Source of the DNA: an uncultured Clostridia bacterium
GTDB taxonomy: Bacteria > Bacillota > Clostridia > Oscillospirales > JAAYOS01
DNA: 64,000 nt
Direction: 5' to 3'
NCBI GenBank assembly: GCA_944387575.1
Contig: CALXFK010000070.1
Span: forward strand, 32,620-96,619
In this document: positions 1 to 64,000 of the stretch, piece by piece
Position numbering within the stretch: the stretch's first letter is position 1
Layout of the letters: every line of letters begins with the position of its first letter
The notes under the pieces: generated by a model
The model's input: only the letters and a program-made list of their open reading frames with translations
The model's database searches: none
Told to the model about the DNA's origin: nothing
Made by a program: the position numbers and the translations under genes

Positions 1-379
1 CATCCATGCTCGGCGGGATCATAAATATCATCACCGCGTCCGGACGGCGGCTTCGAACCTGCATTGCCCCGCGTGTCTCGATGTCGAGGATCACATCGCG
101 ACCGGCGTCTAGCAATTCATCGACCGGCGCCGCAGGTGTCCCGTACGAGCATCCAACATACTCAGCGTGCTCGAGAAATTCGTCCTGCTTCACCATCTCG
201 GAAAACCGACTCTCGCTTACGAACCAGTAGTGAACCCCGTCCTGCTCTCCGGGACGCGGCGCACGGGTGGTCGCGGATACCGACAGCACCGCTCCGCGCT
301 CGATGAGCTTCGCTATCACCGTGCCCTTGCCAACGCCGCTCGGTCCCGATATGACAATCAGCAGTCCTCTCTCACTCAT
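1..379 (-). CDS. gmk: guanylate kinase (N-terminal part; 3' end runs off the window edge)
   Basis: Reverse translation from ATG at 379-377 reads [25 protein letters not shown]...[18 protein letters not shown], with a P-loop. It overlaps the remA stop by 8 nt. It is absent from the ORF track because it is open at the edge. Confidence 0.9.
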
Positions 380-635
380 CCTGCTCGTCATCCTCCTCGT
401 CACTCGCCTCAAGGCGGTGTGCAATAGTTTCTGGCTGGATAGCCGAGAGAATTATATGGTCGCTATCGGTAATTATCACCGCGCGACTCCTCCGCCCATA
501 TGTTGCATCAATGAGCGAACCTCGATCGCGCGCATCCTGGATCACCCTTTTTATCGGCGCTGAGTCCGGGCTCACTATCGCCACGAGCCGCCCCGCCGAG
601 ACCATGTTCCCAAATCCAATATTTATCAGTTTCAT
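372..635 (-). CDS. remA: RemA/DUF370 family extracellular-matrix regulatory protein
   Basis: [65 protein letters not shown] follows the B. subtilis RemA pattern. The yicC-remA-gmk order is the conserved one. Confidence 0.88.
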
Positions 636-656
636 TCGGTCTCCCCCCGCTCCACG

Positions 657-1535
657 CTACTCTATGTTCTGAATCTGCTCGCGGATCTTCTCGATCTCAG
701 CCTTCAGGTCGATGACTTCGCGAGTAATCTCGAGATCGTTCGCCTTTGAACCTATCGTGTTCGCTTCACGGTTGAACTCCTGTATCAGGAAGTCGAGCTT
801 CCGCCCAACCTGTCCGCCCGCGTCGAGTAGCGACTCAAGCTGTGCGGCGTGACTGCGCAGCCGCACCGTCTCCTCAGCGACCGCAGTCCGGTCGGCGAAT
901 ATCGCCGCCTCGGTGAGTATCCGTGCCTCATCAATGGTGCTGTCCGCGAGGATGTCCCGCATACGCCCGAGCAGCTTCTCGCGGTACTCGGCAACCGCCT
1001 CAGCGCTTCGCAGCTCTATCCTTCCCACGGCTGACACTATCTTCTGTGCCCGCTCCATTATATCCGCACGGAGGTTCTCCCCCTCGCGGCGGCTCATTTC
1101 AAGGTACCCCGTCATCGCTTCGTCCAGCACGCCGAGCACCAGCCCGCGCAGCAAATCCTCATCCGTCTCCGCGCGCTCGACCCGCAACACCTCCGGCATC
1201 CGTGCAATGTCTATCAAACCCGGCTCACCCTTCAGTTCGAGCTCGCCCTTCAGCCCGCCGAGCGCCTCGAGATATGCCGCGGCGAGCTTCCTGTTGAGAG
1301 ACACCGTCTCCCCTTCGCCCTCCGCGAGCTCGACCGTGATGAACACGTCCACCTTTCCACGCGCTATGTCCTGCGAAATGCGGCGCTTGACCGCGTCCTC
1401 CAGATAGATATACATGCGCGGCAAACGCACGCTGCAATCGAAATACCGATGATTGACCGAACGCAGCTCGGCGGTGATTGAATATCCGCCCTCAGTTCGC
1501 TGCGCGCGACCATACCCGGTCATGCTTCTGACCAT
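657..1535 (-). CDS. yicC: YicC family stress-induced protein
   Basis: N-terminus is MVRSMTGYGRA. C-terminus is EANTIGSKAND..I...VIDLKAEIEKIREQIQNIE (DUF1732-type end). Confidence 0.9.
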   Translation of the reverse strand: MVRSMTGYGRAQRTEGGYSITAELRSVNHRYFDCSVRLPRMYIYLEDAVKRRISQDIARGKVDVFITVELAEGEGETVSLNRKLAAAYLEALGGLKGELELKGEPGLIDIARMPEVLRVERAETDEDLLRGLVLGVLDEAMTGYLEMSRREGENLRADIMERAQKIVSAVGRIELRSAEAVAEYREKLLGRMRDILADSTIDEARILTEAAIFADRTAVAEETVRLRSHAAQLESLLDAGGQVGRKLDFLIQEFNREANTIGSKANDLEITREVIDLKAEIEKIREQIQNIE

Positions 1536-1566
1536 TCCAAGCTCTCCCCTTCCACGTTATTTGACG

Positions 1567-2091
1567 TCATTTCAAAATGGTCCTCACAAATCGCGCTCCA
1601 AACACCGTTATCAACCGGCTGAAACAGTAGTCATACACTACAAAGCACGCACTTCCCGCGAGGAACAGCGCCCATATTGGTAGCCCAAACTCGCCCAGAT
1701 CGATGACAAGCACGCTCACCACGCCGAGCAGCGCCGCAAACAGTAGGTTGCACACCACTAGCTTCACAGCCCACTCTGCGACACGGCTTCTTATCTTGCG
1801 CTCTATCAGACTTTTCAGTATCGCCCAATGCCCAAAAAGCATTATGTACGCGAGCGCCGCGCCCTTATCCGGCACGAGCAACACGGACAGTATCCCGGTC
1901 GCCGCGTATGTAAGCAGACCCCATTTCATGCCGCCTGCCATTACCGGCAGCGCGGGCAGCAGCCCCGCTATCGCCGCAAGCGCGAGCTGCATCGTGGGCA
2001 GCACTCCGACAAGATAGATAAGCACCGTGCCAAGCGCGGTGAGCACCGCAGCGGCGGATATCAGTCGAGTGCGACGCTTTACATTGTTCAT
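1567..2091 (-). CDS. hypothetical polytopic membrane protein
   Basis: 174 aa with about 5 hydrophobic segments and an ATG start. It fills the gap between its neighbours on the same strand. I did not recognise a family. Confidence 0.6.
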   Translation of the reverse strand: MNNVKRRTRLISAAAVLTALGTVLIYLVGVLPTMQLALAAIAGLLPALPVMAGGMKWGLLTYAATGILSVLLVPDKGAALAYIMLFGHWAILKSLIERKIRSRVAEWAVKLVVCNLLFAALLGVVSVLVIDLGEFGLPIWALFLAGSACFVVYDYCFSRLITVFGARFVRTILK

Positions 2092-2109
2092 TTCATCTTC
2101 CTCCGCAGC

Positions 2110-2745
2110 TCAGATACACGGAACGAGGTCGCCGCCCATGCACTCGCAGCAGCAGTCGGCACATATCAGGTTGGAGCAACAGCTACACGCATCCATGCCA
2201 CCGGCACCCGGTCTGCCCGCGTTGCGGTACATACCGCCCTGCTCCATCTGCATGACCGCCTGACGGTACTCGGCGTTTCCCGGCTCCATGTCGGAGGCGG
2301 TCCTGAAATTACGAAGAGCCTCGTCGTACCATCCCTTGCGGCTGCATATAGCGCCGTACAGGAAATACCACTCAGCGGTCTTTTCGGGGACCGAGCGCAG
2401 CATCTGCTCCGCCTGCCCGATATTGCCCATAGCTATATACTGGCGTATGCGCGCATAGACTCCCTGTCCACCATATCCGGAGCCAGAGCCGGAGTACCCG
2501 CCCTGCGACGAGCTTCCCGCGCCAGAGCCCGAGTACCCGCCCTGCGACGAACCGCCGGCGCGCATCTTCTTTATCTGATCGTACGCCTCGTTTATCTCCT
2601 TCATCTTCTCCTCGGCAAGTCCGCTCAGGGGGTTGTCGACGTACTTGTCGGGGTGGTACTTCCGTGCGAGGTCGCGATATGCGTTTCTGATCTCGTCGTC
2701 GCTCGCCGACGGCTCCACGCCAAGTACCTTATAAGGGTCGCTCAT
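2110..2745 (-). CDS. J-domain (DnaJ-like) protein with a Gly/Ser repeat, a TPR-like segment and a Cys-rich tail
   Basis: [35 protein letters not shown] contains the HPD motif. The C-terminus is [27 protein letters not shown]. Confidence 0.85.
2482..2559. repeat. 2 x 39-bp tandem direct repeat inside the J-domain gene
   Basis: gccagagccggagtacccgccctgcgacga... occurs at 2482 and gccagagcccgagtacccgccctgcgacga... at 2521. It encodes the duplicated 13-aa unit [10 protein letters not shown]. Confidence 0.8.
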
Positions 2746-2748
2746 CTA

Positions 2749-3699
2749 TCAATTCTCCTTTTTCTGTTTTCTGCGTCGCCATGTCCCCTCAAACACCGAG
2801 CGGCTCACCATGTCCAGCCCGCTCATCAGGACATTCGACACAAACCCGCTCTGCTGCCCAAACTCGAGCCGCTCATACGCCATGTACGCCGCGTCGAGTG
2901 ACAGCGAAAGCGTCCGTTCAAGCTCGCGCCTGACCTCCTCTATCCGCTCTGCGCCGAGGTCCCCCTCGCGCAGCCCGTACCGCGCCGCGACCGCGTTGTA
3001 CTCCCCGCGCCCGAGGTCGCGCACAAGGTCATCATATGCGTCTATGATATATATCCACCTGCCCACATGGTAGAGCAGCTCCCCAAACGTCTCTCCTGCA
3101 CCCGCACCCAAGTCCGAGTCCAAACCGTCCTCCTCACACGCGCTCCTCCCTGCGGCGCGCAGTATCTGTGCAAAGCAGTCGGCGCACATGTCGAGGCTCG
3201 TGCATCCCTCCCGCTCAAGCTCCGCGAGCTCGGCGAGCTGTTCTCCGGTTCGAGCGTACAGCTCTGGGTGCAGCCGCTTTGCCTTATTCTCAGCGCGTGA
3301 GAAGAATATGAGCGCGAGCCGGGAAGCGGCGCGGCGCGCAAACCTGCCGTCCTGCGCGTCGTCCCTGAACTTAAAGCAGGCAAGTATCACATTGAGATCA
3401 GCCGCTATTTCAAGCGCTCGTGTAGGCTCTCCGCCCTGCGCGCACGCGATGCACCGTCTGTGCAGCGGGTGCGCCACACACCTCCGCGCAGGGTAACACG
3501 TTACCGGTGCTCCGGGCTGCGCGGTATACAGACCCTCGAGCGCAGCGGCAAAAAACGCGAGGTCGTAGTTCAGCATCATACTCGCCGCAAACCCATATCG
3601 CTTGCCTATTGCGCGGCAAAGACCACAATATATCGCGCGGAACCTCTCATATTCCGCCACCCGCAGACTTCCCTTTAGCGGGCGAACATATCCAAACAT
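2749..3699 (-). CDS. conserved Clostridia protein, DUF5685-like, paired with the J-domain gene
   Basis: MFGYVRPLKGSLRVAEYERFRAIYCGLCRAIGKRYGF... matches my memory of the DUF5685 N-terminus. Only 3 nt separate it from the downstream J-domain gene. The family name is from recall and is not verified. Confidence 0.6.
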   Translation of the reverse strand: MFGYVRPLKGSLRVAEYERFRAIYCGLCRAIGKRYGFAASMMLNYDLAFFAAALEGLYTAQPGAPVTCYPARRCVAHPLHRRCIACAQGGEPTRALEIAADLNVILACFKFRDDAQDGRFARRAASRLALIFFSRAENKAKRLHPELYARTGEQLAELAELEREGCTSLDMCADCFAQILRAAGRSACEEDGLDSDLGAGAGETFGELLYHVGRWIYIIDAYDDLVRDLGRGEYNAVAARYGLREGDLGAERIEEVRRELERTLSLSLDAAYMAYERLEFGQQSGFVSNVLMSGLDMVSRSVFEGTWRRRKQKKEN

Positions 3700-3830
3700 C
3701 CGGACAAACCTCCGCCGTATCCCACATTCGGCGCAAAAAAGGCGCGCCCTCGATAGGTCGGTAAGTTATTTTACCACTATATGCGCACCTTTGGCAAGGT
3801 TGTGCCAAAAATTTTCACTTTCTTCACAAT

Positions 3831-4202
3831 TCAGTCCACCGCACGCGAGAGCACTTCGACAATTCGCACCGGTATATCCTCCCGCCGCGCGCGCGAGGTG
3901 AGCCTCGCCACAATAATTCCTATAACGAGCCCCACAGCAACTCCCACAGGCGCAAGCCCTACACGCAGAAGTTCGGCTGCTACCCCGAGCACTATTGCAA
4001 GCACCGCCGGCAACAGATACACGAGCATCGCCACCGCTCCGATCGTTCCAGACGGTGTCTCGACTACACACAGGTCGCCCGGTCGCGCCCCCACACTGTT
4101 TTCCGCCTTCGCGGTGACCATCGAGCTGCACGCCTCCCCCATTCCGCAGGATGCACACTCCCCTCCGCACGCCGACGCGCGTCGGACGCGCACCTCGCAC
4201 AT
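3831..4202 (-). CDS. RseC/MucC (SoxR-reducing system) family protein
   Basis: The Cys motif is ACGGECASCG...C, followed by two C-terminal TM segments. I placed the start at the ATG at 4202, behind GGCGGAGGG, rather than the track start at 4244. Confidence 0.7.
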   Translation of the reverse strand: MCEVRVRRASACGGECASCGMGEACSSMVTAKAENSVGARPGDLCVVETPSGTIGAVAMLVYLLPAVLAIVLGVAAELLRVGLAPVGVAVGLVIGIIVARLTSRARREDIPVRIVEVLSRAVD

Positions 4203-4375
4203 CCCTCCGCCGAGTTCTTTCCCGGCAACAGCCGTCTGCCGCATTATCTTCCCTCCGTTTCAGAAGTTTAACCGCCGCTCCCGCGTCTGCCGCATATCCT
4301 CATGCGGACAGCAGCCCGCGAGCTTCCGAAAAAGCCCGCGGGCAAAAATATAATATCCCGGATCCCGCAGACGTC

Positions 4376-5641
4376 TTAACCGTCCGCGCCAGCGGACTGC
4401 GCCGCCTCCTCCTCGGTCATTATCACGAGGGCGACGCGGTAATTCCCGACAACGCCAACCTCACTGTGTCCGTCTACATACACGACAGCTTCCGCAGACA
4501 CAGCGCCGCGGGCTATATCCTCCTCCTCAAGCGTGACCACTGCTCGGAGATTGTTCGCCCGGACCTCCTCTATCGCCTCAGCCGGACCTCTTACCGCAAT
4601 GCTGAGCTGCGTAGTGGTGAGCTCGTAGACGTACCCTTCGGGCAGCATCACGGTTATATTGTCGCACGCGAACACCTGTGTCACGAGCCCCGCTATCTCG
4701 ACCGTGACCGTACACTCGGTCACGCCGCTGATGTTCACGACGTCGTTTGGCAGCACTATCGTGCGAGTATACCTGCCGGTACGCGACGCCTGCTCGGCGA
4801 GGTCTATCGGGTCGAGCTGGATGACGTTGAGCGCGGCAAGGATATCCGCATCCCCCTTCACGGTGATGCTCGACGGCTCAATATCCACCGTCGCGTCGTT
4901 TACGGTCGCGCCGCCGCCGGGCAGCAATTCTACCGAGAGCGGGATTTCCTTTATTTGCACGACCTCCATCGAGACGGTCACATACTCGTTATCCGCCGTT
5001 ATGTCGGTGCGTGGGATCTCCTGACCATATTCGTCGTACAGTTTGTACTCGACCTCGGTGGTTATACTCGAGGATACGTTTTCCCGCTCGAGCACCGCCT
5101 CCGCGTATGCTATGCGTGCAACGGTCGCCTCCGGACCGGTCACGAGAATGGTGTCCGGATTGACGACCGGCTGCTCAGCGATGTACCCGTCCGCTATCGA
5201 GACCTCGTTGCGCAGTCGCACCTCGACCGGCGTGGTCTGGACCTTTTCTATCTTGACCGATATATACGCGGGCGAACCACCCACAACCGTTATCTTGTCG
5301 CTCAATTTCTCAGGCAGCGTCACCTCGTACATGAGCTGATGCGTACCCGCGGTGGTGACTATCGAGAGGTCGGCAGTCACCGAGATCTCGTCGCGCATGT
5401 TGCGCAGCGATGCCACGTCCACAATGCTGCCCTGCACCTCGAGGTCGATGGTCATTTTCTTGTTCGATGTGACGACGAGCGAGTAATCGCTGAGCAGCTC
5501 GTCCTCCCCCTGCAATGTGACGACAATTCCGGAGATAGTCTCATTTTTCGTCGGTTTCTCCACTCCGACTACATATATCCAGAGCAGACACGCCATGAGT
5601 ATCGATATCGCCGCATATCCGAGCTTTGTGCGCCCACTCAT
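4376..5641 (-). CDS. cdaR: CdaR (YbbR-domain) regulator of diadenylate cyclase
   Basis: An N-terminal TM segment is followed by repeated YbbR-like beta-rich modules. The start overlaps the cdaA stop in an ATGA junction. Confidence 0.85.
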   Translation of the reverse strand: MSGRTKLGYAAISILMACLLWIYVVGVEKPTKNETISGIVVTLQGEDELLSDYSLVVTSNKKMTIDLEVQGSIVDVASLRNMRDEISVTADLSIVTTAGTHQLMYEVTLPEKLSDKITVVGGSPAYISVKIEKVQTTPVEVRLRNEVSIADGYIAEQPVVNPDTILVTGPEATVARIAYAEAVLERENVSSSITTEVEYKLYDEYGQEIPRTDITADNEYVTVSMEVVQIKEIPLSVELLPGGGATVNDATVDIEPSSITVKGDADILAALNVIQLDPIDLAEQASRTGRYTRTIVLPNDVVNISGVTECTVTVEIAGLVTQVFACDNITVMLPEGYVYELTTTQLSIAVRGPAEAIEEVRANNLRAVVTLEEEDIARGAVSAEAVVYVDGHSEVGVVGNYRVALVIMTEEEAAQSAGADG

Positions 5642-6615
5642 TCGACATCCTCCCCGCCGTTCTTATCCGCGCGCCGCTTTTTGCGACTCTTCCAGCCGTT
5701 CTTATCCACGCCACTCTCCTTCTTCTCCTTAGGCGGACGGACAAAGGTGGAGCGCATCGAGCTTACGACCTTGTTCACTCGTTTACGCACGGCACTTGTC
5801 GCATCCTCGCCCTCCTCGGCGGGCAACAGCTCTTTGCGAAGAAGCGCCATCAGCGTCTCGGTGGTGAGGTGTCGCTTGAGCATACCGTCGGTCGCGACCG
5901 AGATAGTCCCGGTCTCCTCGCTGACTATCACAACTACCGCGTCGCTCGCCTCGCTTACGCCGACCCCCGCGCGGTGGCGGGTGCCGAGGTCACGGCTGAG
6001 GCTGGTGTTCGAGCTGTTTGGCAGCACGCAGCCCGCTGCGAGCACGCGGTTTTCACGTATTATCATCGCGCCGTCGTGCAGCGCGGCATTTTTGAAGAAT
6101 ATGTTCTTGACAAGCATCGTGGACACGTCCGCATTTATAATAGTCCCGGTTCTGACTAGGTCGTCGAGCAACACCCGCCGTTCAAACACGATGAGAGCGC
6201 CGGTCTTTTCCTGCGAGAACGTCCCACAGGCGGACACGACCTGCGATATGACCACACCACTCTCCGCCGCATCACCCTCGCGGTGCATGAAGAACCGATT
6301 GAATCGATTAGCACCAAACTTTTCAAGTATTTTCCGAAGCTCGGGCTGGAACATGATTATCACAGCGATAAACCCGACCTGCATCATGGTGGTGAGGATG
6401 TAGTTTATCACATTCAGACCAAAAAGCCCGCTCAGCGCAAGTACCACGACAAGCAGCGCGATCCCCTTGAGGACCTGCGCCGCCGTCGACTTTCGCACCA
6501 ACACCATCAGCTTGTATATGGCGAATGCAACTATCGCTACATCGACCACATCCATGACCGACGCAAGCGACAGATAGCTCCTTATATTCTCAAAGGCCTC
6601 TCCGAGCACTCCCAT
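5638..6615 (-). CDS. cdaA: diadenylate cyclase CdaA
   Basis: Three N-terminal TM segments, then the DAC domain (TGALIVFER...HDGAMII...LGTRHRAGVG.SE.SDAVVVIVSEETG.ISVA). I prefer the ATG at 6615 (MGVLGEAF). The track ORF from 6708 adds an Arg-rich, non-protein-like leader. Confidence 0.9.
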   Translation of the reverse strand: MGVLGEAFENIRSYLSLASVMDVVDVAIVAFAIYKLMVLVRKSTAAQVLKGIALLVVVLALSGLFGLNVINYILTTMMQVGFIAVIIMFQPELRKILEKFGANRFNRFFMHREGDAAESGVVISQVVSACGTFSQEKTGALIVFERRVLLDDLVRTGTIINADVSTMLVKNIFFKNAALHDGAMIIRENRVLAAGCVLPNSSNTSLSRDLGTRHRAGVGVSEASDAVVVIVSEETGTISVATDGMLKRHLTTETLMALLRKELLPAEEGEDATSAVRKRVNKVVSSMRSTFVRPPKEKKESGVDKNGWKSRKKRRADKNGGEDVE

Positions 6616-6834
6616 AGTATATTTACCGCCTTGTTCATCTATCCGCCCCGGCTCCCGCCGGGAACGATCCGCTTCACGTCTCCCCGCGCGCCCTGCGCGC
6701 CTCTGCATGCTTGTATGACGGTATACCGACTATACCTCGAATATACCTGTTAATACTATATCATTTTTAGCCGGTCATGTGAATAGGAAAATTCAATTTA
6801 TCTTCTCTTTATATTCTCCGTTTACGCGCCGTTT

Positions 6835-7998
6835 TCAGAGTGGCTCCCGCTGCGCTATTCTCGCAAGCGCCCGCACGGCAGCATCCGCTTCCGACGGCTT
6901 TGTGAACACCGACGGGCTGAGCCTCACGCTCCCCTCCCGCCCGGTCCCGGCGGAGTCGTGTGCGAGCGGCGCACAGTGTTGACCGGCACGCACCGCTATC
7001 CCCTCTGCCGCGAGCAGTTCCGCCGTCCGCTCGCAGCTCACGCCGCGCACCACGAGAGACAGCACGCCGGTCTGACAGAAGAGACCGGGCGCAGCGAACA
7101 CCCTCACCCGCGGGTACAGTGCAAGCCCGGAAATTATTCGCCGCGCCATCTCCCGTTCGTGGGCAAGTATCCGCGCCGCTCCAGTCCTTCGAACAAAGCG
7201 CACCCCCTCACGCAGCCCCGCTATACCGTGAACGTTTTGCGTACCTGCCTCCACCCGCTCTGGGAGGTAGTCCGGCATCCCCTCCGCGCGCGAATCTCCG
7301 CCCGTACCCCCGAACATCAGCGGCTCGGGCGGTTCCTCCTCATACCGATCGCCCACGCACACGAGCGCACCGGTGCCCTGCGGTCCGTACAGTCCCTTGT
7401 GACCCGGCATACACAGGTATCGCGTCGCGCGCAGCGCTGCTGCGTTCAGTTCAAGCACCCCCGCAGACTGGCTCGCATCCACTATCAGTGGCACGCCGTG
7501 TTCCGCACAGAGCTCATCGGCGCGCTCCACCGGCAGAATGTATCCGAACACGTTTGAGACGTGGGTCATCACCACCAGCCCCGCACCTCTGCGCAGTTCC
7601 GCTTCCAACTTGTACAGAAATACCTCCGGCTCAAAAAGCGGACTGCGCAGCACCACTATCTCAATTTCCCCTGCCCGTTCCTTCGCGAGCAGCGGGCGAC
7701 GCACCGCGTTGTGCTCATACCCGCTTATAAGCACCCGCATTCCCGGACGAACAAGCGAGTTTATCGCAATGTTCAGCGCATGGGTGGCATTCATCGTGAA
7801 CACCACCCGCTCCGGTTCCGCAAGCCCGAAAAGTGCAGCTATCTCACCGCGGCACTCGAACAACACTCGGTCACTGTACGCTTCCCCCGAGTGACCACCC
7901 CGTCCGGCGTTCCCGCCGCGGTGCAAAGCCTCACTCACCGCGCGGCGCACCTGTGCAGGCTTGTGCATGGTGGTCGCCGCATTGTCAAGGTATATCAT
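6835..7998 (-). CDS. class-V aminotransferase fold PLP enzyme (cysteine desulfurase family)
   Basis: MIYLDNAATT..., SGYEHNAV and the PLP-lysine context MPGHKGLYGPQGTG are present. The ATG at 7998 sits behind GAGG. The track start at 8112 was rejected. Confidence 0.85.
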   Translation of the reverse strand: MIYLDNAATTMHKPAQVRRAVSEALHRGGNAGRGGHSGEAYSDRVLFECRGEIAALFGLAEPERVVFTMNATHALNIAINSLVRPGMRVLISGYEHNAVRRPLLAKERAGEIEIVVLRSPLFEPEVFLYKLEAELRRGAGLVVMTHVSNVFGYILPVERADELCAEHGVPLIVDASQSAGVLELNAAALRATRYLCMPGHKGLYGPQGTGALVCVGDRYEEEPPEPLMFGGTGGDSRAEGMPDYLPERVEAGTQNVHGIAGLREGVRFVRRTGAARILAHEREMARRIISGLALYPRVRVFAAPGLFCQTGVLSLVVRGVSCERTAELLAAEGIAVRAGQHCAPLAHDSAGTGREGSVRLSPSVFTKPSEADAAVRALARIAQREPL

Positions 7999-8002
7999 AT
8001 CC

Positions 8003-8266
8003 TCACGCCCCGTACCCTTTCTCCTCGGTGTACCTCCCGTCGGCGCCCACGCAGTATATCCTGCGGGGTGGCATATGCGCCGCACGCAGCACCTCAGCAG
8101 CCTGCCCCACAAGCTGCTGCGCTATCGCGACAGCATATCCGCAGCCCTCGCGGCTCACATCTGCAGGCGGACGGACCACCCGCGCCGGAAGCCCCGCCGA
8201 CGCAAGCGCCACCGCCATTGCCCGCGCCCGCGTCGCCCCCCTGCTCGTTATAAGACACTCGCTCAT
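8003..8266 (-). CDS. DUF3343-like putative S/Se carrier protein
   Basis: It is 87 aa with the pattern ..CLITSRGATRARAM...L...G.PARVVRPP...S.EGCGYAV. It lies 4 nt upstream of the desulfurase-family gene. The family was assigned from memory. Confidence 0.6.
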   Translation of the reverse strand: MSECLITSRGATRARAMAVALASAGLPARVVRPPADVSREGCGYAVAIAQQLVGQAAEVLRAAHMPPRRIYCVGADGRYTEEKGYGA

Positions 8267-8474
8267 ACCCCTGCCCTCCCCTTTCTTTCCGCTTTATACA
8301 CGGCAGTCTATGCCGCCCACGAAGGGGTGGTGCCTCACACCCGCCGCCGTGCGTTAGTCGTCGGCAAGGTTTGCATTTTATGTGTGGCATTTCGGGCGAA
8401 AACGTGTTATAATCCGGGTATAATGATTTTGTTTTAAAGTTCCATTAACAAGGGACCACAAGGGAGAGACAGAC

Positions 8475-9569
8475 GTGAAAAAAGTTATGCTCGTTTTCGG
8501 GACGCGTCCGGAAGCGATTAAGATGTGCCCGCTCGTACTCGAGTTTCGCCGCCGCCCCGAGTTCCGGACGGTGGTCTGTGTTACCGGTCAGCACCGAGAA
8601 ATGCTCACACAGGTGCTCGATGCGTTCGGTGTCCAGCCGGATTACGACCTCGCTATCATGAAACAGAACCAGACCCTGTTCGACATAACCTCTGAAATAC
8701 TGCTGCGCATTCGCCCGGTGCTCGAAAGCGAGCGCCCGGACGTGCTCCTCGTGCACGGAGACACGACCACCACCTTCGCCGCGGCACTCGCAGGGTTCTA
8801 TCTTCAGATACCGGTCGGGCATGTGGAGGCAGGGCTGCGCACTCACAATCTGTATTCGCCGTACCCCGAGGAGTTCAACCGTACCGCAGTCGGCATCGTC
8901 GCAAAGTACCACTTCGCCCCCACCGAACAGGCGAAGGCTAACCTCCTCGCGGAGGGGAAGAGCAGCGATGGCATATACGTCACCGGCAACACCGCTATTG
9001 ACGCGCTGCGCACCACTGTCCGCGAGGATTACCGGCACGAGCAGCTCGACTGGGCGGAAGGCAGCCGCCTTGTGCTGCTCACCGCGCACCGACGCGAGAA
9101 CCTCGGCGAACCGATGCACCACATGTTCCGTGCGATACGTAGAATAGTCGACGAGCGAGCTGATGTGAAGGTGCTCTACCCTATCCACATGAACCCGGTA
9201 GTGCGCCGGGCGGCGGAGGAGGAGCTCTCCGGTTCGGACCGTATTCGCATAATCGAGCCTCTCGACGTGCTCGACTTTCACAACTTCCTTGCGCGCTCCT
9301 ACCTTGTGCTCACCGACAGCGGCGGCATACAGGAGGAGGCACCGTCGCTCGGAAAGCCGGTGCTCGTCATGCGGGACACGACCGAGCGCCCGGAGGGGGT
9401 CGCTGCCGGCACACTCAAGCTAGTGGGCACACACGAGGACACCATTTATGAAGCATTCCGTTCGCTACTGGACGACCGCGCGGAGTACGAAAAGATGAGT
9501 CTTGCCTCCAACCCCTATGGCGACGGACACACGAGCGAGAGGATAGCGGACATTCTGGAGCGGAACTGA
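8475..9569 (+). CDS. wecB: UDP-N-acetylglucosamine 2-epimerase (non-hydrolysing)
   Basis: KVMLVFGTRPEAIKM.PL, HVEAGLRT, FAPT and TDSGGIQEEAPSLGKPVLV.R..TERPEG are all present. The start is GTG at 8475, after GGGAGAG. Confidence 0.92.
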   Translation: MKKVMLVFGTRPEAIKMCPLVLEFRRRPEFRTVVCVTGQHREMLTQVLDAFGVQPDYDLAIMKQNQTLFDITSEILLRIRPVLESERPDVLLVHGDTTTTFAAALAGFYLQIPVGHVEAGLRTHNLYSPYPEEFNRTAVGIVAKYHFAPTEQAKANLLAEGKSSDGIYVTGNTAIDALRTTVREDYRHEQLDWAEGSRLVLLTAHRRENLGEPMHHMFRAIRRIVDERADVKVLYPIHMNPVVRRAAEEELSGSDRIRIIEPLDVLDFHNFLARSYLVLTDSGGIQEEAPSLGKPVLVMRDTTERPEGVAAGTLKLVGTHEDTIYEAFRSLLDDRAEYEKMSLASNPYGDGHTSERIADILERN

Positions 9570-9593
9570 TACATTCCCCATAAAACTCAATTA

Positions 9594-9629
9594 CCCGAGG
9601 CGGAGCACTGAGGCTCCCCTCGGGTTTTT
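9594..9629 (+). terminator. intrinsic terminator of wecB
   Basis: CCCGAGGCGGAGC-actgag-GCTCCCCTCGGG is followed by TTTTT. Confidence 0.8.
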
Positions 9630-9632
9630 CAT

Positions 9633-9995
9633 TCACGATTTGTCATGCGGGCGGAACAGGAGCGAGGCGAGAAATCCGAACATTACAGCCGCGCCGATGC
9701 CTCCCGCAGCAGCGCTTATGCTGCCGGTGAGAATGCCGAGCGCCCCTTTCTCGTCCACCGCCTTCTCCACCCCCTTTGCCACCACGTACCCAAACCCGGA
9801 GAGCGGCACCGTCGCGCCTGCTCCTCCCCAGTCCACGAGCGGCTCGTACAGTCCGAGCGCGGTGAGTATTACGCCCGCTACGAGGTATGCGGTGAGTATA
9901 CGTGCGGGGGTGAGACTCGTTCGGTCGATAACTATCTGACCGATCGCACAGATCGCCCCTCCCACGAGAAACGCCTTCAGACAGTCGGTCAGCAC
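9633..9995 (-). CDS. spoVAE: stage V sporulation protein AE (SpoVAEB-type)
   Basis: LKAFLVGGAICAIGQIVIDRT.LTPARIL..YLVAGVILTALGLYEPLVDWGGAGATVPL.GFG is present. I chose the GTG at 9995, which overlaps the spoVAD stop (GTGCTGA). The longer track ORF from 10175 reads in a different frame through the 3' end of spoVAD. Confidence 0.85.
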   Translation of the reverse strand: MLTDCLKAFLVGGAICAIGQIVIDRTSLTPARILTAYLVAGVILTALGLYEPLVDWGGAGATVPLSGFGYVVAKGVEKAVDEKGALGILTGSISAAAGGIGAAVMFGFLASLLFRPHDKS

Positions 9996-11047
9996 TGAGC
10001 ACCCGCCCCCTCTCCCGCCTCTATTACTACCGCGTGGCATATCCCGGGGATACTCTCCCCCTGCATTGAGGAGGTTGGGCTGAGCAGTGCGCCGGTACCC
10101 GCGAACACTATCCGTTTCAACCGCCCACGCTCTAGTTCGGGCAGCAGCATCGCGCAGAGCACCGCAGCCGAGCATCCACAGCCGGACGCCCCGGCGTGGA
10201 CATCCTCCCGCTCCCGGTCGAAAAGCAGGAGACCGCAGTCGTTCATGCTCACGCCCGGCTCTACCCCCTCCCGCTTCAGGAGCGCGCGAAGCAGGTCAAA
10301 TCCGACCACGCCGAGGTCTCCGGTTACTACAAGGTCGTAGTCGGCAGGGGTAGTTCCTGTGTCGCGGAAAAGGGCAAGCAGAGTGTCCGCCGCCGCCGGC
10401 GCCATCGCCGCACCCATATTGTTCGCGTCCTTTATGCCGAGGTCGACTATACGACCGGGTAGTGCATACGTGACCCGTGGCTCGCTCGACCGCCCTCCGG
10501 ATAGCTTTGCGTGGAGAAGCGCAGCGCCGGACGCAGTCGCGGTCCACTGTGCGGTGGGGGTGCGCTGAGCTCCGTACTCGAGCGGTGTACGGTACTGGCG
10601 CTCCGCCGAGGCGAAGTGTGAGGAGGTGAGCGCGGCGGCAGTGTCTGCAAAGCCTCCGTCAATCGCCATTGATGCGCTCATCAGTCCCTCCGCCATTGTC
10701 GAACACGCTCCATATAATCCGATGAGCGGTCTGCCGAACGACCGCATCCCGAACGAAGTGGCGATACACTGGTTCATCAGGTCGCCCGCATATATCACGT
10801 CCACGTCGTCGCTCTCGACCCCCGCCTTCTCGAGCGCGAGTGTGAGCGCCTCGCTCTGCATTCGGCTCTCCGCCTTCTCCCAGCTTTTCTCACCGAGCAG
10901 AGTGTCGCGGTGTATGCGGTCGAACCGGTTGCCAAGCGGACCTTCACCCTCCCGCTTGCCAACCACCGCAGCCCAGCTCTGCACCGCCGGCGGCTCGCCG
11001 AAGCGCAGAGTGCGGGCGCCGACACGTTTCGTCGCCATAGACAGCAA
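9989..11047 (-). CDS. spoVAD: stage V sporulation protein AD
   Basis: It shows a thiolase-like fold pattern: VVGK.EGEGPLG..FD, SWEKAES.M, GDLMNQC, YGACST, SSHFASAERQYR.P.EYG.QR. The start is either TTG at 11047 or ATG at 11038. Confidence 0.9.
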   Translation of the reverse strand: MLSMATKRVGARTLRFGEPPAVQSWAAVVGKREGEGPLGNRFDRIHRDTLLGEKSWEKAESRMQSEALTLALEKAGVESDDVDVIYAGDLMNQCIATSFGMRSFGRPLIGLYGACSTMAEGLMSASMAIDGGFADTAAALTSSHFASAERQYRTPLEYGAQRTPTAQWTATASGAALLHAKLSGGRSSEPRVTYALPGRIVDLGIKDANNMGAAMAPAAADTLLALFRDTGTTPADYDLVVTGDLGVVGFDLLRALLKREGVEPGVSMNDCGLLLFDREREDVHAGASGCGCSAAVLCAMLLPELERGRLKRIVFAGTGALLSPTSSMQGESIPGICHAVVIEAGEGAGAQC

Positions 11048-11050
11048 ATA

Positions 11051-11074
11051 CCTCCGAACAACAAGTTTCGGAGG
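11051..11074 (-). promoter_or_regulatory. 8-bp hairpin whose 3' arm contains the spoVAD Shine-Dalgarno sequence
   Basis: The minus-strand RNA reads CCTCCGAA-acttgttg-TTCGGAGG-tatt-TTG. The arms are perfectly complementary, and GGAGG sits in the 3' arm. Confidence 0.55.
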
Positions 11075-11173
11075 TATTTTGAGCCGTATTTGAAGATTTG
11101 ATACATCGCTACACCTGTCCGGCAGGTCACGCTCACCGTTCCCCGGTCACGCTTTTGCAGCGCGGGTCACGGG

Positions 11174-12604
11174 TCACTGCTTTCCGGTAAGAGACGCGTA
11201 CAGGCGGCGGTACTCAAGTGCGGACTCGGACCAGCCGAAATTTGCGTCCATGTCCCACTTCACAAGCTTATTCCAGTCCTCGCGGGAGGAACGGTAAAGC
11301 TCCGCGCCGCGCCAGACCGCGTTGACCATCTCATCGGCATTGTAGTTTGCAAAGGTAAAGCCTCTGCCTCCCTCCGCACCATACGGCGGAACCGAGTCCT
11401 TCAGACCCCCGGTCTCGCGCACGACCGGTATGGTGCCGTACCGCATCGCTATCATCTGACTGAGTCCACACGGTTCCTTCTGCGAGGGCATAAGGAACAT
11501 ATCCGCGCCGGCATATATCTTGTGAGCGAGTTGTTCGGAGAAGGTTATGCACGCTGCGACCCTTCCTCCATACCGCTGCTGCGCGACGCGGAAGAACTGC
11601 TCATATCCATGTTCGCCGGTGCCGAGCACCACGAACTGAACGCCGAGCGACATCAGCGCATCCATCCGCGCGAGCACAAGATCCATGCCCTTGTGCGCCA
11701 CAAGCCGCCCCACGCACGCGACAAGCGGCGTGTCCGGCTCGATCGCAAGCCCGAGCATACGCTGGAGCTCCGCCTTGCAGGCAGCTTTCCCTGCCATATC
11801 GTCCGCAGAGTAGTTGGCAACGATATCCGCATCGGTCGCAGGATCGTAATACTCGGTGTCGATACCGTTCAGGATGCCCCGGAACTTCCCGGATATGCTG
11901 CGCACTACCCCGTCGAGCCCATACGCAAAGTACGGATATTTGAGTTCCTCTGCGTAGGTAGGGCTTACGGTGGTAACATAGTCGGCGGTGAGCATTGCGC
12001 CCTTCATGAGCGAAATATCCTCACGGTACTCGAGCGTACCGTCGTTATACCACCCCTCTGGCAGCCCGAGCACATCTCCTAAAATTGCGCGGGAATACCT
12101 TCCCTGATACTCAATGTTGTGGATGGTGAACACAGTCTTGATCGCGCCGAGCTCGGTGTACGAGTACATGTCGCGCATGTATATCGGCACGAGCGCCGTC
12201 TGCCAGTCGTTGCAGCTCAGCACGTCCGGACGCCACTCAAGCCGCGCGACCGCCTCAGCCACCGCCCGCGAGAAGAATGCAAACCGCTCCCCGTCGTCAA
12301 AGTGCCCGTATAGGCGCTCACGTTTGAAATAGTACTCGTTATCCACGAAGTAGTAGACGGTCTTACCCTTTTTGAGCATGAATATACCGCAGTACTGTTT
12401 CCGCCACCCGAGAGTGACGTAGAAATGCTCGATAAACGTCATCTGGCTGCGCCACTCGTCGCCTATACATGCGTAGAGCGGCATTATGACCCGCGTCGCG
12501 GCTCCACGGCTGTTCAGCGCCTCGGGCAGCGACCCGGCAACGTCTCCAAGACCGCCGCTCTTTGCGAACGGAGCAGCCTCCGACGTGACATACAACACCT
12601 TCAT
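11174..12604 (-). CDS. glgA: glycogen synthase (ADP-glucose type)
   Basis: MKVLYVTSEAAPFAKSGGLGDV... is present, along with C-terminal GT1 motifs (PS..EPCGL.Q). The ATG at 12604 follows GGAGG. Confidence 0.93.
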   Translation of the reverse strand: MKVLYVTSEAAPFAKSGGLGDVAGSLPEALNSRGAATRVIMPLYACIGDEWRSQMTFIEHFYVTLGWRKQYCGIFMLKKGKTVYYFVDNEYYFKRERLYGHFDDGERFAFFSRAVAEAVARLEWRPDVLSCNDWQTALVPIYMRDMYSYTELGAIKTVFTIHNIEYQGRYSRAILGDVLGLPEGWYNDGTLEYREDISLMKGAMLTADYVTTVSPTYAEELKYPYFAYGLDGVVRSISGKFRGILNGIDTEYYDPATDADIVANYSADDMAGKAACKAELQRMLGLAIEPDTPLVACVGRLVAHKGMDLVLARMDALMSLGVQFVVLGTGEHGYEQFFRVAQQRYGGRVAACITFSEQLAHKIYAGADMFLMPSQKEPCGLSQMIAMRYGTIPVVRETGGLKDSVPPYGAEGGRGFTFANYNADEMVNAVWRGAELYRSSREDWNKLVKWDMDANFGWSESALEYRRLYASLTGKQ

Positions 12605-12689
12605 TGAAACACCTCCACTTACATTCTGCCGTTCTTTCTATGCAACGTACGCCCCGCCGACATTTGCGTGTACATTTACACTTGTACGG

Positions 12690-13796
12690 TCACAAAACCG
12701 TGCCCTTTGCGATGACCGTCGGATATTCGGGGCTGCCAATAAATGTGCGATTCTTGCCGATGACGACATTCTTATCTGTGATGATCCCGTCGAGAACTGT
12801 GTCCTCGCCGACAACCGTATCCTGCATGAGGATGCAACCGCGCACCCGCGCGCCCTTTGCTATCTTCACGCCGCGGAAGATTATGCAGTTTTCCGCCTCG
12901 CCCTCGATGTAGCAGCCGTCCGCAACAAGGCAATTGCGCGCAGCGGCGCCGGGCGCGTAATATGTGGGCGCCTCATCGCGCAGCTTTGTGAGCACCGGAC
13001 GCCCCTTCGGGAAGAGCGACGCTCGCACTTCCGCATCGAGCAGCTTCATGCTCAGCCTATAATACTGCGCGACCGAGTTGGGACGCGCGATAAAGTCGTT
13101 TACAATGTAGTTCATTATCTTCAGGCGGTCGATACTCGACTTGAGCGCCCGAGAGAAGCTCGGCTCGCCGGACACTGCACACTCGTCCATCAGCGCGAGC
13201 AGACGCTTTGTGGACATGATGTACATTCCAGTGCCGACAAGTCCATCCCCGAGATCACCGCCGAGCAGCATATCCCGCGCAAATCCATCCTCTCGGAACA
13301 CGAGCCGTATTTCGGAACGCAGCTCGCTGCTCTCATGGACGCATATCGCGGTGACATCCGCGCCCGAGTAGATGTGGTTTTCGAGCACCGCGCCGAGGTC
13401 AAAGCTCGCAATCGTATTGCCCCGCGCTATGAATACGTAGTCCTTGCGGATCCGCTCTATATAGCTGCGCACGCTGAGTAACGCGTCCATACCTCCCGCG
13501 AATCCCGCACCCCGGTTCCTTCCGGTAGAGAACGGGGGCAGCAGTTTCAGACCACCGTTTTTGCGACTCAGATCCCACTCGCGACCCGCTCCGAGATGGT
13601 CGAGCAGCGACTGGTAGCTCTCCTGAAGTATTATTCCTATGTCGTCCACTCCCGCGTTTACGAGTGTGGACAGCAGGAAGTCTATGATCCGGTACCGAGC
13701 GCAGAACGGAACCGACGCCGTCGTCCTCGCCTCGGTAAGCTCGCGCAGGTTCTCATCCCCGTTGTACCCGAGAATTATTCCGTGCAGATTACTCAT
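12690..13796 (-). CDS. glgD: glucose-1-phosphate adenylyltransferase regulatory subunit GlgD
   Basis: [31 protein letters not shown] and a C-terminal left-handed beta-helix repeat region are present. The ATG at 13796 follows GGGGAGGG. The track start at 13811 is a GTG. Confidence 0.88.
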
Positions 13797-15048
13797 CCAG
13801 ACCCTCCCCACTTATCTCTTCCGCGGCGTACATGGGCTCTGCGTCCGCATCCTCCATATCGCGCACTATCATGAGCTTGGGCGCGACCTCCCGGTTCTTT
13901 CCTACCCTCACACGCTCGGCGACAACAGCTATGCCCCATTTGTCCGGGTCGGTATTTATCGGATCTCCGCCGACGTGTGCACCGGTGGCTATCGTAGCCT
14001 CCTCAGCCACAATAGCATACTCCACGAGCGCGCCCGGCTCTATGACCGCGCCCGGCATTATCGTGGAATACCGGACGACCGCTCCTTTTCCGACCGTGAC
14101 ATTGGAAAACAGGACCGAGTTTTCCACCTTTCCGTATATCTCGCACCCCTCTGTGACTATCGAGTGCGAGATCTCGCCTTCAGTGCCAACGAAGTGCGGA
14201 GGCGCCGCCGGTGATCGGGTGTACACCTTCCAGTCCGCTCCGAACACGTCGAGCATCGGGTTTGCGAGCATATCCATATTCGCGTCCCACAGGCTGTCTA
14301 TCGTTCCAACGTCCTTCCAGTACCCGTCGAACCGGTGGACGACCAGTTTCTCGCCCGCGGCAATCATCGCCGGGATCACATCCGAGCCGAAATCGTTGGA
14401 CGAATCGGGCTTCGCCTCGTCCTCAACGAGGTATCGCCGGAGCTTCTCCCAGGTGAATACGTAAATTCCCATCGAGGCAAGGTTGGAGCGCGGGTTCTTG
14501 GGTTTCTCCTCAAACTCGACTATCCTGTCCTCCTCGTCTACATTCATAATGCCGAAACGCGGCGCCTCGTCCCAGCCAACCTCTATTACCGCTATCGTAG
14601 CTGCCGCTCCCGCATCGCGGTGCCGCGCAATCATCTTCGAGTAGTCCATGCGGTATATGTGGTCTCCGCCGAGTATTAGAACATACTCCGGGTCGTACTG
14701 CTCTATGAAGTCCATGTTCTGATATATCGCGTTCGCCGTCCCTTTGTACCACATTCCGGTGCTCCCGGTCATGTACGGCGGCAGCAGACGCACACCGCCG
14801 TACATCCGGTCAAGGTCCCACGGCTGACCCGAACCCACATACTCGTTTAACTTCTGCGGTCGGTACTGCGTGAGTATCCCGACCGTGTCTATGTCAGAGT
14901 TTGCACAGTTCGACAATGGAAAATCTATTATTCGGTACTTCCCGCCGAACGGAACCGCCGGCTTTGCCACCTTCGTGGTAAGTACATACAGACGGGACCC
15001 CTGTCCGCCTGCAAGGATCATTGCAATACATTCCTTGCCGTGAATCAT
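13789..15048 (-). CDS. glgC: glucose-1-phosphate adenylyltransferase
   Basis: [14 protein letters not shown]...[22 protein letters not shown] and GTANAIYQN are present. The C-terminal tail is acidic. Confidence 0.93.
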
Positions 15049-15103
15049 GGCAGCATCCTCTCCTCTGAATGCGATTTTGTATGGTCTCCGCTATTTTGGT
15101 GAT

Positions 15104-15132
15104 ATTGTACCACACATTTTCCGTTTTGTCAC
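15104..15132 (-). promoter_or_regulatory. candidate sigma-70 promoter for glgC-D-A
   Basis: The minus strand reads GTGACA-N17-TACAAT, preceded by TGTGG. Confidence 0.5.
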
Positions 15133-15177
15133 CTGTTTTATTTATTTTATACAAAACGCACAAAGTATTGTAATTTG

Positions 15178-17181
15178 TTACCAATTGACCGGCTTATCGC
15201 CCTTCAGCTTACGTTTAATGCGCAGAAAAACTGCGCCTAGAGGCGGGAGGTCGAGACGGAGCGAGCGATCTTTGCCATGCTGCGGCGCCTTGTAAGTGTG
15301 CAGGGGACCAGGGTTCGTGATACCCGAGCCTCCGAAGCGCTCATCGTCGGTATTGAATATTTCCTCGTAGACGCCGCTCTGCTCGACACCGACGAGGTAG
15401 CCGGTGCGCCGGACGGGGGAGAAATTGATGACGCAGATGAGTTCTTTTCCCTTGTCGTCGCGGCGAATGAAGCTCACGGTGTTTGCGCTAGTGTCGTCGT
15501 GACATATCCATTCGAAGCCGTGCCAGTCGAAATCGATGCTCCACAGCTCACGGCGCGCGCGGTAGAACCGGTTGAGCGCGGAGACGTAGTCAAGCAGCTT
15601 GCGGTGCGACTCGTATCCGAGCAGCAACCAGTCTAGTCCGTTGTCGAAGTTCCACTCGATAAACTGTCCAAACTCCTGACCCATGAACAGCAGCTTCTTG
15701 CCAGGATGCGCAAACATGTATGCCAGGAACACGCGCACGCCGGCGAATTTCTGTTCGTATTCACCCGGCATTTTGTTTATGAGTGAGCACTTCCCGTGAA
15801 CGACCTCGTCGTGCGAGACCGGCAGAATGTAGTTCTCGCTGAACGCATACATAAATGAGAAAGTAATGTCCTTGTGGTTGAATTGGCGGAAATATGGGTC
15901 TAATGCTACATAGTGCATCATGTCGTTCATCCAGCCCATGTTCCACTTGAAGTTGAAGCCGAGCCCTCCCTCGCTTACCGGCAGGGTGACGCCGGGCCAT
16001 GCGGTGGACTCCTCGGCTATCATCATCACCGACGGGTGCTCCGCAAACACGACAGTGTTCAGCTTGCGGAAAAACTCGACCGCATCAAGGTTCTCCTTTC
16101 CGCCATCCTTGTTCGGATGCCACTCCCCGTCGCGGCGACCATAATCAAGGTAGAGCATTGACGCGACCGCGTCTATGCGCAGACCGTCTGCGTGGAACTT
16201 TTCAAGCCAAAAGTTCGCGCTCGAAATGAGGAAACTGCGCACCTCACCCCGCGAATAGTCGAATATGCGTGTGCCCCAGTCGGGGTGCTCGCGCATGACT
16301 GGGTCGTTCGACTCGTAGCACGCCCCTCCGTCGAACTCCACAAGTCCATGCCCGTCCTTCGGGAAGTGCGCCGGGACCCAGTCGAGGATAACGCCGATAC
16401 CGGCACAGTGCAGCCGGTCGATGAGCCGCATCAGCCCGTGCGGGTCGCCAAACCGGCTCGTCGCGGCGAAGTACCCGGTGCACTGGTAGCCCCAGGACGC
16501 ATCGAGCGGGTGCTCGCTTACCGGCATCAGTTCGACGTGAGTGTACCCGGTCTGCACAATGTATGGGACGAGCTCGTCCGCGATCATGTCGTAGCTGAAA
16601 AACTGTCCGTCCGCGCCGTCGACAACCTTTTTCCAGGAACCAAGATGGATCTCGTATATCGAAAGCGGCTTTGCGTACGGTGCAACGCGGTTACGCATCC
16701 ACTTCTCGTCCTTCCACTGGTAGCCCTCGATGTCAAAAAGCTTTGAGGCGTTAGCGGGGCGGGTCTCGGAATGGAACGCATACGGGTCGCACTTGTCGCG
16801 GATCTCGCCGTCCGCCCCCTCGATAGAGAACTTATAGGCGTCGTAGACCTTTGCGCCCTCTATAAACTTCTCCCACGTCTCCCCGTCGCCAAGGAGCTCC
16901 ATCTCACCCGCTTTTCGATCCCATCCGTTGAACTCGCCGATCACAGAGACGCTCTGCGCATTCGGCGCCCACACGCGGAAGCGGTATCCCGCGCACCCGT
17001 CCTTTTCTGTGGGATGTGCGCCAAGGAAGTCATATGCGCGGCAGTCGCTCCCTTCGTGGAAGAGATAAAAGTGGTCGCGTGTGTATGGGTCGGTCACACG
17101 GCGCGGCGCAGCAGACTTTTTCGAGCGTTTTTTTGCATCGCCCTTTGCGGTGCTGATCTCTTTATTTGTATTCCTCGGCAT
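15178..17181 (-). CDS. glgB: 1,4-alpha-glucan branching enzyme
   Basis: GH13 motifs are present: DWVPAHF, GLR.DAV, EES and the HDEVVHGK region. It is 667 aa, and the ATG follows GGAGGA. Confidence 0.93.
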   Translation of the reverse strand: MPRNTNKEISTAKGDAKKRSKKSAAPRRVTDPYTRDHFYLFHEGSDCRAYDFLGAHPTEKDGCAGYRFRVWAPNAQSVSVIGEFNGWDRKAGEMELLGDGETWEKFIEGAKVYDAYKFSIEGADGEIRDKCDPYAFHSETRPANASKLFDIEGYQWKDEKWMRNRVAPYAKPLSIYEIHLGSWKKVVDGADGQFFSYDMIADELVPYIVQTGYTHVELMPVSEHPLDASWGYQCTGYFAATSRFGDPHGLMRLIDRLHCAGIGVILDWVPAHFPKDGHGLVEFDGGACYESNDPVMREHPDWGTRIFDYSRGEVRSFLISSANFWLEKFHADGLRIDAVASMLYLDYGRRDGEWHPNKDGGKENLDAVEFFRKLNTVVFAEHPSVMMIAEESTAWPGVTLPVSEGGLGFNFKWNMGWMNDMMHYVALDPYFRQFNHKDITFSFMYAFSENYILPVSHDEVVHGKCSLINKMPGEYEQKFAGVRVFLAYMFAHPGKKLLFMGQEFGQFIEWNFDNGLDWLLLGYESHRKLLDYVSALNRFYRARRELWSIDFDWHGFEWICHDDTSANTVSFIRRDDKGKELICVINFSPVRRTGYLVGVEQSGVYEEIFNTDDERFGGSGITNPGPLHTYKAPQHGKDRSLRLDLPPLGAVFLRIKRKLKGDKPVNW

Positions 17182-17230
17182 TTTCGTCCTCCAAAAAGTT
17201 CCTGTCAGTTTTAGACGTTTTTATACAACC

Positions 17231-17275
17231 GGAGCGACTCCCTGCGCTGAAACCAGACCGCAGGGAAGCCGCTCC
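17231..17275 (-). terminator. long G+C-rich hairpin downstream of pduL (terminator-like, no clear U-tract)
   Basis: GGAGCGACTCCCTGCG-12 nt-CGCAGGGAAGCCGCTCC. On the minus strand, no U run follows it. Confidence 0.35.
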
Positions 17276-17285
17276 TCATTACTCG

Positions 17286-17864
17286 TTACCCGACTATTAC
17301 CTCGCCGGTGACATTGCCGCCCAGATGCGCGGCATTAGCCTCGTCATAGTCGATGTGCATATATGTAGCATACTTCTCGCTTACACGGATGACCACCTCA
17401 TCAAACGTGAGCGCGCGGTCGCCTCCGACCTTGACCGAGACAAGCTGCTTATCCTTCAGACCGTACTTCTCCGCATCCTCCGGTGTAACATGGATGTGCC
17501 GCTTGGCAACTATACATCCCTCGCTTATCTCGACCGAGCCGTTCGGTCCAATTATCTTGCAGGGCTCACTGCCCGCAAGGTCTCCACTCTCGCGCACCGG
17601 CGGAGTAAGCCCGAGCACGCGCGCGTCGGTGAAGCTGACCTCCACCTGGTCGGCGGATCGCTCCGGTCCGAGTATCGACACGCGGTCGATACCACCGCGC
17701 GGTCCCTCGATGCGTACCTTCTCCTCGCTCAGAAACTGTCCGGGCTGGCTAAGGTCGCGCTTGCGGGTGAGCTCGTACCCCTCACCGTATAAGATTGCGA
17801 GCGTCTCCTTTGTCACGTGTACGTGCCTTGCGGAGGACTCGATTATGACATTGAGTTTTTCCAT
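17286..17864 (-). CDS. pduL: phosphate propanoyl/acetyl-transferase PduL
   Basis: Two PduL repeats are present (ESSARHVHV...; VAKRHIHV...). The ATG at 17864 gives MEKLNVII. The track start at 17969 was rejected. Confidence 0.88.
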   Translation of the reverse strand: MEKLNVIIESSARHVHVTKETLAILYGEGYELTRKRDLSQPGQFLSEEKVRIEGPRGGIDRVSILGPERSADQVEVSFTDARVLGLTPPVRESGDLAGSEPCKIIGPNGSVEISEGCIVAKRHIHVTPEDAEKYGLKDKQLVSVKVGGDRALTFDEVVIRVSEKYATYMHIDYDEANAAHLGGNVTGEVIVG

Positions 17865-18110
17865 AGCCTTTTGCCGTTCCTTTCCGGGAATCCGACTGTC
17901 CGCCGGACCCGATTTAAGCGTTTTTTGCACACTCATAATACCACATATCCCGCGGCAAAACAACCTCATTTTCCGTATAACGGCAAAAATTCCCCACAGC
18001 TATAAAACCGCCTGCTCACGCTTTACAAACGGTATAATGTATATTATAATAAACACATTGTCGAATTCAATTATATTACGGCGGAAGTTTAAATAAGGGG
18101 GAGCGGCGAT

Positions 18111-18788
18111 ATGGAGGCAAATTTTCCGCGCACACTTTCACTGTTGAGGAAAGAGAAAGGGCTGAGTCAGAAGGAGGTCGCCCGAAATCTGGGCATTTCG
18201 CAGGCGCTGCTCAGTCACTATGAGAACGGCGTGCGCGAGCCAGGTCTTGCGTTTGTGGTTGCGGCAGCGGACTTTTATGGAGTGTCCGCCGATTTTCTGC
18301 TCGGGCGCACCATGTCGCGCGACGGCACAGAAATAAATATAGACGAGCTGTACGACGACGCGGAAACAAAGCAGAACAAGCTCGCGCGCGGCGGTGCGAC
18401 CGCCCTCATGGCAAAGAAGCTCGCTGTAAACTCGCTCGGCGTCCTCTTTGACATCGCCGGGCGGAGCGACGACCGCGAGCTCTGCCGCGAGTTGTACTCC
18501 TCCATCATGTTCACGATATATAAGCTCTTCCGCACCCTCTATCGCCGCTGCGGGGCTGAGCCGGAGAAGTTCTTCTCCATAGCCGACCGGGACGCGGACG
18601 ACGCAGCCGATGCCGCACAGAAGCTAAGCGAAATGCGCTTCCGCCGCAGTGCCGCGGACTGTTCCGCCCTCCCCCCGCTCTCGCACGACACCCTTTCGCG
18701 CGATTATCCCCTGCTCTTCCAGTCGCTCCTCTCGCTCACTCTCTCCGCCGAGAAGGAGATAGGAGAACTTACAAAACAGTCGAAGTGA
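18111..18788 (+). CDS. XRE-family HTH transcriptional regulator with an uncharacterised C-terminal domain
   Basis: LSLLRKEKGLSQKEVARNLGISQALLSHYENGVREP is present. It is 225 aa, and the ATG follows GGGGGAG. Confidence 0.85.
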   Translation: MEANFPRTLSLLRKEKGLSQKEVARNLGISQALLSHYENGVREPGLAFVVAAADFYGVSADFLLGRTMSRDGTEINIDELYDDAETKQNKLARGGATALMAKKLAVNSLGVLFDIAGRSDDRELCRELYSSIMFTIYKLFRTLYRRCGAEPEKFFSIADRDADDAADAAQKLSEMRFRRSAADCSALPPLSHDTLSRDYPLLFQSLLSLTLSAEKEIGELTKQSK

Positions 18789-18884
18789 CACCGCACCTCG
18801 CCGCCTTGACATTTCAGGGCGGCGGTGTATAATTTTCGTACAGATGTACGGTTGCAGAGAAAGCAGGACAAGGGGGTACGGCGC

Positions 18885-21059
18885 ATGGACGGCATACTCG
18901 GCGGGCTGAACGCGCGGCAGCGTGAGGCGGTGGAGGCGACCGAGGGTTACGTGCGTGTGATAGCCGGCGCGGGCACCGGTAAGACGCGCGCGCTGACTCA
19001 CCGGTATGCGTATCTCACCGGGGTAATAGGCGTTCCGCCGCGGAACATTCTTTGCGTCACTTTCACAAACAAGGCGGCAGGCGAGATGCGCCGCCGGATA
19101 CGTTCACTTCTGGGGGACGGGGACACCGGGTATATCGACACGTTCCACAGTTTCTGCGTGTCGGTACTCCAGGAGGATTCGCACGCACTCGGGTATCCCA
19201 AGAGTTTCCTTGTCATAGATAATTCGGATATCGACGCGATGCTTGCCATAATATATGAGGAGCGCGGGCTCACTCTGCGGGACATGACTTTCACCCGCGC
19301 GCGGGACATGATAGAGCTCCGCAAGACGGATAAGCAGCCGGACTACTGTCTGCTGCTTCTCGACATGTCCGCCGAGGAGCTGCACGCGCGCTATCTTGAG
19401 GCGACCGACCCGCAGGACATTATTTTTTACGGGTATCTCTATCAGGAGAAGAAGTGCTTTGCGCTCGACTACAACGACCTCATAATTTTCACTCTTTATA
19501 TGTTCGAACAGAACGAGGCGATCCGCCGGAAGTGGCAGGAGCGGCTCGAGTACATAATGATAGACGAGTTCCAGGACATCGACGCGCTGCAATACCGGCT
19601 CATGGAGGCGCTTGCGGCGCACCACCGCAATCTGTTCGTGGTGGGCGACCCGGACCAGACGATATACAGCTGGCGCGGCGCGGACGTGAAGTTCCTGCTC
19701 AATTTTGAAAATGCGTTCCCCGGCTGCCGCACGATAGTCCTGAGCGAGAACTACCGCTCCACCCCCGAGATAATCGCGGTCGCAAACTCGCTCATCTCCG
19801 CCAACCGCGACCGGATAGAGAAGGAGCTCTGCGCCACCCTCCCCTCCGGCAGGCGAGTGTATTACAGCCATGAAAAGACGGCGGAGCGGGAGGCTGAGTG
19901 GATAGCAAAGACCATAGAGGGTCTTGCGGCGGAGGGCGCGGCATACTCGGAGGTTGCAATACTCTATCGTGCGCACTACGTCTCGCGCGAGCTCGAGGAG
20001 GCGTTTCTGAAGCACGACCTGCCATACACGATATACAGCGGGACGCCGTTCTTCTCGCGCCGCGAGGTCAAGGACGCGCTCTGTTACCTGCGGCTTGTCG
20101 CGCTCCGCGACGACATTTCATTTCGCCGTGTCGCCAATGTCCCCCGGCGCAATATAGGCAAGAGCCGGATGCAGTTTTTGGAGGAGTACGCCACCGAAAA
20201 CGGCTGCACACTCTACGAGGCTCTCGTTCGGAACGCGGACGGTGAGCGTTTCCGCGGCACCGGAGCGGCAAAACTTATTGCGCTCGTCGAGAGGTTTTCG
20301 CGCGACTGCGCAGACCGTCCGATAAGCGAGCTGCTCGGGGACATCCTTGACGCGAGCGGGTATGAGCGCGCGCTGCGTACCGAGGGCAGCCAGACCAGGC
20401 TGGACAACCTTGCCGAACTGCGCCAGTCGATCCATGAGTACGAGATTTCCTGTGGCGAGGAGAGCACACTCGAAAACTACCTCGACCACGCCGCGCTCTT
20501 CACCGCGTCGGATGCAGGCAGCGAACGGAACGTGGTACGCATGATGACGGTACACACCGCCAAGGGGCTCGAGTTCCCGTACGTATTCGTGTGCTCGCTG
20601 GACGAGGGTGTATTCCCCTCGAAAAAGACGTCCACACCCGCGGCAATGGAGGAGGAACGGCGGCTCGCATTTGTCGCGATTACACGCGCGGAAAGGGCGC
20701 TCTTTCTCAGCGACTCGGAGGGGCGGAACCTCGACGGTTCGTTCCGTTGTCCCTCACGTTTTATATTTGACGTCGAGCGCACGCTCCTCGATTACCGCGT
20801 CGAGCTCAGCGACAGTCTGCGTGCTTCGGCAGAGCAGCAGATCTCGGCACAGACCCGCCGTATGCAGCTCTCCGCGACCGCGCCTAGGTTCTCGGTCGGG
20901 GAGAGGATACTTCACCCGGTCATGGGTGCGGGCACTGTGACCGGCATTGACGAGGACAGTTCGCTCTACTACATAAAATTTGATACGCTTGCCACCGCCC
21001 GCCGAATAAGCTGGAACATAAAGCTCGAGCCGGGTGGGATAAAATCTGAAGATCAGTGA
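18885..21059 (+). CDS. UvrD/PcrA-type SF1 ATP-dependent DNA helicase
   Basis: AGAGTGKT, DEFQD, VGDPDQTIYSWRGA, ENYRST, TVHTAKGLEFPYVFV and a PcrA-like C-terminal segment (GERILHPVMGAGTV) are present. I chose the ATG at 18885. Confidence 0.9.
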   Translation: MDGILGGLNARQREAVEATEGYVRVIAGAGTGKTRALTHRYAYLTGVIGVPPRNILCVTFTNKAAGEMRRRIRSLLGDGDTGYIDTFHSFCVSVLQEDSHALGYPKSFLVIDNSDIDAMLAIIYEERGLTLRDMTFTRARDMIELRKTDKQPDYCLLLLDMSAEELHARYLEATDPQDIIFYGYLYQEKKCFALDYNDLIIFTLYMFEQNEAIRRKWQERLEYIMIDEFQDIDALQYRLMEALAAHHRNLFVVGDPDQTIYSWRGADVKFLLNFENAFPGCRTIVLSENYRSTPEIIAVANSLISANRDRIEKELCATLPSGRRVYYSHEKTAEREAEWIAKTIEGLAAEGAAYSEVAILYRAHYVSRELEEAFLKHDLPYTIYSGTPFFSRREVKDALCYLRLVALRDDISFRRVANVPRRNIGKSRMQFLEEYATENGCTLYEALVRNADGERFRGTGAAKLIALVERFSRDCADRPISELLGDILDASGYERALRTEGSQTRLDNLAELRQSIHEYEISCGEESTLENYLDHAALFTASDAGSERNVVRMMTVHTAKGLEFPYVFVCSLDEGVFPSKKTSTPAAMEEERRLAFVAITRAERALFLSDSEGRNLDGSFRCPSRFIFDVERTLLDYRVELSDSLRASAEQQISAQTRRMQLSATAPRFSVGERILHPVMGAGTVTGIDEDSSLYYIKFDTLATARRISWNIKLEPGGIKSEDQ

Positions 21060-21074
21060 GGAAAACGATATAAA

Positions 21075-22007
21075 ATGATAATCTGCGGTCACCAGATCGA
21101 GCATGGAGAGAAAAAGCGCATAGCCATTGCCGTACCGGACGCGAACCCGATAGAGGCGTTCCTGTTCTGCGGCGCGAAGGAAGGGAGGACCCTCGCGATA
21201 ACAGCAGGCGTGCACGGCTGCGAGTACGTCGGCATAGAGACTGCGCACCGGCTCTCCGAATCGCTTGACCCGGCGTTGATGCGCGGGAACGTCATACTTC
21301 TGCCGCTTGTCAACGCGGGCGGATTTCTTGCCGGTGCAAAGCAGGTCGTGCCGGAGGACGGCGCGAACCTGAATCGCGTGTTCCCCGGCGAGATAAACGG
21401 CACCCTCTCCCGGCGAATGTCCTATCTCATCGAACACACGGTGTTTCCTTACGCCGACTTCCTTATCGACCTTCACGGCGGAGACTGCAATGAATCCCTC
21501 TTCCCGCTCGTGTTCCACCCCGGCGCAGGCTCCCCTGCGGTAAACGCCTGTGCGCTCGAGGCGGCGCGCTCCCTCTCGGTCAGGTACCTCGTGCGCTCCA
21601 CCTCAAAAAACGGGCTTTACAGCTGGGCGGTACAGCGGGGCGTACCTGCACTGCTCATCGAGCGCGGCTCTGGCGGCTCGTGGTCTGAGGAGGAGGTCGC
21701 GCGCTGCACCGAGGACGTGATGCGCATAATGAGCCACCTCGACATCATCGACGGAGATTACCCTCCGGTCGAGCAGGTCGAAATATCTCTCACAACATAT
21801 CTTGAGGCAGAGTTCGGCGGATTCTGGTACCCGGAGGTCACAGCGGGTCAACACGTCCGCAAGGGCGATCTGCTCGGCACCCTCCGCGCCTACCCCAACA
21901 GACAGCTTCTCCGCCTGTACGCCCAGTCGGACGGGGTTGTGCTCTACTACACCACCGCGCTCGGCGTGCGCACGGGCGACCCCCTCGTCGCGTACGGAAT
22001 ACAGTGA
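21075..22007 (+). CDS. succinylglutamate desuccinylase/aspartoacylase (M14-like) family protein
   Basis: AGVHGCEY.G, NRVFPG and DLHGGD are present. It begins 15 nt downstream of the helicase stop. Confidence 0.8.
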   Translation: MIICGHQIEHGEKKRIAIAVPDANPIEAFLFCGAKEGRTLAITAGVHGCEYVGIETAHRLSESLDPALMRGNVILLPLVNAGGFLAGAKQVVPEDGANLNRVFPGEINGTLSRRMSYLIEHTVFPYADFLIDLHGGDCNESLFPLVFHPGAGSPAVNACALEAARSLSVRYLVRSTSKNGLYSWAVQRGVPALLIERGSGGSWSEEEVARCTEDVMRIMSHLDIIDGDYPPVEQVEISLTTYLEAEFGGFWYPEVTAGQHVRKGDLLGTLRAYPNRQLLRLYAQSDGVVLYYTTALGVRTGDPLVAYGIQ

Positions 22008-22008
22008 C

Positions 22009-22036
22009 AAAAAGGACGCCTCCCGGCGTCCTTTTT
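22009..22036. terminator. bidirectional intrinsic terminator between the M14 gene and potD
   Basis: AAAAA-GGACGCC-tccc-GGCGTCC-TTTTT. Confidence 0.85.
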
Positions 22037-22054
22037 GCTATTCAAGTGCGGTCT

Positions 22055-23098
22055 TTAACCGAAAATAATACGGTTCCAGATCTCGTTGTACACTTCCACA
22101 TACTCGCCAAGGTCGACAAAGACCTCCGAGTCGGCGATCTGCTCGCTTGCGGGGTACTGGACGCCGTCGTTCTTGATCTCGTCAGGCAGCGCGTCCACAA
22201 CCTCGGTCTGGGGGCTGGAGTAGTTTATGTAGGCGCGGTTCATCTCCGCGATGTCTGTACGGCACATGAAGTCGATGAACTGCTCTGCGAGCTCCTTGTT
22301 TTCGGAGGTTTCAAGCACGCACATCGCGTCAAAGAAGAGGTTCGAACCCTCTACCGGGACCGCGAACTTGAGGTCGCTGTTCTCGTTTATGCAGGTTATC
22401 GCGTCGCCGGCGTAGACCACTGCGAGCGCAGCCTCTCCGCCTATCATCTTGTCCTTGACCTCGTCGCCGGTGTAGTCGAGCACGAGCGGCTTCTGCTCCT
22501 TGAGCAGCGCCTCAGCCTCTGCGAGCTCCGCATCGTTGGTGGAGTTCATGGAGTATCCGAGGTAATCGAGCGCAACACCTATCGAGTCACGCACCGAGTC
22601 CATCATGAAGAGCCTGCCCGAGTAGTTCTCGTCAAACAGCACCGACCAGGACTCGACCGGACCGTCCACCAGAGTGGTGTTGTAGAGGATGCCAAGAGTG
22701 CCCCACATGTACGGGACCGAATACTCGTTGTTCGGGTCATAACCGAGGTTCTTGAACCGGTCCTCGATGAGGCTGTAATTCTCCATGGCGCTCACGTCTA
22801 TCTTCGCGAGCATCCCCTCGTTTATCATCTTGCTTATCATGTAATCAGACGGAATCACCACGTCGTAACCCGCGGCGTCACCCTTCGAGACGAGGTTGGT
22901 ATACATGGCTTCATTGGTGTCGTAAGTGTCGTACACGACCTCAACGCCATACTCCTCCTCGAACATGTCGAGCACCGCTTCATCGATGTAGTCGCCCCAG
23001 TTATACACCTTGAGCGTGGGCTTCGAGCCGCTTGAACAGGCGGATACAAGGCCGCAAAGCAACACGGCGCAGAGTACAAGGCAAACAAGTTTTTTCAA
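22055..23098 (-). CDS. potD: spermidine/putrescine ABC transporter substrate-binding lipoprotein
   Basis: It shows a PotD-like body. The likely start is TTG at 23098, after AAGGAGA, which gives the signal peptide KKLVCLVLCAVLLCGLVSAC. The track start at 23143 is probably too long. Confidence 0.88.
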   Translation of the reverse strand: MKKLVCLVLCAVLLCGLVSACSSGSKPTLKVYNWGDYIDEAVLDMFEEEYGVEVVYDTYDTNEAMYTNLVSKGDAAGYDVVIPSDYMISKMINEGMLAKIDVSAMENYSLIEDRFKNLGYDPNNEYSVPYMWGTLGILYNTTLVDGPVESWSVLFDENYSGRLFMMDSVRDSIGVALDYLGYSMNSTNDAELAEAEALLKEQKPLVLDYTGDEVKDKMIGGEAALAVVYAGDAITCINENSDLKFAVPVEGSNLFFDAMCVLETSENKELAEQFIDFMCRTDIAEMNRAYINYSSPQTEVVDALPDEIKNDGVQYPASEQIADSEVFVDLGEYVEVYNEIWNRIIFG

Positions 23099-23166
23099 TT
23101 CGGGTAGTCTCCTTTTCAAATATACATATATTACCACAGGCATTCGCCTGACGGTTTCAATTCCGC

Positions 23167-24006
23167 TCAGCGGTGTCGAGCACGGTTGCGCGCGGCGCGC
23201 TCACGCTCTCGGGCATCCTTCGAGGCACGTACATTGACCACTATGAGCAGCGCGAGCACGACAATGAACATCACCGCGCTCAGCGCGTTTATCTGGTTCT
23301 TGAGTTTCGTGCCCTTGGTTATGGCGGTGTAGATGACGGTGGAGAGGGTGTTGATACCGTCTCCCTTTGTAAAGAAAGAAATCACAAAGTCGTCTATCGA
23401 GAGGGTGAATGCGAGAATTGCGCCGGTGATGATACCGGGCATTATCTCCGGGATGACGACCTTTATTATCGCGCCGAGCGGCGTGCACCCGAGGTCGAGC
23501 GCCGCCTCATAGGAGTGCTTGTTCATCTGATGGAGCTTCGGCATGACCGAGAGGATGACGTACGGGATATTGAAGGTGACGTGCGCAAGAAGCAGGCTCA
23601 CCCGCCCGAACGGGATGGACAAGAACATGAAAAGCACCATCAGCGATACGCCGGTCACGATATCCGCGTTAGTGACCGGGATATAGGTGAGGTTAGTGAT
23701 GAGCGTCTGCGGCAGCCTGCGCATCGAGTTTATACCGATGGCGGCTGCCGTACCCACGACAGTCGCTATCGCGGCGGACGCCGCAGCGATAAAGAGGGTA
23801 TTTACCAGCGCATCGCGTATTGAGGAGTTCTCGAGCAGCGCCGTATACCACTTCAGCGAAAACCCGCCCCACACCGCGCGGCTGGACGACTCGTTGAAAC
23901 TCAGAACTATGAGCACGACTATCGGCAGATACAGGAACAGGAAGATGATTGCGGAGTACGCCCCCTTGCAGGCGGAAATAAGTTTCTTCACTTCGCGCCT
24001 CCTCAC
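23167..24006 (-). CDS. potC: spermidine/putrescine ABC transporter permease
   Basis: It has six TM segments and a BPD-transporter loop. A GTGA junction overlaps potB. Confidence 0.88.
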   Translation of the reverse strand: MRRREVKKLISACKGAYSAIIFLFLYLPIVVLIVLSFNESSSRAVWGGFSLKWYTALLENSSIRDALVNTLFIAAASAAIATVVGTAAAIGINSMRRLPQTLITNLTYIPVTNADIVTGVSLMVLFMFLSIPFGRVSLLLAHVTFNIPYVILSVMPKLHQMNKHSYEAALDLGCTPLGAIIKVVIPEIMPGIITGAILAFTLSIDDFVISFFTKGDGINTLSTVIYTAITKGTKLKNQINALSAVMFIVVLALLIVVNVRASKDARERERAARNRARHR

Positions 24007-24905
24007 ATCAGCAGACCGCCGGATGCGGACTGTTCCTTCTCATACCTGCCCATAACGCCCATCATGAGCAGGATCATGACCATTATTATGACGCTCATTG
24101 CAGAGCCGAAGCCCCAGTTTCCGGTCGCAAACTCGCGCTCGATGAGGTCGCCGATGAGCGCATTCTTTCCGCCGAGAAGGCGGGACACTATGAAGGTCGT
24201 GACCGCGGGCACAAAGGTCATCGTCACCCCGCTTACCACGCCGGGCAGGCTCAGCGGGAAGATAACGCGGCGGAAGGTGGCGCTGAAATTCGCGCCGAGG
24301 TCGCCCGCCGCCTCCAGATACATCCCATCCAGCTTGACGATGGTGTTATATATGGGCAGTATCATGAACGGCAGAAAATTGTACACGTTTCCGAAAACTA
24401 TTGCGCCCTTCGTGTACATGAACTGCACCGGTCCGACGCCGATGTGCCCGAGCAGCGTATTTATGACGCCGGTGTTCTCGAGCAGAGTCATCCACGCGAA
24501 AGTGCGCAGAAGAAAGTTCATCCACATCGGCAGCACGAAAAGGAAGCTCACCATCCCCCGCACCGACGGGCGCATCTTCGAGAGGATATACGCCATCGGG
24601 TATCCGAGGATGAGGCAGACTATCGTGGACAGCGCCGCTATCCAGACCGAGTCCCACAGCGAGCGGAGATACATCGGGTTCGAGAGGTCAAAAAACTTCT
24701 CAAAGTATTTCAGTGTCAGCTCCCAGCCGCCGCCCTGCTGGTAGCAGAGGGAGTAGACGACGATGAGCACCATAGGCGCAAGAATGAATATCAGCGCGTA
24801 CACCGTATACGGCAGCGCCACAAAAGAAAGGCGGAACTTCTTTTTCAACCTTCCCACCGGTCCTTTCCTGACAGACTTCCCGGAGCACCGGGCGCTACTT
24901 TTCAC
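24003..24905 (-). CDS. potB: spermidine/putrescine ABC transporter permease
   Basis: It has a permease fold. A GTGA junction overlaps potA. Confidence 0.88.
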
Positions 24906-25987
24906 TTCTCTTCCGACTCATACTCCGCTTCGTCGCTCCACACGTCGACGTCGCTCTTGTGCATTATGTGTATGTCGTCCGGCGTGATGGTCATGCCAAC
25001 GGTGCTTCCCACCGCCTGCGGGTCGGTCGAATGGATCATCCACTCGAAGTCTCCGGAATCAACCATCATCTCGTAGTGCACGCCCTTGAACACAATGCTC
25101 TTGACCGTCCCGGACCACTTTCCCTGCTCCACCGGCACACAGTCGATGTCCTCCGGGCGGATGACGACGTCCACCGCCTCGTCCCTGGCAAAACCGCGGT
25201 CTACACACTCGAAGCGGTGACCGCCGAAGCTTACGTCGAAGTCGGCGTGCATGACACCGTCGATGATATTGCTCTCGCCGATGAAGTCGGCGACAAACTT
25301 GTTTTTCGGCTCGTTATAAATATCTATCGGCGTTCCAACCTGCTGGATGCTGCCCCCGTTCATGACCACAACGGTGTCGCTCATCGTGAGCGCCTCCTCC
25401 TGGTCGTGCGTGACATACACGAAGGTGATGCCGCTCTGCTGCTGTATACGCTTCAGCTCGGTCTGCATGTCCTTGCGGAGCTTGAGATCGAGCGCTCCGA
25501 GCGGCTCATCGAGCAGGAGCACCTGCGGACGATTGACGAGAGCGCGTGCTATCGCCACCCGCTGCTGCTGACCGCCGGAGAGCTGGGACACGTCCCTCTT
25601 CTCATATCCGCTAAGCCCGACAAGCGAGAGCATCTCCTCCACCCGCGGCTTTATCTCCTGCTTTGGGACCTTTGCCACGCGGAGCCCGAACGCAACGTTC
25701 TCGAATACGTCCAGGTGCGGGAAGAGCGCATACCGCTGGAACACAGTGTTCACCTTTCGTTTATACGGCGGAACGTCATTAATCCTCACACCATCGAAAA
25801 GCACGTCACCCGAGGTTGGCACCTCGAAGCCGCCTATTAACCGAAGCGTGGTCGTCTTGCCACACCCGCTCGGTCCCAACAGTGTGAGGAATTCCTTGTC
25901 GTTTATTGTAAGATCGATGGAGTTCAGGACCACTTCCCCGTCATACGCCATGACACATTTCACAAGGCGAATGAGCTCTTTTGCCAT
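24902..25987 (-). CDS. potA: spermidine/putrescine ABC transporter ATPase
   Basis: [24 protein letters not shown] and LLLDEPL are present, plus a C-terminal TOBE-like domain. Confidence 0.93.
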
Positions 25988-26038
25988 TTATCAGCCCCCC
26001 TATACCGTTTGAGAGATGTTACGCTTTTTACAGCATAC

Positions 26039-26068
26039 AATATAAGACCTGCCCGTCCGATTGTCAAT
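26039..26068 (-). promoter_or_regulatory. candidate sigma-70 promoter of potABCD
   Basis: The minus strand reads TTGACA-N17-TATATT, about 50 nt upstream of the potA ATG. Confidence 0.6.
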
Positions 26069-26335
26069 CTAAAAAACCAAAATTTCCGCGTTTTTTTACA
26101 ATAAAATCATGTGCAAGTCGCCGAAAACAAAAGTCACACCCCGCAATGCTCTTTTTTTCTCGCTCTCCGACTGAAATGCTCACGTTTTCTCACGTTCATT
26201 TTTCTTTGTAAAACCGTTTCTTTTTACCGTCCGCTTTGCCCGCGATATTTCCCGACCCGCTTTGCCGCGCCCCGGCTGTAACATTAAATCACTTGACACG
26301 CGCACGTGCGCGGAAACAGGAGGTTTAAATGTAAA

Positions 26336-28777
26336 ATGAACGGAACGGTAAAGCGGGGACGAAACACCCGCGTATTCTCCCCACGCGACGGGTCGCACGA
26401 ACGACGCGCCTCACAACGCGCGCCAAAGCGCGCGCCGCGCGTCAAAACGCGCGGCAGCGGGGCTACGGTGGACGCAGGCGCAGGTCCAGGCGAGGGTGCG
26501 AGTGTTGGCATGGGCGCAAGCAGCGGTCTGTCGCTTGCACGCCGCATTCTGCAAAGCCGCGCCGCGCATAAACTCTGGCAGTGCACGCTACGGGCTGCCG
26601 CCGGTTTCATCGCAGCGCAGGGGGCGTTCGGTGGCACACGCGCGCCGTTTGGCGCAGCGTTTGCGGCGGCAGGGGCGGCTCTGCCCTCCGCAGGCGCCGC
26701 AGGAGTGCTCGGGGCACTCGGCGCTGCGGCGGGCAGCATTATGCGCTTCCGTATGAGCGACAGCCTACGCTACATGGCGGCGGCTCTGCTCTCTGCAGTA
26801 GCGGTCTACGCCGCGCAGGACACCCGGCTCGCTTCGAAGGTATGGTTTCGCCCTCTATGTGCGGTTGCGAGCCTTGCCGCGGTGGGTCTTGTGACGCTTA
26901 CCGGAGGCGGACAGGGCGGCGCGGTGATGCTCATCTGCGAGTTGATACTCTCCTGCGGCGCCGCCTTCGCCTATCAACATCTCCTTGCGGGTCAGACCGG
27001 CGCAGAACCACTTCGTCACCCCCGCATACCGCCCGGGGTGGCGGAGGTCGGAGCTGCGGCTACGCTGATGTTCGGGCTTGCAGGGTTCACTCTGCCCGGG
27101 GGGTTTGCGCCGGTGCGGATAGCGGCGCTCGCGCTTGCTCTCTTCTGCGGGTACTCCGGCGGTGCGGGCGCAGGAGCCGCCTCGGGGCTTGCGTTTGGTG
27201 CGGCGTCCGGTGGGTCTGCTGGGTTCTGTGTGATGGCGGCATTCGGAGGGCTCGGCGCGGGGATAGTCCGAGGTTCGGGGCGAACGTGGAGCTGCATGGT
27301 GTTCCTGATGAGCTCGGTCGCGGCGGCGCTTATCGACATGCCTGACGCCACCTCTCTCTACGAGACCACCCTTGCAGGCGCACTATTCATGCTCATCCCT
27401 GAACGCAGGCTGCCGGTGCTCGCGATGTTCAGTCCACCCTCCCGTGGCGGCGCGGAGCGGCGGGCACTTGCCGCCTGCGAGCGGCAGCAGACGGCACTAG
27501 GGCGCGCGCTTGGCGAGCTTGGCAAGTACATCGCAGGCGCCCCTCCCGTCGAGGAACGCGAACTGGGTCAGGTGTTCGACCGCGCCGCCTCCCGCGCATG
27601 CAGCCGCTGTGCGCTGCGTACCCTCTGTTGGGAGCGCGACCGACTGAACACCTGCGCCGCAATGAATTCTCTCGAAACCGCTCTTGTCGAGCGCGGTCGC
27701 GTGGTCGCCGCCGACCTGCCCGCATCCTTTGCCTCCCGCTGCCTGCGTCCCGACCTGTTCCTCGCGGCGGTAAACGAGGAGATGCGGGTCTGGCAGCTCG
27801 GCAGGATCTCAGCGCGACGACTCGAATATATGCGCCGTGCGGCAGGTTCTGAGTGTGAGGCTATAGCTGGACTTCTAGGAGTAGCACCCGAGCGCACACG
27901 CCCCGCGCCCGCCGCCGAGCTCAAACTTCGCCGCGCGCTCAAGACCGCCGGCATCGAGGCCGAGTGCGAGGCATGGCGCACCGCCGAGGGGCGACTCTGC
28001 GCCGAAATAAGCGGTAGGGAGCTCTCTCCGTTCGCAAGTGACGGTGGGGCGGCGCTCTCGAACGCGGTCGGGGTCCGCTTTGCCCCACCAGAGCTCCGCC
28101 GCCTACCTGACGGAGACCTTCTTCTCATGCGGCAGCGAGAACCGCGCAGTGCGACGGTCGGTGTCGCGTGCCGCCGTCGAAACGGCAGCCCGCGCAGCGG
28201 CGACAGCGGAATATGGTTCCGAACCGCGTCCGGCGAACTCGTGGTGATCGTGTCCGACGGCATGGGCAGCGGAGGGGAGGCTGCCGGGGACAGTCAGGCG
28301 ACCGTCCGTCTCGTGGAACAGCTCGTGCGGGCAGGCTGCGACCCCCAGCGTGCACTCGCCGCAGTCAGCGGAGCGATGGCACTGCGAAACGAGGAGCGTG
28401 CCGGGTTCGCGAGCGCCGACCTCTGTATTCTCGACCTGTTTGGCGGGAACGGAAAACTGCTCAAGTGCGGCGCTGCACCGACATATCTCCGCTACGCCGG
28501 ACGCACCGGCAGGGTGAGCGGAGGGAATCTTCCAGGTGGTCTCTCCCCACGAAGCCAGGTGCGCGAGGTCAAGCTGCGGCTCGGGGACTGTGACTGCGTA
28601 GTGATGGTAACCGACGGCGTCTGCGACGGCTCGGACGATGGCTGGCTGCGCGAGCTGATACGCACCGGTGGCGACGACCCACGCGCGCTTGCCGCCCGGA
28701 TAGCGGACGCTGCATGGGAGCGCACCGGCGGCGCAGACGACCTCACCGCAGTCTGTATTTCGCTTTCACCTCGCTGA
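26336..28777 (+). CDS. spoIIE: stage II sporulation protein E (PP2C phosphatase, polytopic N-terminus)
   Basis: The Ala/Gly-rich N-terminal half has many TM segments. The C-terminal PP2C region reads VSDGMGSGGEAA ... MVTDGV. The start is uncertain. The ATG at 26336 follows AGGAGG, and the ATG at 26510 is an alternative. Confidence 0.85.
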   Translation: MNGTVKRGRNTRVFSPRDGSHERRASQRAPKRAPRVKTRGSGATVDAGAGPGEGASVGMGASSGLSLARRILQSRAAHKLWQCTLRAAAGFIAAQGAFGGTRAPFGAAFAAAGAALPSAGAAGVLGALGAAAGSIMRFRMSDSLRYMAAALLSAVAVYAAQDTRLASKVWFRPLCAVASLAAVGLVTLTGGGQGGAVMLICELILSCGAAFAYQHLLAGQTGAEPLRHPRIPPGVAEVGAAATLMFGLAGFTLPGGFAPVRIAALALALFCGYSGGAGAGAASGLAFGAASGGSAGFCVMAAFGGLGAGIVRGSGRTWSCMVFLMSSVAAALIDMPDATSLYETTLAGALFMLIPERRLPVLAMFSPPSRGGAERRALAACERQQTALGRALGELGKYIAGAPPVEERELGQVFDRAASRACSRCALRTLCWERDRLNTCAAMNSLETALVERGRVVAADLPASFASRCLRPDLFLAAVNEEMRVWQLGRISARRLEYMRRAAGSECEAIAGLLGVAPERTRPAPAAELKLRRALKTAGIEAECEAWRTAEGRLCAEISGRELSPFASDGGAALSNAVGVRFAPPELRRLPDGDLLLMRQREPRSATVGVACRRRNGSPRSGDSGIWFRTASGELVVIVSDGMGSGGEAAGDSQATVRLVEQLVRAGCDPQRALAAVSGAMALRNEERAGFASADLCILDLFGGNGKLLKCGAAPTYLRYAGRTGRVSGGNLPGGLSPRSQVREVKLRLGDCDCVVMVTDGVCDGSDDGWLRELIRTGGDDPRALAARIADAAWERTGGADDLTAVCISLSPR

Positions 28778-28840
28778 GGCGGTATATTCTTCCGCCGGAC
28801 GGGAGAGACTACCTTCGAATTGTAAAACGGAGGCGGACTA

Positions 28841-29113
28841 ATGGTAAAAGGGGTCACGCGGCGGGTCGTTGTAGTTCGACCTGAGCCGGACGGCATATTT
28901 GAACAGGCAATATTTATTGTTAAGAGCAGCGGCGCGGCAAAGGACGGACGTAGCCCGGACGACCTGCTCCGGGAGGCGTGCCGCGTCGCGGCGGGCTGCT
29001 CCGGCTCGCGTGGCGGACATTCGCGACTGATGCGTATGTTGCGTCTCGCCGCCCCCGCGGCTGCGGGAGGCGCAGCAGTTGGCGCCGCGTGGCTTCTGAG
29101 CACTCTCGTCTGA
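28841..29113 (+). CDS. small hypothetical protein with a C-terminal hydrophobic anchor
   Basis: It is 90 aa, and its ATG follows GGAGG. The N-terminal part is VTRRVVVVRPEPDGIFEQAIFIV and the tail is AAVGAAWLLSTLV. Confidence 0.55.
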   Translation: MVKGVTRRVVVVRPEPDGIFEQAIFIVKSSGAAKDGRSPDDLLREACRVAAGCSGSRGGHSRLMRMLRLAAPAAAGGAAVGAAWLLSTLV

Positions 29114-29230
29114 GGCAGACGGCAACTTTCGCTTTTCTTATTGCAAAAAGCGTCAACGTGTATTAAACTTGTGTAAATACGACAACACACAAACACACCG
29201 CCTCACATCGAGAGAAAGCGAGGGACCGGC

Positions 29231-30481
29231 ATGAAAAAATACTGGAAGATTTGCTTTACCGTGGGTTTTAGCATCTTTCTGCTCTTTCTTGCCATATACT
29301 ACTGGAACTCGGTAAGCCGCCTGCTGCGGCTGCTTATCGGCGCGGTCTCCCCGCTCATTACCGGCGCGGCGATGGCGTACGCTATAAATATACCGATGAG
29401 CTTCTTCGAGAGGCACTACTTCCCGAAAACCCGGAACAGGCTGCTCCTTCGGAGTCGCCGCCCGGTTTGTATGTTCTCTTCGGTAGTACTGCTACTCGCA
29501 CTGATCTCCCTTGTGGTAAGCCTCGTGTTGCCGCAACTTATAAGCAGTGTCAAACTGATCTTCACACAGCTCCCCAGCTCTATCGAGGATCTTATAGCAA
29601 TTATAGACCGCTTCAACATCCTGCCGGACGACATCATAAATATGCTCGAACAAGTGGACTGGAATTCCCGCATCGGCACAATAATCTCGATGCTCTCCTC
29701 CGGTATCACGAGCGTAGCGGACGCACTGATATCCGCGGTCACGTCGGTGTTCTCCTGGCTTGTAACAGTGTTCCTCAGCCTTATTTTTGCGCTCTACGTG
29801 CTCGGCAGCAAGGAGACCCTCGCGCGCCAGTACCACAAGGTCTCGTCCTACTACCTGCGCGAGCACTGGTGCCACAACATCAACTACCTCTTCCACACCC
29901 TCGACGACTGCTTTCATAAGTTCATCGTCGGACAGTGCACCGAGGCGCTCATTCTCGGCATACTCTGCACGTCTGGGCTCCTCATCCTGCGAATGCCGTA
30001 CGCCACCATGATAGGTACGCTCGTCGCGTTCACTGCGCTTATCCCGATAGCAGGCGCGTATATAGGAGCGGCGGTCGGCGCATTCATGGTGCTCACCGTA
30101 TCCCCCGTCAAGGCGCTTGTGTTCCTCATCTTCCTTGTGTTGCTCCAGCAGTTCGAGGGCAACGTGATATACCCGAAAGTTGTCGGGTACTCGATAGGGC
30201 TCCCCGGCATATGGGTTCTGACAGGCGTCACGGTCGGCGGTGGTCTTTTCGGAGTTATTGGTATGCTCATCGGCGTTCCCATCACCGCCGCCATCTACCG
30301 GCTCGTGCGCGAGGACGTAAACGGGCGCTCTCGTTTCACCGGTTCAGGCAAACTCAGTGACGCAGGCGACCCGCCACAGTCCGTCGTGGTGCCCGCTTCC
30401 ACGGCTCCACCGCCAACCCCAACCCCGGCGCCTGCGCCGTCCGGAAAGACGCGCAGGGGCGGTTCGAAACGCAAACGCTAA
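29231..30481 (+). CDS. AI-2E (PerM/YhhT) family transporter
   Basis: It has eight TM segments and the motif LQQFEGNVIYPKVVGYSIGLPG.WVL. The C-terminal tail is Pro-rich. Confidence 0.88.
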   Translation: MKKYWKICFTVGFSIFLLFLAIYYWNSVSRLLRLLIGAVSPLITGAAMAYAINIPMSFFERHYFPKTRNRLLLRSRRPVCMFSSVVLLLALISLVVSLVLPQLISSVKLIFTQLPSSIEDLIAIIDRFNILPDDIINMLEQVDWNSRIGTIISMLSSGITSVADALISAVTSVFSWLVTVFLSLIFALYVLGSKETLARQYHKVSSYYLREHWCHNINYLFHTLDDCFHKFIVGQCTEALILGILCTSGLLILRMPYATMIGTLVAFTALIPIAGAYIGAAVGAFMVLTVSPVKALVFLIFLVLLQQFEGNVIYPKVVGYSIGLPGIWVLTGVTVGGGLFGVIGMLIGVPITAAIYRLVREDVNGRSRFTGSGKLSDAGDPPQSVVVPASTAPPPTPTPAPAPSGKTRRGGSKRKR

Positions 30482-30513
30482 CTCAGACAGTCACCAAATA
30501 TACGCTATACGTC

Positions 30514-30546
30514 AAAACGGCGAGGGTATCCCTCGCCGTTTTATTT
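30514..30546. terminator. bidirectional intrinsic terminator
   Basis: AAA-ACGGCGAGGG-tat-CCCTCGCCGT-TTTATTTT. Confidence 0.85.
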
Positions 30547-30566
30547 TGTTTTGTTGCTGTTTCAGG

Positions 30567-32048
30567 TCACCTGCGAACCGCGACTGCGGGCGCCGGCGGA
30601 GTGATGCCGGGCGGCGTCATCTTTCTGCGTTCCGAGACCTCGACTCGTTTCTCTCCGAACTCAAAGACGAGTGCACGCTCAACATCAGCCTCCGGCCAGA
30701 GCAGCTCGAGGCGGAAGCGTGTACCGCTCTCCCACACGCCGTTCGCCCAGCACTCCCTTGCGAACTGCCAGGGGGACGGGAACCGGTTGTACCGGCGTGT
30801 ACCGTTCATCGCAAACTCGAGAGAGCAGCCGGTACGGTCGTCCGCGGTCCAGGATATTCTACCGTCCATCACGCCGAATTCGATGTCGAACTCGCGCGCC
30901 TGAACTTCGACTTTCGCCCCCATCGCATTGCAGTAGAGGTCGAAACTCCCGCTCTCCACTATGTACCGTCCGGAGGCGGCAGCCTTTCCCTCCGAGTATG
31001 GCGCATACTCGGGTGCGGTGACCGCCAGCGAGCGCATCCTGCGCGCAAGCGCTGCCTGCGCATCGGGATTCTCGGCGAGCTCACCGTCGCTCACCGCCGG
31101 CATCAGGTACTCCCAGACGCAGTCAAGAGTCTTTTGAGCCTGCATGGTATGTTCGTTTATCGAGACTATCATGTCCTTCGACGGAATGACTATCGAGAAC
31201 TGTCCCGCCGCGCCGTCCGCACGGTACGCGCCGGGATACCGGCACATCCACATCTGGAATCCATAGCCCACAAAGTTGTCCGATGCGGTCGGGTTGCCCT
31301 TAGCCTCGCTTGCCGAGTCGTTCTGGAAGCTTGTGGCGAGCCGCACATACTCCTCCGAGAGTATCCGCTCCCCCTCCCACACTCCGCCGTCCGCATACAG
31401 CTTCATCAGCCGGAGATTGTCCTCCGTGGTGGAAACGGCGCGCCACGCCCACATGTCGCGGTCGGCAGGGGCGGGCGAATAGGTCAGATTGTCGGGGTCG
31501 ATGCCGATCTTCACGAAGAGCTTTTCGGCGAGGTACTCATAGACGTTCTTCCCGGTCAGCTTTTCGATTATCTTTCCGAGGAAGGTGGAGCCGACGCTGT
31601 TGTAGAAAAAGGCGGTGCCCGGGCGGTTATTGAGCGGCATTGCAATAAAGTTTTTCACCCAGTCTCCGTCGTCCGGTGGGAAAGCGGTCATACCGCTGCC
31701 CATGCAGAGTACGTTGCGCACAGTGAGCTCGTTGATATACGGCGAGGGATTTTCCGGGGCAAACTCGGGGAAGATATCGACCAGCCGGTCCTCTATCTTC
31801 AGGAGTCCCTCGGTGACCGCGATGCCGATAGCGGTTCCCATATACGTCTTTGTAAGCGAGTTGCACATATGTGGAGTGCCGGGTGCGAACGGCGCCCACC
31901 ATCCCTCGGCGCACACCTTTCCGTGCCGCATTATCATGAGTCCGTGCATCTGCGTATGACCGCCCTCCAGGCTGTCGAGGAACCGGGCTATTCCCTCGGA
32001 CGAGATACCCACCGATTCGGGCGTAACCCTTTCAAACTCCTTGCGCAT
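30567..32048 (-). CDS. beta-lactamase-fold serine hydrolase with a C-terminal extra domain (paralogue A)
   Basis: The SxxK motif is NSLTKT, set in a class-C/esterase-like context. The ATG at 32048 follows GAAAGGAGAG. It is a paralogue of 34584-36089. Confidence 0.8.
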   Translation of the reverse strand: MRKEFERVTPESVGISSEGIARFLDSLEGGHTQMHGLMIMRHGKVCAEGWWAPFAPGTPHMCNSLTKTYMGTAIGIAVTEGLLKIEDRLVDIFPEFAPENPSPYINELTVRNVLCMGSGMTAFPPDDGDWVKNFIAMPLNNRPGTAFFYNSVGSTFLGKIIEKLTGKNVYEYLAEKLFVKIGIDPDNLTYSPAPADRDMWAWRAVSTTEDNLRLMKLYADGGVWEGERILSEEYVRLATSFQNDSASEAKGNPTASDNFVGYGFQMWMCRYPGAYRADGAAGQFSIVIPSKDMIVSINEHTMQAQKTLDCVWEYLMPAVSDGELAENPDAQAALARRMRSLAVTAPEYAPYSEGKAAASGRYIVESGSFDLYCNAMGAKVEVQAREFDIEFGVMDGRISWTADDRTGCSLEFAMNGTRRYNRFPSPWQFARECWANGVWESGTRFRLELLWPEADVERALVFEFGEKRVEVSERRKMTPPGITPPAPAVAVRR

Positions 32049-32125
32049 AACTTCTCTCCTTTCGTTTTCCGGTCTGTTTTTTACCATTTTACACGACCGC
32101 AGGCGTCAAATCAAGCGCAAAACGC

Positions 32126-32162
32126 AAAACCGGAGCACCGCATTCCGCGGTGCTCCGGTTTT
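32126..32162. terminator. bidirectional intrinsic terminator after gpmI
   Basis: AAAA-CCGGAGCACCGC-attcc-GCGGTGCTCCGG-TTTT. Confidence 0.88.
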
Positions 32163-32181
32163 GCGTTCCGGTATGTCCGGT

Positions 32182-33693
32182 TTACTTTATGAGGCTGTGC
32201 CCGGTCATCTCCTCCGGCTTGCCGAGACCCATGAGGTCGAGCATGGTGGGGGTGATGTCCGCAAGACGACCGTTCTCAAGGCGGACGTCCGCGCCGATTA
32301 TCACGAACGGAACCGGGTTAGTGGTGTGCGCGGTGAACGGGCTCTTGCCATCGGTGTCGTACATCTGGTCGGCATTGCCGTGGTCGGCGGTGATAATGGT
32401 TATGCCGCCCACACGCTTCATCGCGTCAACTACGCGACCTACGCACTCGTCAACCGTCTCGACCGCCTTGATGGCAGCCTCCATCACGCCGGTATGACCC
32501 ACCATATCGCAGTTCGCATAGTTCAGGATTATGACGTCGTACTCGCCGCTGTCTATCCGCTTTATGACCTCGTCGGTGACGAGGTACGCACTCATCTCGG
32601 GCTGCAGGTCGTAGGTCGCGACCTTGGGCGAGGGGATGAGGACGCGGTCTTCGCCGGGGTAGACAGTCTCCACTCCGCCATTGAAGAAGAAGGTGACATG
32701 CGCATACTTCTCGGTCTCAGCGATACGGAGCTGACGCAGACCGAGGCGGCTCACATACTCACCGAAGGTATTTGCAAGCTCCTCCTTGCCGAATGCGATA
32801 TGGACGTTCGGCATCTCCGCATCGTACTGCGTCGTGCAGACGTAATGGACCGGGAAGTACCCGTTTTTCCGCACAAACCCGGAGAACTCGGGGTCGACAA
32901 ACGTACGGGTTATCTCGCGTGCACGGTCGGGACGGAAGTTCATAAACACGATGCTGTCATTCTTGGCTATCGGCTTGAATCCGTCGATAACCACCGGCTC
33001 GATAAACTCATCGGTGACGCCTGCGTCATAGCTTGCGCGCACCGCCGCGACCGGGTCTGCGGCATGGTTGCCCTCGCCCGCAACAAGCGCATTATACGCG
33101 CGCTCGACACGCTCCCAGCGGTTGTCGCGATCCATTGCGTAGTAGCGCCCTATGACGGTACCGATCTTCGCGCCGTTTGCCGCGCAGACCTCTGCGGTCT
33201 CCGCCACAAAACCTGCGCCCGACTCGGGAGCGGTGTCCCGCCCGTCCATAAAGCAGTGGACAAACACGCGCTCAAGCCCCATGCGGTGGCAGAGCTCGAT
33301 CATCGCGTGGATGTGCTTATAGTGGCTATGGACCCCACCGTCGCTCATCAGACCAAAGATGTGCAGGGCGGTGCCATTTGTCAGGCAGTTCTGCACCGCG
33401 TCGCGATACGCCTTGTTGTCAAAAAAGCTGCCGTCCTCGATGGCACGGGTGATCTTGGGAAGGTCCTGGAACACGACGCGACCGGCGCCGATATTCGTGT
33501 GACCGACCTCACTGTTTCCCATCTGCCCGTCGGGAAGCCCGACGTCGAGTCCGCTTGCGCTTAGCTGGCAGCGCGGGTTCGCGGCAAAAATACGGTCAAT
33601 ATTGGGGGTGTTGGCGCGGTAGATGGCGTTGCCATCCCCTGCCGGCGCCACACCAAAACCGTCCAGAATAACTAAAGTTACAGGAATTTTCAT
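32182..33693 (-). CDS. gpmI: 2,3-bisphosphoglycerate-independent phosphoglycerate mutase
   Basis: LVILDGFG, GNSEVGHTNIGAGR and ITADHGNA are present. It is 503 aa. Confidence 0.95.
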   Translation of the reverse strand: MKIPVTLVILDGFGVAPAGDGNAIYRANTPNIDRIFAANPRCQLSASGLDVGLPDGQMGNSEVGHTNIGAGRVVFQDLPKITRAIEDGSFFDNKAYRDAVQNCLTNGTALHIFGLMSDGGVHSHYKHIHAMIELCHRMGLERVFVHCFMDGRDTAPESGAGFVAETAEVCAANGAKIGTVIGRYYAMDRDNRWERVERAYNALVAGEGNHAADPVAAVRASYDAGVTDEFIEPVVIDGFKPIAKNDSIVFMNFRPDRAREITRTFVDPEFSGFVRKNGYFPVHYVCTTQYDAEMPNVHIAFGKEELANTFGEYVSRLGLRQLRIAETEKYAHVTFFFNGGVETVYPGEDRVLIPSPKVATYDLQPEMSAYLVTDEVIKRIDSGEYDVIILNYANCDMVGHTGVMEAAIKAVETVDECVGRVVDAMKRVGGITIITADHGNADQMYDTDGKSPFTAHTTNPVPFVIIGADVRLENGRLADITPTMLDLMGLGKPEEMTGHSLIK

Positions 33694-33768
33694 AATAGAC
33701 TATATTGCCTTTCCATTCAGATCAGGCTTTTCTCAGATTGCGAGCGTGCGCCCATGACCTGTTTAATA

Positions 33769-34539
33769 TTACTGGTTTGCCGCCTCAACTATCGCGGTAA
33801 AGTCAGGAGCCTTGAGCGACGCGCCGCCGATAAGCCCGCCGTCGACGTCCGGCTGTGCGAGCAGCTCGGAGGCGTTCTTGGCGTTCATCGAGCCGCCGTA
33901 CTGGATGGTGACTGCGCGCGCGGTACGTGCGCCGTACATCTTGCGGATGGTAGCACGGATGAGCTCGCAGATCTCGTTTGCCTGCTCGGCAGTGGCGGTA
34001 CGCCCGGTGCCGATAGCCCAGATGGGCTCGTAGGCTATGACCATCTTACGTACCTTGTCCTGCGGAACTCCTGCGAGAGCTGCCTTGACCTGCATCGCTA
34101 TGAGCTCGTGGGTGATGCCCATGTCGCGCTGCTCGAGACGCTCACCCACGCAGACTATCGGGTGCAGACCCGCCTCAAGCGCGGCAAGGACCTTCTTGTT
34201 TACCAGCTCGTCGGTCTCGCCGAAATACTCACGGCGCTCCGAGTGACCAATTATGACATACTTGACGCCAAGGTCCTTCAGCATCGCCGCCGAGACCTCG
34301 CCGGTGTACGCGCCGCTCGCCTCGTGGTGCATATTCTGCGCACCGACTGCAATACGGGTGTCCTTCAGAGCGCGAAGAGCCATCGGGATGTCGACAAACG
34401 GCACGCAGCAAACGACTTCGCACCACTTTATCTTGCCCACACTCTGCTTGATCTCGTCAAGCAGAGCCTTGCCCTCGCTTGCGGTCTTGTTCATCTTCCA
34501 GTTGCCGGCGATTATGGTCTTACGGTATCTCCTGTTCAT
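33769..34539 (-). CDS. tpiA: triosephosphate isomerase
   Basis: IIAGNWKMNKT, IIGHSERR, AYEPIWAIGTG and GGASL are present. The ATG at 34539 follows AAGGAG. The track start at 34773 was rejected. Confidence 0.95.
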   Translation of the reverse strand: MNRRYRKTIIAGNWKMNKTASEGKALLDEIKQSVGKIKWCEVVCCVPFVDIPMALRALKDTRIAVGAQNMHHEASGAYTGEVSAAMLKDLGVKYVIIGHSERREYFGETDELVNKKVLAALEAGLHPIVCVGERLEQRDMGITHELIAMQVKAALAGVPQDKVRKMVIAYEPIWAIGTGRTATAEQANEICELIRATIRKMYGARTARAVTIQYGGSMNAKNASELLAQPDVDGGLIGGASLKAPDFTAIVEAANQ

Positions 34540-34583
34540 TGTTAAAAAGCTCCTTAAATCTTTGTCCTTTTTTCGGTCGCCAC

Positions 34584-36089
34584 TCAGAGCGACCTTATAG
34601 TCTCGGTATCCATCGAATGGGTGAGCATATTCGGCTGCTGCGTGATTATCGCAAGCTCTCCCGCGTCTCCGCTGAGCTCGAGCGTGAACGCCACGGTGCT
34701 CGCGGCTTCCACAACATGAACTCTGAGCTCGAGCATGCTCTCTGAGCTCCATGCGCCGTATGCGTATACCCACTCGGGCAGATCATGCGGAACGTTCAGC
34801 CTGCTAAGTCTCGCAAGACCGTCGAAGCTGACGTGGAGGAGCTGCTCCTCCCCCGCAAATTCGAGGCGCAGCAGCATCTCGCCATCGCCCTCACCCCGTT
34901 CAAAGCGCAGTTTATCCAGCCCGAACCGCATAAGCGCAGTGAGCTTTCCCCAAACCACAGGGTAGAAGGTAAGACGGTTGGACGGGAATTCCCAGGTCCT
35001 GCCGCAGAGCTCTCCCGCTCTCGCGGAGACCGGCTTTACGGCAAGAGTACGCGGTGCGGCAAGAGTCGCTATGCGGCGCATGAGCGATGCGTCCGCCTCG
35101 GGGTCCTCAGGCAGACTCCCGTCGGACACCTCGTCACAGAACCGCTCCACCGCATCGAGCACCACGTCGTTTACGTTAAACGAACCGCTCTCTGTTATCG
35201 ATATGGTGAGTCCCCTGTCGCGGTACATTATTGTGTACTGTCCGCCCGCGCCATCAAAGCGCGGTGCGTTGTGCGGCTGACCCAGCCAGGTCTGATACCC
35301 GTACCCGAGGTCTTTGGAGTGCGCGCCGCGGAATAGGAACTGCGCGCCGAGCGCCTGCTCGACCCACTCCTCCGAGAGGATCCGCTCACCCTGCCACACT
35401 CCACCATTCATGTACAACAGACCAAGACGGAGATTGTTTTCGGTAATCGTGATCATTCCGCCACCGCCATACTCCAAACCGTCCGCATGCGTCATCCACT
35501 TAATGGTTTCTGGGTCTATGCCGATTTTGTTAAAGAGTTCCCGCGTGAGAAACTCCTTCACACCGCAGCCCGCGACCTTACGTACTATAACGCAGAGCAT
35601 TGCAGTGAAGTTTCCGCTGTAAAAGAAGGTCGAGCCGGGCTCGTGGGTCATCTCACAGCGAAAAAAATCTCTCTCCCAATCGGGAAGCGTTATGTCGGGA
35701 AGGGTGGTCATGCCGCTCGTCATGGTGAGCAGATGGCGCACCCGCATTTTTTTGAGGTTTTCCGGGATAACATCAGGCATGTATTCAGACAGGAGCTCAC
35801 ACACAAGGTCGTCTACCGACAGCTTCCCCTGCGTTACGAGAATGCCTATCGCGGTCGCCGAGTACCCCTTTGAATGCGACGCGAGCATGTGCGGCACCGC
35901 TGGTGAATACGGCTGCCACCACGCCTCACAGCACACCTTGCCATCGCGCGCAATCATTATGCTGTGCGGGTCGGTTATCCGCTCAAGCTCGCACATCAGC
36001 CGCTCGAGCGCTCCCGCCGGTACTCCAACACTCTCCGGCGCGACACGCGGGAGTTCCGCGCGCGCGCCGGCAGCAAATCCGGATTTCAT
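34584..36089 (-). CDS. beta-lactamase-fold serine hydrolase (paralogue B) embedded between pgk and tpiA
   Basis: The SxxK motif is ASHSKG. It shares blocks with paralogue A (NNLRLG.LYMNGGVWQGERILSEEWV, GYGYQ.W, DGAGGQ). Its ATG lies 2 nt after the pgk stop. Confidence 0.8.
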   Translation of the reverse strand: MKSGFAAGARAELPRVAPESVGVPAGALERLMCELERITDPHSIMIARDGKVCCEAWWQPYSPAVPHMLASHSKGYSATAIGILVTQGKLSVDDLVCELLSEYMPDVIPENLKKMRVRHLLTMTSGMTTLPDITLPDWERDFFRCEMTHEPGSTFFYSGNFTAMLCVIVRKVAGCGVKEFLTRELFNKIGIDPETIKWMTHADGLEYGGGGMITITENNLRLGLLYMNGGVWQGERILSEEWVEQALGAQFLFRGAHSKDLGYGYQTWLGQPHNAPRFDGAGGQYTIMYRDRGLTISITESGSFNVNDVVLDAVERFCDEVSDGSLPEDPEADASLMRRIATLAAPRTLAVKPVSARAGELCGRTWEFPSNRLTFYPVVWGKLTALMRFGLDKLRFERGEGDGEMLLRLEFAGEEQLLHVSFDGLARLSRLNVPHDLPEWVYAYGAWSSESMLELRVHVVEAASTVAFTLELSGDAGELAIITQQPNMLTHSMDTETIRSL

Positions 36090-36091
36090 GA

Positions 36092-37282
36092 TTACTTGTC
36101 CTCGAGGCAGGCGATGCCCGGAAGCTCAAGTCCCTCAAGGAACTCGAGGCTCGCGCCGCCGCCGGTCGAGATGTGGGTCATCTTGTCGGCATAACCGAGC
36201 TGCTGAACCGCAGCAGCGCTGTCGCCGCCGCCGATTATGCTGATGGCGCCGCTCTCTGCGACCGCCTTGGCTATCGCCTTGGTGCCCACCGCAAACCGCT
36301 CAAACTCGAACACGCCCATCGGTCCGTTCCAGACCACAGTGCCGGCGTTCGCTATCGCGTTGCTGAACTCCTTGATGGTGTCCGGTCCGATGTCGAGACC
36401 CATGAGGTCGTCCGGTATTTCGTCGGTCTTTACGACGGTGGACGGAGTATCCGCGGCAAAGCTCTCGCCGGTGAGAGTGTCGACCGGCAGCAGGAACTTG
36501 ACGCCCTTCGACTTCGCCTTCTCTATCATTTCGCGAGCATAGTCGAGCTTATCCTCTTCGCAGAGGCTCTTGCCTATCTTTCCGCCCTGCGCCTTGACAA
36601 AGGTGTAAGCCATGCCGCCACCGATTATTATGGTGTCGACCTTCTCAAGCAGGTTGTTTATAACGCCTATCTTGTCCGAAACCTTCGCGCCGCCGAGTAT
36701 CGCGACAAACGGACGCTTCGGGTCGGACAGAGCCTTGCCCATTATGCCAATTTCCTTGCTGATAAGGTATCCGCAGACAGCCGGCAGATAATCGGCAACT
36801 CCGGCGGTGGAGGCATGTGCGCGGTGAGCGGTTCCGAACGCATCGTTGACATAGATGTCGGCGTAGCTCGCGAGCTTCTTTGCAAACTCGGCGTCGTTCT
36901 TCTCCTCCTCCTTATGGAAGCGGACGTTCTCCAGCATGACCACCTCACCCGGCTTGACGGCGGCGCAGAGTGCGTCAGCACTTGGACCGATGACGTCGGC
37001 GGCAAGCTTGACTTCGCAGCCGAGCAGCTCGCCGAGGCGCTTAGCGACCGGGGCAAGGGTGTACTTCGGCTTGAACTCGCCCTTCGGACGACCGAGATGC
37101 GAGCAGAGAATCACGGCGGCGCCATGGTCGCGGAGGTACTTGATGGTGGGCAGCGCGCCGATTATACGGTTCTCGTCGGTTATGTTTCCGTTCTCGTCCT
37201 GCGGCACGTTGAAGTCGCAGCGGACCAAGACCTTCTTGCCCTTGACGTCCACATCTTCAATGCTCTTCTTGTTGTAGTTCAT
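36092..37282 (-). CDS. pgk: phosphoglycerate kinase
   Basis: [18 protein letters not shown] and [13 protein letters not shown] are present. It is 396 aa. Confidence 0.95.
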
Positions 37283-37335
37283 TTCGTCAGACTCCCTTCA
37301 AAAAGTATAAAAACCATTAACTACGTAAATTGATA

Positions 37336-37354
37336 GCGTATCACACCGATACGC
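37336..37354. promoter_or_regulatory. 7-bp-arm palindrome abutting the pgk -10 box
   Basis: GCGTATC-acacc-GATACGC lies immediately downstream, in the pgk orientation, of the TATAAT box. Confidence 0.45.
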
Positions 37355-37383
37355 ATTATAGTACACATTCAGGGTAGTTTCAA
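37355..37383 (-). promoter_or_regulatory. near-consensus sigma-70 promoter of the pgk operon
   Basis: The minus strand reads TTGAAA-N17-TATAAT. Confidence 0.7.
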
Positions 37384-37441
37384 GTGCCATATTGCGATTT
37401 TTTGCGGAATTGGCAGATTTTCTTCTATTCACAAACTTTTC

Positions 37442-37470
37442 AAAAAAACCCGGCGCAAATGAGCCGTTTT
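37442..37470 (-). terminator. weak terminator after trmL
   Basis: The minus strand reads CGGC-tcatttgc-GCCG-GG-TTTTTTT. The stem is short but the U-tract is 7 nt. Confidence 0.45.
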
Positions 37471-37501
37471 AACCATAAATGTCCGCGAGCCGACGTTTTT
37501 T

Positions 37502-37984
37502 TCAACCGGGCAACGTCCCCTGATCCCTCAGATGTGGAAACCCAAGCTGCCGCAGCGCCTCGAACAACACCACCGCTGCCGAATTTCCAAGGTTCAGTGA
37601 ACGTGCCTCTGCGCGCATAGGTATGCGTATGCAGCTCGCATAGTTCTCACGCAACAGGTCCTCAGGCAGACCGCGGGTCTCCTTCCCGAAAAACAGGTAG
37701 TCTCCATCCCGGAAGTCCGCCCCTGTGTACACGCGCGCCCCTTTCGTCGACGCATACCAGCATCGAGCACCGGGATTTCTCTCCCGAAAGGTCTCAAGGT
37801 TCGGGTAGGTCAGCACCTCCACGAGGTGCCAGTAGTCCAGCCCCGCACGCTTGACCGCGCGGTCACTTATGTCGAAACCGAGTGGCTCTATAAGGTGGAG
37901 CCTCGTGCCGGTCGCGGCGCATGTGCGAGCTATGTTCCCGGTGTTCGAGGGTATCTCAGGCTCAAGCAGAACGATATTCAGCAT
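37502..37984 (-). CDS. trmL: tRNA (cytidine(34)-2'-O)-methyltransferase (SpoU/TrmL)
   Basis: MLNIVLLEPEIPSNTGNIARTCAATG..LHLI.PLGF and SLNL.NSAAVVL.EALRQ are present. The ATG at 37984 follows GGGAGG. Confidence 0.9.
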   Translation of the reverse strand: MLNIVLLEPEIPSNTGNIARTCAATGTRLHLIEPLGFDISDRAVKRAGLDYWHLVEVLTYPNLETFRERNPGARCWYASTKGARVYTGADFRDGDYLFFGKETRGLPEDLLRENYASCIRIPMRAEARSLNLGNSAAVVLFEALRQLGFPHLRDQGTLPG

Positions 37985-38164
37985 TTCAAAACCTCCCAGC
38001 GCCCATTTTAAGGCGCTGACCCCTATTATCGCATATTTGCGCCGCGCGAGCAAGAAAAACCTTTGCGTTCCCCGCTGTAATGTGATACAATAAATGCGCT
38101 TTTATACTACACGCTCCCGCGGCGCGCCGCGGCGCTGTGAAATTTGTAAATTTGGGACGGAAAA

Positions 38165-39016
38165 ATGTACGGCGGAAAGATAAATACACTTGTAGTGAAG
38201 GTAGGAAGCTCCACCCTCACCCACGAGAACGGAAAACTCAATTTCAGGAACATGGAGCTGATAAGCCGTGTCATCTGCGACATCGCCAACACCGGCGTGC
38301 GGGTCGTACTCGTGAGCTCGGGTGCGCAGGCCGCGGGAATGGGCGCGCTCGGTCTTGCCGAGAAACCGACCGAGGTCAAAATGAAGCAGGCGGCCGCCGC
38401 AGTGGGTCAGGTCGCACTAATGTATACATACGACAAGCTGTTCAGCGAGTATGGGCGGAGTATCGGGCAGATACTGCTCAACCGCGCCGACGTCGACAAC
38501 TCGGCGCACCGCGCAAATCTTGTCAGCACCTTTGAGGCGCTGCTCGAGCTCGGCGTTGTCCCGATAGTAAATGAGAACGACAGCGTCACTATCGACGAAC
38601 TCATAATTGGTGACAACGATACACTCAGCGCGGTCGTCGCCGAGCTTGTGCGCGCGGATGCGCTCGTCATGCTCACCGACATAGGCGGTCTATACACCGC
38701 AAACCCGCACACCGACCCGTCCGCTCGCCTTATCCCGGTAGTCGCGGACATCGACGCAGTCGAGAATCTCGCAGGGGGCGCGGGTTCAAATCGCGGCACC
38801 GGCGGAATGGCGACCAAGCTCGCCGCCGCGCGCCTCGCCTGCGCACAGGGCATAGATACCATAGTCGCATCCGGAGCCGACCCGTCGGTGCTCTACGACG
38901 TGGTCGAGGGGCGTCCTGTGGGCACACTCTTCGTCGCGCCGCACTGTCTGAACACCGCCTCCACAGACGTCTGTGACAACACTCAGGAAGAACAGGAAAG
39001 GACGGAGATCTTATGA
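38165..39016 (+). CDS. proB: glutamate 5-kinase (short form without a PUA domain)
   Basis: LVVKVGSSTLT, VLVSSGA and ENDS....E...GDND.LSA are present. It is 283 aa. Confidence 0.92.
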   Translation: MYGGKINTLVVKVGSSTLTHENGKLNFRNMELISRVICDIANTGVRVVLVSSGAQAAGMGALGLAEKPTEVKMKQAAAAVGQVALMYTYDKLFSEYGRSIGQILLNRADVDNSAHRANLVSTFEALLELGVVPIVNENDSVTIDELIIGDNDTLSAVVAELVRADALVMLTDIGGLYTANPHTDPSARLIPVVADIDAVENLAGGAGSNRGTGGMATKLAAARLACAQGIDTIVASGADPSVLYDVVEGRPVGTLFVAPHCLNTASTDVCDNTQEEQERTEIL

Positions 39017-40257
39017 CAGTCGCTAGTCTCGGACTTGCAGCAAAAGGCGCAGCTCCCGCGCTCGCAGCCTCCCCCGTAGGCGTGCGAAACGGCGCGCTCG
39101 AACGGATGGCAGACGCCATTGAAGGCTCCGCCGCCTCCTCCATACTCTCCGCCAATGCTCGTGACATTGAAAGCGCGGAGCAGAACGGGGTCGCGCCACA
39201 CATGCTCGACCGGCTCCGCCTCACCCAGGAGCGCCTTGCTGGCATCTCCGCCGGTATACGCGAGATAGCAGCTATGCCCGACCCGCTCGGCGAGATAACC
39301 GGAATGACCCGCCGCCCCAACGGGCTGCTTATCGGCAAACAGCGAGTGCCGCTCGGTGTCATCGGAGTCATCTTTGAAAGCCGTCCAAACGTCGCCGCCG
39401 ACATCTCCGCGCTCTGCATCAAGTCGGGCAACGCCGTCCTGCTTCGCGGCGGCAAGGAGGCTATAAACTCCAATATCGCAATGACTTGCGCCATCCGCGG
39501 CGCACTCGCAGCCGCAGGTCTCCCCGAGGACGGCGTCTGCCTCGTCACCGACACCTCCCGCGACAGCGCCACCGAACTCATGCGGCTTCGCGGCACGGTC
39601 GACGTGCTAATCCCGCGCGGCGGCAAAGGTCTGATAAGTTCGGTCGTCGAAAATTCGAGCGTCCCAGTTATCGAGACCGGAGCGGGCAACTGCCACGTCT
39701 ACGTGGATTCCGCCGCCGACCTTGACATGGCGGTCGATATACTGTTCAACGCAAAGTGCCAGCGCCCTTCGGTCTGCAACTCCGCTGAGAGCCTGCTTGT
39801 CGCGCGCAGTATCGCCCACGAGTTCCTCCCGCGCGCCTTTGAGCGACTTTCCGAAAAGAACGTCGAATGGCGCGGCTGCCCGGAGACCTGCGCCATTCTC
39901 CCCTCTGCCATACCAGCATCCGAGGAGGACTACTTCACCGAATACAACGATTATATCCTCTCCTGCAAGGTCGTCTCCGGCGTTGACGAGGCTATCGCCC
40001 ACATAAATGCGCACAGCACCGCTCACTCCGAGGCGATAATCACCCGCGACCACCCCACTGCCATGAAGTTTCTCTCCGCAGTCGACTCCGCCGCGGTCTA
40101 CGTCAACGCCTCAACCCGCTTTACCGACGGCGGCGAATTTGGTCTCGGCGCGGAGATAGGCATCTCCACCCAGAAGCTGCACGCGCGCGGTCCGGTCGGG
40201 CTGGACGCGCTCACCTCTTCAAAATACATCATATTTGGAGACGGTCAGGTTCGCTGA
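39013..40257 (+). CDS. proA: glutamate-5-semialdehyde dehydrogenase
   Basis: GVIGVIFESRPNV, LRGGKEA, CNSAESLLV and HSEAIIT are present. It overlaps the proB stop by 4 nt (ATGA junction). Confidence 0.94.
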   Translation: MTVASLGLAAKGAAPALAASPVGVRNGALERMADAIEGSAASSILSANARDIESAEQNGVAPHMLDRLRLTQERLAGISAGIREIAAMPDPLGEITGMTRRPNGLLIGKQRVPLGVIGVIFESRPNVAADISALCIKSGNAVLLRGGKEAINSNIAMTCAIRGALAAAGLPEDGVCLVTDTSRDSATELMRLRGTVDVLIPRGGKGLISSVVENSSVPVIETGAGNCHVYVDSAADLDMAVDILFNAKCQRPSVCNSAESLLVARSIAHEFLPRAFERLSEKNVEWRGCPETCAILPSAIPASEEDYFTEYNDYILSCKVVSGVDEAIAHINAHSTAHSEAIITRDHPTAMKFLSAVDSAAVYVNASTRFTDGGEFGLGAEIGISTQKLHARGPVGLDALTSSKYIIFGDGQVR

Positions 40258-40363
40258 GTTGTTTGTCCCGTTTGAGACGGTTTTGTGCGGTTATTTGACG
40301 TTGTCAACAATTTTTATTAGTGTTTTTTGCACAAACTGCCGATTACTTTTTCGAACTTTATTG

Positions 40364-40392
40364 TTGACAAATGCGTGAGCGAGTGTTATACT
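40364..40392 (+). promoter_or_regulatory. near-consensus sigma-70 promoter heading an ORF-free region
   Basis: TTGACA (40364-40369), then exactly 17 nt, then TATACT (40387-40392). No start codon with an ORF of any length follows. Confidence 0.7.
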
Positions 40393-40396
40393 CTAA

Positions 40397-41402
40397 GCGT
40401 AACAGGAAAGCAGACGGTGCCGGAAATGGCAGAAGCCACTGTTTCCGAAGATTCGGAGAAAAGACCCGGTTACATCCGATATGCTTCCGTTACAGCAGAT
40501 TTTTGGACCAGGTGAAAAACACTGAAAGGACTGATACCAATGTACGAGGTTTTTTCAGTCTGAACCGGATTTTTTGGGAGAGTCCGGGGAGGACTTAAAA
40601 TCGAACAGATTCCCAGAAAATCAAACGGAGGTATGGTCCAGTGACCTGACTACTTCTCCTGCGGATGTACAGTTTCTGTAAATTGCCACAGATCCGTTAA
40701 ATTCGGAGAGAGATTTGATGCGTGTTATGCATTGAGGCTCTATTTGGGTGGATCGGGCAACTTAAATATCCCCGCAGATACCGTTTAAACGCGTAAGGGT
40801 TTTATTTTGAGATTCGAGCGCGTAACTGCAATAAGGTAGTTTGGACCGGGAAGATCAGTTGGTATATTTATACGGTTGAGTTTCTTTGGAGCGACTTTGC
40901 GACATCCGTTGATCAGAGCGCATGTTCGCACAGAGCACTTTCTCATTATGTTCAAGATTCGTATGCGCTTGTTGTACGGATAGTGGCAGAGGGATAATTC
41001 CCCGGTGAGGTAAGTTCGGACAGGAATTGCAGTTGTACCTTGGTTTCGCTGTAAGATGTTACAGGTCATCACATATAGGGTATTTTAAAGGTTCTGTGAT
41101 GTTTGGATTTATAAGGTCGGAAAAGACAGAGCTGATTTGATTGCCGCAGGTTTCCCGCTTAGGACTATGTCCTGTCGATTGTGAGCAGGTTCGCAAAATG
41201 CCATAGCGGATTTGTTAAAAGCAGAAAAGAAAATCCGTAAAACGCAGGTCGTAAGCCTGTTGTGTATGGAAATTTGATTTGCACGAGACAGAAAACGCCA
41301 AGCAAATGCGAAAAACTTGCAAAATACCGAAAGGGACTTTTCAGGCGGGTATAAAATTAAATAATATGTTTGATTCCCGGGCAGACCAAATGGTCTGCCC
41401 GG
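40397..41402 (+). ncRNA. candidate large (~1 kb) structured non-coding RNA, class unassigned
   Basis: No credible ORF exists on either strand. G+C is far lower than in the flanks. The region runs from the promoter above to an 11-bp G+C-rich hairpin at 41377-41402. There are many local hairpins and four CGTAA(G/C) elements. The ends are inferred, not measured. Confidence 0.4.
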
Positions 41403-41466
41403 TTCAGTTCTGCCCATAACTTCCGCTAAGCGGCTTGTTTCACTTTTTTAACTTTCCCCACCTCTA

Positions 41467-41495
41467 TTGACGCACGGGCAAATTGGGAGTAGTAT
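41467..41495 (+). promoter_or_regulatory. candidate promoter of the downstream membrane-protein gene
   Basis: TTGACG-N17-TAGTAT. The -10 box abuts the ATG at 41496, which argues for the ATG at 41529 as the real start. Confidence 0.5.
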
Positions 41496-41528
41496 ATGTG
41501 CAGAACATTTTGCGGGAGACACAATTGC

Positions 41529-42260
41529 ATGAAAAAATTTTTTGGTTTCTGGATAATCTGGGTGATCGTCGGCATCGCCATGCTCGCCTACCCGCTTATC
41601 ACCTCCAGCTTTAGCTTTCTTTCCCACCCTGTGGCGGATAGCGCGGAGGACATAGCGGCGCTCTACGACACCGACGGTGAGTACCGCCCGTTTGCCGAAT
41701 TTCGATTTGAAACTGTAATATTTTCCGGTCTGTATCTCTGCGCCGGTGAGGACGACACCCCGACCGACTGGGTAATGTGTGGCTACATAGACGGTCGCTT
41801 CCTACCCTTCTACGTAAAAGCTACCTCCGTCGACCCTCCGGACGACCAGACCAACGTCTCGTATATTTTGCGCCGTCCGTCAGACGTGAATACCGTCCAC
41901 GACGAGTGGGTGGTCACATCGCTTGTCGACGACATTGTAAACGAGAGTGATTACAGTTACGACGATGCCACCTCATTCTTCACCTCCGAGGTGCTCCAGG
42001 CTGACCGGAACGGCGCGCTCATCCTCACCGCCTGTGCCGGTTGCGGTATTGTTTTCATTGCCGCCGGCATACTTTTCCTCGCGGCACGTATCCGCCGCTC
42101 AAAAAGTTCTCCCGAGGCTGCCGTCTCCACACCGATGGGCGGCGCGGAAGCCGTAGAATTCGGCGACAGCGATACATCGACCACCAGTGCCGACGTCACA
42201 CCCACCGATACCGAAAGCGAAAACGAAGGCGATGACGACTTTGGGCTTCCTCCCCTATAA
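41529..42260 (+). CDS. hypothetical membrane protein (N-terminal TM, second TM near residue 170, acidic tail)
   Basis: The N-terminus is MKKFFGFWIIWVIVGIAMLAYPLI, and the tail is TDTESENEGDDDFGLPPL. I did not recognise a family. Confidence 0.65.
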   Translation: MKKFFGFWIIWVIVGIAMLAYPLITSSFSFLSHPVADSAEDIAALYDTDGEYRPFAEFRFETVIFSGLYLCAGEDDTPTDWVMCGYIDGRFLPFYVKATSVDPPDDQTNVSYILRRPSDVNTVHDEWVVTSLVDDIVNESDYSYDDATSFFTSEVLQADRNGALILTACAGCGIVFIAAGILFLAARIRRSKSSPEAAVSTPMGGAEAVEFGDSDTSTTSADVTPTDTESENEGDDDFGLPPL

Positions 42261-42289
42261 ACACTAAAAATGATGATACGATGATATGA

Positions 42290-42323
42290 GCGGGAAAGAT
42301 ATGTATCTTTCCCGCGCTTTTTT
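42290..42323 (+). terminator. intrinsic terminator
   Basis: GCGGGAAAGATA-tg-TATCTTTCCCGC-gc-TTTTTT. Confidence 0.8.
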
Positions 42324-42751
42324 CACTCTATCGTAGAAATATATATGCCCATCATGCCCGGTATATAGCTTATGCTTATTCCCCGCTTCCCATCGGATAG
42401 GAGCGTTCCGATCGCTACGTAGTCCTGACCCTCTATCTTCTCGTCTATCTCCTCCACGGTCGCGTACCCGGCTTCCTCCAGCGCCGCCATGTATTCGGTG
42501 TACTCGTCGTCGTTCATGTCTGAAACAAATATGCTACAATACCCTCTGTCGGTGTCCACCGTCGCCGAACTCACAGTTCCGGGCGCAGCGGGAACTCCCT
42601 CGGTGTACTCGTTTTCGGGCCACTCCTTCCCGAGCTCGATCACACCGCCCGAATGTATGTCGCCGGCATTTTTCACGGCAGTCCTGTCCGAGCAAGCACT
42701 AACTCCAACCACGAGCAACAATATCAGAACCATAAATATGTATTTCTTCAT
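42323..42751 (-). CDS. lipoprotein of unknown function
   Basis: The ATG at 42751 follows GGAGGAG. The signal peptide and lipobox read MKKYIFMVLILLLVVGVSAC. An ATGA junction overlaps the upstream gene. Confidence 0.75.
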   Translation of the reverse strand: MKKYIFMVLILLLVVGVSACSDRTAVKNAGDIHSGGVIELGKEWPENEYTEGVPAAPGTVSSATVDTDRGYCSIFVSDMNDDEYTEYMAALEEAGYATVEEIDEKIEGQDYVAIGTLLSDGKRGISISYIPGMMGIYISTIE

Positions 42752-43203
42752 CGTCTCCTCCACTTTGCGCAGAATCCGCGAACTGTCTGGATCGCTCCCG
42801 CGACCACAGCCACAATCCCCAGCAGCAGGATAGCGAGCGGTACCTGCCCGTTTCCCTCTACCGCTATATTTGTCATTGCATCCGCCTGCCCGATCACGCC
42901 ATCCGGTACTCCCGCACCTCTCACCATTCCGTAGACCACAAAACAGATCGCAGCAGCGGCAAGAATGCATATGCCGCTCCACCGGGCAGCCACTCCCACA
43001 GATCTGCCCGAGCCGCCAAGCTGCTCTGCCGCGCTTTTCGCAAATTCTTCAGGCGATCCGAGGCGTTCAATGACCTGCGCTTCGGTCTCGCCGTTCTCGA
43101 GAGCAGAGGCAAATATCTCGTTTAAATCGCCTATTACCACCCGCTTAGCCGCTTTCGAAACTCGCAACGCTTTTCTCACCAGCTCTATGTAATTTTCTCT
43201 CAT
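42748..43203 (-). CDS. DUF1700-type membrane protein (PadR-associated)
   Basis: MRENYIELVRKAL....DLNEIF..ALE.GETEAQVIERLGSPEEFAK is present, plus C-terminal TM segments. An ATGA junction overlaps the padR stop. Confidence 0.75.
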   Translation of the reverse strand: MRENYIELVRKALRVSKAAKRVVIGDLNEIFASALENGETEAQVIERLGSPEEFAKSAAEQLGGSGRSVGVAARWSGICILAAAAICFVVYGMVRGAGVPDGVIGQADAMTNIAVEGNGQVPLAILLLGIVAVVAGAIQTVRGFCAKWRRR

Positions 43204-43562
43204 AACTTCTCCTCCATCCGCTGGTAATCCTCTACAAAACCATCCACGCATACGGTGTATTCCCGCCAAAATAAGATCAACTCACGCAGCGTCTCCTCCC
43301 CTTTTTCGGTGAGCGAGTAATATTTCTTTGACCCTCCGTTTGCGGCGGCGGGAGCTATCCGGCACTGCACCAGCCCCGCCTCCTGAAGTCGGTAAAGTAT
43401 CGGATATACCGTGCCCTCCTTCGCGTAACCCAGTACCGCTGCCCCGCTACCGTTCAGCTCGGTTATTATTTCGTATCCATACGTCTCCTTTTTCCCAATG
43501 AGACAGAGCAGTATCATCTCAAGCGAGCCTTTTTTGAACTGCTGCACATATCGGTTCTCCAC
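43200..43562 (-). CDS. PadR family transcriptional regulator
   Basis: SLEMILLCLIGKKETYGYEIITELN......GTVYPILYRLQEAGLV is present. It is 120 aa. Confidence 0.9.
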   Translation of the reverse strand: MENRYVQQFKKGSLEMILLCLIGKKETYGYEIITELNGSGAAVLGYAKEGTVYPILYRLQEAGLVQCRIAPAAANGGSKKYYSLTEKGEETLRELILFWREYTVCVDGFVEDYQRMEEKL

Positions 43563-43587
43563 ATCCTCACTCCAATCGACGCTCTAC

Positions 43588-43600
43588 TTAGTATTACTAA
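43588..43600. promoter_or_regulatory. perfect palindrome, candidate PadR operator
   Basis: TTAGTA-T-TACTAA lies between the predicted padR promoter and the padR start. Confidence 0.5.
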
Positions 43601-43611
43601 TTAGCAACGCC

Positions 43612-43640
43612 ACTGTAGCATGATTTTTCCACTTTGTCAA
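43612..43640 (-). promoter_or_regulatory. candidate sigma-70 promoter of the padR operon
   Basis: The minus strand reads TTGACA-N17-TACAGT. Confidence 0.65.
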
Positions 43641-43810
43641 CACCCTGCTAGGTGTACGTCACGCAGGGGCTGCGTGGATGTGAACTGTTTTTCTTGTAAT
43701 TTTTCCCGATATGCTGTATATTTATTTTGTGTGGGCTAACCGCGTGTGAGCGGACACACTATTTATGATTTATTTAAACCGTTTTGCGGGGAAGCGAAGG
43801 AGGTTTTCGG

Positions 43811-44656
43811 ATGCGCTTTACAAAGATGGAAGGCTGCGGCAACGATTACATTTACATCGATTGTTTTGTGCAGGGCACACCCGAGGACCCTGGGGTGCTT
43901 GCGCGCAGATTGAGCAACCGACATTTCGGCATAGGGTCGGACGGGCTTATCCTGATATGCCGCTCCGAGCTTGCGGACTGCCGGATGGAGATGTACAACG
44001 CAGACGGAAGCCGTGCCGAAATGTGTGGTAACGGCGTGCGCTGTGTCGGAAAATACATCTACGACCACCGGATATCACAACGGGAGACGATCACCGTAGA
44101 GACCGGCGCGGGAATCAAGACGCTTGAGCTGTCGATAGACGGCGGTGTGTGTACCGGAGCCACGGTCGACATGGGTGCTCCGGTCCTCACGCCTGAGCTG
44201 ATTCCCACGACCCTCACGTCCGACACTCCCGGCGACCCGGTCCTCCGCACGCCGCTCGAGCTGCCCGACGGGCAGACGGTTGAGGTGAGCTGTGTGTCGA
44301 TGGGAAATCCTCACGCGGTGATATTTGTCGAGGACGCGGACACTTACGACGTCACAGGAATAGGGCGTATGGTAGAGACCCACCCTGCATTCCCCGCCCG
44401 CATAAACGTGCACTTCCTCTCCCCCGCGCCCGGCGGGTTCCGTATCCGCTCGTGGGAACGGGGCGCGGGTGAGACGCTCGCCTGCGGTACCGGCGCATGT
44501 GCGAGTCTTGTGGCGGCAACGCTCTGCGGGATGTGCAATGGATCCGCCGACCTGCGAACTTCAGGTGGCGTTCTGCACATAGAGTGGCGACGCGGCGATA
44601 GCGTATTCATGACCGGTCCCGCCACCGAGGTCTACTCCGGAGATATTTCCGTTTAA
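43811..44656 (+). CDS. dapF: diaminopimelate epimerase
   Basis: MRFTKMEGCGNDYIYID, the two active-site Cys contexts (MCGNGVRC, ACGTGACA) and SMGNPHAV are present. The ATG at 43811 follows GGAGG. Confidence 0.93.
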   Translation: MRFTKMEGCGNDYIYIDCFVQGTPEDPGVLARRLSNRHFGIGSDGLILICRSELADCRMEMYNADGSRAEMCGNGVRCVGKYIYDHRISQRETITVETGAGIKTLELSIDGGVCTGATVDMGAPVLTPELIPTTLTSDTPGDPVLRTPLELPDGQTVEVSCVSMGNPHAVIFVEDADTYDVTGIGRMVETHPAFPARINVHFLSPAPGGFRIRSWERGAGETLACGTGACASLVAATLCGMCNGSADLRTSGGVLHIEWRRGDSVFMTGPATEVYSGDISV

Positions 44657-44720
44657 AATGCGGCGTCAAAGCCGCCTCAATATAATAACATAGGAAGTAT
44701 ACAAAACGTGGAGGTAAATA

Positions 44721-45929
44721 ATGGTTAAACTCAACCCCAACTTTGCGAAGCTGCAGGCAAACTACCTTTTCAGCACGGTCCGTGAGCGCACGAATGCGTA
44801 CGCCGCCGCACACCCCGACGCAAAAATAATCCGTCTCGGCATAGGCGATGTGACAAAGCCGCTCGCGCCGGCGGTCATCGAGGCAATGCACGCAGCAGTG
44901 GAAGAGATGGGTCACGCGGAGACGTTCAAGGGATACGGCGAGGACTTCGGTTACAGCTTTCTGCGCAGCGCCATCGCCGACAACGACTATGCTCCTCTCG
45001 GTATAAAGCTGGATATCGGCGAGATATTCATAAGCGACGGCGCAAAGAGCGACACCGGCAACATCGGCGAGCTGTTCTCGGAGGACTGCACGGTCGCGGT
45101 CTGCGACCCGGTCTACCCGGTCTACGTAGATTCGAACGTGATGGCGGGGCGCGCCGGCGACTATGACGGTGAGCGCTGGAGCCGGCTTGTGTACATGCCC
45201 TGCGTTGAGTCCAACGGATTTGTGCCCGACCTGCCCGAAAAACCGGTCGACATGATATATCTCTGCTTCCCGAACAACCCCACCGGTGCGCACGCTACCT
45301 ATGATGATCTGAAACGTTGGGTCGATTATGCACTTAAAACCGGCGCGGTGATACTGTACGACGCGGCGTACTCCTGCTTCATCAGTGAGGGTCTGCCCCG
45401 CTCGATATACGAGATAGAGGGCGCGCGTGGCTGCGCGATAGAGTTCAAGAGTTTCTCCAAGACCGCCGGATTTACCGGCGTCCGCTGCGCGTATACCGTC
45501 ATTCCGCAGGAGCTGAAGGTCGGTGGTGTGAGTGTGAACGCGATGTGGCGCCGCCGCCAGAACACCAAGTTCAACGAGGCGTCCTATATCTCGCAGCGCG
45601 GCGCCGCCGCCATCTACACCGAGGCGGGCGCGGCTCAGGTTGCCGAAGTCATCGGGTACTACAAGCGCAATGCACTGATGCTGCGCGACGGACTGCGCAG
45701 TGCCGGCTTTACCGTGTACGGCGGCGAGAACTCGCCCTACATCTGGATGCGCACGCCGGACGGCATGTCGAGCTGGGACTTCTTCGACACACTTCTTGAC
45801 CGCGTGCAGGTCGTGGGCACTCCGGGCAGCGGATTCGGACCGAGCGGTGAGGGCTTCTTCCGACTCACCGCATTCGGCACCCTTGAAATGAGCGAACAGG
45901 CGCTTGAGCGGATCCGTTCCGCGTTCTGA
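44721..45929 (+). CDS. dapL: LL-diaminopimelate aminotransferase
   Basis: NPNFAKLQANYLF, IRLGIGDVTKPL and SFSKTAGFTG.R are present. It is 402 aa. Confidence 0.92.
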   Translation: MVKLNPNFAKLQANYLFSTVRERTNAYAAAHPDAKIIRLGIGDVTKPLAPAVIEAMHAAVEEMGHAETFKGYGEDFGYSFLRSAIADNDYAPLGIKLDIGEIFISDGAKSDTGNIGELFSEDCTVAVCDPVYPVYVDSNVMAGRAGDYDGERWSRLVYMPCVESNGFVPDLPEKPVDMIYLCFPNNPTGAHATYDDLKRWVDYALKTGAVILYDAAYSCFISEGLPRSIYEIEGARGCAIEFKSFSKTAGFTGVRCAYTVIPQELKVGGVSVNAMWRRRQNTKFNEASYISQRGAAAIYTEAGAAQVAEVIGYYKRNALMLRDGLRSAGFTVYGGENSPYIWMRTPDGMSSWDFFDTLLDRVQVVGTPGSGFGPSGEGFFRLTAFGTLEMSEQALERIRSAF

Positions 45930-45954
45930 GCGGCGCAAAGAAAGGAGAAAACAT

Positions 45955-47028
45955 ATGCAGATTGCAGACCTCGGAAAATATACCGACAACATAGTTGCGG
46001 CGCTGAAGCGGATAGTCAGCGTCCCCTCCCCGACCGGATATACCGCACGCGCGGCGCGCGAGATATGCGCGATGCTCTCGGAGTGCGGCTACAAAGCCGA
46101 GATAACCAACCGTGGAAACGTCCTCTGCCGTCTTGGCGGCGAGGGCGAGCCCCTGATACTTGCCGCGCACTTCGACACGCTCGGCGGCATTGTGCGCGCG
46201 CTCAAGCCGAAGGGCAGGGTGCGCATGACGAGCGTGGGCGGTCTCGCGCTCGGCAGCTACGAAGCGGAGAACTGTACCCTCTTCACCCGCGGCGGAACCA
46301 CGATAGGCGGCACTCTCCAGATGATAGAGGCTTCGAGCCACGTTGCGGGTGCAGCACTCTCCGAAAAAAAGCGCACCACCGACGAGATGGAGGTCGTGCT
46401 CGACTGCGGCGCGACCACTCCCGAGGAGCTGTCCTCGCTCGGCGTTGCTGCCGGCGACTTCATCGCGTTCGACCCGCGCTTTACCGAGGCGGACGGCGGA
46501 TACATCAAGAGCCGCTTCCTCGATGACAAGGCGAGCTGCGCAGTGCTTATTGCCTACGCCCAGGCACTCAGCGCCGGAGACGTCCCTGCGCCGAGCCGCG
46601 CGATCTGGCTGCTGTTTACAAGCCATGAGGAGGTCGGAACCGGTGCAGCAAGCGGACTTCCGGACGCGACCGAGTTCCTGTCGGTCGACATGGGCTGCGT
46701 CGGCGCCGACCTCGGATGTACCGAGCGGATGGTGTCTGTCTGTGTTGCGGACGGCGGCGGACCGTACGACTACGGAATGGTCACACGCATGAAGCAGATT
46801 TGTGAAGAGAACAAACTGCCCTATGCCCTTGACGTCTATCCGCACTACGGCTCGGACGCAGGCGCGGCGGTGCGCGCGGGCTACCACATGCGCAACGGCT
46901 GCATAGGTCCCGGTGTCTATGCATCGCACGGCTACGAGCGCACGCACCGCGAGGGACTTCTGGCTACCCTCCGACTCGTCGCAGGGTACGCCGCACTCGC
47001 CCCGCGCGGAATATACGATGGCGAGTAA
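45955..47028 (+). CDS. M42 family metallopeptidase
   Basis: LKRIVSVPSPTGY, AAHFDTLG, SRFLDDKAS and SHEEVG are present. The ATG at 45955 follows AAAGGAGAA. Confidence 0.85.
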   Translation: MQIADLGKYTDNIVAALKRIVSVPSPTGYTARAAREICAMLSECGYKAEITNRGNVLCRLGGEGEPLILAAHFDTLGGIVRALKPKGRVRMTSVGGLALGSYEAENCTLFTRGGTTIGGTLQMIEASSHVAGAALSEKKRTTDEMEVVLDCGATTPEELSSLGVAAGDFIAFDPRFTEADGGYIKSRFLDDKASCAVLIAYAQALSAGDVPAPSRAIWLLFTSHEEVGTGAASGLPDATEFLSVDMGCVGADLGCTERMVSVCVADGGGPYDYGMVTRMKQICEENKLPYALDVYPHYGSDAGAAVRAGYHMRNGCIGPGVYASHGYERTHREGLLATLRLVAGYAALAPRGIYDGE

Positions 47029-48439
47029 GCGCTCCCTTTTCCGCCGTCTCAAGCTTCGGACGGTGGCACTCACGCTCGCAACTCTGATATTTGCGCAGGC
47101 AGGGGCACTTGCTGCCGGTGCGGACATGCCAGGCACCTCCGGCGCGGCGGAGGACGACCTCATTTCGCGTACCATTCTCACCGAGGCGGGGAGCATTGAG
47201 GTGTCTACATCCTGCGGCGACCTCTCCCTTCCGCGCAGCATGAGCTATCAACTTTCACTAAAGCAGAGTCTAGACGCAGAATTCACTCTCATAACACTTG
47301 AACCAGGCAAGAGCTTCTCTCTGCGTCTCGGATATGACACCCCCTCAATTTTTACTGTGGACGACGACGGGCTCGAGCAGCCCGCAGTCTACCGCGGCAG
47401 CTTCCCCGACGAGCCGTTTTTTATCCGGGCGGACGGGCGGGAACTCCTTGTTTCTCCGCCGGTCGCGTACTCCACCAGCGGATATGGGTGTGTGGAGCGG
47501 GAAACCGCTCCGCGGCTCGTCCTTGAGCGGCGTTCAGACGGATGGTATCTCTATACTAAATGCGAGGAGGACAGCGAAACCGTCTCCTCGCTCTGGTTCT
47601 TTGCGGCGGATAGCCTCGAGGGGGAGGGCGGCTACGGGTGGTACGCGAAGTGCAGCGTCGGGCTATTCGACGATACCCACCTCATGCTGGAGAGCGGGTA
47701 CTACTACCTGACGAGCGCAAACCACATTCCGAACGGCAGCAATCTGTACTACCGGATAGCCGCGCCGCACATCGCAGTCAAGCTCGCTGAGAGCGGTGAG
47801 GCGGTCGCTCAGTTACTCGGCGTCGTAATGCTCGACATCTGCCTTGCTGACCTCGGGGAGGAGGGATACGTTCCGACCGCCCCCGGTGTAGACTGGCTGA
47901 TGGAGGACTACGGCATCCAGCCAGGTTTCTTTGACACGCGGTTCAACACCGATTTTGCGCGTGCTCTGCTCACGCTCGGCGAATGGTTCGGCATAGACAG
48001 CTTCCGCTCCGCGGCGCTCACAATCGCTGAGAGCCTAGCCTCCCGCATTCCGGCGTCCGAGGATGGGAACTCATTCCTGTCCGACTATTTTAACGCTCCC
48101 GGCGCCCCCGAGCCCGACCCGCCCTCGCACACCTCGCTCAACCATCAGGCAGCCGAGGCGGTGCTCCTGTTCCGCGCAGGGATGGACGAGCAGGCGCTTA
48201 CGCTCGCGCTCGCACTCGAAAACACCGCCCCTGAGTGGATAACCTCGAGCGGCGACCTGTGGTACGCGCGCAGCGCGTCCGGCGAGTATTTCGGCACCGA
48301 CTACCCATACCTGACATATAATGACCTCCTCGCTTTGCGCGATGAGCTGGACGCCCGCTCGGTCGAGCATCCCGGTATCGACCTTCTGCTTGAGAGCAAA
48401 CTCGAGTGGATGGAGAAGAACGGAGTGGAGTACAAATAA
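47018..48439 (+). CDS. secreted hypothetical protein
   Basis: The ATG at 47018 gives the signal peptide MASKRSLFRRLKLRTVALTLATLIFAQAGALAA. It overlaps the M42 stop by 11 nt. I did not recognise a family. Confidence 0.65.
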   Translation: MASKRSLFRRLKLRTVALTLATLIFAQAGALAAGADMPGTSGAAEDDLISRTILTEAGSIEVSTSCGDLSLPRSMSYQLSLKQSLDAEFTLITLEPGKSFSLRLGYDTPSIFTVDDDGLEQPAVYRGSFPDEPFFIRADGRELLVSPPVAYSTSGYGCVERETAPRLVLERRSDGWYLYTKCEEDSETVSSLWFFAADSLEGEGGYGWYAKCSVGLFDDTHLMLESGYYYLTSANHIPNGSNLYYRIAAPHIAVKLAESGEAVAQLLGVVMLDICLADLGEEGYVPTAPGVDWLMEDYGIQPGFFDTRFNTDFARALLTLGEWFGIDSFRSAALTIAESLASRIPASEDGNSFLSDYFNAPGAPEPDPPSHTSLNHQAAEAVLLFRAGMDEQALTLALALENTAPEWITSSGDLWYARSASGEYFGTDYPYLTYNDLLALRDELDARSVEHPGIDLLLESKLEWMEKNGVEYK

Positions 48440-48526
48440 TAGAGCCGTCGCAGTTCACACGAACGACCGCTTCCAATCTACACACATCGTATCGCGTGAA
48501 TGTGTAGCGACAGCTCATAAAATACC

Positions 48527-48557
48527 AGAAAACAGGCGACATGGTCGCCTGTTTTCT
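48527..48557. terminator. bidirectional intrinsic terminator
   Basis: GAAAACAGGCGAC-atg-GTCGCCTGTTTTC. Confidence 0.8.
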
Positions 48558-48653
48558 GCACTTTTCAACAGAAATTAAAACTCTTATTATTTTCCCGTTT
48601 ACCGCTTCCGACTCAGGAACACGAACTCTTTGCCGCATTCTCTACGCATTCGT

Positions 48654-48977
48654 TTACTTTACGACCTCGATGCCGTATACTTCTGCCAATCTCGCGGGAT
48701 AGCTTTCCAGTATCCCTCCGTCGTACGCAATCAAGACGACATCTCCCACTTTCGGTTCACCGTCAGGGTCAATTTTTACTGTCGAGACTTCAATCTTATC
48801 AGAGCTTAGCCTTTCCGGGCTCCCTTCCTCGGGTTCAACAAGCAAATATCCGTCTCCGACCTCAAGGACCGTTGCCTCAAATCTCGAGCTCTCATTGTTA
48901 TCGTTATCGTTATCGGCACCATCTGCGGCGCAGCCCGTCACCGATACCACAAGCATCACCGCGATGCACAACGCCAA
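48654..48977 (-). CDS. small lipoprotein-like protein (start problematic, possibly frameshifted)
   Basis: The lipobox is VSVTGC, followed by DNDNDNN and a beta-rich body. The track start is a TTG with no charged n-region. A well-placed ATG at 48994-48992, after GGGAGGGG, is out of frame. Confidence 0.5.
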   Translation of the reverse strand: MALCIAVMLVVSVTGCAADGADNDNDNNESSRFEATVLEVGDGYLLVEPEEGSPERLSSDKIEVSTVKIDPDGEPKVGDVVLIAYDGGILESYPARLAEVYGIEVVK

Positions 48978-49084
48978 TATCCGACTTACGCCATGACCCC
49001 TCCCGAATATATTTACACTTATATAGACGCCATTCCCTCCCGAATGTTTCGTCTTTTCCCGTGATCAAGACAATTTCCACAGAG

Positions 49085-49116
49085 AGCGGAGCAGGCACTT
49101 GTGCGCCCGCTCCGCT
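49085..49116. other. G+C-rich hairpin just beyond the endolysin stop
   Basis: AGCGGAGC-16 nt-GCTCCGCT. The T-rich tract lies on the plus-strand side only. Confidence 0.35.
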
Positions 49117-49123
49117 TTCATTT

Positions 49124-49762
49124 TTACTTTTCCGCGTTCAGTGCGCGGTACAGGAACACGAGCACCTCACGGCGGGTCGCCGCCTCATCGAGTCTCAGAT
49201 CACCACCCGGAGTTCCGAGCAGCACCCCGCTCTCCTGTGCCCACTTCACCGCATCCGCAGAATAGTCAGTCTGCGTTCCTCCGGTCTGTACATCCCCCGC
49301 ACGGATCTCTGAAAATCTGCTGCGGAATTTAGCCAACGGGAAGTTCTTGCCTGGGCAAGCAGTTGCGGCTAGTTCGCCGTGCGTCTTGAGCTCGACAATT
49401 TCATAGCGCGAGCAGATATCCGCGAGCAGTTCAAGCCCGGCAGTGAGCTGTGCGTCCGGCATGGTGTCCTTCTCGAAGTTCCCCTCGAAGCAGACCCCGA
49501 TGCTGTGGAGGTTGTAACCGTTCGACGCACCCGCGTGAGACCCGGCGTATTTTTCCGGTCTACCGCGCCAGACCTCGCCGTTTTTACGGACGTAGTAGTG
49601 GTAACCTATACCCCACCATCCCTGTGCGAGGTGCTGTGCGTGTATTGAATTCACGTCCCCGGCTCCGGCGCGATGGTGCAGTACCACCGCGTCGATCTTT
49701 TCCTGCACCCCAGCCGAAGGGGCGGCGCCACTGAATGTGAGCCCGGCATCAAGAATTTTCAC
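49124..49762 (-). CDS. endolysin: N-acetylmuramoyl-L-alanine amidase (Amidase_2/PGRP) with one SLH-like C-terminal motif
   Basis: VVLHH.A, GWWGIGYHYYV.KNG and H.E...T.CPG are present. The C-terminus is DAVKWAQESGVLLG...LRLDEAATRREVLVFLYRAL. The start is GTG, after AAGGAGA. Confidence 0.85.
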   Translation of the reverse strand: MKILDAGLTFSGAAPSAGVQEKIDAVVLHHRAGAGDVNSIHAQHLAQGWWGIGYHYYVRKNGEVWRGRPEKYAGSHAGASNGYNLHSIGVCFEGNFEKDTMPDAQLTAGLELLADICSRYEIVELKTHGELAATACPGKNFPLAKFRSRFSEIRAGDVQTGGTQTDYSADAVKWAQESGVLLGTPGGDLRLDEAATRREVLVFLYRALNAEK

Positions 49763-49765
49763 CCG

Positions 49766-49951
49766 TCACGTCTCCTTTCTGCGCGTGAAAAAGTAGGTTA
49801 TTACCGCACCATAGCTGGTGCAGTAGAGCGCAAGAAGCTCGCTTGGCGGGTTGGACCCGCTGAACAGCATCACAACTAGCGCCCCCGTCATTACGAGCGT
49901 CACAATGCTCTTTACGTCGATCAGCGCTGCAATCTTTTCCGACAGCTTCAT
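49766..49951 (-). CDS. holin (two TM segments, basic C-terminus)
   Basis: It is 61 aa and ends in RRKET. It lies immediately upstream of the endolysin gene. Confidence 0.7.
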   Translation of the reverse strand: MKLSEKIAALIDVKSIVTLVMTGALVVMLFSGSNPPSELLALYCTSYGAVITYFFTRRKET

Positions 49952-49972
49952 CTCTTCCTCCCCCCGTCCTTT

Positions 49973-50176
49973 CTATGCGTCTTGCGCGGGTGTGTGGCGC
50001 AGCTCATCCAACCTGCGCTCAACCCCTTCCCGCCACTCTTCCAGCCTGTAAGTGCGCTCAAGCACCGAATTGTGCCGTTCTACCTTCTTCTCAAGCGCCG
50101 CTATTCTCGCGAGTATCGCGCCCGCTGTCGCGGCAAGCCCGAGCAGGTAAATTACCATTTCAAGTGAAAAGGTCAT
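49973..50176 (-). CDS. small membrane/coiled-coil protein of the lysis cassette (XhlA-like role)
   Basis: The ATG at 50176 follows GGAGGGAGAG. An N-terminal TM segment (MTFSLEMVIYLLGLAATAGAIL) is followed by heptad-like LEKKVERHNSVLE. Confidence 0.55.
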   Translation of the reverse strand: MTFSLEMVIYLLGLAATAGAILARIAALEKKVERHNSVLERTYRLEEWREGVERRLDELRHTPAQDA

Positions 50177-50224
50177 CTCTCTCCCTCCGCACAAGTCCGC
50201 ACCTCATTCTACGCCGCCACACGG

Positions 50225-51385
50225 CTACCGGTGCGAATCATTCTGCTCATAAAGTAGGCTCCACAGCTTTGAGAAGTTCTCGTCACTGATATAGCGCGAG
50301 TTCTGCTCGAGCCATCTCTCTGGGTCATCCGACGAGAGCATCTCCTCACGCAGCTTGTTGAGCTCGCTTTCCGCCTTTGTGGTGGTGTTCTTACCACCGT
50401 CGCCTTCATCATCATCTTGGTCATCGTCGTCGTCCTTATCCTTTCCGCTTTCGGCGCGTTTGAGCGCATCCTGCCAGCGGTCATAGGCGAGCTCATCGGC
50501 ATACCGCTCATCCTCTACCGAGTCGCGCCAGCGGTCGTATGCGAGTTCATTTGCGTACCGCTCATCCGCGATGGTGTCCCGACCTCGCTCGTAAGCGAGT
50601 TCGTCGGCATACCGCTCGTCAGCGATGGTGTCCCGACCGCGCTCGTAAGCAAGCTCGTCGGCATACCGCTCGTCCGCGATGGTGTCCCGACCACGCTCGT
50701 AGGCGAGCTCGTCGGCATACCTCGCATCCTCGATCTCGTCGCGCGAAAGCGCATAACGGTAATCTCGGTCACTCTCCCAGCGCGCGTAATCTGCGGCATC
50801 CGCCTCCATGAGTGCTGAGAGCCGGTCGTACTCGCGAGCATACTCGTCCGCATACATCTCATAGGCGAGCGACGCAAGCTCAGGGATTTTGTCGGTGAGC
50901 TGGGCGTTGTAATAGTTCTGCGCCTGCTGTGCGGCGCTCACCGCCCAGCTGGATGGCATGCCCCCGGTGAGCGCCGCCGCTGACCCCATCGTGTCACGCG
51001 CAGCCCTGTCCCCTTCACGCAGGTACTGCTTGCGATAGGACGAATAGAGCGGGTCGCTCTCAGGAGAGTAGCTAAACTCGCGGAAATTGGCGAGGTTCTG
51101 AAGTGCCTGGCGCACCTCGTCGGTGTATCCCTCCCTGTCCCCGTATCGCTCCGGGGAGATGTACTCTACCGACCCGTCTATACTCACGCTGCGCGTCCCG
51201 TCGGACAGACGCCATGTACCGCTCTCACCGTCGTATACCGACCTGCCGCCGGTCAGCGCGTCCATAGCGCCCGCAAGCTCGGCGTTCCGGCTGCGCAGCC
51301 GCTCGCGCTCCTCCTCCGATGCATCGTGCCACGCATTCGAGTTGCGCTGCATTTCGGAAATTATGCTTTCTCTTGTTCGTGCCAT
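50225..51385 (-). CDS. phage protein carrying 18-aa tandem repeats and an acidic tract
   Basis: ERYADELAYERGRDTIAD occurs three times near-identically, with degenerate flanking copies. A KDKDDDDDQDDDEGDG tract follows. I chose the ATG at 51385. Confidence 0.7.
   Translation of the reverse strand: MARTRESIISEMQRNSNAWHDASEEERERLRSRNAELAGAMDALTGGRSVYDGESGTWRLSDGTRSVSIDGSVEYISPERYGDREGYTDEVRQALQNLANFREFSYSPESDPLYSSYRKQYLREGDRAARDTMGSAAALTGGMPSSWAVSAAQQAQNYYNAQLTDKIPELASLAYEMYADEYAREYDRLSALMEADAADYARWESDRDYRYALSRDEIEDARYADELAYERGRDTIADERYADELAYERGRDTIADERYADELAYERGRDTIADERYANELAYDRWRDSVEDERYADELAYDRWQDALKRAESGKDKDDDDDQDDDEGDGGKNTTTKAESELNKLREEMLSSDDPERWLEQNSRYISDENFSKLWSLLYEQNDSHR
50445..50768. 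repeat. 54-bp tandem repeat array (about 6 copies, the 3 central ones near-identical)
   Basis: Units start at 50445, 50499, 50553, 50607, 50661 and 50715, for example gcataccgctcgtc[a/c]gcgatggtgtcccgacc[g/a]cgctcgta[a/g]gc[a/g]agctcgtcg. The differences between the central copies are mostly synonymous. Confidence 0.85.
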
Positions 51386-51416
51386 GCCTCTTCTCACTTT
51401 CCACCGCGCGGCGCGC

Positions 51417-51773
51417 TCACAGGATCACCCTGCTGCTCGCCGGTCGGTTCTTCCTCAGGTAATAGCGGGCGTATTCGCCGCAGAGCTCGTTGAACATGCG
51501 TGAGCTTGCAGCATATGCGTCCCACTCAGTGTCCGCAAAGTCTATCTGGGCGGCGAGATATACCGGGTACAGTCCGTCAAACGGTGGGGGAACGAGCAGC
51601 TCAACATTCCCCTCCGCCTCGGTGTACACCGGCGTACCCTCTTCTGCGCCGCAGACCACCCCGAGGTACAGCCGCCCATCCAGCGAGTTGAGCCACGCGG
51701 TTTTCTGCGCCGCAGTGTATGGATTTGCGGGGCGCAGCGCGTCGACCCCCGCGATCGCCTGTGTTATCGTCAT
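51417..51773 (-). CDS. phage hypothetical protein
   Basis: It is 118 aa with an ATG start and sits in the co-oriented structural block. Confidence 0.6.
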   Translation of the reverse strand: MTITQAIAGVDALRPANPYTAAQKTAWLNSLDGRLYLGVVCGAEEGTPVYTEAEGNVELLVPPPFDGLYPVYLAAQIDFADTEWDAYAASSRMFNELCGEYARYYLRKNRPASSRVIL

Positions 51774-51877
51774 TTTTTACCCCTCCTGTGCTCCTATTTC
51801 GCGCCGTATATCTCCAGGCAGCGGTGCGGGGAGATTGGTAATGCCGCCGCCTTTCGTTTCTTCTACTTTGTTTTCTA

Positions 51878-53446
51878 TCACTGTGACGCGGTCACCCGCG
51901 ACGCTATCCTGCCCACCTTCACTTCTCCTGCTCCGCTCAGTCTGAGCTGCCAGCGGTCGCAGCGGCGGGGCACTATCCGCAGTTTCCGAAGAGCGCCAGA
52001 CGGCGACGCCGCCACCGACTGCACCGTCTCGAACTCTCCCCCGTCACAGCTCAACGCCACCGATACCGACGCTCCCGGTGCGAGCGAAAGCCTTAGCTCG
52101 ACCGCACCAAGCCTCTTGAAACCCGTATCCGCAAGGGTGCACTCCCCGAGCGTCGCCTCCCAGGTCACCGGCTCTTCCGTGCTCTCGCCCTCCACCGGCG
52201 CCCCGCTTACCCGCACGAGCCCTCCCGCGGCGGTCAGCATAACGAGCGCCCCGCCGTGCATGAACAATGCCGCCGCATCACTTGAGTCCTCGCGGTACCA
52301 CTCGCCGTTGCGGGTATCGAGCACATACAGCGAACGCTGACCGTCTAGTGCACAGCTCACGTAGTACTTCACGCCGTCGCTGCCCGCGACCGCTCCGCTG
52401 GCGCGCGCCGTTCCAAACGAATCACTTACCCGCGACGGCTCTCCGCCGGTGTATGCCACAAAGCCCGCGCGGCTCAGATAGTAGAGCGTCTCCCCCGCGA
52501 CCGCGAGCGACGCCGCACTACCCGGCTCCACCCCAAGTGTGAACGACGCCATAAGCTGGTACTTCGAGGGCGAAGAGCCATAGACCTTGTATATCGCGTC
52601 CCGCTTAAAGAAAGTCGGGTAGCCCATGTATGTCGTACACGCAGTAAATTCACCCGCAGAACCACTCTGCACCGCGTAGCTGTCGGTGCTCAGCCCCTCG
52701 AAGCGGTTCCAGTTGAACGGGTCTCCAAGAGCACAGGCATAGATCGTGTCTCCGCTGCATCCCCAGAGCCGGTTTTCGCAGGCGCAGATGAAATCAAGCT
52801 CCGGCATACTCCGTGAAAGCGTAACTGCGCTTTCGCTCTGCGAGCTTCCTTCGAGCGTAAATGTGTTTTCGTAAAACCGGAGCGTCTTTGCATCCTCGCT
52901 CACCTCTCGGACGACCGCGCTTCGGTTATTGCCGGGGTTGGTCATGCCGGTTATCGTGATCGCATCCCCGACTTTAAAGGGAAGCGCGACCGAGGCTGTG
53001 AGGGTGTTTGCCTTCGCACTCTCGCCGGCATAAGTGCCGTCGGACAGGGTGAGGGGACCGATGTACTCAGCCTCAAGCGGGCTCACCTCAAACTCAGAAC
53101 TCACACACAATTTCTCGGGCAGTACCACAAGCCGCCCGCTCATCTCGCAGAAGGTGTGGGCACACTGCTCAAGCCCGGTGTACACAGTCTCACCGTCTGC
53201 TGTCAGCGTCCCGCCGGACGCCGCGACTATCTTCCCCGCAAACGAGGTAGCGCCCCCCTGCGAGGTGACGCTGCCGAGCAGTCCGCGGCGCGCGCGCGGC
53301 GCAAGCATCGGCGCGTGGTCGCCCGACATGTTCGTCGCGGCGGACATCCGGCGTTCACTGCAAGAACCGGACATGTCAAGCCCGCCAAAGCCATCCAGCA
53401 TAAGCCGACCCGGCGCACCCTGTACCGGAAGTGTAGGAAGTTTCAC
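51878..53446 (-). CDS. phage structural protein (beta-rich; tail or particle-associated, function unknown)
   Basis: It is 522 aa. The GTG start overlaps the upstream stop (GTGA). The call rests on position in the module only. Confidence 0.6.
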   Translation of the reverse strand: MKLPTLPVQGAPGRLMLDGFGGLDMSGSCSERRMSAATNMSGDHAPMLAPRARRGLLGSVTSQGGATSFAGKIVAASGGTLTADGETVYTGLEQCAHTFCEMSGRLVVLPEKLCVSSEFEVSPLEAEYIGPLTLSDGTYAGESAKANTLTASVALPFKVGDAITITGMTNPGNNRSAVVREVSEDAKTLRFYENTFTLEGSSQSESAVTLSRSMPELDFICACENRLWGCSGDTIYACALGDPFNWNRFEGLSTDSYAVQSGSAGEFTACTTYMGYPTFFKRDAIYKVYGSSPSKYQLMASFTLGVEPGSAASLAVAGETLYYLSRAGFVAYTGGEPSRVSDSFGTARASGAVAGSDGVKYYVSCALDGQRSLYVLDTRNGEWYREDSSDAAALFMHGGALVMLTAAGGLVRVSGAPVEGESTEEPVTWEATLGECTLADTGFKRLGAVELRLSLAPGASVSVALSCDGGEFETVQSVAASPSGALRKLRIVPRRCDRWQLRLSGAGEVKVGRIASRVTASQ

Positions 53447-53805
53447 AGACTGTCACCTACCTCTATTGCGGAGAGCAGTTCCTCCGGGAACGCTACCCGC
53501 TCCGCCCCCTCCGGTAGCTGCGCATTGTACATCTCCTCTGCGAGCTTCACCACCCGCCTGCGCGCGCAGCTCTCCACACTTCCTCCCTGCATGTCCTCGC
53601 CCGCTCTCCCCACGAAAAAGGGCACCCCGCGGTGTACGTCTCCTATCAGATAGGCGCGCTCTCCCTCCGGTATGTGCAGCGCGTGCCGGAACTGCTCAGC
53701 CGTAAACGTGCCCGTCGAACAGCGCACGTCGCTTGTCCCGTCCCAGACCGCCGCGCACAGCCCCCGCAGTATCTCATCGTATGTCCTCATCCAGCTCTCC
53801 TCCAT
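53443..53805 (-). CDS. phage hypothetical protein
   Basis: It is 120 aa, and its ATG follows GAGCGGAGA. Confidence 0.55.
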   Translation of the reverse strand: MEESWMRTYDEILRGLCAAVWDGTSDVRCSTGTFTAEQFRHALHIPEGERAYLIGDVHRGVPFFVGRAGEDMQGGSVESCARRRVVKLAEEMYNAQLPEGAERVAFPEELLSAIEVGDSL

Positions 53806-53833
53806 TCTCCGCTCACCTTTGATATGTCCACGC

Positions 53834-55075
53834 CTATGCGTCCGTACCCCACGTCTGCCACTCCGTTCCGTTACCTACACTGCACGCCGCATCACGCAGC
53901 TTTCCGTCCTCAGAGATGTAGACCGCAGCGAGAGGGATATCACAGTTTTCGGCAATGCTGAAACTTCCCTTTGCCGGGCTGCAGACCACCACCACCTCTC
54001 CGGTGAGCCATTCAGTGGACGGCACGAGCTCCAGCCGGTACACCGTTGCGGAATAGCTCCCATCGCTTGTCGAGCTTCCGCCAGTCAACCACAGGCTCCC
54101 ACCGTCCTGCGCAAGCGCGTACTGCGTCATGTTGCTCATTCCGGTCGGCGCACCCTCGCTCCACTCGTCACTCTGAGCATTGTACACCAGTAGATCGGAT
54201 CCTCCGGTCGTGCGCGGAGTGCCCACCGTATAGAGAGAACCTCCGAAAGACGCGCCTCGGCAGCTTGTCATAGTTCCCGGAGGGGCTGCACACTCGCTCC
54301 ATGTTGCTGTCTCCTCCGAATAGCGATAGCAGTTTTGCAGGTACGTGCTGCTCGTCCTCCCAAGCGCCACATACAGGTCACCGGACACCGCCTCACAGGC
54401 GTGCTCATACCTGCCGACCGGCATATTCGAGAGCTGAGTGAACGACCCGCTCTCTATGTCGAACTGCCAGAACGCCTGTGGCGCACCATTACCTCCGGTG
54501 ACGTAGATCTTCCCGTTTAGCAGCGCGGCGCCGTAGCTCGTTGCCCTTGTCGCCGACCACTTCGCCACCTGCGTCCAGCTATCCAGCTCGGGCGAATACA
54601 TATACCACTCCTCCTGCCCTGACGAGTACCCGTGCAGCATGTACAGCGCCTTGCCGTCGGTAACGCACTGTGCCCACGTGCGCGACTCGGGCAGCGGCGC
54701 TATCACACTGCACACGCCGGTCGCGGTGTCATACGAGCAGCATTCGGTCGTCTGTCCGCTCGTTTTCATTCCGCTGATTATATAAACCTTACCCCCTATA
54801 GCCTCGGAGGCATGATACCCCCGCCCGGCGCTGAGCGGCTCCGCCTGCGTCCACGCCTCACCTGTCGGTCTGGTGGGCAGTTCGGGCAGTACGTATACCT
54901 CCCCCGTCGCCGCCGTGTCGCTTACCCACAGTCCAACCGTCTCTTCCGGCTGTTCGGGCTGGACATATATCCGCAGCGGCGATGCGACCGGCGCTGGCGC
55001 CGGCACCACCGACACCTCGTAGCCCGCTATCGCGGCAAGCGTGTCCAGCGCCACCCGCCTGTAATCGCTTATCAT
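53834..55075 (-). CDS. phage Kelch-repeat beta-propeller protein (candidate receptor-binding or tail-fibre protein)
   Basis: About five repeats follow the Kelch pattern (G..ha...gkiYv.GG......y....d.W). Examples are AIGGKVYIISG, TDGKALYMLHG, LLNGKIYVTGG, AVSGDLYVALG and SFGGSLYTVG. The ATG at 55075 follows GGGGGAGG. Confidence 0.7.
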   Translation of the reverse strand: MISDYRRVALDTLAAIAGYEVSVVPAPAPVASPLRIYVQPEQPEETVGLWVSDTAATGEVYVLPELPTRPTGEAWTQAEPLSAGRGYHASEAIGGKVYIISGMKTSGQTTECCSYDTATGVCSVIAPLPESRTWAQCVTDGKALYMLHGYSSGQEEWYMYSPELDSWTQVAKWSATRATSYGAALLNGKIYVTGGNGAPQAFWQFDIESGSFTQLSNMPVGRYEHACEAVSGDLYVALGRTSSTYLQNCYRYSEETATWSECAAPPGTMTSCRGASFGGSLYTVGTPRTTGGSDLLVYNAQSDEWSEGAPTGMSNMTQYALAQDGGSLWLTGGSSTSDGSYSATVYRLELVPSTEWLTGEVVVVCSPAKGSFSIAENCDIPLAAVYISEDGKLRDAACSVGNGTEWQTWGTDA

Positions 55076-55160
55076 GTCAACTACCTCCCCCCATTTGCAC
55101 TTTCCACCCCACACTCCCGGAGCAGAGCGGAGTTCCAGGGGCGGGTCTTTGCCGCCCCAC

Positions 55161-55475
55161 TTAGCCCTGGTCCTCCGTTTCAACACCGCTCTCGGTCTGA
55201 GAGTAGATCGCCTCCACCGGCGTTATCCGAATCTCGGTACCGTTGTACAGGCAGGTGTACACCACTCCGTCCGCGATGTCCAGCCCGATGAGCGCGTACT
55301 CAAATACCGCAGCCTCGCTTCGCCCGCTATACTCCACATCCAGCCTCCCCGCAAAGTCGCTGTACTTCCGGGAACGCATTGCGTCTATCGGCGCGTACCG
55401 CCCGCCGTCTACTACACTGTATCTCGCAAGCGCCAGCGCCGCCGCCTGCATCACCTGCTCCGCGCTGAGACTCAT
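55161..55475 (-). CDS. phage hypothetical protein
   Basis: It is 104 aa. An ATGA junction overlaps the upstream gene. Confidence 0.55.
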   Translation of the reverse strand: MSLSAEQVMQAAALALARYSVVDGGRYAPIDAMRSRKYSDFAGRLDVEYSGRSEAAVFEYALIGLDIADGVVYTCLYNGTEIRITPVEAIYSQTESGVETEDQG

Positions 55476-56356
55476 ACCATGCTCACCTCCGTCGTAAATC
55501 CGTCCGGCCAGGTGTAGGTGACGCTGTTCTCCCCCTCGGTGCAGAGCAGGGTGTGCGCCGCAGTCTCCCCCTCGTACATGTAACTCACCACGCCGCTGGT
55601 CCTGTCTATTTCACAGGAGGCGAGACGGCGGTGCTTGGCATCCACATAGTCGCCAAGCGTCACCTCGGTGTACTCGCCGCTGCCGGTCACCTGCCGTATT
55701 ACAAGCCCCTCGCTGTCCTTGTATATGAACGCCTTCCCGCGGTCGCCGATCCCGGTTCCCGCACCGAGCACGATGACAGGCATAACCGTTGCCGTTCCGT
55801 TCGACATAGCCATTGCCTCAAAGCGAAGAGTCAGCTTTACCAGTTCTTGATACTTGTAACAGATGACCGGTTCCCCTCCCGGCTCGACCGTCATTCGCGA
55901 GTGTTCGGCATCTGCCCACCAGTAGCTTACGCCGCCACGCACCAGTTGTTCGGTCGAGAGTCCGTCTGTCGTACCGGTTATGAAGTTTATCTCCCCGTCG
56001 TGAGCGTAGATGTAGTCGAGCTGAGAGGTGTCCCCGAGGAGGTATCTCTGCGCGCGAAGATAGTCGGTACGCAGACTGTTGACCGTCAGCGCTGCAATGT
56101 CGCCATACTCCGCGCAAAGCTCCTCGGTTATAACGGCGTCCGAAATGACAAGCCCCGCGCGCACCGTCTCCGCCACAAGCTCCCCCAACTCCGCAAGCCC
56201 GCTCTCGCTGAAATTCGACGGGTCGAGGTTGGTCAGTATGTACCGGAGATTCTCGAGCAACATGTACACATACCCTCGCAGCGCGGTCACCTGTTGCTCA
56301 ACGCTCCCTACTCTCCCCGGAAACCGGTCACCAAGCGCCGCTGTACCCCCCGCCAT
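55472..56356 (-). CDS. phage structural protein (unknown role)
   Basis: It is 294 aa and sits in the co-oriented block, 3 nt after the upstream stop. Confidence 0.6.
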   Translation of the reverse strand: MAGGTAALGDRFPGRVGSVEQQVTALRGYVYMLLENLRYILTNLDPSNFSESGLAELGELVAETVRAGLVISDAVITEELCAEYGDIAALTVNSLRTDYLRAQRYLLGDTSQLDYIYAHDGEINFITGTTDGLSTEQLVRGGVSYWWADAEHSRMTVEPGGEPVICYKYQELVKLTLRFEAMAMSNGTATVMPVIVLGAGTGIGDRGKAFIYKDSEGLVIRQVTGSGEYTEVTLGDYVDAKHRRLASCEIDRTSGVVSYMYEGETAAHTLLCTEGENSVTYTWPDGFTTEVSMV

Positions 56357-56359
56357 CGG

Positions 56360-56635
56360 CTATATCCTCGCTCCCGACCACTCCTCGGCGCGCGCTGCCG
56401 TCATCGCCTCGGTATGCGCGTCCTGCCTCTCGCTCTGCTCGAGCACAAGCGCAAACTTGCGTTTTATCTTTACCGGCTCTCCGCGCTTTATAAGACAGCT
56501 CTCACCGTTGACGCTCACAAATACGTCGTCACGGTAGTCCTTGCCATCCTTGAACAGCTTTACCTCGACATACTCCTCCAGCCAGTCGTTCACATTTCCC
56601 TTTTTTGCGGCTGCTGTACTCGCTGTTTTCGCCAT
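56360..56635 (-). CDS. phage hypothetical protein
   Basis: It is 91 aa and lies downstream of the capsid gene. Confidence 0.55.
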   Translation of the reverse strand: MAKTASTAAAKKGNVNDWLEEYVEVKLFKDGKDYRDDVFVSVNGESCLIKRGEPVKIKRKFALVLEQSERQDAHTEAMTAARAEEWSGARI

Positions 56636-56782
56636 ACTTCGATTCCTTTCCGTAGTATCTTACAGTAATACTACTTTATGTTTTGCTTTTTGCACTGTTT
56701 TTGGGGCTGTGCCCCCGGCTGTCACGCCGGGAGCACAACTTGTAAAGGTTCACACCTTGCAGTGAAATTCACCGGGCACAAC

Positions 56783-58006
56783 TCAGTTGTTGCCCGCCTC
56801 GTAGGTGCCGCAGGTCTCGATTCTGCGCATGAACGCCTCGACGAGACGCACCGCAGCCTTGGTAGCTTTCCAACCGACGGTGGAACGCTGGTCAAGCGGG
56901 TCGCCTGTACCGGCGGAGCCGAGCTGCTTGACGATATGCTGGAGTCCGCCGCCCTTTATCTCACTTACGCCGTAGGCGTTGGCGCCGAGGATGAGGGTCG
57001 CATAGACGTCTCGTCCCTTTGCGCCCGCCTCGCCAGGATAGATCACAGCACTCGCGTCGCAGCTTATCTCGTGGTCTAGGGTGAGGGAGGAGGAGGTGTT
57101 TGCGGTCACCTCCGCGAGCTCGGTGCCTATGAGCACCTTGCGTCCGACGAGGGAATCCGCCTCCACCGTTCCGCCCGAGAAATTGACCGTGTTCGAGCTG
57201 CTGACCTGCGCGCTCGCAGTGAGGGTGCGGCTGTCCGAAGCGAGGTCGTCGGCGTGGAACACCTTCGCCTCGGTGCTCTCCACAAAACGGACGTTCTCGA
57301 TACGACCTATCTCACCGGCGTAGATTCCCTCCGGGTCGGAGTAGCTCTTGACATTCATCCAGCGGCTGTCGTTCATGAGGTCGTAGCTCACGTCGGGGTG
57401 GATAATACCGACATAGCATCCGTCGATGGTATCCGCATTCATGTTCTTGAGATAGCGAACTGCACGGCGGATACAGTCGACTGTGAGGTAGTGGTTTCCA
57501 GACTCCTCGCCGCCCACGAGCAGGTGACGCGCCGCAACCGCGTCCTCGCCGTACTGCACCGAGGTGCCTCCCGCAAGTACCTCTCTTGTGATGGTGTCGA
57601 GCGAGCGCCCAGCCTGCGAACCTATGAGGCGGGTCGCCTCGAGCAGGTTCTTGTCTATTGCGGCGAGCTGGAGCATGTCCGAGAGCTCCACATATCCGCC
57701 GTACTGTTTTACCTCCGCGCTGACGGTGGTAACCTGCAGCTTCTGTCCGTCCGGCGTCACGCCCTCCGATATCTGGGTGACGAGCTTGGGCAGCGGGTTG
57801 TACTTGCGGAACTCCACCGTCTTACCGCTGTTCTGCGGTATCGGGCGCTGCTGTGCAAACTGGTCGTGGACCAGGTTCGGCTCGGCGTTATCGATGAGAT
57901 AGTCGGAGTAGTAGGTCTTCATCTCAGCGCTGAGACCGCTGTCGGTAGTGAGGTTCGTGTTCGGCTCCCCGAACATTGTCAGGTCAAAATGCTTTATATA
58001 ATCCAT
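56783..58006 (-). CDS. major capsid protein, N4-gp56-like family
   Basis: NTNLTTDSGLSAEMKTYYSDYLIDNAEPNLVHDQFAQQRPIPQNSGKTVEFRKYNPLPK matches my memory of that family's N-terminal region. The ATG at 58006 follows AAGGAGAGG. The track start at 58210 was rejected. Confidence 0.8.
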   Translation of the reverse strand: MDYIKHFDLTMFGEPNTNLTTDSGLSAEMKTYYSDYLIDNAEPNLVHDQFAQQRPIPQNSGKTVEFRKYNPLPKLVTQISEGVTPDGQKLQVTTVSAEVKQYGGYVELSDMLQLAAIDKNLLEATRLIGSQAGRSLDTITREVLAGGTSVQYGEDAVAARHLLVGGEESGNHYLTVDCIRRAVRYLKNMNADTIDGCYVGIIHPDVSYDLMNDSRWMNVKSYSDPEGIYAGEIGRIENVRFVESTEAKVFHADDLASDSRTLTASAQVSSSNTVNFSGGTVEADSLVGRKVLIGTELAEVTANTSSSLTLDHEISCDASAVIYPGEAGAKGRDVYATLILGANAYGVSEIKGGGLQHIVKQLGSAGTGDPLDQRSTVGWKATKAAVRLVEAFMRRIETCGTYEAGNN

Positions 58007-58064
58007 AGCCCTCTCCTTTTCATTTTTTACTATGCCATCACGGATAGTCTGCCGCAGGCACTCT

Positions 58065-58814
58065 TCACAGGAAGATCCTCTCCCCCGCCGCAGCACGGCG
58101 CGCAAGCTCGGCGCGTCCCGCGGGGGTGAGAGTAGAGGCGTAAGGTCCGGTAAAGGACACGGAGTGCGCCGTCCCGTTCTCCTCCGGACGCATTCCCCGC
58201 TCGCGCGCAAGCTGCATAGCCTGACGCACTCCCTGCGCCCGAAGTTCCTGCGCGTGCAGTACCTCGTACGCCTCGCTCATCGTAACACCGCTCCGTACAA
58301 GCCTCCGAAACCGCTTATTTGACAGTTCGCGCGCAAGATCAAACGACGGATACCGGCGCGAAAGTTCCGCCGCCTCCCGCTCAAGCCTGTCCGCAATGAC
58401 ACGTGGTCCCGGCGTGGACGCGCGTACAAGCCTCTCAACACTTTGCCGCCTCACTGCGCGTTCCGCCGCCTCCAGTGCAGTGCGCATGCCCTCTTGCCGC
58501 GCACGTTCGGTCACCCTTGCGGTCTGCCCGGATGCCTGTGCTTCCTGTGTGTCCTGTGTGTCCTTAGCACCGTTCACACCACCGCCTTCAGCTTCCACTT
58601 CCTCCTGCGCGGTGTGCGCGGCTCCAGACTTCTCTGCGGCTCCGCCCCCTTTCACCTCCTCAGGCGTCGCCTTCTCCCTGCTGCCCTTGGCCTTTTCCGT
58701 CCGCTCCGCGCTGTCACCTGCGTTAGCTGACGACGTTCCAGGCTCCCCCTGCCCCCCTGCTTGCACGGCAGGCTGTCCGTCAAACATTCTTAAATCAATA
58801 GTGCGATATTCCAT
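58065..58814 (-). CDS. scaffolding protein (candidate)
   Basis: It lies between the Prp and capsid genes, is Ala/Glu/Arg-rich and looks helical. The ATG at 58814 follows GGAGGG. Confidence 0.6.
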   Translation of the reverse strand: MEYRTIDLRMFDGQPAVQAGGQGEPGTSSANAGDSAERTEKAKGSREKATPEEVKGGGAAEKSGAAHTAQEEVEAEGGGVNGAKDTQDTQEAQASGQTARVTERARQEGMRTALEAAERAVRRQSVERLVRASTPGPRVIADRLEREAAELSRRYPSFDLARELSNKRFRRLVRSGVTMSEAYEVLHAQELRAQGVRQAMQLARERGMRPEENGTAHSVSFTGPYASTLTPAGRAELARRAAAGERIFL

Positions 58815-58842
58815 GTGCCCTCCAATCTCCAGTCTCCATTTT

Positions 58843-59178
58843 TCAAAACATGTCGAGCATACACCGCCGCTGTGCAAATGGCGCTCCGCTCACCTCTACC
58901 CGCAGCCCCATCGGGTACGCAGCGGATATTCTCTCGAGCCCGGTGAGTGCCAGCTCAAACGCCGCACTTGAGCGCTCCGAGCTTGCGCAGTCGAGCATAA
59001 GCTGACCACTCTCCGCCCGGTACAGCTCGCACTCCCCGCACTCGCTTGCCCACGCCCCCAACGCCTGCGCTATCGCGCTCACCGCCGCGCACACGAGAGC
59101 GCTGTTTTCTCCCTCGGCATGTCCGGTAATTTTAAGTGTGAACATGTCGTCCGACCACACAAATTCTGCCTCTATCAC
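58843..59178 (-). CDS. Prp-type (DUF464) cysteine protease homologue
   Basis: LKITGHAEGENSALVCAAVSAIAQAL carries the His...Cys dyad context of ribosomal-processing protease Prp. The likely start is GTG at 59178, 9 nt after GGAGG. Confidence 0.7.
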   Translation of the reverse strand: MIEAEFVWSDDMFTLKITGHAEGENSALVCAAVSAIAQALGAWASECGECELYRAESGQLMLDCASSERSSAAFELALTGLERISAAYPMGLRVEVSGAPFAQRRCMLDMF

Positions 59179-59226
59179 AATTCTTTTCCTCCGAATAATG
59201 TAATTTCGGCTGATCAGCATGTCGTT

Positions 59227-60939
59227 CTATATCTGCATCTGTCCGTCCACGTTTTTCTGCTGTGCAGCGACCGCCGTCGCTGCTGCGGTCTGTGCTGCGT
59301 AGCGCGCTGCGTTTTTCGCGATTACATCCGCCGCCTTTTCTTTTCCGTCGAACTCCATAAGTTCGAGCGCCGCGAGCGCCTGCGAGGCGAGCTCCGGTTT
59401 GAAAAAACCGAGACTGTACAGTTCGCGCGCAAGTTCGTTCTGCGCAAGTTTGGTGTACGCAGAGCGCTTCTGCGGTCGTACATACACATCAAACACCGGG
59501 CTCCTGCCCATCAACGCATTTGAGAACTCGATAAACCGTCCGCCCTCTGCACCCGCGACCCTGAACCAGCGCGGCTCGTCGTAAAACTGGCGCACAAGTT
59601 CGATTATCAGCCCGCACAGTGAGACGTAACTGCGGTAGGACGCCGCTATCATGTCGCGACTCGTCTTGCTGCCCGCCTCCTGAAGCGCGCTTATCGCCGC
59701 CGCAGCGGTCACTCCGCCGCTCACCGACCCCTGCGAGAAATCGCGATTCGCGCTCGTCTCCTTCAGCTCGTCCACCTTCATCTGCATTATGTTCACGTAG
59801 ATCTGAGGGAGCGTGCTCACAGTTATCTGGCGCAGTTTTTCCTCGTCGATGTCCCCCTCAACATCCACTATCGGCTCGTTGAGGTCGAGGAACTGCTCCC
59901 TGTTCACGCCAGCGGACTTCTTTGCAAAGTAGCGTACGCGGCTTGCCTGGAGCGCGTTTTCAAGAATGCCGCGACCAAGGAGGTCTATGTACATCTGCGG
60001 ATCTTTTGCCACCGCTACCACCCCAAACCCGACCGGTGTCCCCTCCTCCGGGTAGAGTACGTCCAGCACGACCGGGTACCGACCGTGGTCATACAGTCCG
60101 CGTTCGGCGAGTAGGGGGTCGTTTTCGGTCGCGTAGAGCAAAGTGTCCCGCGCGATCTTACAGAAGTGCAGCGCCACGCTTCCATCTGGTCGCGTGCGGC
60201 GGTAGTAGCGGTCGATGACAAGAGTCTTTCCCTCACTCTCGTCGCGACCCTCCCACGCCCATCTGCCCGCCTCCGGCACACCCGAACCGCGTCCGGCAAG
60301 CTGCGGATAGTTCGCCTCGAGCTGGTCGGTAGGGCGCATCGATACGATAAACAGCTCCTGCGAATCCTGAATGTCACTGATTCCCGGTTCCCAGTATATA
60401 TTCAACAGGTCGAGCCTCGTAACTCGGATATCACCGCGTCCGTCACGCAGCGACCGGTCCCAGAATGCACCGTATGCCGCCGTGCCATGCTTGAGCTTAT
60501 ACCACCACGCATCCGAGTAGGTCTGTTCAAAATCATTCTGCTCGTAGATTACCGGCAGCACCGCGCCTACCGCTTCCGCCGCCCTCTCGTCCGACGGCTC
60601 GCGCGCAAGGACATTCGGCTCTGGGAAATTGTCCATAGCGTCAGCGTGCTTTCCGAGTATCGAATTGAACAGCCATCCGCTCTTCGGTTCAAGCCGACCG
60701 GCAGCCTTCGCGGTCTCCTTGCCGAAACACTCCCAGTGCCGCAGCTTCCACCACAGTTCATCCTCGACTATCCGCTGCTCGAGCGGAAGCTTCGCACGGC
60801 GATACCGGGAAAAGGTGTCCAGTGCTTCGCGCACCTGTTCCTGCCCTATGCGCGGTGCAAACTCCGCCCCGGACCCGTCAAGATGGGCGCCTTTGCTTGC
60901 ACCCCCGGCAATGCCGGAAAAACTCTCATTTTCTCTCAT
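59227..60939 (-). CDS. portal protein
   Basis: It is about 570 aa and lies directly downstream of the large terminase gene. The ATG at 60939 follows AAAGGAGAAGAGGAG. The call rests on position and size only. Confidence 0.7.
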   Translation of the reverse strand: MRENESFSGIAGGASKGAHLDGSGAEFAPRIGQEQVREALDTFSRYRRAKLPLEQRIVEDELWWKLRHWECFGKETAKAAGRLEPKSGWLFNSILGKHADAMDNFPEPNVLAREPSDERAAEAVGAVLPVIYEQNDFEQTYSDAWWYKLKHGTAAYGAFWDRSLRDGRGDIRVTRLDLLNIYWEPGISDIQDSQELFIVSMRPTDQLEANYPQLAGRGSGVPEAGRWAWEGRDESEGKTLVIDRYYRRTRPDGSVALHFCKIARDTLLYATENDPLLAERGLYDHGRYPVVLDVLYPEEGTPVGFGVVAVAKDPQMYIDLLGRGILENALQASRVRYFAKKSAGVNREQFLDLNEPIVDVEGDIDEEKLRQITVSTLPQIYVNIMQMKVDELKETSANRDFSQGSVSGGVTAAAAISALQEAGSKTSRDMIAASYRSYVSLCGLIIELVRQFYDEPRWFRVAGAEGGRFIEFSNALMGRSPVFDVYVRPQKRSAYTKLAQNELARELYSLGFFKPELASQALAALELMEFDGKEKAADVIAKNAARYAAQTAAATAVAAQQKNVDGQMQI

Positions 60940-60990
60940 CTGCTTCTCCTCTTCTCCTTTCACAGTGAAAATACACACCGCATTGCCACC

Positions 60991-62505
60991 TCATTCAAGA
61001 GGGTTGTACTGTCTGCGCTTCGGCGGCGGCGCAGGGCGCTCGGGCGCTATCGGCTTCATCTGGCATATGTAGCGGATCTCGTCCGGCGCGTGGTCCTCAA
61101 GAGAGCTGTCAACATCCTCGGGGAAGTGCGCGTCATACTGCATAAGCGGCAGCGTGCGTATCGCCGCCGTGCACCCCTTGAAGAAGTACATCATCGGGAT
61201 CCCCTCCTCGTCGAATCTCAGCCGATAGTGCAGCTGCATCCAACCGGGTATTCGCTTGTTGTCCCCCTTTTCGAAGTATATCCCTGCGCGCTCCGCGGTC
61301 TCCGCTATCGACTCGCCCCTCGAGCCGTCCCATATCGACGGGTCAGCCACCCCGAATATTCGCTTCCCGCGAAGCCAGGCGTGTTCGCACTCTATCTCGC
61401 GCATCTTCCCGAATATCTGCTCCGGAGTCCATTTCACCCCGACGTTAGCCTGCCCCTCCGCGCAACCATAGAGTTCTAGCAGGCGGTACAGCCTCCCGTC
61501 GTGATCGACCGCCCACCACGCCGCTGAGAACGGTCTCGCGTACCCGAAGTCGAACGACCGCCATATTGACCAGCTATCCGGCGGGTCAAACGGGTCTATG
61601 ACGTGCGTCCACCGACGGTCTGCGTAGTGCTCCGGGTCGTTGCGGAACTCCTCAAAGACCTGTCCCTCGTAGATGTCCCAGTCCCCCTCCAGGTGCGCTC
61701 GCCGTTTGTGCGGCGGCAGCGCCTGCAACCTGCGTATATACTCAGGATCCGCCTGCATGAGCGCAGGGTTGTCGTATACCCGCGCCGGGATAAACGCATA
61801 GTCCTCCGCCCGCTCGCCGTCCACGTAGCTGCGCGTCACGAATAGCCGCTTTATGTAGTCGTGCGACACGCCGCCCGGGTTGCAGGTGTAGTATATCCGC
61901 GGTGAGAAGTCGGTGCGGGTGGTTCGCAGACAGGTGGATATGAACACTATCCACTCCTCACGGAAGTTGGTCGCTTCCTCAAACCCTATTACCTCATACT
62001 CCTGCCCCTGATAACGCAGACAGTCCGCGTCGTTTGCGCAGTACCCGAGACAGAGTCGCGACCCGTTCGGGAATATGAATGCCCGCTCAGCCGACCGGTA
62101 CTCCGCATACCCATCCAGCTCACGCAGCAGCGGCAGTATGTGATTCTCGCGCAGCTCGGGCATTGTCCGGCGCAGCAGCAGAAGCCTGAGCCCGTCCCAT
62201 CGCATCGCGAGCAGCACAAACTTTCTCCGCATCGCCCACGACTTTCCCCCTCCCCGCGCGCCGCCGTACGCAATGTGCCGCGCGCGAGAGAGAAAGAACT
62301 CACGTTGTCTCGGGTTTGGGACCTCGGTTCGCAGCAGCCCGAATATCACCGGTTCCTTCTGCCCTTCTCCGTCCGCCGCCTTGTTCTCGATAGCGTCAAT
62401 GTCTTCCGCGGCACCAGCTGTGTCGATAGTGTCCACAGGATTTGCGATGTCAGCGATATCCGGTGGGTCAGGCATGTTCGTCAGACCGTCCGCGTGTCCG
62501 TTCAT
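60991..62505 (-). CDS. terminase large subunit
   Basis: The Walker A motif is GGARGGGKS and the Walker B-like motif is YEVIGFEEA. A C-terminal nuclease-like region is present. The ATG at 62505 is 2 nt after the upstream stop. Confidence 0.88.
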   Translation of the reverse strand: MNGHADGLTNMPDPPDIADIANPVDTIDTAGAAEDIDAIENKAADGEGQKEPVIFGLLRTEVPNPRQREFFLSRARHIAYGGARGGGKSWAMRRKFVLLAMRWDGLRLLLLRRTMPELRENHILPLLRELDGYAEYRSAERAFIFPNGSRLCLGYCANDADCLRYQGQEYEVIGFEEATNFREEWIVFISTCLRTTRTDFSPRIYYTCNPGGVSHDYIKRLFVTRSYVDGERAEDYAFIPARVYDNPALMQADPEYIRRLQALPPHKRRAHLEGDWDIYEGQVFEEFRNDPEHYADRRWTHVIDPFDPPDSWSIWRSFDFGYARPFSAAWWAVDHDGRLYRLLELYGCAEGQANVGVKWTPEQIFGKMREIECEHAWLRGKRIFGVADPSIWDGSRGESIAETAERAGIYFEKGDNKRIPGWMQLHYRLRFDEEGIPMMYFFKGCTAAIRTLPLMQYDAHFPEDVDSSLEDHAPDEIRYICQMKPIAPERPAPPPKRRQYNPLE

Positions 62506-62507
62506 TT

Positions 62508-62738
62508 TTATCCTGCCCAATCTTCCAGCTCCCCCTCAAAGCGCACCGAGCCGCCGGTGATCGGGGTGCTCTCCGGCTTCGAAACCGACGGCTTGCCGAG
62601 TGCCATCTCCGCAATCCACTTATATATTTCTATTCGACTCTTCTCCTGCGTCCCCTCGTCCTCCGCCATCCGGTAGAGCTGCTCAAGCGAACGCTGCCCA
62701 AGCTCACCCAGCGACAGCTTTCCGCTATTGCTGGTCAT
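62508..62738 (-). CDS. short terminase-small-subunit-like protein (candidate)
   Basis: It is 76 aa and ends like the C-termini of Terminase_2-type small subunits (..IAEMALGKP......V.FEGELEDW). I did not recognise an HTH domain. Confidence 0.4.
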   Translation of the reverse strand: MTSNSGKLSLGELGQRSLEQLYRMAEDEGTQEKSRIEIYKWIAEMALGKPSVSKPESTPITGGSVRFEGELEDWAG

Positions 62739-62949
62739 AGTACCGGTTGAGCGCCACCGCTATCGCGCACTTCTTCCATGCTTCCGGGTGCGCACAGCTA
62801 CCATACACGAGCACACGCCTCGACACCGCATCCGGCATCGTTATACGTCCACCTTCACAGTTGAGCACATATTTTCCCTTTCGCCTGCGCTCACCTATAT
62901 AAAAGGGACAATAAAAGCACTTCCGCGCCTTTTCCTCCGTATTTGCCAT
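62725..62949 (-). CDS. small Cys-rich phage protein
   Basis: The ATG at 62949 follows GGGAGGAGG. The sequence is MANTEEKARKCFYCPF...NCEGG...SCAHPEAWKKC, which contains CxxC and further Cys residues. Confidence 0.5.
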   Translation of the reverse strand: MANTEEKARKCFYCPFYIGERRRKGKYVLNCEGGRITMPDAVSRRVLVYGSCAHPEAWKKCAIAVALNRYYDQQ

Positions 62950-63169
62950 TGCGTCGCCTCCTCCCTTCTCCATCAGGTTCACTCCCCCGCTCAACCACCT
63001 CCGGCGGCGGCGGATACGGATATCCCGTCCGTTCACAGCGCGCGATCCGTTCATCTACTGCATCCCAGTCCGTTATATCGTACCTCCCCCTCGCTATAAT
63101 CGTTTTCGTCAGCAACAGCCACAGTTCTTTTCCCTTTCGGACAATTTCCTGTTGACTTTGCGGCTCCAA
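62891..63169 (-). CDS. uncertain first ORF of the late operon (TTG start, overlaps the next ORF by about 60 nt)
   Basis: This is a track ORF of 92 aa with no clear SD and an Arg/Gly-rich tail. It is kept only because the region is otherwise unexplained. Confidence 0.2.
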   Translation of the reverse strand: MEPQSQQEIVRKGKELWLLLTKTIIARGRYDITDWDAVDERIARCERTGYPYPPPPEVVERGSEPDGEGRRRRNGKYGGKGAEVLLLSLLYR

Positions 63170-63208
63170 TGTGGTACGGTTAAACTACAACAACGTGTGT
63201 TTAGCCAC

Positions 63209-63225
63209 ATCAACTGTGAGTTGAT
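63209..63225. promoter_or_regulatory. palindromic candidate operator overlapping the late-operon promoter
   Basis: ATCAAC-tgtga-GTTGAT overlaps the -10 box and TSS region of the minus-strand promoter. Confidence 0.5.
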
Positions 63226-63252
63226 TATAGTTTAATTTTATAAACAAGTCAA
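63224..63252 (-). promoter_or_regulatory. near-consensus sigma-70 promoter facing the packaging/structural/lysis block
   Basis: The minus strand reads TTGACT-N17-TATAAT. Confidence 0.7.
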
Positions 63253-63313
63253 CAGCATTTTGTACACCTTTGTAAATTCGTCATAGTGAACAAATCCGGA
63301 GGGAGAAAATAAT

Positions 63314-63706
63314 ATGTTTTACACAACGTTTGCAGAGCTGTGCAACAGACGGGGCATACGCCCGGGGCGCGCCGCAGGAGAAATAGGCATAAGTCGCGCC
63401 GCGGTCACCCGCTGGAAGCAGGAGGGGTTCACGCCGCGCGGAGATGTGCTCGAGCGCATTGCGGCATACTTCGGTGTCACGGTAGACTATCTTCTGCGCG
63501 GCGGGGATTCAGTTCAGGCGCCGGATGGAAGTCCGGATGCGGCGGATACATCCAGGGAAGAGGAGGAGATGGAGGAATTTCTCGAGATGTTGAAAAACCG
63601 CCAGGAGTGCAGGATGCTCTTCTCCCTTGCGCGGAACGCCACCCGCAGCGACGTTGAGCGGGCGGTAAAAATAATTGAAGCGCTGCGGGAGGTGGAGCAG
63701 GATTAA
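63314..63706 (+). CDS. XRE-family HTH repressor-like protein
   Basis: FAELCNRRGIRPGRAAGEIGISRAAVTRWKQ.GFTPRGDVLERIAAYFGVTVDYLL is present. The ATG follows GGAGGGAG. Confidence 0.85.
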   Translation: MFYTTFAELCNRRGIRPGRAAGEIGISRAAVTRWKQEGFTPRGDVLERIAAYFGVTVDYLLRGGDSVQAPDGSPDAADTSREEEEMEEFLEMLKNRQECRMLFSLARNATRSDVERAVKIIEALREVEQD

Positions 63707-63715
63707 GGAGGGGCT

Positions 63716-63952
63716 ATGAGAGAGATCGTTGACGCCAACATTCGCGGTATTCCGCTTCCGGTCGCGGTCCATGGATGCGTTTTGCCAAATCGCGACGGCA
63801 CCTTCGACGTCTACTACAACTCGCGGCTCGACCGCGAGCAGTGCATGAAGGCGATAGCGCACGAGCTTGAGCACATTCGTCGCGGTCATCTTTACGACTG
63901 CCGCCCGGTTTGGATAAACGAGACGGAGGCAGAAAAAAATATACCTCATTAA
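63716..63952 (+). CDS. short ImmA/IrrE-like zinc metallopeptidase
   Basis: The HEXXH motif is AIAHELEHIRRGH. It is 78 aa and starts 9 nt after the XRE stop, behind AAGGAGGGG. Confidence 0.7.
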   Translation: MREIVDANIRGIPLPVAVHGCVLPNRDGTFDVYYNSRLDREQCMKAIAHELEHIRRGHLYDCRPVWINETEAEKNIPH

Positions 63953-64000
63953 ATTACTGAGGACATTTAATAAGGCGCAAAACACAATATTATTTAAACT

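Follow-up and report, generated by a model that had tools for sequence, protein, structure and literature searches.

A probable lineage-restricted structured non-coding RNA gene downstream of proA in an uncultured Clostridia bacterium

Among the described bacterial RNAs, the closest in kind to the element reported here are OLE, ROOL, GOLLD, raiA and HEARO. The candidate shares with these a considerable length (0.4-1 kb), the lack of coding function, a predicted promoter of its own and an occurrence in anaerobic Firmicutes/Clostridia, and it comprises many helices and invariant sequence blocks. Each of those families has hundreds to thousands of members, whereas the RNA here occurs in four lineages, and it varies about 2.5-fold in length among its relatives. 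OLE adjoins oapA, and the present RNA likewise adjoins a small membrane-protein gene in two genomes; however, this membrane-protein neighbour falls into no Pfam family, and the two do not stay together across genomes. A literature search for large RNAs of recent description yielded papers on OLE, ROOL and GOLLD only.

The element also shares traits with regulatory RNAs. Free-standing small RNAs that are riboswitch-like or contain a switch (for example EutX/Rli55 and SreA), and structured sRNAs ending in a terminator, are comparable in two respects: at two of the homologous loci (L003 and L010) a structured 5′ domain is transcribed independently and closed by an intrinsic terminator, and one strongly conserved segment has two mutually exclusive pairings open to it. 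No known aptamer was detected here, however, and in this genome the terminator is absent after the core; inspection found no anti-terminator pairing with the terminator. The erm, cat and ABC-F leaders resemble the element in having a short upstream open reading frame (uORF), preceded by a Shine-Dalgarno sequence, over alternative hairpins, with a second, sequestered Shine-Dalgarno sequence downstream. They differ in that only two to three codons follow the second Shine-Dalgarno sequence here, a terminator and then a separate promoter come next, and the element is several times larger.

The element lies in a 64,000-nt stretch of the genome of an uncultured Clostridia bacterium (hereafter, the window), bracketed by proA (39013-40257) and by a gene for a 243-aa protein (recovered as protein P0121) with its ATG at 41529; the neighbours of the region are proBA, the membrane protein, PadR and HAAS. 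A first-pass annotation had described the interval as AT-shifted, without a believable ORF, non-coding and equipped with its own promoter. The gene boundaries were confirmed, and 40258-41528 is without a credible ORF. Its G+C content, 0.44, is the window minimum (against 0.59-0.62); over 40200-41550, the lowest-G+C kilobases of the window, the values of 0.42-0.45 compare with about 0.6 in the flanks, which bears out the compositional shift. G-C skew over 40200-41550 is +0.10 to +0.28 (G exceeding C on the + strand), and every homologue has a G+C content below that of its neighbouring genes together with the same G>C skew. We consider, with moderate confidence, that a conserved structured non-coding RNA, of a family absent from Rfam, is encoded here by a gene of its own; this is probably a new, lineage-restricted family. 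Its features, in window coordinates, are as follows (L numbers denote loci in other genomes).

40327-40335, + strand: upstream box TTGCACAAA, conserved in each of the three homologues that carry the promoter, its spacing from the -35 element varying
40364-40392, + strand: sigma-70-type promoter TTGACA-17-TGtTATACT with an extended -10 element (11/12; TG at 40384-40385)
40397-40680, + strand: 5′ domain, the family core, common to L003 and L010, with P1, a YCCGA hairpin, P3, the predicted pseudoknot and P4
40399-40493, + strand: helix P1, closing a variable insert (MFE fold; pair check in three sequences)
40524-40563, + strand: 40-nt block GAAAGGACUGAUaCCAAUGUACGAGGUuuuUUCAGUCUGA, identical at 36/40 positions in three sequences
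40557-40595, + strand: helix P3, with loop UUUGGGA at 40573-40579 (13/16 positions paired here, 15/15 in L003 and L010)
40611-40617, + strand: UCCCAGA, the predicted pseudoknot 3′ strand, pairing with the P3 loop (7/7 pairs in all three sequences)
40627-40661, + strand: helix P4, GGAGG (40627-40631) with UCUCC (40655-40659), enclosing invariant UGACCUG (40642-40648)
40683-40815, + strand: poorly conserved linker with two degenerate CC(R)CAG(A/G)U modules (40683-40695 and about 40772-40790)
40817-41165, + strand: middle domain, common to L011 (nhmmer E 2e-10)
41139-41162, + strand: motif GAUUGCCGCAGGUUUCCCGCUUAG, also present in L011 and, with 17 nt identical, in the 3′ domain of the L003 RNA
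41166-41376, + strand: A-rich 3′ tail, a gap in L011
41377-41402, + strand: terminal 11-bp G+C hairpin (11/11 paired) with a poor U-tract, UUCAGUUCUG
41467-41495, + strand: separate promoter of the downstream membrane-protein gene (9/12), kept in L011 and L012; a boundary, outside the RNA

The TTGACA-N17-TATACT promoter, initially ranked among the best of the window, is one of six sites in the 64 kb that score at least 11/12 and the only one of these with the TG extension. Its -35 element, spacing, TG and -10 element are identical in the window, L003 and L010. The description of the region as non-coding and as possessing a conserved promoter of its own is supported. An invariant AAGCGTAACA starts just past the -10 element, and transcription is predicted to start at about 40397-40400. 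The TTGCACAAA box further upstream may be a regulator site or an UP-like element.

Two further metagenomic lineages, L003 and L010, carry the 5′ ~290 nt (40397-40680) behind the same promoter, as ~375-nt units ending in strong intrinsic terminators; the L010 unit lies between unrelated genes, with different neighbours on both sides. A fourth lineage, L011, has counterparts of about 350 nt (40817-41165) and of the terminal hairpin; its contig begins at the domain boundary. These three loci are homologues beyond near-identical strains, as the original proposal of an RNA presupposed. Identity of the RNA is 66% between the window and L003, 85% between L003 and L010, and 65% between the window and L011, while identity at four-fold degenerate sites is 49% in proA (chance ~39%) and 36% in the membrane-protein gene (chance ~32%). 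Because the RNA is 65-85% identical while four-fold synonymous sites are near saturation, its conservation greatly exceeds the neutral rate, and its sequence is under purifying selection.

Four lineages carry the element, with two to three sequences for each part. The close relatives L004, L013 and L014 are without it, and it is therefore dispensable or mobile; where relatives lack the element, the site is a short gap or is occupied by unrelated genes, and assemblies break inside the element. A pattern scan of JGI metagenomes with the core motif returned one locus, L010, and a scan of the GTDB genomes (185,579 species genomes) with the core motif pair returned none. The middle-domain motif gave only a 25-nt chance match among the GTDB genomes, at L016, within coding sequence of a Chloroflexi genome. 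In IMG/VR neither the core pattern nor the middle-domain pattern was matched exactly, and a blastn comparison of the region with phage and plasmid collections found nothing. The RNA thus looks narrowly distributed, being confined to a few uncultured gut-type Clostridia.

The core is similar to L003 and L010 with nhmmer E values of 2e-20 to 3e-21 and a mean column identity of 81%. Its window z-scores on the + strand are -3.3, -2.9 and -2.4, and its consensus fold has a z of -3.6 to -3.7; nhmmer and covariance model R1 found no second, diverged core copy anywhere in the window, the 3′ half of the region included. In P1, GUAAC (40399-40403) and GGAA.GC (40405-40411) pair with GCUUCC-GUUAC (40483-40493), the register in the window sequence having been assigned by hand. 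A U-G pair replaces a U-A pair of P1 in L010, and the hairpin UCCGA-agau-UCGGA (40444-40457), which lies inside P1, has a U-A base pair at its foot here and C-G in L003 and L010. P3 has 93% of its cells paired, versus 26-56% when slid; four of its pairs are altered on both sides yet kept, and 4/7 changed pairs are kept against 0.375 expected by chance. The predicted pseudoknot, which was spotted by inspection without a pseudoknot-prediction program, has one U-A to U-G change among the homologues. The 3′ strand of P4 was aligned by hand; MAFFT misplaces this strand. P4 can also be read as a Shine-Dalgarno sequence followed by 9 nt and GUG ACC UGA.

Two pairings are available to the 40-nt block. 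In one, GGACUGA pairs with UCAGUCU (40528-40534 with 40555-40561); in the other, AGUCUGA is donated to P3. The two are mutually exclusive by position, as read directly from the sequence. The block is also readable as a Shine-Dalgarno sequence and a 7-codon ORF (40540-40563), and both the block and P4 carry Shine-Dalgarno-like sequences. As to seed pairing in trans, complementarity of the block to the rest of the window never exceeds 11 nt, the chance level. A sponge of the CsrA/RsmA type was considered and rejected, since GGA is only mildly enriched (13 versus about 8 expected) and TCC is enriched as much, so that the signal reflects helix content.

Downstream of the core, the linker folds no better than shuffles (z +1.16) and its U-rich run near 40800 has no stable hairpin; no terminator is predicted in it because of this folding. 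Alignment of the linker with the L003 3′ domain was not significant. The middle domain is closed by long-range helices (40824-40830 with 41028-41034, and 40839-40850 with 41000-41021), and its consensus fold comprises 57 pairs, all formed in both the window and L011 (consensus-energy z -3.4); in the hairpin CUGUAA-gaug-UUACAG (41049-41064), U-A changes to C-G between homologues. Local alignments of the 41139-41162 motif beat all 200 shuffles for each pair of sequences. In conserved form it reads GAUnUGCCRCAGGUUUCC, and a 20-nt motif joins the two halves of the element. The A-rich tail is, as judged from the alignment, lineage-specific or fast-evolving, and the window z over 41200-41399, terminal hairpin included, is -4.15.

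The terminal hairpin is probably the RNA 3′ end or a terminator: its 26 nt fold at -23.7 kcal/mol and its 66-nt context at -25.9 kcal/mol (z -5.7). In L011 a hairpin of different sequence stands at the same place and is followed by UUUUGCUUUUUU; this counterpart is a proper, strong terminator, and the initial placing of the end of the region at the hairpin is supported. Smaller elements pointed out by the first-pass annotation fared less evenly. The local hairpins all fold, but most are weak, at -2.5 to -8 kcal/mol. The four CGTAA(G/C) copies are there (40398, 40792, 40821 and 41250; 0.56 expected, P about 0.004 by shuffling), but only the first is conserved; this copy sits in a helix strand and not in a loop, and the reading of CGUAA as a GNRA tetraloop was accordingly rejected. 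The two similar modules near 40688 and 40775 also exist, but the conserved copy is a third, at 41142.

The folding statistics support the claim that the region is structured, with better folding than controls on the + strand only. The whole region folds at -342 kcal/mol on the + strand and -257 kcal/mol on the - strand, and sliding z-scores are negative on the + strand only, with flanking coding sequence near 0; single-sequence z-scores are weak in 40700-41200 (-0.0 to -1.5). Consensus folds of three alignments beat 200/200 column-shuffled controls (z -3.4 to -3.7), and P3, the pseudoknot and the long-range helices are retained through sequence change. With two to three sequences per part, covariation is without statistical power. 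RNAalifold double changes numbered 12, 16 and 5.6 in the shuffled null versus 8, 20 and 7 observed; counts of compensatory pairs were dropped as evidence, column-shuffled alignments giving as many double changes.

The four ORFs listed at first pass (40327-40515, 40371-40598, 40785-41072 and 41109-41417) were given with correct coordinates; none has a Pfam match, and none is kept at the homologous locus L011. The longest ORF (102 aa, antisense, in the 3′ tail) found no real relative when compared by HMMER with 1.84 billion representative proteins, its single match being a 34-residue chance similarity that is repeated nine times within one repeat protein. Six-frame translations of the three core sequences, concatenated as a protein query meant to catch wrongly called ORFs over homologous loci and comprising the core sequences only, had no matches among 5.8 billion proteins. 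Indels between homologues have lengths that are not multiples of three. In the 41041-41070 block all four substitutions fall at codon position 1 or 2 of the only shared frame, and two of the four are compensatory within a hairpin. A decayed protein gene is argued against by the absence of Pfam matches for the four ORFs, of protein relatives for the 102-aa ORF and the core translations, and of an intact gene in relatives. A type I toxin-antitoxin locus was also rejected: in the six-frame translations of the three core sequences the common ORF never exceeds seven codons, and they contain no conserved small hydrophobic toxin ORF.

Comparison with known families by cmscan gave no match to Rfam 15 in the window at the gathering score, including the families initially put forward for comparison (OLE, GOLLD, ROOL, raiA, HEARO and Cobalamin). 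At E up to 10 for 40150-41600, and up to 5 for L003, L010 and L011, the only matches were to unrelated sRNA, snoRNA and miRNA models and were at chance level (E 0.6-8.5; 14-24 bits, where the gathering scores are 39-110). OLE RNA (RF01071, about 600 nt) was rejected for want of a covariance-model match in the window or the three homologous loci, and ROOL, GOLLD, raiA, HEARO (omega RNA), Cobalamin and all other Rfam 15 families were rejected with their covariance models unmatched. The downstream 243-aa protein has two TM segments and no Pfam match, and an OLE-like adjacency to a membrane-protein gene, the precedent first cited, is not a rule: the RNA occurs without the gene in L010, and the gene without the RNA in L013 and L014. 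ARAGORN found no tRNA or tmRNA in the whole window. A group II intron, IS605 omega RNA, IS110 bridge RNA and a retron were rejected on the absence of an Rfam match and of terminal repeats; no transposase or integrase lies near the region.

In this genome a single transcript of ~1.0 kb is likely on our model, and an end at 41377-41402 is the most likely one because no terminator is predicted after the core. We regard as unlikely the division of the region into two adjacent non-coding RNAs, one of ~410 nt (40397 to ~40810, orthologous to L003/L010) and one of ~590 nt (~40815-41405, orthologous to L011), even though L003 and L010 terminate right after the core and the L011 similarity starts at 40817. 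GCGUAAC stands at both 40397 and 40820 but is not kept at the L011 start; similarly, the U-run GGGUUUUAUUUUG at 40797-40809 is not preceded by a stable hairpin (z +1.16), and no promoter-like site was detected in 40600-41330. The short RNA of L003 includes the 41139-41162 motif, an argument for a single family or molecule; this shared motif and the lack of a terminator at ~40800 favour one RNA over two. The ~1 kb RNA of the first-pass annotation is partly supported, as a probable structured non-coding RNA, but the part common to most relatives is ~375 nt and not 1 kb.

Considerably less probable is a cis-acting leader or attenuator, in which ribosome stalling at the uORF MYEV(F/A)SV (40540-40563) would control termination or read-through into the downstream gene, with GGAGG at 40627 sequestered by P4. 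A short uORF preceded by a Shine-Dalgarno sequence does overlie alternative helices, and the uORF, its Shine-Dalgarno sequence (AAGGA, 9-nt spacing) and both pairings (GGACUGA:UCAGUCU and AGUCUGA:GGACU) are kept in three sequences. Of the four positions at which the block varies, one is a synonymous third position (GUU to GUG), but no other synonymous site of the uORF varies, although the RNA overall has diverged by 34%, a contrast that points to RNA-level constraint. The gene past the L010 terminator, a sigma-70 region-2 gene, lacks an obvious promoter; the downstream genes differ, however (a membrane protein in the window and probably in L003, a sigma factor in L010), and a conserved promoter belonging to the next gene itself lies past the terminator in the window, in L003 and in L011. 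A regulated gene dependent on the leader promoter was not found, only two to three codons follow the second Shine-Dalgarno sequence, and the extra 290 nt of conserved structure (with 600 nt more here) go far beyond what known peptide attenuators need. Marginally less probable again is that there is no functional RNA, the region being an AT-rich spacer (regulator sites, nucleoid structure) or the remnant of a decaying gene or mobile element. The low G+C content, the patchy presence (L004, L013 and L014 lack the element), the differing insertion contexts, the assembly breaks inside the element and the conserved TTGCACAAA box upstream would fit such a spacer or remnant, but hundreds of conserved nucleotides past a conserved promoter, with synonymous sites saturated, would not, and neither would a strand-specific folding signal and conserved terminators. 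Moreover, the ORFs have no protein relatives, terminal repeats are absent, no transposase or integrase is nearby, and phage, plasmid and IMG/VR matches were not found.

For the preferred reading, an independent gene for a structured RNA, transcription would start at about 40397-40400 from the strong extended -10 promoter on the + strand and read through past the core to the hairpin at 41377-41402, giving about 1.0 kb. The modular order would be a ~290-nt core, the linker, a ~350-nt domain, the motif, the A-rich tail and the terminal hairpin, and the shorter version in relatives would consist of core, motif and terminator, about 375 nt. The RNA would act in trans, because it is flanked by different genes in different genomes and the neighbours all have promoters of their own. 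Its functional site would be the near-invariant block, serving as a protein or ribosome binding platform or as a conformational switch. More tentatively, at rather less than even confidence, we propose an undescribed modular class of large RNA, restricted to an as yet unsampled Oscillospiraceae-like lineage, with a core of ~0.37 kb expandable to ~1 kb by inserted domains and a nearly invariant 40-nt centre that toggles between two helices beside a loop pseudoknot; it would be a sensing switch or a ribonucleoprotein scaffold unrelated to OLE, ROOL, GOLLD, raiA and riboswitches.

The very narrow distribution limits both comparative power and general importance, and the value of the RNA therefore depends on expression data and more members. 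Large structured bacterial RNAs without an assigned function are few, and each has raised new questions of RNA biochemistry; with the present RNA, an uncultured Clostridia lineage of gut or rumen type would contribute a further family. Its anatomy is clear and open to testing, with a strong promoter, the nearly invariant 40-nt block and its two exclusive pairings, a predicted pseudoknot and inserted domains that are optional. Its length variation, from 375 nt to ~1 kb, is a natural dissection of the essential parts. If the proposal is true, the 40-nt toggle would make the RNA a switch that senses a ligand, the ribosome or a protein, or else the scaffold of a ribonucleoprotein.

The region that follows proA in the window is rather likely to encode a functional non-coding RNA (ncRNA) of a new family on the + strand. 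The first-pass annotation had described it as an ORF-free, AT-shifted region with its own promoter and a terminal hairpin; that observation stood as a whole when the ORFs, composition, promoter, hairpin and repeated CGTAA(G/C) element were checked.

Genes and transcription-related features of the region and its flanks
38165–39016, + strand, proB
39013–40257, + strand, proA
40364–40392, + strand, promoter TTGACA-17-TATACT, score 11/12, with TG extension
41109–41417, − strand, longest ORF in the region, 102 aa
41139–41162, + strand, motif GAUnUGCCRCAGGUUUCC(C)GC, 17 nt identical to locus L003
41529–42260, + strand, downstream gene, 243-aa protein (found in the database as P0121)
42323–42982, − strand, 219-aa ORF
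42748–43269, − strand, HAAS-domain protein
43200–43562, − strand, PadR-family regulator

No credible gene follows proA until 41529. The four ORFs listed in the first-pass annotation are present but not gene-like; they have no Pfam match and no conservation in the homologous locus L011. A search of 1.84 billion representative proteins gave the 102-aa ORF no genuine relative; its sole match, in which one 34-residue similarity is counted nine times along a repeat protein, was rejected. The G+C content is 0.42–0.45 over 40200–41550 versus ~0.6 outside, making these the lowest-GC kilobases in the window, and the G-C skew becomes positive (+0.10 to +0.28) precisely across this interval. CGTAA(G/C) recurs four times versus 0.56 expected. 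A second G+C dip (0.42) at 37283–37501, the ~220-nt spacer separating the PGK and SpoU-methylase genes, contains a promoter-like site (11/12, − strand) at 37383 and resembles an ordinary promoter region between genes.

Four groups of informative loci were obtained through relatives of proA and of the downstream membrane protein and one DNA-pattern scan. Among 5.8 billion proteins, proA has one near-identical cluster of relatives, two at 80% identity and the rest at 66% or less, the nearest named ones (63–64% identity) being from Oscillospiraceae, 'Clostridiales' and Pseudoflavonifractor; the 243-aa membrane protein has just six clusters. The lineage carrying the window is very poorly sampled. 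L001, L002 and L015 are 99% identical to the window and belong to the same species. In L003, downstream of a proA gene 80% identical to that of the window, come the same promoter, a ~375-nt stretch with homology to 40397–40740, a strong intrinsic terminator, a new promoter and the start of a gene whose leader resembles those of membrane-protein homologues in L013 and L014. The JGI metagenome locus L010, found via the motif of the core (the 5′ domain, 40397–40680, common to the window, L003 and L010), carries the same promoter, a ~375-nt RNA and a strong terminator; its flanking genes encode an unrelated 563-aa protein on one side and a sigma-70 region-2 protein on the other. L011 encodes a membrane protein 65% identical to that of the window, with 540 nt of upstream DNA homologous to the middle domain (40817–41165); a second stretch of homology covers 41343–41506, where the hairpin and a promoter lie.

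The homologue search called for at the outset thereby places the element in four uncultured lineages, and close relatives may be without it. In L004 (proA 80% identical) another gene lies 58 nt past proA, in L013 and L014 the membrane-protein gene stands behind short, unrelated spacers, and in proA relatives at 65% identity the next gene is clpC or an ABC transporter. Exact-pattern scans found no copy of the core motif in GTDB species genomes and none in IMG/VR, phage and plasmid collections. The only GTDB match to the middle-domain motif (25 nt exact; L016 7429–7453, Chloroflexi MAG JAKAKJ010000050.1) was rejected as chance because the MAG is unrelated and the match falls within one of its long ORFs, with dissimilar flanks and a broken hairpin. 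Independent metagenome assemblies, of this or related species, have breaks within the region: L002 ends at 40603 and L015, from the same sample, picks up at 40662; L001 begins at 41041, and L011 begins precisely where 40817 would lie. Strain heterogeneity, reduced coverage of AT-rich, structured DNA or chance among such short contigs could explain these breaks.

The RNA is 66% identical between the window and L003, and four-fold sites of proA are 49% identical (102/207; chance ~39%). Between the window and L011 the RNA identity is 65%, and that of four-fold sites in the membrane-protein gene is 36% (29/80; chance ~32%), chance being estimated from third-position base composition; L003 and L010 share 85% RNA identity. 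Synonymous identity is near chance and neutral sites are therefore essentially randomised, so that the several hundred non-coding nucleotides that still align are under purifying selection. Column identity averages 81% over the core, and within its block 40524–40563, 36 of 40 positions are identical across the three sequences. Judged from these alignments, the conservation is not protein-like. Indels have arbitrary lengths, the compared homologues have no common ORF of more than seven codons, and in the conserved block 41041–41070 all four substitutions avoid the third codon position of the sole common frame, two of them restoring a base pair.

The + strand has a fold energy of −342 kcal/mol versus −257 kcal/mol for the − strand. 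In 200-nt windows, z is −3.3, −2.9 and −2.4 over 40300–40700 and −4.15 at 41200–41399 on the + strand, is weaker on the − strand and is ~0 in flanking coding sequence. The + strand is also favoured because many conserved pairs are G-U, equivalent to C-A on the opposite strand.

Predicted elements of the RNA
40399–40411/40483–40493, + strand, helix P1, closing a variable insert with hairpin 40444–40457
40524–40563, + strand, near-invariant block
40540–40563, + strand, conserved mini-ORF 1, Shine-Dalgarno (SD) at 9-nt spacing, MYEV(F/A)SV-stop
40557–40572/40580–40595, + strand, helix P3, 13/16 pairs in the window, 15/15 in L003 and L010
40573–40579 (P3 loop UUUGGGA)/40611–40617 (UCCCAGA), + strand, candidate pseudoknot, 7/7 in three sequences
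40627–40631 (GGAGG)/40655–40659 (UCUCC), + strand, helix P4
40641–40649, + strand, conserved mini-ORF 2, SD at 9-nt spacing, GUG start, M-T-stop in the window
40824–40830/41028–41034 and 40839–40850/41000–41021, + strand, closing helices of the middle domain, then hairpin 41049–41064

The pair at the base of hairpin 40444–40457 is U-A in the window, L003 and L010 having C-G there. Four pairs of P3 are kept though both sides changed, and its pairing is 93% versus 26–56% with the partner strand slid. The middle domain has 57 predicted pairs, and neither the window nor L011 lacks any of them. As a control, alignment columns were shuffled with gap and conservation classes kept and refolded in RNAalifold (n = 200).

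Consensus folding against column shuffles (energies in kcal/mol)
Whole core (A4): observed −48.3, shuffle mean −33.6, most stable shuffle −43.8, z −3.6; compensatory pairs 20, shuffle mean 16.0
Core centre (A6): observed −32.1, shuffle mean −20.0, most stable shuffle −31.4, z −3.7; compensatory pairs 7, shuffle mean 5.6
Middle domain (A7): observed −40.5, shuffle mean −25.4, most stable shuffle −35.9, z −3.4; compensatory pairs 8, shuffle mean 11.9

The consensus energy is below 200/200 shuffles in all three alignments. None has an excess of compensatory pairs over column shuffles, and these counts carry no statistical weight because each alignment comprises only two or three sequences. The case for a conserved structure, as modelled, rests on consensus energy, strand asymmetry and long helices that hold position through sequence change. 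The near-invariant block can either pair internally (GGACUGA 40528–40534 with UCAGUCU 40555–40561) or give AGUCUGA to P3, each pairing excluding the other. The block also reads as the SD AAGGA, 9 nt and the seven-codon mini-ORF 1, and P4 as an SD, 9 nt and an ORF of two or three codons (M-T-C-stop in L003 and L010). From the three sequences compared, the block and P4 may be a structural switch or uORFs.

Rfam 15 (4,227 models), checked as had been suggested, gave no match in the whole window at gathering thresholds, and only chance matches to unrelated sRNA, snoRNA and miRNA models at E up to 10 for the region and up to 5 for L003, L010 and L011. OLE, GOLLD, ROOL, raiA, HEARO, Cobalamin, group II intron, RNase P, 6S and SRP are thus excluded at that sensitivity. 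ARAGORN found no tRNA or tmRNA. There is no second copy of the RNA in the window or the other loci, and the element has no terminal repeats or nearby mobile-element genes. A CsrA sponge was rejected, GGA being no more enriched than its complement TCC, as was seed pairing, the window showing no complementarity above chance.

The promoter is among the best in the window, as first noted: six sites score at least 11/12 in 64 kb, and only this one has TG. Its −35 box, 17-nt spacing, TG and −10 box do not differ among the window, L003 and L010, in which the invariant sequence AAGCGTAACA begins at the predicted +1. Upstream lie an inverted repeat, TTGACgttGTCAA (40300–40312), in the window and a TTGCACAAA box (40327–40335) kept in L003 and L010; a GAATTTGTTACAnAATGACG element is common to L003 and L010 and absent from the window. 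The terminal hairpin at 41377–41402 is perfectly paired (26 nt alone, −23.7 kcal/mol; in a 66-nt context, −25.9 kcal/mol, z −5.7). Strong terminators close the unit in L003 (z −4.1), L010 (z −5.3) and L011 (z −6.5), the last occupying the place of hairpin 41377–41402 with a different stem sequence. The predicted transcript probably runs on to ~41405 (~1.0 kb), because 40735–40815, the counterpart of the L003/L010 terminator, does not fold above shuffles (z +1.16) and 40601–41338 has no promoter-like site. That two neighbouring RNAs are present instead of one, L003 and L010 having short units, is rather unlikely; the 20–24-nt motif GAUnUGCCRCAGGUUUCC(C)GC, found in the 3′ domain of the short L003 RNA, in the window and at L011 328–350, with every pairwise alignment better than all 200 shuffles, supports a single molecule. 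Its placement suggests that short and long forms have both ends in common, with inserted domains between them in the window RNA.

We propose a stable, structured RNA, transcribed independently, that probably acts in trans, since the flanking genes vary by genome, the downstream genes each have their own promoter and the unit has its own terminator. A leader or attenuator read by the ribosome, on which the mini-ORFs also bear, is improbable beside these features, and a DNA-level element or decaying sequence, set against the strand asymmetry and sequence retention, is also improbable. The functional centre of the proposed trans-acting RNA is likely the near-invariant block together with P3, its pseudoknot and P4. 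The block may be a platform binding a protein or the small ribosomal subunit, an idea prompted by three to five SD-like runs within 130 nt, or alternatively a two-state switch.

Among the neighbours, the sigma-70 region-2 (ECF-like) gene of L010 (289–2, − strand of the locus) lies ~100 nt past the RNA terminator with no obvious promoter between, and its control by read-through from the RNA unit is possible. The 243-aa protein has hydrophobic segments at both termini, an acidic tail and no Pfam family; it is lineage-specific like the RNA, and its linkage to the RNA is not strict. The PadR regulator, HAAS protein and unassigned 219-aa ORF (42323–43562, − strand) form a convergent cluster just past its gene.

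The candidate RNA family is new in sequence and structure, and the category it falls into, orphan structured RNAs of bacteria, is a known one. Its known members are limited to four uncultured lineages, and its selection, promoter, terminators and foldability make it deserving of follow-up.
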